A stretch of 30,333 nucleotides of DNA from NCBI GenBank assembly GCA_964458565.1, contig CAYWJO010000025.1, forward strand, positions 1 through 30,333. The letters run 5' to 3'. This stretch comes from an uncultured archaeon. GTDB taxonomy: Archaea > Asgardarchaeota > Thorarchaeia > Thorarchaeales > Thorarchaeaceae. Below, in pieces: positions 1 through 30,333 of the stretch. The position numbers were made by a program, and so were the translations under genes. The notes under the pieces were generated by a model. It worked only from the letters and a program-made list of their open reading frames with translations, had not been told where the DNA came from and did not search any database. Position 1 is the stretch's first letter. Every line of letters begins with the position of its first letter.

Positions 1-19
1 TCCGATTATAGCAGGAGCA

Positions 20-934
20 ATGGCAAGAATATCTAATCCCGAGTTTGTCGCGGCAGTCAGTAATGCTGGAGCCTGTGCTGTATTAGCCAGTGCAAATTAC
101 AAAACTCCTGATGATCTGCGTGATGCAATCAAGAGAACTCAATCCCTTACAAACCAACCATTTGCAGTAAACATCAATTTGTTCCCTGCTTTGATGCCTC
201 ATGACAAGCGAGAAGATTATGTGGACGCCACATTAGCTGAGGGTGTGGAAATCATTGAAACAAGTGGTCACAAGGCTCCAGAAGCTTTAGTTCCAAAATT
301 CAAGAACAGCGGTGCTATATGGATTCACAAGTGTGCTGGAGTAAGGTACGCGTTAAAAGGAGCATCCCTAGGTGCTGATATTGTTACGGTTGTTGGATAT
401 GAGAATGGTGGAGCTACTGGGGTTCTGGATATAGGGACGATGGTAATGACTCCATCCGTAGTTGATGCTCTAGACATTCCTGTAATTGCTGGGGGTGGAA
501 TAACAGATGGCAGAGCTGTTGCTGCAGTCTTAGCCCTAGGTGCGGAAGGAGTAATTATGGGCACAAGGATGATGGCCACAAAGGAATGTCCCATTCATGA
601 TAGTCTAAAACAGGCTTTTGTCAACGCAACAGAAACTGATACTGTTTTGGCGTTGCGTTCTGTTGGAAACACCCACAGACTGTGGAATAACAAAGCAGCA
701 CAGAACGTACTCGAATTAGAAGCTCAAGGAGCCGCCCTATTCCAGCTCATTCAGGCAGCCTCTGGAGAGAAGGCTCAGGAGATGTACAGAAACGGAGATA
801 TTGACCTTGGAGTAGTAGCTTGCGGTCAAGGTGTAGGTCTAGTCAAAGATATTCCCACTGTAAAGGAATTACTGGATAGAATAATGAGTGAGGCTGAGGA
901 CACAATATCTAGACTTCATAGGAGATTCAGTTAG
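20..934 (+). CDS. Nitronate monooxygenase / FabK-like FMN-dependent TIM-barrel oxidoreductase (5' end outside the window)
   Basis: The frame is open to the window edge (PIIAGAM...). Motifs AAVSNAG, PFAVNI, GYENGGA, PVIAGGGITDGR and GAEGVIMGTR are typical of NMO/FabK. Confidence 0.88.
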   Translation: MARISNPEFVAAVSNAGACAVLASANYKTPDDLRDAIKRTQSLTNQPFAVNINLFPALMPHDKREDYVDATLAEGVEIIETSGHKAPEALVPKFKNSGAIWIHKCAGVRYALKGASLGADIVTVVGYENGGATGVLDIGTMVMTPSVVDALDIPVIAGGGITDGRAVAAVLALGAEGVIMGTRMMATKECPIHDSLKQAFVNATETDTVLALRSVGNTHRLWNNKAAQNVLELEAQGAALFQLIQAASGEKAQEMYRNGDIDLGVVACGQGVGLVKDIPTVKELLDRIMSEAEDTISRLHRRFS

Positions 935-972
935 TTCATACCACACCCTTTTACAGAATATGTAGAAAGATT

Positions 973-997
973 TGGTGGGTGAGGAGGGATTTGAACC
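973..997 (-). repeat. Orphan tRNA 3'-end fragment (T-arm + acceptor 3' strand + CCA), att-like scar
   Basis: Reverse complement is GGTTCAAATCCCTCCTCACCCACCA. No D-arm or anticodon arm is present upstream. Confidence 0.75.
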
Positions 998-1032
998 GTA
1001 AGTTCCAAATTCGTATAGGATAGGATGAAATT

Positions 1033-1560
1033 ATGGATGAGCGGATGGTTGAGCTGAAGGATAGCAGGAAGGTAACTCTTAGACTGTTGGAAGTCAGTGA
1101 TAGAGATCAACTACTAGATATGTTTTCAACAATGTCAGATAAAGCTCTTGAGTGGGGGATGCCTCCTTATGCAAAAGAAACGATTGACCGTTGGATGAGC
1201 AACATTGAGAAACTCATTCCACTGATAGCCATCTTTAACGAGAAGATTGTAGGATATGCTTCTGTATTCAGGCATACACACCCGAGAGAGAAGGGGGTGA
1301 GTGATATGGGTATCTATCTGCATCAGGACTTCCATGGTGTCGGACTTGGGACAGCCATGACCGAAACCGTTCTCTCCATCGCAAAGGAACAGGGATTGCA
1401 CAGAATTAGTCTACATGTAGCGGAAGACAATATTGCTGCAGTGAAATTGTACAAGAAACTTGGTTTCATTATCGAGGGCACAATGCGTGATGCGTACTAT
1501 GGGGTGGATGGAAAATATCACAATATGCTTGTGATGGGAATAGTGTTCGGTGGGGACTGA
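1033..1560 (+). CDS. GNAT family N-acetyltransferase
   Basis: Acetyl-CoA motif YLHQDFHGVGLG and C-terminal LHVAEDNIAAVKLYKKLGFIIEG. Confidence 0.9.
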   Translation: MDERMVELKDSRKVTLRLLEVSDRDQLLDMFSTMSDKALEWGMPPYAKETIDRWMSNIEKLIPLIAIFNEKIVGYASVFRHTHPREKGVSDMGIYLHQDFHGVGLGTAMTETVLSIAKEQGLHRISLHVAEDNIAAVKLYKKLGFIIEGTMRDAYYGVDGKYHNMLVMGIVFGGD

Positions 1561-1575
1561 TACAGAAATAAATAA

Positions 1576-1598
1576 TGGCGGGCCAGGAGGGATTTGAA
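1576..1598 (-). repeat. Orphan tRNA 3'-end fragment, att-like scar
   Basis: Reverse complement is TTCAAATCCCTCCTGGCCCGCCA, 20/23 identical to the 3' end of the tRNA-Lys at 3442-3518. Confidence 0.8.
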
Positions 1599-1743
1599 TG
1601 AATTCATTTATGGAAATATTAGTTAAATCACCAAATAAGGATTCTATCATATCGCGTTTCTGTTACTGCATTATCGTATATATAATAAAAAAATTAGTTT
1701 GATTTGAGAAAAAATTAGACCTATTAGAAAGCAGGTACAATAT

Positions 1744-2844
1744 ATGCTGAAGGGTATTGGAATGTACTTACTACACAGAAGATTGTATCTAGCAATGTGT
1801 GTTTCATTAATATTATCCATTGCATCTGTTTATTCAGCGGTGCTTTTTTCGAATGTATATTTTGGAACAGAAAGTGCTGTTGGTATTTTACCGGGAATAG
1901 ATGTTTCAAATTCATCTTTTGCCAGTATCGCTGAGAACTCTGCACCTTCTGATCTAGCAGTATATGATATTCCATATGAAATTAGAAGTGAAAGACCTTT
2001 TGTGATAGAGGCGAATCTACCAGGAAATGCAACGATAAGTGAAGGAGCTGCTGGATCATATGCAAGTACTTTCATTGAGGGCGTTTTTCCGGAAGAAGTA
2101 GCAAACCAGCTTGTGGTCGATTATATAACAACAAAGCTTCAGAATCATGGTGTTCTTCCGAGATGGAGTGTCACGTTTAGAAATTCTACAATAGACAGAC
2201 CAAATATAGAATCGACTGTTTTTATAAATGCAATATCAGGAGCAGTCATTGGATATTTGGGTGAACCAATTCTAAAGAGCAATCCAATCAATAATACAAC
2301 AGATGCCGAAACATACGCAATTGATGTACTAGACTATTTCGGATTCGTAATTCCGTTACATGCGCGGTACCAAATTGAGAATTATTCGAATTTGAACACT
2401 ATGATATATTCATTGAGATTTTACGCGACTGTAAATGGTGTCCTTGTAGATCCTGACTTTGGCTCGCTAAGGATTCAAATTGATGGAGAGAACGGTGGTC
2501 TGAGATATATGATATTAGAGTGGATGAATATACAAGAGATTCCTAGAGAAGGGATAATCTCTTCAAATAGATTCATTCAACATGCGACGCTGTCATTGGA
2601 GGCAATTCATTGGGGGCCTCCATTAAAGATGCAGCTGGTCTGGTTAGAGAAGGATTATGCTACAGGTGAGATGCTGTACGATGCATTTACTGGAGAATTA
2701 ATTGAGTACCGACCATATCTTGGAGATCCTGTACATAATACATCAATATTACTAATCACTCCCGTTGCAAGTACTTTGGGTTTTGCAGCGCTCACATATT
2801 TAATTGGTAAGAAATTCTTAATCAAGAAACACAGCTTAGATTAA
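1744..2844 (+). CDS. Membrane-anchored extracellular protein with PepSY/YcdB-YcdC-like repeats
   Basis: Hydrophobic helices at both ends. Repeated motifs FINAISGAVI, IQIDGENGGL and YDAFTGELI. Many N-X-S/T sequons. AT-rich. Confidence 0.6.
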   Translation: MLKGIGMYLLHRRLYLAMCVSLILSIASVYSAVLFSNVYFGTESAVGILPGIDVSNSSFASIAENSAPSDLAVYDIPYEIRSERPFVIEANLPGNATISEGAAGSYASTFIEGVFPEEVANQLVVDYITTKLQNHGVLPRWSVTFRNSTIDRPNIESTVFINAISGAVIGYLGEPILKSNPINNTTDAETYAIDVLDYFGFVIPLHARYQIENYSNLNTMIYSLRFYATVNGVLVDPDFGSLRIQIDGENGGLRYMILEWMNIQEIPREGIISSNRFIQHATLSLEAIHWGPPLKMQLVWLEKDYATGEMLYDAFTGELIEYRPYLGDPVHNTSILLITPVASTLGFAALTYLIGKKFLIKKHSLD

Positions 2845-2889
2845 TGAAAATTGAAATGTATTTGATTAATCTGTGGAGGCGAGATTCAC

Positions 2890-3348
2890 TTGGGCGAAAT
2901 AAACGATGAAACAAATGAGCATTATAGAACAATATCTTCAACACTTAAAGGAAAAACACTGAGAGTATATTGGTTTATTTTGAAGAATCCAAAGACAACT
3001 AGCCTTCGAGAGATTCAAAATGGTGCGAATTTATCCAGTCCAAGTTTGGCCACTTACCATCTGGATAAGCTTATCGAACTTGATCTTGTTAAGAAAGATA
3101 CGCACGGATTCTTCCACCTTAAGCAAGATGTCAAAGTTGGTGTTCTCCGCTTGTTCATGGGATCAGGGAGATTACTTGTCCCACGCTTTCTTTGTTACGC
3201 TGTTTTCTATTCAGCAATGCTCCCTATGTTCCTTCTCTTTATTCCCTTTATATTCGGTCCTATCACACTAATTCTGATGTTTACACTCATATTTGGTGCT
3301 GTAACTAATTGGATTGAAACAATTAAGGCATGGAGAATGGAAATCTAA
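2890..3348 (+). CDS. Membrane-tethered winged-HTH (ArsR-like) regulator
   Basis: SLREIQNGANLSSPSLATYHLDKLIELDLV wHTH followed by two C-terminal TM helices. TTG start. Confidence 0.75.
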   Translation: MGEINDETNEHYRTISSTLKGKTLRVYWFILKNPKTTSLREIQNGANLSSPSLATYHLDKLIELDLVKKDTHGFFHLKQDVKVGVLRLFMGSGRLLVPRFLCYAVFYSAMLPMFLLFIPFIFGPITLILMFTLIFGAVTNWIETIKAWRMEI

Positions 3349-3441
3349 GGCGAACATGGCTGCAACAAAGAAGTTTTCGAATAGATTCGTTTTAAGTGAA
3401 TGAATTGCTCGAGCACTATCCGAGCAGAGAAGAAACAGAGA

Positions 3442-3518
3442 TGGCGGGCCGGGCGGGATTCGAACCCGCGACCAACAAGTTAAGAGCCTGTCGCTCTACC
3501 TAACTGAGCCACCGGCCC
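3442..3518 (-). tRNA. tRNA-Lys (anticodon CTT), CCA encoded, intronless
   Basis: Full cloverleaf GGGCCGG-TG-GCTC-AGTTAGGTA-GAGC-G-ACAGG-CTCTTAA-CTTGT-TGGTC-GCGGG-TTCGAAT-CCCGC-CCGGCCC-G-CCA. Confidence 0.96.
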
Positions 3519-3597
3519 GTGTTTTTGGTTCTGTTCAACTTTTAGTTATAGAGATTTCGGAACACTCCTTAATTCATGATACAAATGCAGTTGGACT

Positions 3598-3753
3598 TCA
3601 GCTAATCCGTCCAAGAACGACACTGAACTGTTTAACGTACATTATGTTTCGGGCTGCATTCACATCAGCATGGTATTGCTCATCACACTCTGAACAGTAA
3701 AAGGACTCTCCACCCTTCTTCTCTGTAGTGGGGGTTTCATCTTCCACTCTCAT
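3598..3753 (-). mobile_element. tnpB: TnpB (IS200/IS605- or IS607-type / Cas12f-like) C-terminal remnant, 51-codon mini-ORF
   Basis: Manual translation: MRVEDETPTTEKKGGESFYCSECDEQYHADVNAARNIMYVKQFSVVLGRIS*. FxCxxC...HADVNAARNI is the Zn-ribbon half plus RuvC-III signature of TnpB. Confidence 0.8.
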
Positions 3754-3823
3754 ACCTAGCTCCCTACAGACATGTCAAGCCTGAGAAACCCATGCCGAGT
3801 TCACCATCCAAAGGTGAGAACTC
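3722..3823. ncRNA. Putative structured RNA or element end (three stems + pseudoknot)
   Basis: Stems at 3797-3802/3818-3823, 3769-3774/3791-3796 and 3722-3728/3764-3770. Crossing pair GGGTTTC 3732-3738 / GAAACCC 3785-3791. Confidence 0.4.
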
Positions 3824-3892
3824 AACCTATGTCGCAAGCCATATAACAAGGGTGAATCTAGCGACGGGTGTTCACTACTAGGAGTGTAACCT

Positions 3893-5215
3893 TTGAGCGA
3901 CCATAAGAAAGTTTACGATCAAATCTTCGATTTATTAGAAAAACATGATAAATGGATGAGTAACACCATCAATCTCATCGCCTCGGAGAATGTGAGTTCA
4001 CCAGCAGTCAGATCAGCAATAGTGAGTGACTTTAGAGACCGCTATGCTGAGGGCTGGCCTGGTGAGAGAGTCTATGCAGGGTGCAAGTACATCGATGAGG
4101 TTGAGATAATCTGCATGAACCTTGCAAAGAAGATGTTCAATGCAGAGTTTGCGGATGTTCGACCTATATCAGGTGTTGTTGCAAACCTGATGATGTACAC
4201 TGCAGCAATGGAACCAGGTGAGAGGATGATGGCACTCTCAATTGCGCATGGAGGACACATATCTCATGCAAGAGCAAACCTTGGAGGTACAGCAGGACAA
4301 ATCCGAGGGCACAAGGTCCAGAATTGGGTCTTTGATGAGGAGGAGTTTAATATTGATGTAGACGCAAGTATTGACAGAATTAGAAACCTCCAAGAGAAAG
4401 GAGATGAAGTCAAGTTTCTCCTCTTTGGAGGTAGTGTCTTTCCGTTTCCGCACCCTGTCAAGGAATTCAGAAGCCTTGCTGATGAATATGGCATGATTAT
4501 TGGATATGATTCCGCTCATGTTTCAGGACTAATTGCATCGGGTCGATTTCAGGATCCCCTGAGAGAGGGTGCAGATATTGTAACGCTAAGCACTCATAAG
4601 ACACTTTTTGGTCCTCAGCATGGTGTTTGTTTGAGTCGTGCTGAATTTGCTGATAGAATCAAACGCGCAGCCTTTCCAGGGATGATGAGTAATCATCACC
4701 TGCACAATGTAGCAGGACTCGCAGTTGCCCTTGCAGAAATGCTTGAGTTTGGTAAGGACTACACAGGACAGATTCTCAAGAATGCTAAGGCATTAGCGCA
4801 GTCCCTCCACGACCGTGGATTCCAAGTGATTGCTGAACACAAGGGCTTTACAGAGTCACACACGATTCTTGTTGACATAACAGAAACTCCTCTTAAGGAT
4901 GGTAATGTAGTAGAGGAAACACTTGAGGACGCAAACATCATCATTAACAGAAATCTTCTACCTTGGGATATTAAAAGAGGTCGAGATTATAGAACTCCTG
5001 GTGGTATTCGACTAGGGACAAGTGAAACCACAAGACTTGGCATGAAAGAGTCCGAAATGGATGCTATTGCCGAGTTCATCACTAGAGTAGTGATGAAAGA
5101 AGAAGATGTAAAGAAAGTTGCAGCTGATGTTGCCGAATTCAAGAAGGACTACCAGAAAGTCCATTATGCATATGATACTGAAACAGAAGCTTATGCACAT
5201 CTAAGATTCAGATAG
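3893..5215 (+). CDS. glyA: Serine hydroxymethyltransferase
   Basis: INLIASEN, RYAEG, HGGHISH, PLP-lysine motif STHKT..GPQHG, GIRLGT. TTG start after GGAG. Confidence 0.96.
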   Translation: MSDHKKVYDQIFDLLEKHDKWMSNTINLIASENVSSPAVRSAIVSDFRDRYAEGWPGERVYAGCKYIDEVEIICMNLAKKMFNAEFADVRPISGVVANLMMYTAAMEPGERMMALSIAHGGHISHARANLGGTAGQIRGHKVQNWVFDEEEFNIDVDASIDRIRNLQEKGDEVKFLLFGGSVFPFPHPVKEFRSLADEYGMIIGYDSAHVSGLIASGRFQDPLREGADIVTLSTHKTLFGPQHGVCLSRAEFADRIKRAAFPGMMSNHHLHNVAGLAVALAEMLEFGKDYTGQILKNAKALAQSLHDRGFQVIAEHKGFTESHTILVDITETPLKDGNVVEETLEDANIIINRNLLPWDIKRGRDYRTPGGIRLGTSETTRLGMKESEMDAIAEFITRVVMKEEDVKKVAADVAEFKKDYQKVHYAYDTETEAYAHLRFR

Positions 5216-5540
5216 GGTTTGATAGTTTCATGAGGTAGAATGAATGGAATTGAAAGATGCACAAAATCTTGTTCGTAATATCTACCTGAAGAGAGATAAG
5301 GAAAGGGGATTAGAAAGGACACTTCTACGAACATTTCAAGAACTCGCAGAACTGAGTGATGCAGTTCACAAGGAAAAACCCATGCAGGATATCGAGGAGG
5401 AGGTTGCAGATGTCCTTGCATGGGTCATTTCTATTGCCAATCTATTGGATATTGATTTAGGGCATGCACTCATCAGTAAATACAATAACGCATGTTCCAG
5501 ATGCGGAAGAAATCCTTGTGAATGTATTGATAATCGTTGA
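4749..5540 (+). repeat. Diverged direct repeat, copy 1 (glyA 3' part + mazG-like)
   Basis: Homologous to 8881-9673. Confidence 0.88.
5244..5540 (+). CDS. MazG-like nucleotide pyrophosphohydrolase (archaeal, C-terminal Cys cluster), copy 1
   Basis: ELAELSDAV...EEEVADVLAW...ANLLDIDL and CSRC..NPCEC. Confidence 0.88.
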   Translation: MELKDAQNLVRNIYLKRDKERGLERTLLRTFQELAELSDAVHKEKPMQDIEEEVADVLAWVISIANLLDIDLGHALISKYNNACSRCGRNPCECIDNR

Positions 5541-5545
5541 TTGCA

Positions 5546-5701
5546 TTAGTTCCTATTTAGTACGCGATAGATACTACCTGGACTGCGAGCGACATCATGT
5601 TGTTTCCACAAGATTTCAGTAATTTCTCCGAATGAATGGCCCATCTCATGTAAATCTAAGATTAGCTTCAACTCGTGTGGAGTTGCTTTTCTTCTGGATA
5701 T
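5546..5701 (-). pseudogene. Helix-turn-helix-like ORF remnant
   Basis: Manual translation ISRRKATPHELKLILDLHEMGHSFGEITEILWKQHDVARSPGSIYRVLNRN*. An in-frame TAG lies just upstream and there is no clear start covering the whole motif. Confidence 0.4.
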
Positions 5702-5749
5702 CCTCTATCTTCTCAAGGTCATCTTTTACAGCACATGAAGGGAAGTGCT

Positions 5750-6253
5750 CTAAATTTCTTTAGAATAAGTCTTCAACTCTCTTAATTGATGCCATAGTTT
5801 GGTACCTGTAAAGAGAATAAATCCAATAGCGACTAGGATAACTCCTGGAATAAGTAACCACATCTGTGGGTAGACATTGTTAATCCCTACATAGAAGTGA
5901 GATGTTGTGTTATAATACGTTGTCACAACAAAAGCATAAATTCCAATTGATGGTATACTAATGATTCCTGAGTATTCAGTTGTATTCTCCAATGAAAAAC
6001 AAGGAGTCGTATTGGCAATCGAGCGTTCTTCAAGCATGAGCAGTGCGTCCTCAGTAGTGAGAACATAGAATGAGATGCCTAGTCCCTCATAAAGCTCTAT
6101 ATCAACTCGAGCATCTCCCCTTAGTCCATACATACGAATCATGTAGCTCCCATAATCGATGCTTCCCTGTACACCCATTCCACCAGGTGGAGGAATGAAC
6201 GACGATACCAGCAATGCAATCCCAATTCCAGCAATAAGGACTTGTAGTCGCAT
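5750..6253 (-). CDS. Hypothetical membrane protein (N- and C-terminal TM, beta-rich extracellular domain)
   Basis: Hydrophobic ends. Follows the ABC permease in an operon with GGTG-type RBS. Confidence 0.7.
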   Translation of the reverse strand: MRLQVLIAGIGIALLVSSFIPPPGGMGVQGSIDYGSYMIRMYGLRGDARVDIELYEGLGISFYVLTTEDALLMLEERSIANTTPCFSLENTTEYSGIISIPSIGIYAFVVTTYYNTTSHFYVGINNVYPQMWLLIPGVILVAIGFILFTGTKLWHQLRELKTYSKEI

Positions 6254-6266
6254 CCACCATCACCTC

Positions 6267-7064
6267 TTATATCTCAGTATGTTTGAAGACCCGATCTGCT
6301 ATCAAGATAAGTAATACAGCCATGATTAGACATCCCACTAGAGAGAGAAGTACTTCACTCAGTTGAATAGCTCCACCCGAATCCATTATGAATGCTATAC
6401 TGGTACTCATAGGATTCAGAATTCCGTACAAGAGCGGCACATCTGGAGGCGGTACATAGACGAACAAGATTGCATACCAGATCAAAACTCCAATGGATGA
6501 TGTGATGAGCGAGTTCTTTGACAGCAGCGCTATAACTGCGGATACCGAGGCGATTGCGAAACAGACAGCGATGAATGCCAAAGAAAAAATGCTGATGGTT
6601 ATTAGGTCCAAGTATCCAGGAGTCAGAATTGATGTAGCAACAAAAGAGGTCGCTAGGCACGGTAAAGCCAGAGCTATGACTGGAATCACAATTTTACATA
6701 GCAAGACTTCTTTTCGACTGAAAGGATAGCTAAGGAGAGTCTTGTGCAGACCATTCTCAAAACCCCTGGAGATGCTAGCAGCAATCATCATCGGAATGAG
6801 AAAGACGATGAACACCATTCCGTATGTGGGACCCAAGACAAATCCTGAGATGGTCATCTCTTGGAATCCTTCAAGTGTTATACCAATCATGTGAGTTGAA
6901 TTATAATCTGAGAAAGAATATAGATTGAGTTCAGGTCCCCTCGTACTTGCTTGAACGACACCTATCAGACATGCAAATACAAGTGTTGCAATCATTGTTT
7001 CTAAAAAGGGGACCCGATAAAGGTGTTTCAGCTCCAATTGAATTATTTCATTGTATTTCTTCAT
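6267..7064 (-). CDS. ABC-2 type exporter permease
   Basis: About 6 TM helices. Motif SISRGFENGLHKTLLSYPFSRKEVLLCK and C-terminal FKHTEI. Confidence 0.88.
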   Translation of the reverse strand: MKKYNEIIQLELKHLYRVPFLETMIATLVFACLIGVVQASTRGPELNLYSFSDYNSTHMIGITLEGFQEMTISGFVLGPTYGMVFIVFLIPMMIAASISRGFENGLHKTLLSYPFSRKEVLLCKIVIPVIALALPCLATSFVATSILTPGYLDLITISIFSLAFIAVCFAIASVSAVIALLSKNSLITSSIGVLIWYAILFVYVPPPDVPLLYGILNPMSTSIAFIMDSGGAIQLSEVLLSLVGCLIMAVLLILIADRVFKHTEI

Positions 7065-7977
7065 CTATCATCACTCTTCTATATACTTCCTCTAATGAAG
7101 ATGCTCTATCAATTCCATAGAGTAAAATACCACTACCCTTAACCAGATTTTCAACCTTGGAACGAATTGTTTCCATCTTCTCTTCTCCTATTCTGACAGT
7201 AATTGCATTCGCATCCGAGGTACTACAATCCTTGAACATTGGTTCGCCCTCCAGTATTTTCAAAAGCGCTTGGGGATCTGATGTCAGGACCCTATACCAT
7301 CCTTTGGTATGTTTCTCAATGATCTCTCTTGTCTTGCCACTGTCAACAAGAACCCCCTCTCTCAGAAAACCAACTGAATGACAGACTCTCTCAAGTTCTG
7401 ATAGAATGTGCGATGAGATGAAGAATGATACACCTATCTCATTATGAAGTTGAAGTATTAGCTTCGCAATCTTGTCTCTTCCAGTCACATCCAAATTGGA
7501 AGTTGGCTCGTCTAAGAAAATTATCTTGGGCTCGCCACATAGAGCCTGTGCAAGACCAAGACGTTGATACATTCCTGCTGAGAGAGCGCCTATCTTTTTA
7601 TTCTCAGCACCGGAAAGATCGACCAAGTCAAGCAATTCACCTATTTCTCTGGACTCACTCCTCATATTCTTTACCCAGTCCAAGAATTCCGAAACTCTAA
7701 GATTCTTTGGGTAATATGGATGTTCATGGAGAACTCCAATTTCTTCTCGTATCTTGACAGAGTGCTTCTGAGAATCAAGCCCCAAAATTTTTACCAAGCC
7801 TGTATCAGGTCGAATCAATCCCAAACTGATTCGTAGTAGTGTGGTTTTTCCCGCGCCATTTGGTCCTATGAGTCCAAAGATACCTGGTTGTATGTCGAGA
7901 TTTACTCCTCTCAATGCAGGTATATGATTGAATGTCTTGGAAACATCCGAAATTGAAATAATGTATTCTTCTGACAT
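7048..7977 (-). CDS. ABC transporter ATP-binding protein (likely start MSEEYII)
   Basis: Walker A GPNGAGKT, signature LSAGMYQR, Walker B IFLDEPT, H-loop SSHILSE. Confidence 0.94.
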   Translation of the reverse strand: MSEEYIISISDVSKTFNHIPALRGVNLDIQPGIFGLIGPNGAGKTTLLRISLGLIRPDTGLVKILGLDSQKHSVKIREEIGVLHEHPYYPKNLRVSEFLDWVKNMRSESREIGELLDLVDLSGAENKKIGALSAGMYQRLGLAQALCGEPKIIFLDEPTSNLDVTGRDKIAKLILQLHNEIGVSFFISSHILSELERVCHSVGFLREGVLVDSGKTREIIEKHTKGWYRVLTSDPQALLKILEGEPMFKDCSTSDANAITVRIGEEKMETIRSKVENLVKGSGILLYGIDRASSLEEVYRRVMIDEEIQ

Positions 7978-8101
7978 CTCATTACAACTCCAACCAATTG
8001 AGAGATACTCATTGCAAATTGGTTCTGAAAGCACGAACGTTATTGATATTTCATACTTTCTTAAGGCTTTCATAATATGGAATTCCTTAATTACATTACC
8101 C

Positions 8102-8137
8102 CTTATATATTTTTGATTAGTTAATTTTTTATATAAG
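8102..8137. promoter_or_regulatory. Divergent TATA-box pair between the ABC operon and the secreted-protein gene
   Basis: Inverted CTTATATA (8102-8109) / TATATAAG (8130-8137) in an AT-rich gap. Confidence 0.45.
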
Positions 8138-8201
8138 TATCGTTTACTTTTATATCAATGTGTAGGTGTGCATGTTAAGAGTGGCATCTCACATAGGAGG
8201 A

Positions 8202-8807
8202 ATGAAAATCAAACATAGAATGAAACTATCTGTCTATTTTCTACTCTCTATAATACTGACTCTCACTATAGCACAAGTCAGTGCCAGCAGCGAGAGTATG
8301 AGTAAGCCTTATAGTACGGGAAATCAATGGAGTAGTGCATTTAGTTCTTCACAAGCTTACGAGTATTGGGGACAGGTCCGAGCCTCGTCTTGTGACTCAG
8401 GAGCTGGAAGAGGCGCTTGGGCATACATTGGAGCCCTTGATAGCTTTGGATCTGGACATCAATTCACAATAAGCGCGGATTGTGTTTTGAAAGCCTATGC
8501 TTCTGGTTCCTTGTTCGGGGGTGCACTACTTGAAGTCTATTTCGAAATTCGAGATGCTGACACTCCTAGTACTATTTTATGGTATGAGAAGGTATGGGAT
8601 TGAGTAGTCAGCGCTGGAACAACCAAATCATGGAACAATGTATCAATATCCACTGAGACTCCAACTTCGAAATCTAAAAGTGGCGACTTACTATTTTGCG
8701 TAAGATTCCATGTATTAACAGCTTGGGGCGCGCTCATATGCAGATCGTCATCACAAACTAATCAGATGGCGAGATTGTATGTGAACTCCATTACCTGGAG
8801 TTGGTGA
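8202..8807 (+). pseudogene. Secreted Ser/Gly-rich hypothetical protein interrupted by an in-frame TGA at 8601-8603
   Basis: Signal peptide MKIKHRMKLSVYFLLSIILTLTIAQVSA. The frame stays open for 67 codons after the TGA (VVSAGTTK...ARLYVNSITWSW*). Confidence 0.6.
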
Positions 8808-8846
8808 AATAGAACTCACTGAGCTAAATAACAGAAAACAGGCAGA

Positions 8847-9347
8847 ATGTTGTCAAAGTACATTGTAGAACTACATACTATTGGAAAAGACTACACAGGT
8901 CAAATGCTCAAGAATGCCAAGGCATTAGCACAGTCCCTCCATGACCGTGGATTCCAAGTGATTGGAGAGCATAAGGGCTTTACTGAATCTCATACAATCA
9001 TGGTGGACTTAACTGAAACTCCACTCAAAGATGGCAGCAATGTCGAGGAAACACTTGAAGATGCTAATATAATAATAAACCGAAATCTTCTATCTTGGGA
9101 CAAGAAACGTGGTCGAGACTATAGAACCCCAGGTGGCATTCGGCTGGGTACAAGCGAAACCACTCGGCTCGGAATGAAAGAATCAGAGATGGATGCCATT
9201 GTAGAATTTATTACCAGAGTTGTGATGAAGGAAGAGGATGTCAAGAAAGTAGCTGCAGATGTTTCTGAGTTTAAGAAAGATTATCAAAAGGTACACTATG
9301 CATTCGATACAGAAACAGAAGCCTATGCGCACCTTAGATTCATGTAG
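8847..9347 (+). pseudogene. glyA: 5'-truncated glyA (C-terminal 154 aa, lacks the PLP lysine)
   Basis: From GKDYTGQ (8883) it differs from the intact GlyA C-terminus at 12 of 154 aa. The first 12 aa are unrelated. Confidence 0.9.
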
Positions 9348-9673
9348 AGAATAAGAACCACAGGACGAATTCCCAAATGGATACAAAAGAAGCTCAAGAA
9401 CTCATGCGCAAGATATACTTTGACCGTGATTTAGCTAGAGGACTTGAGCGTACACTCCTACGTACTTTCCACGAACTTGGAGAACTGAGTGATGCTGTTC
9501 TCAGAGGTAATGACCAGAGTCATGTAGAGAGCGAAGTGGCAGATGTCTTTGCATGGCTCTGTTCAGTTGCTAATCTATTAGAGGTTGATCTCTCCGACGC
9601 GCTCGATAGAAAGTATGGGAATGGCTGTTCTAAGTGTCAGAAAATACCCTGTGAGTGTTCCAATACCCCTTAA
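8881..9673 (+). repeat. Diverged direct repeat, copy 2 (glyA 3' part + mazG-like)
   Basis: Homologous to 4749-5540. Confidence 0.88.
9377..9673 (+). CDS. MazG-like nucleotide pyrophosphohydrolase, copy 2
   Basis: ELGELSDAV...EVADVFAW. 56/98 aa identical to 5244-5540 by manual count. Confidence 0.88.
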   Translation: MDTKEAQELMRKIYFDRDLARGLERTLLRTFHELGELSDAVLRGNDQSHVESEVADVFAWLCSVANLLEVDLSDALDRKYGNGCSKCQKIPCECSNTP

Positions 9674-9752
9674 TGCAGTACATTGGTGACTGTGTCAAAA
9701 GGATTAAAAGAATACAGCAATGGAGTGTGTATAAGCCCAGGAGATTGTAACA

Positions 9753-9962
9753 ATGCCAAAGACCGCAAAGAAACGAAAGAAGAAGAAAGGCGAGGGCCCC
9801 ATGCCAAGTGGTGGTGCAGGCCTAATAAGATTCTTCGAAGATGAGACTCCGGGCGTAAAAGTCGGACCTACACTCGTAGTGATCTTTGCATCAATGCTTG
9901 TAATCGCAACAGTGACAGCTCATATTGCTGTGCAGTTGGGATGGATTGCAGCTCTGAGTTAA
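9753..9962 (+). CDS. secG: Preprotein translocase subunit Sec61beta
   Basis: Basic N-terminus, GAGLIRFFEDETPGVKVGP motif, single TM helix. Confidence 0.92.
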   Translation: MPKTAKKRKKKKGEGPMPSGGAGLIRFFEDETPGVKVGPTLVVIFASMLVIATVTAHIAVQLGWIAALS

Positions 9963-10048
9963 AGACAAAGTCATGCCCCAAGGGTTATAAACTAGTCAGA
10001 GTCGGGCCTATAAACCCAGAATTAGTAATTCTAAGGACGTGTTTGAAC

Positions 10049-10330
10049 TTGAAGATGAAGCCAACCATGCGAAAGTACTGCCCTCGTTGCAGGAGCCATA
10101 CAAGTCACAAAGTGAAATTGTACAAGAAGGGTAAGAACAGAAACATGGCCGAAGGAAATCGAAGAATGGCCAGAAAGACTCTGGGTTATGGTTCATTCCC
10201 AAAGCCCATTCAAAAGAGGTTCGCAAAAACAACTAAGAAGAGCGTCTTGATGTACGAGTGCGAAGACTGTAGTTACACATTCCAAACGAAGGGCATGCGA
10301 CTGAAGAAATTAGAGATACTGAGGGGATAG
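10049..10330 (+). CDS. rpl44e: 50S ribosomal protein L44e (eL42)
   Basis: KYCPRCRSHTSHKV, GYGSFPKP, KTTKK..L.YECEDC. Probable TTG start at 10049. Confidence 0.94.
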   Translation: MKMKPTMRKYCPRCRSHTSHKVKLYKKGKNRNMAEGNRRMARKTLGYGSFPKPIQKRFAKTTKKSVLMYECEDCSYTFQTKGMRLKKLEILRG

Positions 10331-10339
10331 GTGTTAAGA

Positions 10340-10537
10340 ATGTCAGGTGAAATAGTCCAACAGCCAAGATCCAAGTTCATACGTGTAAAGTGTCTGGATT
10401 GCGAAAATGAGCAGATTGTCTTCAGTCATGCAAACACAGAAGTGAAATGCTTAAAGTGTGAAAAAATTCTAGTAAAACCTAGTGGTGGAAAAGCAAAACT
10501 TACTTCCATAGCAAGAGAGGTTGAAGTTCTTCCATAA
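10340..10537 (+). CDS. rps27e: 30S ribosomal protein S27e
   Basis: PRSKFIRVKCLDCENEQIVF...CLKC...PSGGKA. Confidence 0.95.
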   Translation: MSGEIVQQPRSKFIRVKCLDCENEQIVFSHANTEVKCLKCEKILVKPSGGKAKLTSIAREVEVLP

Positions 10538-10581
10538 ACTGTCAGCCACGGTCTTATACTGTGACTGGAGGTGTTATAGTA

Positions 10582-11376
10582 ATGGTTCTGAAACGTGCTG
10601 AGTGGCCACAGCCAGATGAATATGCGGTTGCAGTGGCAACAAAGGTAGCACCATATGGTGCATATGTGACCCTCCCTGAATATGGAGATAAAGAGGGTTT
10701 TATCCATATTTCTGAAGTGAGTAGCACATGGGTACGCAACATCAGGAACCATATCAGCGAAAATCAGCGCGTCATAGTCAAAGTGCTCCAAGTTGACACA
10801 CAAAAGAAGCACATCGATTGTTCACTTAGAAGGGTTTCAAGTGAGGCCAAAAGGTCAAAGAATAATGAGTGGAAGAGAGCTCAGAAGGCAGAGAAACTCC
10901 TCGAGCTTGTTGCGAGAGAGAATGAGACGACCTTAGAAGATGTCTATGAAAAGATAGGCTGGCCAATTGAGGATGCTTTTGGTGAAATATACAAAGGACT
11001 TGAAGCGGCTTCAGATTTAGGTGAAGAAGCATTCGAACAGGTTGAAGCCACAAAGAAACTAAAGAAACAAGTCGCAGATTTGGCAAAAGCGAGGATTGAG
11101 ATTCCTTTTGTTGAAATTGATGGCGAGATGGCGATTCAAGTGCCGGGAATAAACGGTGTAGAAGTAATCAAAAAAGCTCTTGGGGATGGACTTACCCATG
11201 GAAAGACACACGAAAAATCTACAATTGAAATCTATACACTTGGTTCACCACGTTATAAACTGCGTATAATCAGTCCTGATTATAGGGAAGCAGAAGAAAT
11301 TCTGTCAGGCATCTTGGATGTTGTCACAAAGACAATTCAGAAAAGCGACGGAATAATTGAATTTTCACGCAAATAG
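10582..11376 (+). CDS. eif2a: Translation initiation factor aIF2 subunit alpha
   Basis: S1 domain YGAYVTLPEY..EGFIHISEVS and GSPRY. Conserved L44e-S27e-aIF2a-Nop10 synteny. Confidence 0.95.
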   Translation: MVLKRAEWPQPDEYAVAVATKVAPYGAYVTLPEYGDKEGFIHISEVSSTWVRNIRNHISENQRVIVKVLQVDTQKKHIDCSLRRVSSEAKRSKNNEWKRAQKAEKLLELVARENETTLEDVYEKIGWPIEDAFGEIYKGLEAASDLGEEAFEQVEATKKLKKQVADLAKARIEIPFVEIDGEMAIQVPGINGVEVIKKALGDGLTHGKTHEKSTIEIYTLGSPRYKLRIISPDYREAEEILSGILDVVTKTIQKSDGIIEFSRK

Positions 11377-11386
11377 GGTGGCTTTA

Positions 11387-11557
11387 ATGTCACAGATATT
11401 CAAGTGCACTTCATGTGGTAATTATACACTTAGGGAAGACAAATGTCCTAAATGTAAGAGTGGTGTGAGTAGTCCACGACCCGCTAAGTTCTCTTTGGAC
11501 GATAAGTACGGAAAATATCGTAGAGAAGCAAAACGTAAGACCAAGATTTCAGATTAA
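11387..11557 (+). CDS. nop10: H/ACA RNP component Nop10
   Basis: KCTSCGNYTL..KCPKC..PAKFSLDDKYGKYR. Confidence 0.93.
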   Translation: MSQIFKCTSCGNYTLREDKCPKCKSGVSSPRPAKFSLDDKYGKYRREAKRKTKISD

Positions 11558-11577
11558 TTTTTGAAAAGAAGCAGGAG

Positions 11578-11601
11578 GGCGATTGAATAAAATCAATCGC
11601 C
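11578..11601. terminator. Hairpin between convergent nop10 and aglB
   Basis: GGCGATTGA-ataaaa-TCAATCGCC, perfect 9-bp stem. Confidence 0.6.
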
Positions 11602-11611
11602 ATCATTTAAT

Positions 11612-14371
11612 CTAGTGCAACTCAGCAGGTATCCAGATCGTAGCCCACTCAGATGCAAAAGTTGGCTCTCCGGAATGAATATTATTCCAGAACAGAAATC
11701 GTATCTGGTAGATGTTTCCACTCGATAATGGGACATCATACGGAGAGTCTTCCGAGTTAAGCGGTATGATGAACTCGATCATTTTGTCGCCATGGGCATA
11801 TTCTGTACTATTTACTCCAGTTGGGTCTAATGCCCAAGAGCCATCGAATCGCAGGTAGCCATCATAGTAATCATAGCCCTGATAGTCCACAATTCGTATA
11901 TCTCGCGTAGCCATGTTATTGAGCGGGGATATCTGGAAACCGAAGGCATCATCGCCTACATCGTAATTCTCCATCTCAATACCGTAGTAGACATGAGTGC
12001 CATTCGCTCTTGTGTACACGGTAGCATCATAGCCGCCTCCAAAGACTACATCGAACGCATCGAAGTTGTCTTCCTGCGTGGAAATCTCACCATCTATCTC
12101 AACGTCTGCAAGTGAGTCACTTGACAGTGGCCAATCTGCATTAGTTCTGTTGAGGTATTGCTCATACATAGTATAATCAATTTCATAGATCTTGACAGTT
12201 CCATATTCAGAGCTTGTGAAGACGAGATTGAATGCTCCGTAGAGACTATTTGGAATATTGGTCACCCAAGGATCGGTCTCTCCGTTTTGCATGTAGGTAT
12301 TATCCAAGTAAAGCCTTGCCTGAGTTAGACCCTTTTCTTGACCCTCAGTTTGAGTATGAGGCTCATCGTACAACATGAGTTTGTAGAGTGTTGATTCGTA
12401 GAACGCTGGCAGCGTCTGATCGCTCTCATCAAGATAGGTAGCGTCATCAATAACATCACTACCGAACTTATCTTCAGCTATACGAACCATCCAAGGCCAT
12501 TTACCTTCGTCGCCACCGAAGTTTGGATGCCTGTGTCCCCAGTATACAAGTACATGGGTTGTGTTCCAGTGCTTGAATGTCCTGAGTGACTCCGTCAGGT
12601 TCGTTGACATCAGCGCATAGCCCATCAACGCTATCTGCGTCGAGTTGAACGTCGCATTATCAACTATCGTTTGTCCGCCACCTGCACCGTTTATCCAATA
12701 ACCGTAGTCCCACCAGCTTGCTATAATTGCTGTATCTGGTAGGACGTTGCGTACAAACGTCATTGAAGTTTGCCAGTCAGTAAATACTCCACCATCTGAA
12801 AGTTGGCCTGCGGCAAATTCAGGTGGGCCCACTTGAGAAGTCGCATAGGTTGTTCCCAGAAGGATATTCACTGATAACATCATTCCTATGAAGAAGAATG
12901 CCGCAATCGCATGTTCGTTTGTCAGCGAAGAACTCATTCTAAATCTACGCCGCTCGAAGATAGATTTCTGTGTGAAGACCTTCGAAAATGGTGAGAGGAT
13001 GCTATTGACTGACACAGCTGAGAGTAATGCAACACCAGGAGCTAAGATAAGACTGAGTCGTATCATACTTCCTGTGAAATATACTGCTGTAATACCGTAG
13101 AGAAAAGCTAGCCAGTCCTCATCCCTTCCACGCTTGTATAGGAAATACATTCCGAGTGGGAAAAAGAAGATTAGCACATTCAATGTATAGTAGAAACTAC
13201 TCCACGGACTTGGTAAATGTTCAGCAACTGAAGCAAATATCCTTTGATCCAATCTGAAGAATGGATTGATTACCGTAAGGAACTTACCACCGATTGTAAC
13301 GATTGGGTTCGAATTGTAGATGTTAATGTCAAGGGATGAACTACCTGCCATGAAAAAGTATGCAGATACGCCTGCTATTGGCGCTACTAAGCCAAGTAAA
13401 ATTGGCTTCATGTGCGGTGCTATAGCTGTTGCTGTTGCTTCTCGGTAACCACCAATTCTTGTCCAGATTTCGTAGACTGCAAGCAGAGCTCCAACTCCGA
13501 TTGGAACCAGCATTGAGAAGGATGTAAGGTCCGAAAATCCAACTCGCGGTACGAGACCACCAACAAATACAGCAAGTGAGAGTGTAATCAAGTAGCTATT
13601 CAGAAGGCGACGACTATATTTTCCAAATATCAGCATGAAGAATGCATACATTGCAAATAAGTCAACTAGATAGTTTGCTGCACCCCATGAACCTATGAGG
13701 AAAGCTAAACTGAGTCCAGCAAAGACAGCGGATGACAACGAGTCCTTCTTTATACTTCGAGTAAAGAAGTACATTGTCAAAACAATAGCAAAAACACCAA
13801 TACACTCGTTATCATAGAACCCTGCAACCGTACGTTGTATGAAAGCAGGAAGAAAGGTCATGAATAGAGCTGTGAGAAGACCCACCGTGTTATTGTGCAT
13901 CTCACGACCCCATAAGAATGCCACAATGACTGTAAGAGCACCCATGAATGCAGGCAATACAAGTGAAACCATTGTTACGTCAACGGTGATACCAAGACCA
14001 CTCAATATGAAGTAGAAGAATGCACTTGTGAAGGGCACTCCAATATATGCAGCCGAGGTCATATCTCTACCATAGGGAACCCATGTATTGATGTCATACC
14101 AGTTGAAAAAGGCGGGAAATCCATTATCGACAATATAGTTTGTCACTTTCAACTGAAACCATGGGTCAAATGCTCGTACGATAGGTTGAGAATTCATTAA
14201 CGGTTCTAGACGCAATAGAAGTGCTGCAAAGAATAGAATGATCAATACAGTAACTACCATTACAGAACCGCGTGATATCTTTGCTTTAGGTCTATGGAAC
14301 ACTTGTCGGAGGAATCTTCCAGCCGATCTCTTGAAACGTGTGGTTCTGGTCATATAGAGGGCTCTCTCCAT
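11612..14371 (-). CDS. aglB: Oligosaccharyltransferase catalytic subunit AglB/STT3
   Basis: AFDPWF, GFYDNE, SVAEH, WWDYG, DNAT.N and GDEGKWPWMVRIA. Multiple TM helices. Confidence 0.95.
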   Translation of the reverse strand: MERALYMTRTTRFKRSAGRFLRQVFHRPKAKISRGSVMVVTVLIILFFAALLLRLEPLMNSQPIVRAFDPWFQLKVTNYIVDNGFPAFFNWYDINTWVPYGRDMTSAAYIGVPFTSAFFYFILSGLGITVDVTMVSLVLPAFMGALTVIVAFLWGREMHNNTVGLLTALFMTFLPAFIQRTVAGFYDNECIGVFAIVLTMYFFTRSIKKDSLSSAVFAGLSLAFLIGSWGAANYLVDLFAMYAFFMLIFGKYSRRLLNSYLITLSLAVFVGGLVPRVGFSDLTSFSMLVPIGVGALLAVYEIWTRIGGYREATATAIAPHMKPILLGLVAPIAGVSAYFFMAGSSSLDINIYNSNPIVTIGGKFLTVINPFFRLDQRIFASVAEHLPSPWSSFYYTLNVLIFFFPLGMYFLYKRGRDEDWLAFLYGITAVYFTGSMIRLSLILAPGVALLSAVSVNSILSPFSKVFTQKSIFERRRFRMSSSLTNEHAIAAFFFIGMMLSVNILLGTTYATSQVGPPEFAAGQLSDGGVFTDWQTSMTFVRNVLPDTAIIASWWDYGYWINGAGGGQTIVDNATFNSTQIALMGYALMSTNLTESLRTFKHWNTTHVLVYWGHRHPNFGGDEGKWPWMVRIAEDKFGSDVIDDATYLDESDQTLPAFYESTLYKLMLYDEPHTQTEGQEKGLTQARLYLDNTYMQNGETDPWVTNIPNSLYGAFNLVFTSSEYGTVKIYEIDYTMYEQYLNRTNADWPLSSDSLADVEIDGEISTQEDNFDAFDVVFGGGYDATVYTRANGTHVYYGIEMENYDVGDDAFGFQISPLNNMATRDIRIVDYQGYDYYDGYLRFDGSWALDPTGVNSTEYAHGDKMIEFIIPLNSEDSPYDVPLSSGNIYQIRFLFWNNIHSGEPTFASEWATIWIPAELH

Positions 14372-14509
14372 TGGGTCTCAAATTCAAGCGTGTCGTTTCT
14401 TGGTTGTGCTAAAAAGGTTGCTGTTAGTTCCACTAATGTACTGCTGCTCAAAATCACAATAGTGCATTACATATGGAGATTAGTTTGATGCAATCTGAAA
14501 AAGAAAATG

Positions 14510-14528
14510 TGCACTGCATTGCAGTGCA
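14510..14528 (-). terminator. Hairpin plus T-tract downstream of gcvH
   Basis: TGCACTGCA-n-TGCAGTGCA inverted repeat followed on the minus strand by CATTTTCTTTTT. Confidence 0.6.
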
Positions 14529-14532
14529 TAAA

Positions 14533-14931
14533 TCAGAGTGATTCGATATATTTTTTGTAGCCCTTGCCATCCATAAGATCTGCTAGCTCAGATTCGAGGC
14601 TGGAGGGTTTCATTTTGTAAATCCAGCCCTCTTCATATGGAGACTCGTTGACCAGCTCTGGTGCATCCTCTAATGCCTCATTGACCTCAATGACCTCACC
14701 AGATAAAGGTGAAAATATCTCAGAGGAGGCTTTCATTGACTCGATAAGCCCACATTCACCATTTGCCTTGACAGTTGCTCCTACCTCAGGAACTTCGACA
14801 TAAGTTATTTCGTGAAGTGAGTTCTGTGCGTAGTCAGTGATACCCACAACTACAATATCGCCTTCAATTCTTGTCCACTCGTGATCCTTTGAATATTTGA
14901 GTTCATCTTTAATTTCTTCGCCATCTGCCAT
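14533..14931 (-). CDS. gcvH: Glycine cleavage system H protein
   Basis: YSKDHEW, VGITDYAQ, lipoyl-Lys IESMKA, VNESPYEEGW. Confidence 0.96.
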   Translation of the reverse strand: MADGEEIKDELKYSKDHEWTRIEGDIVVVGITDYAQNSLHEITYVEVPEVGATVKANGECGLIESMKASSEIFSPLSGEVIEVNEALEDAPELVNESPYEEGWIYKMKPSSLESELADLMDGKGYKKYIESL

Positions 14932-14988
14932 GCGGAATCACCATCAAGTATAGCCGAAGCCTTTGTGTTCCTTAAATTAATTTGCATA

Positions 14989-16137
14989 CTACTTCTTACG
15001 AGTTGCACCATATACATCAGGGTCATAAAACGGCCATTCAGTAATCTCAGCCTTGCGCATCCTACCCTTGATATCCACTTCAATAATATCGCCTACGGCC
15101 ACTGAATCTGGTTTAACATATCCAAGACCAATTCCCTTCATGAGAATCGGGGATAGGCCGCCACTTGTCACTTCTCCGATAATATCGTTTTTGAATACAA
15201 TTGGATAGTGCTCACGAGGAATTCCTCGATCAATCATAACAAAACCAATCCGAGTCTTACGAATTTCACCTTCTTTCTTGTGTGCGTACACTACATCGTA
15301 TCCAAGATAATGAGGGTCAACCTTGAATTTTACAGCATAAGGAATCTGTGCTTCGATAGGGGATGTGTCCTCATTCAATTCGTGACCATATAGTACTAAT
15401 CCTGCCTCTAATCTGGTAGAGTCTCGTGCCCCCAAACCGCATGGTCTTACTCCAAATTCCTCACCCTGTTTAAGTAGTTCTTCCCAGAATCCTATTGCTT
15501 TCTGTTTGCCTTCATCATTGAATGGCGTATCTAGTAATAATATCTCACCACCATCCTCACCAGTATAACCTGTACGACAAAGGTAACATCTTCGATCTGC
15601 CAGACTCACAGGATTACACGTGAAACGACCAAATTCACTCATGTCCTTTCCAGCCAGTTTGGATAGTAGTTTAACGGCATTTGGCCCTTGCACTGCAATC
15701 ATAACAATTTCTTTTGTTATGTTCTCAACAGTAGCCTCAAATTTCTGCGAATAATCCTGCAAATGTGCATGAATTTTCGGACCATTTGCAGCATTTGTGA
15801 CCCAGATGAATTCGTTCGCTCCAACTCGATAGAGCATTAAATCATCCATAATCCCCCCACTTTGATTTAGACAGGTTGTATAATGTCCATCATTTACTGC
15901 GAGTTTGTGCACATTGTTAGTAGTGACCGATTGAAGAAAATCTGCAGCTTGTGGTCCTTTTATGGCGAAACGAAACATATGTGATGTGTCGAAGATGCCG
16001 ACCGCATCTCTGACGACCATGTGTTCCTCTCTGATATCTGTGTATCGTACTGGCATTTCCCAACCGGCAAATGGAATTACATCACCGTGAGCTTTATGCC
16101 ACTCATAGAGATGTGTGCGTTCAAGTTTATCTGTCAT
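14989..16137 (-). CDS. gcvT: Glycine cleavage system T protein (aminomethyltransferase)
   Basis: FAGWEMP, FDTSHM, RTGYTGEDGGE, CGLGARDSTRLEAG. Confidence 0.96.
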   Translation of the reverse strand: MTDKLERTHLYEWHKAHGDVIPFAGWEMPVRYTDIREEHMVVRDAVGIFDTSHMFRFAIKGPQAADFLQSVTTNNVHKLAVNDGHYTTCLNQSGGIMDDLMLYRVGANEFIWVTNAANGPKIHAHLQDYSQKFEATVENITKEIVMIAVQGPNAVKLLSKLAGKDMSEFGRFTCNPVSLADRRCYLCRTGYTGEDGGEILLLDTPFNDEGKQKAIGFWEELLKQGEEFGVRPCGLGARDSTRLEAGLVLYGHELNEDTSPIEAQIPYAVKFKVDPHYLGYDVVYAHKKEGEIRKTRIGFVMIDRGIPREHYPIVFKNDIIGEVTSGGLSPILMKGIGLGYVKPDSVAVGDIIEVDIKGRMRKAEITEWPFYDPDVYGATRKK

Positions 16138-16210
16138 CCAGTAATCACCTAATGAGGGTGTATTTGAGGCCTCATTCAGCTAGGTTTTATTTCCTTCTAT
16201 ACATCATTAA

Positions 16211-17437
16211 ATGCAAGACGTGTATGTTATGAAAAGAATGCCAGTCCAAGTGAAGAATCTCAAGATAGGGTGTGGTCATCCCATCCGAGTCATGGGGGTA
16301 GCGAATCTCTCTCCAGAGTCGTTTTACAAAGGTTCAACTGTAACAACCGAAGAGGACTTGATTACATACATAAAAGAAATGGAGAGAGAAGGAGCTGACA
16401 TTATTGATGTAGGAGCTGCATCAACGTCACCAAAGAATATCTACTCAAGAACTGATACCAATATCGAGGAGGAGTATCAGCGGATTAATGGATTACTTGG
16501 CTCGGTTACTGAAAATACTAAGCTACCAGTTTCAATCGATACAACCTCTGCAAGAGTCGCAGAATCTGCGTTGAATTTAGGAGCATCTATGATTAATGAT
16601 GTTTCAGGTATGCAAGCAGACAAGAATATGGCACATCTTGTTAGCGAACACTCAGTTCCAATAGTCCTGATGGCAAACTGTCAAAATCCATGCATGAGTT
16701 TAGACCAATCATTGAGCGCATTGAAGACCTCATTAAGAATCGCTGAGAAATCTAAAATTGATAGGAATATGATAATAATTGACCCTGGTATTGGATTTGG
16801 AAAACCAACAGATGTTGATCTAAGTTTCATTCGTAATCTTGGTGCCTTCAGACATCTTGGATTTCCACTTCTTGTTGGAGTTTCGAGAAAAGCATTCATT
16901 GGTGATTTACTGAAACTTCCAAATCCCAATGATAGATTAGTGGGAAGTATTGCAGCATCGGCGATTGCTGCGGCGTATGGTGCAGATATAATTCGGACTC
17001 ATGATGTTAAGGAAACAGTATCATCATCTAAGATTGGTGGGAAATTACAGAGAAGAGAGTATATTGAAGACGAAGGCATATATCTACTAGAAATCAGAAA
17101 TGAGAGAGAGGGCGAAATTATCCTAGAGGAAATTGGGGTTAGAGAGGAAATTAGACCTACACTTGCACGTAAATCTTTCACTCTTGGTATTCTATTGAAG
17201 GATATGAAGATACCTTCTGCCCTGATTATCAAACAGGAAATGCTGGCTTTAGGGGGAGATGCAGCTTATCATCATGATACGATTGATTTCGGAGTTAAAT
17301 CAACAGATATTCTCATCATGGGTACTAAATTACAACTCAATCGTCTAGTACGTAGGCTAAAGACTATGGACTACTTTGGTCTTGATAGAATAGGAAATGC
17401 AATTCAAAATCTACTGAGAAAACATGGTGAAAAATAA
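16211..17437 (+). CDS. folP: Dihydropteroate synthase with a C-terminal accessory domain
   Basis: VMGVANLSPESF, SIDT, INDVSG, IIDPGIGFGK, GVSRKAFIG, RTHDV. True start may be 16229 or 16238. Confidence 0.92.
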   Translation: MQDVYVMKRMPVQVKNLKIGCGHPIRVMGVANLSPESFYKGSTVTTEEDLITYIKEMEREGADIIDVGAASTSPKNIYSRTDTNIEEEYQRINGLLGSVTENTKLPVSIDTTSARVAESALNLGASMINDVSGMQADKNMAHLVSEHSVPIVLMANCQNPCMSLDQSLSALKTSLRIAEKSKIDRNMIIIDPGIGFGKPTDVDLSFIRNLGAFRHLGFPLLVGVSRKAFIGDLLKLPNPNDRLVGSIAASAIAAAYGADIIRTHDVKETVSSSKIGGKLQRREYIEDEGIYLLEIRNEREGEIILEEIGVREEIRPTLARKSFTLGILLKDMKIPSALIIKQEMLALGGDAAYHHDTIDFGVKSTDILIMGTKLQLNRLVRRLKTMDYFGLDRIGNAIQNLLRKHGEK

Positions 17438-18147
17438 TGGAATGGGTGGAATGGGAACCCACATACAATGACATCGTTCAAAGATTAAAGTTGAATCCCA
17501 CTATGGATAGGGAAGCAACTAGAGTCTTATCAGACCTATTGTCCGACTATGACCCATATCCATTGATGCAGAGCTTATCCAATTTGATTAAGGATCAAGA
17601 GGTCTTAATTTCCGGACCGGCGCCCTCACTTGAAAAACACTTGCAGCAGATTATCAAGGAGGGGATTGACAAGTATACAATTGTAGCAGTTGATGGTGCT
17701 TCAACTGCACTAATTGAAAATCGCATTCATTGTGATGTGATTATTACCGACCTTGATGGTAATCTGAATGATATCAAAACACATCATAAAAATGGAGCAA
17801 TTGTCGTGATTCATGCTCATGGCGATAACATCGAAACTGTTCAGAAACATGTTCCAGAGATTCTTCCAGCACTCGGTAGTACTCAAGTCGAACCAACTAA
17901 TCGAGCTTTTCTCTGGGGAGGTTTCACAGACGGTGATAGGGCTACTCATATTGTTTCAGAGTATTCACCTAAACGAGTAGTCTTGGCAGGTATGGATTTT
18001 GGACCACTCGTCGGATGGTGGTCTAAACCAGGACATACCGAACACTATTTGGCGGATGCTCGTAAGAAAATCAAATTATCCATTGCAAAGGAATTGATTT
18101 TCTCTCCACTAAAGCGATCTAATATACCATACTGGCTTATGGAATAG
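17437..18147 (+). CDS. mptE: 6-hydroxymethyl-7,8-dihydropterin pyrophosphokinase (MptE/DUF115)
   Basis: AVDGA, ITDLDG, IHAHGDN, GGFTDGDRA, GMDFG. Coupled to folP by a TAATG overlap. Confidence 0.92.
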   Translation: MEWVEWEPTYNDIVQRLKLNPTMDREATRVLSDLLSDYDPYPLMQSLSNLIKDQEVLISGPAPSLEKHLQQIIKEGIDKYTIVAVDGASTALIENRIHCDVIITDLDGNLNDIKTHHKNGAIVVIHAHGDNIETVQKHVPEILPALGSTQVEPTNRAFLWGGFTDGDRATHIVSEYSPKRVVLAGMDFGPLVGWWSKPGHTEHYLADARKKIKLSIAKELIFSPLKRSNIPYWLME

Positions 18148-18155
18148 GGTTTCTG

Positions 18156-18581
18156 TTAAATCTGCCCTAATTTGTAAGCGAATAGATAGCTAAATACCAT
18201 GAATGCAAGTCCAGCTAAAATCATTCCCATAACCATTAGACGAGTTGCATAGCCGGGCTGGAAAACATATTTTGAACTGTAGTATAACAGGCCAAAACCG
18301 ATTGTTCCCATGAAAACGACGACAGAGGCTACAAGACCTTCTAAACCAAGTTGAATATCTATACCTGGTGCAATTACGATTGGATTACCGTCTGAACCAC
18401 CAGCGATAGCAGGAGGCGAACGAACCAGAGTGAAGATATTACCACCTAGAATGAATAGCATTGCAATAAACACTGCACCAAACACTATAATGTCAGGTGG
18501 ACGGGCGGGCATTCCAAATCGTGGGCGAGTCAGACGAACTCTTGGTTTCGTAATGAAACGCGGCCACCAAACGCTACTCAT
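18156..18581 (-). CDS. OSTC/DC2-like (OST3/OST6 family) oligosaccharyltransferase accessory subunit
   Basis: 3 TM helices. Motifs FILGGNIF..V.SPP, Q..LEGL and terminal YKL resemble eukaryotic DC2/OST3 C-termini. Confidence 0.78.
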   Translation of the reverse strand: MSSVWWPRFITKPRVRLTRPRFGMPARPPDIIVFGAVFIAMLFILGGNIFTLVRSPPAIAGGSDGNPIVIAPGIDIQLGLEGLVASVVVFMGTIGFGLLYYSSKYVFQPGYATRLMVMGMILAGLAFMVFSYLFAYKLGQI

Positions 18582-18682
18582 TATTTTTGTACCTCGAATT
18601 TGTCAATTTTGGCGGTTCGCTTTTAAGATTATCGCGAGATGCAATGTTGTACTAAACCAAACGGAGTCCATTACTGAGGAGA

Positions 18683-20809
18683 TTGGTCTTGTTAAAGTGC
18701 CTAGTGATAGCCGAGAAACCGACCGCTGCAAAACGAATTGCTGAGGCGTTGGATGAGAACAGCAATCCTAGTGAGATTAAGAAACGGGGAGTGTCATATT
18801 TTGAGTGTGTCCGAAACGAATGTACACTGCTTGTAGTCTACGCACTAGGGAATCTTTTTGAGCTGAAACAGACTGAGAAGGGGTGGACATATCCAAGATT
18901 AGAGGTAGAATGGGTTCCAAAGTATGAGGTTGTAAAGAAAGCAACGAATGTCAAACCAATCATCAATCTCATCAAGGGACTATCAAAAGATATTGACACT
19001 TTCGTAGTCGCAACTGATTATGACATCGAGGGGAGTTTGATTGGATTTTTGACATTGAAATATGCTTGCAAGACAGATCCAAAAAAAGCAAGACGGATGA
19101 TATTCTCAAACCTCACAAAAGCTGAATTGCAGACATCCTACGAGAATATCTCACCAGAGCTAGATTTCCCGTTGATTGAAGCAGGATGGTTCAGACATGA
19201 AGTTGATTGGCTATACGGAATAAACTTCACTCGTGCACTGACTCTTGCAATCAAAAACACTGCTGGATGGTTTAAAATAATCTCAACAGGACGCGTTCAG
19301 GGTCCGTCATTAGCATTTGTAGCGGAGAGAAATCGTGAGATTAACCTTCATGTTCCCATACCATTCTGGGGACTATCAATCCAAGGTGAACATAACGGGG
19401 AGCCACTCGAAATTGAATACAGTAAGAATCGCATTGAATTCAAACACGATGCGGTCAATATTGTGAAGGATTTACAAAATACGCATGGTGTTGTAAGAAG
19501 TGTCAATAAAAAGCAAAGTACACTTAGTCCACCAGCACCATTCAATCTCAGTGGACTACAATCTGAAGCATATCGGCATTTTGGGTTCAAACCCAGTAGA
19601 ACACTAGCCCTTGCTCAGAAATTGTATCTTGATGCATTGATTTCATATCCAAGGACAAGTAGTCAAAAAATACCCGAGAGCATTGATACACAAGAAATTA
19701 TCAAAAATTTGGGAAAAATTAAGACTTACAAAAATCTGACAGCAGAACTGCTCAAGAAGAAGAAATTAATTCCGATTCAAGGGGAGAAGACTGATCCGGC
19801 TCATCCTGCAATTCATCCAACGGGTAACAAACCTGGAAAGCTCACTCCAAGCGAAAAGAAATTGTATGACTTAATCGTCAGAAGGTTCCTAGCTTTATTC
19901 GCTGATTCTTCAATAAAGGAGTCGCTACGGGTAGATATAGAATGTGGTGAATATCTGCTTTTTCTCAGAGGGTTAATAGTATTAACACAAGGCTGGATGA
20001 AGTTCTATGACCCTTATGCAAAGAGCAACGAGAGAGAGCTGCCCTTGATAAAAGAGGGCGACACAATTGAACTCAAACAGATTTCTATTGAGGATAAGTT
20101 CAGCTCTGCACCATCATACTATAATCCATCTAGCCTCATGAAGGTGCTTGAGAAAGAAAATCTGGGAACAAAATCTACCAGGGCATGTATCGTTGACTCA
20201 CTCAAATCAAGAGGTTATACGTTGAATGATAGATTTGAACTTTCAACTCTCGGTTATACTACATTCGAAACATTGCATCAGTATATGCCTATGATGTTGT
20301 CTGCTGAATTTACTAGACAACTTGAGGAAGAGATGGATTCGATTCGTTTTGAGAAACGAGAACGTGAGCAAGCGCTTGTTTCAGCAAAAGAGAACTTACT
20401 TGAACTTTTACGGAGATTTCAGAAGCAAGAAGAAGAGATTGGCAATGCACTTGTTTCTGGACTTCAGAGATTCTGGAAAGAGAAGCAAGAACTTGGAGAT
20501 TGTCCAAAATGCAAAGATGGAAGACTAATTGTGATTAAATCACCTAAAACTGGCAAAAGATTTGTTGGATGTTCTAATTATAAGGAAGGAGGTTGTGATC
20601 AGACATTTCCACTTCCGCAAAAAGGGGAAATCGTTCCTCTTGAGAGATTTTGTGAACACTGTGGATATCAGATGTTCAAAGTTGTATCTAGACGTAGGGG
20701 ATGGGAAACCTGTGTGAATTGGACTGAATGTCCAGGACGAACAGAAGATCTTCAAGCACTAGAAGAGAGAAGAATGAAGAGTAAAGAGAATGAGGAGGAT
20801 GGGATATGA
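18683..20809 (+). CDS. topA: DNA topoisomerase type IA
   Basis: IAEKP, TDYDIEG, STGRVQ, catalytic ISYPRT, AHPAIHPT, C-terminal Zn ribbons. Confidence 0.95.
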   Translation: MVLLKCLVIAEKPTAAKRIAEALDENSNPSEIKKRGVSYFECVRNECTLLVVYALGNLFELKQTEKGWTYPRLEVEWVPKYEVVKKATNVKPIINLIKGLSKDIDTFVVATDYDIEGSLIGFLTLKYACKTDPKKARRMIFSNLTKAELQTSYENISPELDFPLIEAGWFRHEVDWLYGINFTRALTLAIKNTAGWFKIISTGRVQGPSLAFVAERNREINLHVPIPFWGLSIQGEHNGEPLEIEYSKNRIEFKHDAVNIVKDLQNTHGVVRSVNKKQSTLSPPAPFNLSGLQSEAYRHFGFKPSRTLALAQKLYLDALISYPRTSSQKIPESIDTQEIIKNLGKIKTYKNLTAELLKKKKLIPIQGEKTDPAHPAIHPTGNKPGKLTPSEKKLYDLIVRRFLALFADSSIKESLRVDIECGEYLLFLRGLIVLTQGWMKFYDPYAKSNERELPLIKEGDTIELKQISIEDKFSSAPSYYNPSSLMKVLEKENLGTKSTRACIVDSLKSRGYTLNDRFELSTLGYTTFETLHQYMPMMLSAEFTRQLEEEMDSIRFEKREREQALVSAKENLLELLRRFQKQEEEIGNALVSGLQRFWKEKQELGDCPKCKDGRLIVIKSPKTGKRFVGCSNYKEGGCDQTFPLPQKGEIVPLERFCEHCGYQMFKVVSRRRGWETCVNWTECPGRTEDLQALEERRMKSKENEEDGI

Positions 20810-21039
20810 GCCAATGCATTATTTGTGGAAGAAATACTAATGATGAGACATTTTTATGTGTATATCATAAAACTGCACTTCAGAATCTAAAAGATGGCTA
20901 TACTGAATGGAAGAATCGAGCATCTGTGGATTGGGAAGATTATATTGAGTCTATATACAATCTTGATTCCCTTGGAATATGGGTTCGTGAGATTATTGAT
21001 CTTCTCAAGTCAGAAGATGTCCCTTCAGGATTGTTGTGA
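20806..21039 (+). CDS. Small hypothetical protein with a CxxC...CxxH motif
   Basis: CIICG...LCVYH. ATGA overlap with topA. Confidence 0.65.
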   Translation: MSQCIICGRNTNDETFLCVYHKTALQNLKDGYTEWKNRASVDWEDYIESIYNLDSLGIWVREIIDLLKSEDVPSGLL

Positions 21040-21346
21040 GTTCCATCATACTTTCGCGATTAAATCCCTTCAATCCCACTACGACCATACAGGTCTTATT
21101 TGTCCAAGCAGTAACACGTTCTGCAAGAGTTCGGACCATCGTAGCATCTAGTCCCATTGTGAAAAGTCCGGAGGAGGTGGGTTCTTTACGGCCTTGTCTA
21201 GGAGGAACTGCAACAGCTGACAGACCGATTCTAAACAGATCGGAGTCCGAGATCAACAGTAGTAGACCATTTTCCATATCCATGATTCTGAACCGAATCT
21301 TTCCCTGCGCACTATCGACATCAAACTCTCGGATATCATTCGACAT
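21005..21346 (-). CDS. Proteasome assembly chaperone PAC4/PAC3-like protein
   Basis: Pattern F.IM..ENGLLLLI...AVAVP...PTSSGL...LAER...TNK..V resembles PSMG4. Confidence 0.6.
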   Translation of the reverse strand: MSNDIREFDVDSAQGKIRFRIMDMENGLLLLISDSDLFRIGLSAVAVPPRQGRKEPTSSGLFTMGLDATMVRTLAERVTAWTNKTCMVVVGLKGFNRESMMELTTILKGHLLT

Positions 21347-21462
21347 ATGGCTTCACTTGAGAGGCAATTAACATTGTAATAACCATATCTTTTGCTGTGG
21401 AAGTCTCGCGCCTAAGATATGTAAAAGCAACATGATTATCAATCATTGTCAAGACAAAGTCA

Positions 21463-23400
21463 TTGAGAGTTATGACTGAAAAAATCACTCCGATGGAATT
21501 CTTCCCTTATCCTAGCCCAAGAAAAGGACAGGAAGAAATGATGGAGGAAATTTACCTTGCACTTGAACAAGGGCACCAAATCTGCGCCGAAGCACCAAAT
21601 GGTTTTGGAAAAACATGTGTTGCTCTTTGTGGTGCATTGCCATGGATACAGGAAAATAATGGAAAGATACTGTATTGTGCAAGAACGCACAGACAACTGG
21701 ATAGAGTGATTGAGGAACTGCGTGCAATAAATGCTGAGTCGGATATTGTATCAGGCGTATCGTTTAGAGGCAGACGTCATATGTGCCTTAATCCTTTTGT
21801 GCTTGAGAATGCGGGGGTTGTTGCTTCAATTAGTGAAATTTGTAGTGAACTGAAATCTGGTCGAAGATGTGCATATTACGAACCACTCAGAAGAGAGAAG
21901 GATCCAAAGAAACTTCTGAAATCAATGCCAAGACCGGTTCTCACTGCCCCAGAAATTATTCAGATAGCAAAGAAACGACAAGTCTGTCCCTATGAGTTGG
22001 CCAAATTGTTGGCTCGTGTTGTTGATGTTGTTGCCCTATCTTATCTCTATGTGTTCTCACCATGGGTTATGGAAGCATTTCTACCAGATTTAGAAATTTC
22101 AATGTCAAGTGTGATTCTTATTCAAGATGAAGCACATAATGTACCATCTACAGCTCTTGATTCTGCTAGTGACGCATTACCGCTTAGTTCAGTAAAACAG
22201 GGAATGCGAGAGGCAACCAAGTATAATGATTCAATATCCAATAATTTCTGTAGGGGATTGGCGCAATGTATCGTCGACAGTTCAAAGAATCTAGAAAACG
22301 ATGAAAAAGCTATTGATCCTGATGGTGTATATCAGGCAGCTTTGATATTATCAGATCTGAGTGACGATTTAGAGCCATTAGATCACATGATTGATTTGGG
22401 ATTGAAGATTCGTAGAGGTCTTATCAAAGATAACAGATTCCCGGTCTCGTATATTCATCGTGTTGCGGAGTTTATGATTAAATGGAGGGAAGTAAGAAAC
22501 CGCTCAGATTACGCCTTTCTGCTTTCATCATCAAAGGGTTATTCAGGAAGTAGAAAAGTGTCACTCGATTTAGTAGCACTTGATCCAACTGTAGTGACCA
22601 CTCCAATTTTGAAGCAAGTTCATAGTTCAGTAGCAATATCAGGAACAATATCACCACTATCAGCTTATGCGGAAATGCTTGGTTTTGGAAATGACGCGTC
22701 CCTTGTTGCATTCCAAAGCCCATTTGCTTCTGAGAACAGGCTTGGAATAATTGTACAAGATATTGATACCTCATACACTGGAAGAGGGTCGGATATGTAC
22801 ACCAAAATGGTTGAACATTGTGTATCAGTATCTCATGCAACACCAGGTAATACCGGCATATTCACTACTAGCTACTACATAGCAAAGTCACTTCTGAAAG
22901 CAGGTCTTGAAAAACAACTAAAGAAACCACTCTTCCAAGAGAAACAGGGAATGAAAGGTAGAGAGAACGATGACCTAATTGAGGCCTATAAGAAGATGAG
23001 CAAAGAGGGCGGTGCAGTACTATTAGGTGTTCAGGGAGGAAGAAACTCGGAAGGAGGGGACTTTCCAGGTTCCACAATGAACAGTGTTGTTGTGGTCGGT
23101 GTCCCTTACGCACGGCCAACTCCAAGGATAGAAGCACTCATAGAGTATTTTGACAATAGATTCAATGGAAAAGGTAGAGATTATGCATACGTTTTACCTG
23201 CAATGACTAGAGCAACTCAAGCTGCAGGAAGACCAGTACGAAGATTGTCAGACAAAGGCGTAATCTTGATGCTTGATCAAAGATTTGCAACCCCCTATCT
23301 TGATAGATTTCTTCCGAAATGGTTGAAAGAAGTAATTGAAGTTCTACCAGATAATCCCAAGACCATTTCTGAAAGAGTGAAAAGATTTTTCGGAAACTAA
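21463..23400 (+). CDS. xpd: XPD/Rad3 family FeS-dependent DNA helicase
   Basis: FPY..PRKGQ, APNGFGKT, four FeS cysteines, DEAH, SGT, QAAGRPVR. Confidence 0.93.
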   Translation: MRVMTEKITPMEFFPYPSPRKGQEEMMEEIYLALEQGHQICAEAPNGFGKTCVALCGALPWIQENNGKILYCARTHRQLDRVIEELRAINAESDIVSGVSFRGRRHMCLNPFVLENAGVVASISEICSELKSGRRCAYYEPLRREKDPKKLLKSMPRPVLTAPEIIQIAKKRQVCPYELAKLLARVVDVVALSYLYVFSPWVMEAFLPDLEISMSSVILIQDEAHNVPSTALDSASDALPLSSVKQGMREATKYNDSISNNFCRGLAQCIVDSSKNLENDEKAIDPDGVYQAALILSDLSDDLEPLDHMIDLGLKIRRGLIKDNRFPVSYIHRVAEFMIKWREVRNRSDYAFLLSSSKGYSGSRKVSLDLVALDPTVVTTPILKQVHSSVAISGTISPLSAYAEMLGFGNDASLVAFQSPFASENRLGIIVQDIDTSYTGRGSDMYTKMVEHCVSVSHATPGNTGIFTTSYYIAKSLLKAGLEKQLKKPLFQEKQGMKGRENDDLIEAYKKMSKEGGAVLLGVQGGRNSEGGDFPGSTMNSVVVVGVPYARPTPRIEALIEYFDNRFNGKGRDYAYVLPAMTRATQAAGRPVRRLSDKGVILMLDQRFATPYLDRFLPKWLKEVIEVLPDNPKTISERVKRFFGN

Positions 23401-24164
23401 GGTGATTCAAGAAAACTGTCTATAGAAGATGAACCAGAGAGAATATCTTTGGCATTTTCTGTGGACAATTTCTTCGTATCATCTGTTGCTCGTCTAATGT
23501 ATTTCTTGAGAGATCTGATGTAGCCTGTTTTGTAATCAAGTGGGAGAGGGCTGCCATGGAATATTGTACCACGCCGACCAGCAATTAACGCAGCAGATGA
23601 GATATCACTCTCGCCTCGTAGAGTTGTGTGATGCTCATCCACGAGCTCTACGATTCTTTCTATACCGGTATTTTCGAGTTCTCTAAGGTAGAGTGTAAGA
23701 TAAAGACGTGAACCAGTTCCAATTCGTACAACTAACTCAGCAGTGGGAAAAAGCTGTGACACGATTCGGCTCCAATGAGAGGTGATCGCAGCTGCTTTTC
23801 TTGGAGATGGACATATTGATGAGTATACCATTAAACCATCCAAGAGGAGGGCTAGGCCGTACCTCATACCTGGATCAACACCGATTGAAGTAAAAGTAGG
23901 ATTATTCAAATCATAGAGCATGGACATTACTGAAATACCGACTCTATCTGCATCAAAATCATCATCGATTAGCACAGCTCGATTATTATGATGTTCCAAC
24001 TCCGTGGCTTCCTCATTCAATGCGATTGTACATTTAGCTGAACCACAGGTTGATTCATTCGGGGCACAGACTACAAAGTCAAGTCCTAGTTTTTCCATGA
24101 GGCTAATACAAAGATAGCGTAATTTGGAATCTCTTGTGGCAATAGCAACATCGTGAATAACCAA
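23397..24164 (-). CDS. Conserved hypothetical protein with a YqgF/RNase H-like domain
   Basis: IGVDPGMRYGLA, VRIGTG, VDEHHTT, SDISSA. Confidence 0.65.
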   Translation of the reverse strand: MVIHDVAIATRDSKLRYLCISLMEKLGLDFVVCAPNESTCGSAKCTIALNEEATELEHHNNRAVLIDDDFDADRVGISVMSMLYDLNNPTFTSIGVDPGMRYGLALLLDGLMVYSSICPSPRKAAAITSHWSRIVSQLFPTAELVVRIGTGSRLYLTLYLRELENTGIERIVELVDEHHTTLRGESDISSAALIAGRRGTIFHGSPLPLDYKTGYIRSLKKYIRRATDDTKKLSTENAKDILSGSSSIDSFLESP

Positions 24165-24218
24165 GGCTTCTGTCCTTCTCTAGCTATATGCTTATCACTT
24201 ATTTAGCAATATCCGAAA

Positions 24219-24929
24219 ATGGTGCAAACGAATATGATTCTTCCGTCAGGGGTAGCAATTCTGGATCGTCTCTTTGGTGGAGGGCTTCAAACAGGAATAT
24301 TCACTCATATCTATGGAGAGGCCGCCTCTGGAAAGACCACATTAGCCTTGCAATTCGTCAAGACCGTATATCGACTTGGTTTTCGTTCTGTTTATATCAA
24401 TGCTGAAGGTGCAGCACTATTAGAACGCCTTGAACAGATTATGGGAGAGAGATATGACAAAGTCCAAGAGAGCGTCAGGATTCTGATACCAAAGACATTC
24501 AACGAACAGGCATCGCTGATTGAGGATTTCGACTTATATAAGCAAAAAGACACCAAACTTCTCGTTGTAGATACACTGACAAAACTCTATAGACTATCAT
24601 TGGAAGATAAGAAGACGAATTATTCAGTTCACCGAGAGCTGAATAGACAAGCTGGCTTCCTAAAGGGTATAGCATATCATTTTGATATTTCTGTTCTGGT
24701 CTTGAATCAAGTAAGAGGCAGCTTTGAGGATAAAGCGGGTTTTGAACCTGTTGCAAAAAATATACTTGATTACTGGTCGAATTTTGAGATAAAAATGAGA
24801 ATTGGTAAAACTAGTGGCGAAAGAATCTTGGAACGAATGCGACCTCTTGATAAAGAGCGATTGATACAAAAATTGTATCTTACTAATGAAGGATTATCAT
24901 TAGATTCAAAGACATCAAAGAAAGAGTGA
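24219..24929 (+). CDS. radB: RecA-family protein, RadB-like
   Basis: LPSG..ILDRLFGGGL, GEAASGKT, LLVVDT, VLNQV. No RadA N-terminal domain. Confidence 0.8.
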   Translation: MVQTNMILPSGVAILDRLFGGGLQTGIFTHIYGEAASGKTTLALQFVKTVYRLGFRSVYINAEGAALLERLEQIMGERYDKVQESVRILIPKTFNEQASLIEDFDLYKQKDTKLLVVDTLTKLYRLSLEDKKTNYSVHRELNRQAGFLKGIAYHFDISVLVLNQVRGSFEDKAGFEPVAKNILDYWSNFEIKMRIGKTSGERILERMRPLDKERLIQKLYLTNEGLSLDSKTSKKE

Positions 24930-24952
24930 AATTGATAATATTTTAGCACAGC

Positions 24953-25555
24953 TTGGAGATAGTATTAATGTATGAGGTGTTAGCCACTATTGGTCTTGCA
25001 GTGTGGCTTGGACTTCCTTCATGGATAGCAAATTCCACACCTGTCATTTTTGGTGGAAGATCACCAATTGATGGTGGAAGAATGTTTAGAGATGGAAGAA
25101 GGATTCTGGGTGATGGAAAGACAATCCGTGGATTTGCTGCAGGAATGATATTCGGTGGTTTAACAGGATTAGTACAAGTACTTGCTGCTCCAAGTGTTAG
25201 AATTATGATGACAGACTATGTAGATGTCACTACAGAAATGGATGCCATCCTGAATTTGAGTTCTACATTCACAGGACTAACTGCAGGTATTTTGGTGGCC
25301 ATATTATTTTCACTAGGAACTTTAATTGGAGATTTAACGGGCTCATTTATCAAGAGAAGAGTTAGTGTGAAGAGCGGAGGCCCCTCTCCCTTTCTGGATC
25401 AGCTTGGGTTTATCATAATGGCACTAATTTTCGCATCCCCATTACTTCAACCGAGTCCAGTATATCCTATGATATTGTTAATTTTAACTCTTGGCGTACA
25501 TTGGTTGAGTAATGCTTTAGGGTATTTGTTAGGATTCAAGAAGAATCCATGGTAA
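24953..25555 (+). CDS. carS: CDP-archaeol synthase (start probably ATG 24968)
   Basis: ANSTPV..GG..PIDGG, RILGDGKTIRG, GDLTGSFIKRR, LDQL, KKNPW. Confidence 0.94.
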   Translation: MEIVLMYEVLATIGLAVWLGLPSWIANSTPVIFGGRSPIDGGRMFRDGRRILGDGKTIRGFAAGMIFGGLTGLVQVLAAPSVRIMMTDYVDVTTEMDAILNLSSTFTGLTAGILVAILFSLGTLIGDLTGSFIKRRVSVKSGGPSPFLDQLGFIIMALIFASPLLQPSPVYPMILLILTLGVHWLSNALGYLLGFKKNPW

Positions 25556-25692
25556 GATGGGTACCTAAGAGTGGACAATTACTGTTTTGATTGTGAAAAC
25601 AAGTCTTAAAAGGTACTCAAAGACAATATTCTTGTTCTGTTGGGATAGCTTGATAATCCCATACAACTAAAACTCAATAATATCTCAATCAG

Positions 25693-26571
25693 TTGCTAGA
25701 GAGTACCGGAGTCACATTTACAATGATGGTCAAGGAATGTATGCAAACACACATAGTATACGTATCAGTTCCCGGAACAAGGGAAGATGTTTTACAGATT
25801 ATGGCGGAACAACAAATCAATGTTCTCCCTGTAGTAAAGAAAGGAACGAAGACGCTTGTAGGTATTGTAACACGAAAAGACCTACTTCAGAAGGCAGATG
25901 AGAATCAGTTAGCAATGCTGATGGAGCGGGACCCTGAATCTGTAACACCAAGAACAGATGTTAAGACTGCTGCGAAGCTTATGCTTGAAAAGGGATATCG
26001 CAGACTGCCAGTTGTTGAAAAAGATGAACTTGTAGGGCTTGTAACAATCCTAGATATCTTAGGTTCATTATTTGATTCGAATGACGAACTGAAGGATAGA
26101 AGCATTGTTGATTTAATAACCAAGCAAGTAATAGCTGTTTGGCAAGAAACCCCGTTACCCTTGACATATATGATCATGGAGATGGCTAAGAAGAATGCAC
26201 TTGTAGTTATCAATGAGGGTGGAGGCGTTGTCGGAATGATTTCAGTTAGCGACCTGATTAGACTGTCCGAAGTGTCTGTAGAAGACAATATTTCGAAAAC
26301 CTATAGTGGTACGGATAGTGCAGTTGAATGGGGGTGGACATCTAAAGATTTTCTAGTTGTAACAAAGAAGCTCTTGCAGCTTCCGAGTGTTCCTGTGAAG
26401 AAAGTCATGACTAAGAATCTAATCAGTGTGAGTGAAGTCACTACTCTCTCTGAGTGTATTGACATTCTTCGTAAGAATGACATTGACCAAGCACCAGTTC
26501 TATCAGCAACGAATAACCTCATTGGAATGATAGAAGACAAACGGATGTTGCAGATAGTAGCTGATCTCTAA
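25693..26571 (+). CDS. Four-CBS-domain protein
   Basis: Tandem CBS repeats (LPVV..LVGIVT..DL, RRLPVV, APV). Confidence 0.9.
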   Translation: MLESTGVTFTMMVKECMQTHIVYVSVPGTREDVLQIMAEQQINVLPVVKKGTKTLVGIVTRKDLLQKADENQLAMLMERDPESVTPRTDVKTAAKLMLEKGYRRLPVVEKDELVGLVTILDILGSLFDSNDELKDRSIVDLITKQVIAVWQETPLPLTYMIMEMAKKNALVVINEGGGVVGMISVSDLIRLSEVSVEDNISKTYSGTDSAVEWGWTSKDFLVVTKKLLQLPSVPVKKVMTKNLISVSEVTTLSECIDILRKNDIDQAPVLSATNNLIGMIEDKRMLQIVADL

Positions 26572-26580
26572 TAATTCTCA

Positions 26581-29500
26581 TCAGATGTCAAAAAAGTCCG
26601 TCAAAGATGTCTGTTCAGACACGAAAAGAGAATCGAGATAGGACTTGATTAATAGAAGTCTTTGTTGCATATAATCATCAAGACCGTGCTCTTGTATCAT
26701 GAAATCAGCTAAATCAAGATATTTCGAGATGTTCTTCTGTCTTACGGTTAGAGATAGATTCGACCCACATTCACATTCACCAGATAAGGGAATTCTTCTG
26801 TATATTCTATGGCACTTCAGGCATTGTGTCTTTTGCGTTGAGTATGCCCTTAGATTCCCACGGATATCCCTAAGAAAGTGGTTTGACAAGACTCGCTCAG
26901 CAACATCGTTTGCATCAACAGCATCTATGAGTATGGCAAGTTGAAGTTGTGCTTCGAGCTTATCAATCATTGACCCCAATGTTTTGTATTTGGTGTTCTT
27001 AGGACCTATATGTATAGATGATGTGCCATGTGTAAAACCAAATCCCTCATATTGCGTAGGATTACCGAGTCTAGATGCGACAATATCTACAATCTTCTCG
27101 ATAGTTTTAGGATGTCTTGCTTCAGATACTAAATTGTAGAAATGAGAAGGGTATCTCGTACAAACTTCCATATTATGGCTCTCGTCATCAACCTCACTTG
27201 GATTCAGAATGACTGATAAGACAAGCGGAGCATCCATGAAACCACCTCTTCCTGCAGGAAGATAGGACTTGGAGAAATTGAGGAGGGCATCAAGTAGTAA
27301 AATAACGGAATCTTCATCACCATCGCAATTTCTTCTCTTTGCAGCATGCCAGTAGGGATGAGCATAGCATAGACTCGCACTGGTAAATCCGATGATTCTG
27401 CCAACAATTCCAGCAGAGGTGTGAGGTGCTAAGCCTATTACCAACTGCCCAAGAATATCATCAATCGTTCTGAAATTATAATATCTTTCAAGACCATATA
27501 TCTTCTCAAGACAATCATCGACAAATGCTCCAACTCGTAAGAGATAATCTGCACAGTTATCTGGAATAACTAAATCTTGTACCTTGAGCTCTACAATCTG
27601 TTTTTCAGAAACCAGTTTGTTTCCCATAGTATCAGTCAAATATCCAAGTTCTTGAAGCTGTGTCACTTGTACCCCTATTTCTTCAGGGGTGAAGTGTGTT
27701 AGAGGCGCATCTGTGGCATCGAATCGTGCAGTTCCATCACGATAAGGATAGACACTATGTTTTGCACGCAGAATTCCCTTACCTAGATATTCAGGTATTT
27801 TTAATTCGCTTGTTAATCCTAATACACCTCGAACATCATACGTCTGAGGTTCTCCGATCTCATTCTTGATACGCTCGAGAAAAGCTCGGATATCGATAGT
27901 AGTCCTTCGGGTGCCACGTACCAAATTGATGTCATGTCCTCTGGGACACATTCCTGTTGACTCGTTTACCGGTATGCCACAATCATCCTGCGAACAGTAT
28001 TTTTGAACCTCGGTATGCGACCCACAGGTTGGACACTTTGATTCGAAAAGTCCGGTGTTGCAAGACACGCAAAATCGCGATACTAATTCAACATCAATAT
28101 TACCAGAAGCGCCTCGACTTACAATCACATTGTTGTCAGATATTATAGTGAATTCGTCAAGTGTTGAAAAAGATTGAACCCCATCGGCAACTTTCTCGAT
28201 CCTTCGTTCGCTGGCCAACTTTCGACCCACGGGGAAAAGTGCATGTATAGGGGGACGCATTTTACGCTCTTCGGCCTTCTCAGGTCGGCCCATCCTTGCA
28301 CCAACAGAGAATCCAAGACGATCACGAAGTTCAACTTTAGATACAGAATTCAGCATTTCTAGAGGTGTAGCCCCCTTTAGTTTAGCGGTTTTTCTGCCTA
28401 GTTGAATAAGTATAGTATCCGCAGGATCCGAAAATTCGATGACAGATTTCTTTTTAGTGAGTTTGTGAGGAATCCCTACGCGTTCAAGAAGAAGTTTGAA
28501 TTCCTTATCCATAGGAATATACAATATCCCACTCTCTGAAACTTCATGTTTAGAGAGAATCCACTTTCGTAGACTCTTGATTTCATCTACTGATAATACA
28601 GCCCATCTATAGAGATAACGGGGATGTAAGGGAATTGAGAAGATCTGTGAGAGTTTAACGGCTAATTCAGGACTTGGTAAATCCGCAAGAGGATTTCGGA
28701 TGAGTGTATCTAAGTATTCACGAGTGATTCCAATCTTTTGCAGTTTCTGTTCTAGCTCATCACTTTTTAGAGCAGAACAGGCAATCTCCAAATCGTGAGA
28801 CCACCATTCTTCACAATATCCCGATGGAACCAGAGGATGATTATTTTCTAAGAATTCACCTAAAGCTACTAGAATATCACCCAAGTAAAGAACTCGTTTT
28901 ACCTTTCCTTCATAATTCTTAGCATCCTCAGCCTTGTGTACCTGTAATACGGTACCGTTTCTAAGAAGGATAATAGGACCTTCTATCGAGTCAACAGGAG
29001 TGACAATTGACCCTTTTCCGGGGCGCTCAGTACGAATGTGAGTTCCGGGAGCTAAAAAGCTGTTTACAATATACATAGTAGCAGGATGAACACCAACTGC
29101 TGCAAGACCTGTATTGCGAGACCTACCGTATCTAAGTCTAAATCCTCCATGTCTTGAAGGATGTGAGAAAACAGGTCGACCTCCGATTACATCTGCAAGA
29201 TAATCAGACTTTGGAGCAAGCTTGTCTGTGGTTTCATCTTCCTTTGATGCCTGTGATTTACTCATCGTTGCCGCAATATTGTTTAACCATTCCCAACCAG
29301 AGATGTCAACACGTTCCACGATTTTCGCCAGCTTTGCTGCACGACCTACAACTCCATCGTTAAGAACGAGAACAGCTCCACCTCGAACCCGGTTTGTTTC
29401 GATACGTGGAAGGTCTCGACTACCTGACACCTCAAATTCCTCAGTGGGATCTCCGGTTAGCATTATTGGAAGATTAGCTGCTGCTTCTCTAATCAAATCA

Positions 29501-30126
29501 GGGTGGACAGGGTATTGCAGATGTACTGCACGGGCATATAATTCGACTTCTTCTAATGCACGTTCAACTTCTTCAGGTGTAGATTTCAATGCGGGGAGTT
29601 TCATGACTTGTCTAACATAATCAGCTACTAGGACGGTTACTGCGGCTTCAGTACCACCTGCAGCACGGATTGGTCCAGCTAAATAGAGAGCGAGATATTG
29701 TTCAGGACCATCTCCTCTGATCATTACTTTAGCAATACCCTCAATTGGTGCTGCAGTGATACTCTCTGTTAGTATTGCTAGTGCTACACGGACTGCTTTA
29801 TCCGCTGCTTTCTCAAGATCATCGAAGTTTCCCAGTGTCCCTAATGCAATTTCCTTTGCAATAGCAAAAGCCACCTCTTCTCTCGACATTTCATGCTGAA
29901 GCTCTCGAATCCGTTTTGCTACTCCAATAGGGCCATCCAATGTAGCCTCTACACGTGCAGCAACATCATGAGCAGGAGGGATTTCCACCCTTGTTGTTGG
30001 ATCTATACCTTGAGCACGGGCTCTTTCAGCCACCTCATAAATACGTTTAATCTCCTCATTTAGCTCATCAAAGTATAGCTTGTAGAAGATACTGTGCTCT
30101 GGGAGAGGTGGTTCAGCTTCTGTCAC
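26581..30126 (-). CDS. polC: DNA polymerase D large subunit DP2
   Basis: AGPIRAAGGT, FRLRYGRSRNTG, GARMGRPEKA, catalytic RRNCDGDED, C-terminal Zn finger and PIP box QTSLTDFF. No intein. Confidence 0.97.
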   Translation of the reverse strand: MTEAEPPLPEHSIFYKLYFDELNEEIKRIYEVAERARAQGIDPTTRVEIPPAHDVAARVEATLDGPIGVAKRIRELQHEMSREEVAFAIAKEIALGTLGNFDDLEKAADKAVRVALAILTESITAAPIEGIAKVMIRGDGPEQYLALYLAGPIRAAGGTEAAVTVLVADYVRQVMKLPALKSTPEEVERALEEVELYARAVHLQYPVHPDLIREAAANLPIMLTGDPTEEFEVSGSRDLPRIETNRVRGGAVLVLNDGVVGRAAKLAKIVERVDISGWEWLNNIAATMSKSQASKEDETTDKLAPKSDYLADVIGGRPVFSHPSRHGGFRLRYGRSRNTGLAAVGVHPATMYIVNSFLAPGTHIRTERPGKGSIVTPVDSIEGPIILLRNGTVLQVHKAEDAKNYEGKVKRVLYLGDILVALGEFLENNHPLVPSGYCEEWWSHDLEIACSALKSDELEQKLQKIGITREYLDTLIRNPLADLPSPELAVKLSQIFSIPLHPRYLYRWAVLSVDEIKSLRKWILSKHEVSESGILYIPMDKEFKLLLERVGIPHKLTKKKSVIEFSDPADTILIQLGRKTAKLKGATPLEMLNSVSKVELRDRLGFSVGARMGRPEKAEERKMRPPIHALFPVGRKLASERRIEKVADGVQSFSTLDEFTIISDNNVIVSRGASGNIDVELVSRFCVSCNTGLFESKCPTCGSHTEVQKYCSQDDCGIPVNESTGMCPRGHDINLVRGTRRTTIDIRAFLERIKNEIGEPQTYDVRGVLGLTSELKIPEYLGKGILRAKHSVYPYRDGTARFDATDAPLTHFTPEEIGVQVTQLQELGYLTDTMGNKLVSEKQIVELKVQDLVIPDNCADYLLRVGAFVDDCLEKIYGLERYYNFRTIDDILGQLVIGLAPHTSAGIVGRIIGFTSASLCYAHPYWHAAKRRNCDGDEDSVILLLDALLNFSKSYLPAGRGGFMDAPLVLSVILNPSEVDDESHNMEVCTRYPSHFYNLVSEARHPKTIEKIVDIVASRLGNPTQYEGFGFTHGTSSIHIGPKNTKYKTLGSMIDKLEAQLQLAILIDAVDANDVAERVLSNHFLRDIRGNLRAYSTQKTQCLKCHRIYRRIPLSGECECGSNLSLTVRQKNISKYLDLADFMIQEHGLDDYMQQRLLLIKSYLDSLFVSEQTSLTDFFDI

Positions 30127-30333
30127 AATAAATCAAGTTGTTTCTGTCAAATATGGTAATCTGTATTTCGGAGAAGACAATTTTGAAGTTAGAGAACCGC
30201 GCGGTGTATTGTTACAATCTCGTAAAATCCGAGTGGTGAGATTTAAAGGATTGATACCTGACATATATTTGAAATTACAATTTAATTTCTGGATGGGAAA
30301 GATTGTGCTTACTCTAGAAGAAACAATTCAACT

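Follow-up and report, generated by a model that had tools for sequence, protein, structure and literature searches.

The DNA examined here raises the question of why the 3' end of a tRNA gene should recur, always in the same orientation, behind successive protein-coding genes. The window (the whole stretch analysed, 30,333 nt of a contig from an uncultured archaeon of the Thorarchaeaceae) has a single tRNA gene according to ARAGORN, an intact and intronless tRNA-Lys(CTT) on the minus strand (3442–3518) which scores 71.2 bits against the Rfam tRNA model. Downstream of this gene and co-oriented with it lie two partial copies, frag1 (973–997, minus strand) and frag2 (1576–1598, minus strand), which both run from the T-loop through the 3' strands of the T-stem and acceptor stem to the discriminator and CCA. 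A first-pass annotation of the sequence had interpreted the three ends as closing small gene cassettes, captured one after another by a recombinase acting in trans on tRNA att sites. Our analysis suggests that the region is probably the tRNA-proximal end of a tRNA-Lys(CTT)-anchored gene-cassette array that is common to the Thorarchaeota and was built by serial insertion at the tRNA tail.

The array lies between two conserved landmarks, a nitronate monooxygenase gene on the left (NMO; 2–934, plus strand, cut at its 5' end by the contig start; PF03060, E = 6.7e-60), for which we found 66 related loci with 75–89% identity, and a serine hydroxymethyltransferase gene on the right (SHMT; 3893–5215, plus strand; PF00464, E = 1.1e-81). 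The NMO–tRNA-Lys–SHMT synteny is retained in several relatives (G001, G016, L044 and L102; loci, genomes and contigs are referred to by our own L, G and C labels). Between frag1 and frag2 is a single-gene cassette of 580 bp encoding a GNAT acetyltransferase (1033–1560, plus strand; PF00583, E = 1.3e-18), and fragment-bounded GNAT units are also found in L041, L061, L069 and L074, with two in the last of these. The unit next to the tRNA is 1843 bp long, and includes genes for a 366-aa membrane-anchored protein with no assigned family (1744–2844, plus strand) and for a 152-aa protein with a hydrophobic C-terminal half (2890–3348, plus strand). While the NMO and GNAT calls made earlier stand, the HTH call for the 152-aa protein is weak (a winged-helix/HTH match to HTH_20 with E = 0.0017, below the curated cut-off) and the description of the 366-aa protein as PepSY-like comes from a single sub-threshold match (E = 0.036; 14.8 bits, with the cut-off at 24). 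Beyond the tRNA, the remnant of a TnpB/Cas12f-like nuclease gene with one in-frame stop is found on the minus strand (3598–3837; PF07282, E = 4.4e-06).

All three tRNA ends are real: a degenerate 23-mer covering these ends matched three times in the window, always on the minus strand, compared to 0.00 matches in 100 dinucleotide-preserving shuffles, and Rfam matched nothing but tRNA. Each CCA follows shortly after the stop codon of a plus-strand gene, at distances of 39 nt (stop at 934), 16 nt (1560) and 94 nt (3348). Frag2 shares 20/23 positions with the end of the intact tRNA and frag1 shares 17/23, and they differ from the family 19-mer consensus by no and by three mismatches, respectively. 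Frag2 reproduces the 3' exon found in the native multi-intron tRNA-Lys(CTT) of the family; positions 1575–1599 match the 3' end of a tRNA-Lys in a relative (G017:C119) at all 25 nt (100% identity), and the T-stem strand of frag2 pairs incompletely with the tRNA now present in the window. Frag1 is an older, more diverged tail copy, and in relatives with an empty site the tRNA 3' end itself is found at this position, 41 nt (G016) or 34 nt (L047) past the NMO stop. It should be noted that frag1 is also one mismatch from a tRNA-Thr(CGT) in two genomes of the same phylum; we rejected a displaced tRNA-Thr end in favour of a decayed Lys-type tail because of the position of frag1 and because the fragment beside NMO in L052 differs from it by one mismatch. 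A scan of the window's own genome returned many 3'-end-like matches outside the called tRNAs which were real multi-intron tRNAs missed by ARAGORN and Rfam, leaving about ten true fragments, every one of them near tRNA genes or in rows rather than scattered as background.

Further analysis of relatives indicates that such arrays are widespread in the Thorarchaeota, with 0–8 co-oriented fragments behind the same NMO gene in about 20 MAGs, including the complete chromosome CP070761 (L048), and none at the non-Thor Asgard loci. The units between fragments (n = 47) are 310–3053 bp long with a median of about 0.8 kb and mostly contain a single gene; as proposed, they are small and cargo-only, and the window is a small example of this wider locus. 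The stretch from NMO to tRNA-Lys is a hot spot in which the content varies from genome to genome, and families encoding GNAT, Rce1-like, VIT1, DinB_2, SAM methyltransferase, NosD/beta-helix and PCMT proteins recur in varied order and copy number; for example, L045 has the methyltransferase unit ahead of the Rce1-like unit and L061 has the two the other way round, a unit encoding a 127-aa protein is present twice in L062, and the GNAT unit is duplicated in L074. Cassette genes are found in both orientations, with about half of the families on the strand opposite to the others, and each family keeps a constant orientation relative to the fragments.

The fragments are also the exact boundaries of what is shared. 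In the case of the methyltransferase unit, found in five MAGs, homology begins at one fragment and ends within the next, and the DNA outside is unrelated. When the empty L047 was compared with the occupied L044, whose NMO DNA is 94% identical, the insert was found to be flanked by a duplicated 20-nt 3' exon (insertion and deletion look alike in this comparison), and between genomes with 93–94% identical NMO DNA the turnover of cargo is complete. An invariant gene order free of fragment-bounded indels, the outcome that would have spoken against cassettes, was not observed among the relatives compared. Fragment divergence rises with distance from the tRNA (permutation P = 0.0002 for 17 arrays and 54 fragments, a value which is overstated because related arrays are not independent), some copies have a mutated CCA end, and the window fits this gradient with no mismatches in frag2 and three in frag1. 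This supports growth of the array at the tRNA end, with older insertions farther out. Taken together, the recurring units, the tail-bounded homology, the decay gradient and the empty and occupied sites support a series of captures of small, cargo-only cassettes. That the array extends to the left of NMO, as had been suspected, is supported by a fragment ~165 nt upstream of NMO in contig C39 of the same genome and in L041, L044, L052, L061, L064 and L103, and NMO itself is flanked by fragments in several relatives. We considered joining C39 to the start of the window and rejected this; the 423-bp NMO overlap is just 87% identical, and the two contigs therefore represent two copies or two strains and not one sequence.

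The native tRNA-Lys(CTT) genes of the family contain up to three introns of 29–31 nt, with two alternative ones in the T arm, and the 5' ends of the fragments fall into two classes, at 53/54 and 56/57, which are the positions of both T-arm introns. A single sharp crossover in the T-loop is rejected by the unbiased profile of fragment ends, which has two steps; the first-pass annotation had placed the breaks of both fragments at or next to the T-loop. This recalls the split and multi-intron tRNA genes of Archaea in that T-arm introns are found exactly where the fragments begin, whereas the fragments here do not serve as exons. Randau and Soll reportedly suggested in 2008 that introns protect tRNA genes from integration; we note that the 56/57 intron is not plainly protective, because the L044 array adjoins a gene which retains it.

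The intact tRNA of the window differs from the fragments and from the native genes in its 5' acceptor strand, its T stem and its absence of introns. Its nearest relatives are in L025, L026 and L117, with another intronless tRNA-Lys(CTT) in L067, and in all four of these loci the intronless gene abuts a full-length TnpB of 716–718 aa (PF07282, E = 2.3e-14, with PF01385 matched weakly). The remnant at 3598–3837 corresponds to the last ~81 aa of such a ~716-aa protein and is 52% identical (tblastn) to residues 639–718 of the L067 TnpB; it lies upstream of the tRNA in the same sense, a layout unlike that of the relatives. Judged by its sequence, the window tRNA is a TnpB-linked replacement copy and not the ancestral multi-intron anchor of the locus. 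The third unit is consequently not a simple att × att product, as had been proposed, because the intact tRNA is of this type and deviates from the fragments throughout, in the 5' acceptor strand and the introns as well.

No PF00589 match was found among the window ORFs, in agreement with the earlier remark that the locus has no integrase, and no integrase, whole or decayed, was found by Pfam when 30 representative array ORFs from the recurrent families were added. The window's own genome has one weak PF00589 match, on contig C53 (43 bits, and 39 bits with the XerA model, for which the cut-off is 220), and across the family such matches are patchy, present in 29 of 86 genomes, with 57 lacking any. 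The trans-acting tyrosine recombinase was an assumption of the first-pass annotation which these results do not bear out. An IS200/IS605 Y1 transposase and a serine recombinase were rejected as the engine, since the genome matches neither PF01797 nor PF00239. The 127-aa protein that recurs in the cassettes was considered as a possible hidden recombinase and dropped, as it matches nothing in Pfam even at E = 5.

We propose that the 3' tail of the tRNA gene receives units of ~0.3–3 kb, usually with one accessory gene, and that every insertion leaves behind one extra copy of the last 20–25 bp, which starts with the T-loop or only the 3' part of it and extends 1–2 nt past CCA. New units would enter beside the tRNA and push older ones outward, where their tails would decay, and recombination between tails could delete, duplicate or reorder units. 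In the window, NMO and frag1 would represent the old end and GNAT and frag2 a younger unit, while the 1.84-kb unit adjacent to the tRNA may have arrived with, or before, the swap in which the native multi-intron tRNA-Lys was exchanged as a whole. The incoming copy would have been of the intronless type which travels with a TnpB (OMEGA-type) element, the latter presumably having since been eroded to the remnant. We infer that the reaction itself is a conservative recombination within the ~20-bp tail catalysed in trans, for which an integrase supplied by transient elements is the likeliest agent and a break-induced, homology-guided exchange on the tail the main alternative.

The association with TnpB allows a different explanation in which no integrase is needed: the RNA-guided nuclease cuts the resident tRNA-Lys and repair copies in a spare tRNA with cargo, the tRNA tail serving as the right-hand homology arm and the old tail being left behind in every round. 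About 28 copies of the 716-aa TnpB family have the conserved end of a presumed omega-RNA scaffold followed by a variable slot, which in three Lys-linked copies (L120, L121 and L122) is filled by tRNA-Lys positions 4–19, with a whole tRNA-Lys 30–120 nt away that differs from the slot at 3–4 positions; a tRNA 5'-end-like segment directly past the TnpB stop is also present in L026, L061 and L067, with greater divergence in L026 and L067. Isolated tRNA 5' pieces are found solely in this slot and do not form rows, as would follow from overwriting of the 5' part in every round (nested homing, which predicts rows of 5' pieces, was rejected as the source of the arrays on these grounds), and whole displaced tRNA-Lys copies are found in or beside the arrays of L050, L051 and L102. 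Fragment ends at exon boundaries would follow if homology limits exchange, and the TnpB-linked type of the window tRNA and its incomplete pairing with frag2 also agree. However, there is no TnpB beside most arrays, the family is multi-copy with mostly unrelated slot sequences, 20–25 bp is very short for an arm in homologous repair, and the movement of single tRNA-less units between positions is not explained by the model itself; the TAM, the omega-RNA and cleavage are all putative, and the remnant in the window has its own layout. We regard this explanation as unlikely, and hold with similar reserve the wider suggestion that Thorarchaeota gather genes at tRNA genes integrase-free, through a TnpB-forced swap for a resistant spare plus cargo. 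Were exchange in such swaps limited to the 3' exon, each round would add one more 20–25-bp tail, and the T-arm introns would mark the limits of the exchanged segment.

More conventionally, the tails could be ordinary tandem scars, the leftover cargo of larger integrase-bearing elements (viruses, plasmids or islands) which decayed in tRNA-Lys, with no mobility of cassettes and with genome differences due to vertical descent and deletions. There is ample precedent for direct repeats of tRNA 3' ends and for tandem accretion that leaves decayed remnants, and the decay gradient and the patchy tyrosine recombinases (29/86 genomes) are compatible with this, but the units examined lack any integrase gene or fragment, nearly all have one gene, and the boundaries of the methyltransferase unit are identical in five genomes despite different neighbours. 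Inversions of order and duplications are impossible by deletion alone, and complete cargo turnover at 93–94% NMO DNA identity also counts against scars, which we consider improbable. A functional role for the fragments, as split or trans-spliced 3' exons or as selected primer-binding or terminator-like signals, would account for their starting at intron positions 53/54 and 56/57 and for the plus strand resembling a site that would pair with the 3' end of tRNA-Lys. Against this are the distance-dependent decay and mutated CCA ends, the intact tRNA-Lys(CTT), the absence of any Rfam family besides tRNA, and the absence of matching 5' exons from the genome, where matches to the tRNA-Lys 5' end within three mismatches occurred at chance level only. 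There is no uniform relation between fragment and transcript because cassette genes lie on either strand, and a retroelement-style primer-binding site was rejected because about half of the cassette families are on the other strand; we find a functional role very improbable indeed.

Integrons are the textbook gene-capture platform of bacteria, and the arrays resemble them as rows of small, mostly single-gene, cargo-only cassettes between short recombination-site-like repeats, in which order and content vary between relatives and new units apparently enter at one end; even the flavour of the cargo is similar (GNAT, DinB-like proteins, methyltransferases and small membrane proteins). In contrast, the repeat here is a tRNA tail instead of an attC hairpin (the fragments keep the 3' strand of the T-stem mostly without the 5' strand, with a mean of 1.9 of 5 pairs compared to 1.2 at a control offset), no IntI gene adjoins the array, a functional tRNA gene serves as the anchor instead of an attI with a Pc promoter, and cassette genes are in both orientations. 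The term integron-like is apt for the exchangeable, site-bounded and mostly single-ORF cassettes, and not for the sites or gene orientation. The comparison takes in sedentary chromosomal arrays and integrase-less attC clusters as well as the integrons that have been reported in Archaea (PMC9668308).

A second likeness is to accretion islands at tRNA genes, such as the tycheposons of Prochlorococcus, in which nothing but a partial tRNA separates the elements and further partial tRNAs lie dispersed in the islands (bioRxiv 10.1101/2020.12.28.424599). They share with our arrays the co-oriented direct partial copies, the displacement of older insertions by newer ones, decayed integrase-less remnants and a position on one side of the tRNA. 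Units in our arrays are, however, smaller by a factor of ten and almost always consist of one gene, some 20 arrays showed no integrase, replication or excision module, no tyrosine recombinase was detected in two thirds of the family genomes, and the repeat is just 20–25 bp and ends at intron positions. Tycheposons are marked by a tyrosine or small serine recombinase, replication genes and PICI-like genes; here PF00589 was absent from the arrays and PF00239 from the genome. Comparable accretion at tRNA genes occurs with the cis-mobilisable elements of streptococci, and SSV-type integration and 'gene capture' in archaea are said to have been described by She et al. in 2001.

OMEGA systems consist of TnpB and the omega-RNA of IS200/IS605-type elements, and free-standing homing endonucleases of the SegB type in phage T4 adjoin a resistant copy of their target. 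The TnpB copies of our relatives are similar to these in having a 3' flank with a conserved scaffold end and a copy-variable slot, which when Lys-linked equals the 5' part of tRNA-Lys and is accompanied by a mismatched whole tRNA-Lys. They differ from OMEGA systems in the size of the ~716-aa protein, nearly twice that of the usual TnpB, in lacking TnpA, and in that the putative target is an essential tRNA gene for which a spare is supplied, while the window keeps only the last ~81 codons, in a layout unlike that of the relatives.

No comparable gene-capture platform in Asgard archaea was described in the literature we searched. With tail-joined genes appearing in other orders across relatives, the site collects genes in an integron-like way, without a recombinase gene having been found: an archaeal family keeps exchangeable one-gene modules in rows at a tRNA gene, using 20–25-bp sites and with no recombinase evident. 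These close relatives of the eukaryotes therefore possess a dedicated and fast-turning storage site for their accessory genome. Two links are apparently new: modules are bounded exactly where native tRNA-Lys genes have their two T-arm intron positions, and the intact tRNA is a replacement travelling with an RNA-guided nuclease, the presumed guide slot of which contains tRNA-Lys sequence in relatives. Either of these could explain both the construction of the arrays and the placement of archaeal tRNA introns. If the TnpB reading is true, cassette arrays would have a new route of formation, and the closest prokaryotic relatives of eukaryotes would harbour a selfish 'cut and rescue' drive directed at an essential RNA gene.

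Some further features of the locus can be recorded. The recurrent 127-aa cassette protein has, by eye, a Cys-x-x-Cys motif and resembles a small redox-type protein. Upstream of the tRNA-Lys, a putative promoter-like block (3545–3562, minus strand), taken from invariant columns of our alignment of these loci (A1), is nearly invariant across both native-type and replacement-type loci. No close relatives of the 366-aa protein were found in the genome contigs by pattern search, whereas a family-wide protein search identified homologues with 27–40% identity in 26 of 86 genomes, always downstream of an HTH gene. Partners 50–60% identical to the 152-aa protein sit upstream of the homologue in L106–L116, and the order of the two genes in the window is the opposite of that in all 11 relatives' loci examined.

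Base 1 of the window is also base 1 of contig C25, from a 3.73-Mb MAG with 41% G+C. The window contains one tRNA gene by ARAGORN and Rfam, an intronless tRNA-Lys(CTT) on the minus strand (3442-3518). Two displaced copies of a tRNA-Lys 3' tail on the same strand, fragment 1 (973-997) and fragment 2 (1576-1598), each comprise the T-loop, 3' T-stem strand, 3' acceptor strand, discriminator and CCA, and a degenerate 23-mer covering all three tRNA ends matches three times in the window and never in 100 shuffles, confirming the three co-oriented minus-strand ends of the first-pass annotation. The plus-strand genes of the array encode nitronate monooxygenase (NMO, 2-934), a GNAT protein (1033-1560), a 366-aa protein and a 152-aa protein; the first two names were retained, the 366-aa protein matches no family at threshold strength (the PepSY hit has E 0.036), and the HTH match of the 152-aa protein is weak.

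Synteny of NMO, tRNA-Lys and the serine hydroxymethyltransferase (SHMT) gene (3893-5215, plus strand, in the window) is found across the family, with nothing between the NMO stop and the tRNA 3' end in genome G016 (41 nt apart), whereas unrelated genes take up 1.3 to 2.5 kb there in G001, G005, G022 and the window's own genome. We compared 66 NMO-anchored loci. Among the roughly 35 whose NMO is nearest to that of the window, mostly labelled Thorarchaeota, about 20 have one to eight co-oriented Lys-type tails behind NMO; the more distant NMO loci of this set, labelled as other Asgard lineages, have no Lys-type tails. The 47 segments between neighbouring tails are 310-3053 bp long (median about 0.8 kb) and mostly carry a single gene in the gene-family map, from families that include GNAT, Rce1-like CAAX protease, VIT1, DinB_2, SAM methyltransferase, NosD/beta-helix, PCMT and PEMT-like proteins, the further cassette genes encoding small proteins of no known family. 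Unit order varies (the methyltransferase precedes the Rce1-like unit in locus L045 and follows it in L061) and units are duplicated (a 127-aa unit in L062 and GNAT in L074, each twice), so these arrays cannot be derived from one ancestral order by deletions; rather than an invariant gene order, relatives show rearrangements and indels bounded by the fragments. We also note that the 3' part of SHMT has a second, partial copy in the window (8881-9342, 79% identical to 4749-5210).

The methyltransferase unit occurs in five MAGs in which similarity starts at one tail and stops inside the next; it is flanked by the NMO 3' end in two of them and by other cassettes in the remaining three. The first-pass annotation had proposed to compare relatives for presence or absence of units exactly at the fragments, and such a difference is seen in L047 and L044, whose NMO DNA is 94% identical: L047 is an empty site with the tRNA straight behind NMO, and in L044 the shared NMO flank leads into a tail, two cassettes, a second copy of the tail and then the orthologous intron and remaining tRNA, the duplicated piece being exactly the 20-nt 3' exon. 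Divergence of the tails rises with distance from the tRNA (permutation P = 0.0002 for 17 arrays and 54 tails, a significance that is overstated as kin share fragments), and the window fits this gradient with no mismatches in fragment 2 and three in fragment 1. Together, the unit boundaries, the L047/L044 pair, the gradient and the varying orders support a history in which units would have entered serially at the tRNA end and later been reshuffled and lost. The window holds a short example of such an array, already partly decayed.

The native tRNA-Lys(CTT) genes of the family have zero to three introns of 29-31 nt each, at 31/32, 38/39, 44/45 and alternatively 53/54 or 56/57 in the T arm; in the relatives' loci L044, L047, L050, L051, L055, L056, L057, L059 and L102 these genes have up to three introns, distributed over five positions, among them within the T-loop, and most of the relatives' multi-intron genes are missed by ARAGORN and the Rfam tRNA model. 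We profiled 60 tails picked solely on their final 11 nt. Their identity to the tRNA amounts to 0.80-0.95 at position 58 and beyond, except at one polymorphic T-stem position; it falls to 0.57-0.72 over positions 54-56, position 57 being a purine in 0.90 of tails, and is at background at position 53 and upstream. This stepped profile indicates two classes of tail 5' end, 56/57 and 53/54, which are the two T-arm intron positions, so that a break at the T-loop marks an exon boundary as well as it marks a crossover; the fragments do end at or next to the T-loop as had been claimed, and the single T-loop crossover implied does not stand. The coincidence fits an exchange limited to the stretch common to genes with different introns, and also fits the alternative that introns were selected at the recombination site; the L044 array lies beside a tRNA gene that retains the 56/57 intron.

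Introns are present in most tRNA genes of the own genome, many of which standard finders miss, and excluding these genes leaves about ten true 3' fragments: two on C25, one on C39, two behind tRNA-Ala(GGC) (C19:46173-48323), one behind tRNA-Ser(TGA) (C45:40-1092), four co-oriented in a row, two Ala/Pro-like and two Phe-like (C32:30418-38323), and one at C47:24214-24236. All are beside tRNA genes or in rows, and are therefore no background feature of the genome; tRNAs other than tRNA-Lys are involved as well. The proposed continuation of the array to the left was borne out by C39 and by several relatives, also tail-bearing, with an additional tail upstream of NMO. The stretch C39:26000-32680, at the contig's end, comprises a double-GNAT gene, then three GNAT genes in tandem (the middle one apparently broken), a Lys-type tail at 32093-32117 and finally the initial 465 bp of another copy of NMO, which over a 423-bp overlap shares 87% identity with window 1-423; it represents a paralogous array or else a second strain within the bin. 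Elsewhere on C39 (11472-13951), the tRNA-Asp predicted by ARAGORN would have an intron of 2389 nt, a span that contains a TnpB-type gene (409-aa frame, match at 12247-12423), and this tRNA gene is possibly split by an OMEGA element.

We found no candidate enzyme for array building, and 57 of 86 family genomes have no PF00589 match. In the own genome the sole tyrosine recombinase is a weak match on C53, distant from every array, and there is no serine recombinase or Y1 transposase; no recombinase is found among the recurrent cassette families, and the tails do not fold as hairpin sites. That the window and the recurrent cassette families yielded no integrase agrees with the first-pass annotation, whose trans-acting recombinase is putative, and we therefore commit only to a conservative exchange that would be confined to the ~20-bp tail and supplied in trans. 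The likeliest agent is the integrase of a transient element, the main rival being break-induced exchange linked to the TnpB element. The array works like an integron, as had been suggested, but the defining features IntI, attC and single orientation are absent. Tandem accretion at tRNA genes, of which archaeal gene capture is one case, has the same geometry, whereas this array shows no integrase trace among its scanned ORFs and has units about ten times smaller. Tycheposon islands are another such case (bioRxiv 10.1101/2020.12.28.424599), and PMC9668308, on archaeal integrons, deals with attC arrays. Neither the Asgard mobile-element paper nor a further literature search provided a description of the array. 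The window adds the match between tail ends and intron boundaries, a clean pair of empty and occupied sites, and a TnpB-linked replacement tRNA.

The intact tRNA-Lys of the window is not the old anchor of the array, for it differs from fragment 2 and the native genes in its 5' acceptor strand, T stem and lack of introns (the fragment 2 T-stem strand would pair with the gene's 5' T-stem strand with one mismatch). The gene is closest to intronless tRNA-Lys genes in G020, G003 and G006; another intronless one is present in L067, and each of the four adjoins a full-length 716-718-aa TnpB/Cas12f-like gene (L025:4065-6215, L026:1721-3868, L117:5523-7679 and L067:8217-10373, respectively; a further copy is at L061:5719-7872). 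Of the 86 family genomes, 41 contain multiple copies of this ~716-aa family (TnpB loci L120-L149), and its last ~81 codons survive as a remnant in the window (3598-3837). As the intact tRNA is of the TnpB-linked type, the last event at this locus was probably replacement of the whole native gene, with only the 3' exon (fragment 2) surviving; the window differs from relatives in its layout, since the TnpB remnant lies upstream of the tRNA and shares its orientation. A conserved Cys-rich ORF of no known family (132-152 aa; L056:9532-9990 and L057:8282-8680) lies between the native tRNA-Lys 5' side and SHMT in G001 and G016; the window lacks this ORF and has the TnpB remnant there.

About 28 TnpB copies have a conserved sequence right behind the stop codon and then a copy-specific slot, the layout that would be expected of an omega-RNA scaffold and guide. 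The slot corresponds to tRNA-Lys positions 4-19 in three Lys-linked copies (L120, L121 and L122), which have a whole antisense tRNA-Lys 30-120 nt away that differs from the slot at 3-4 positions; a tRNA 5'-end-like segment also follows the stop in L026, L061 and L067, more diverged in L026 and L067. This arrangement looks like a putative nuclease that would target one allele of tRNA-Lys and be accompanied by a mismatched spare.

A giant ORF of ~1800 aa with no Pfam match is divergent from the Lys-linked TnpB (L118:893-6298 on G020:C69 and L119:3133-8532 on G003:C54), with partial homologues in the own genome at C79:1650-5120 and C47:24601-25971, the latter between a tRNA fragment and tRNA-Pro; it recalls the giant genes of aloposons, reported beside tRNA sites (PMC8813620). 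In 11 loci of relatives (L106-L116), mostly outside arrays, the 366-aa gene and the gene of its HTH partner make up a conserved pair, always with HTH first, and in the window (1744-3348) this order is reversed, as if circularly permuted.
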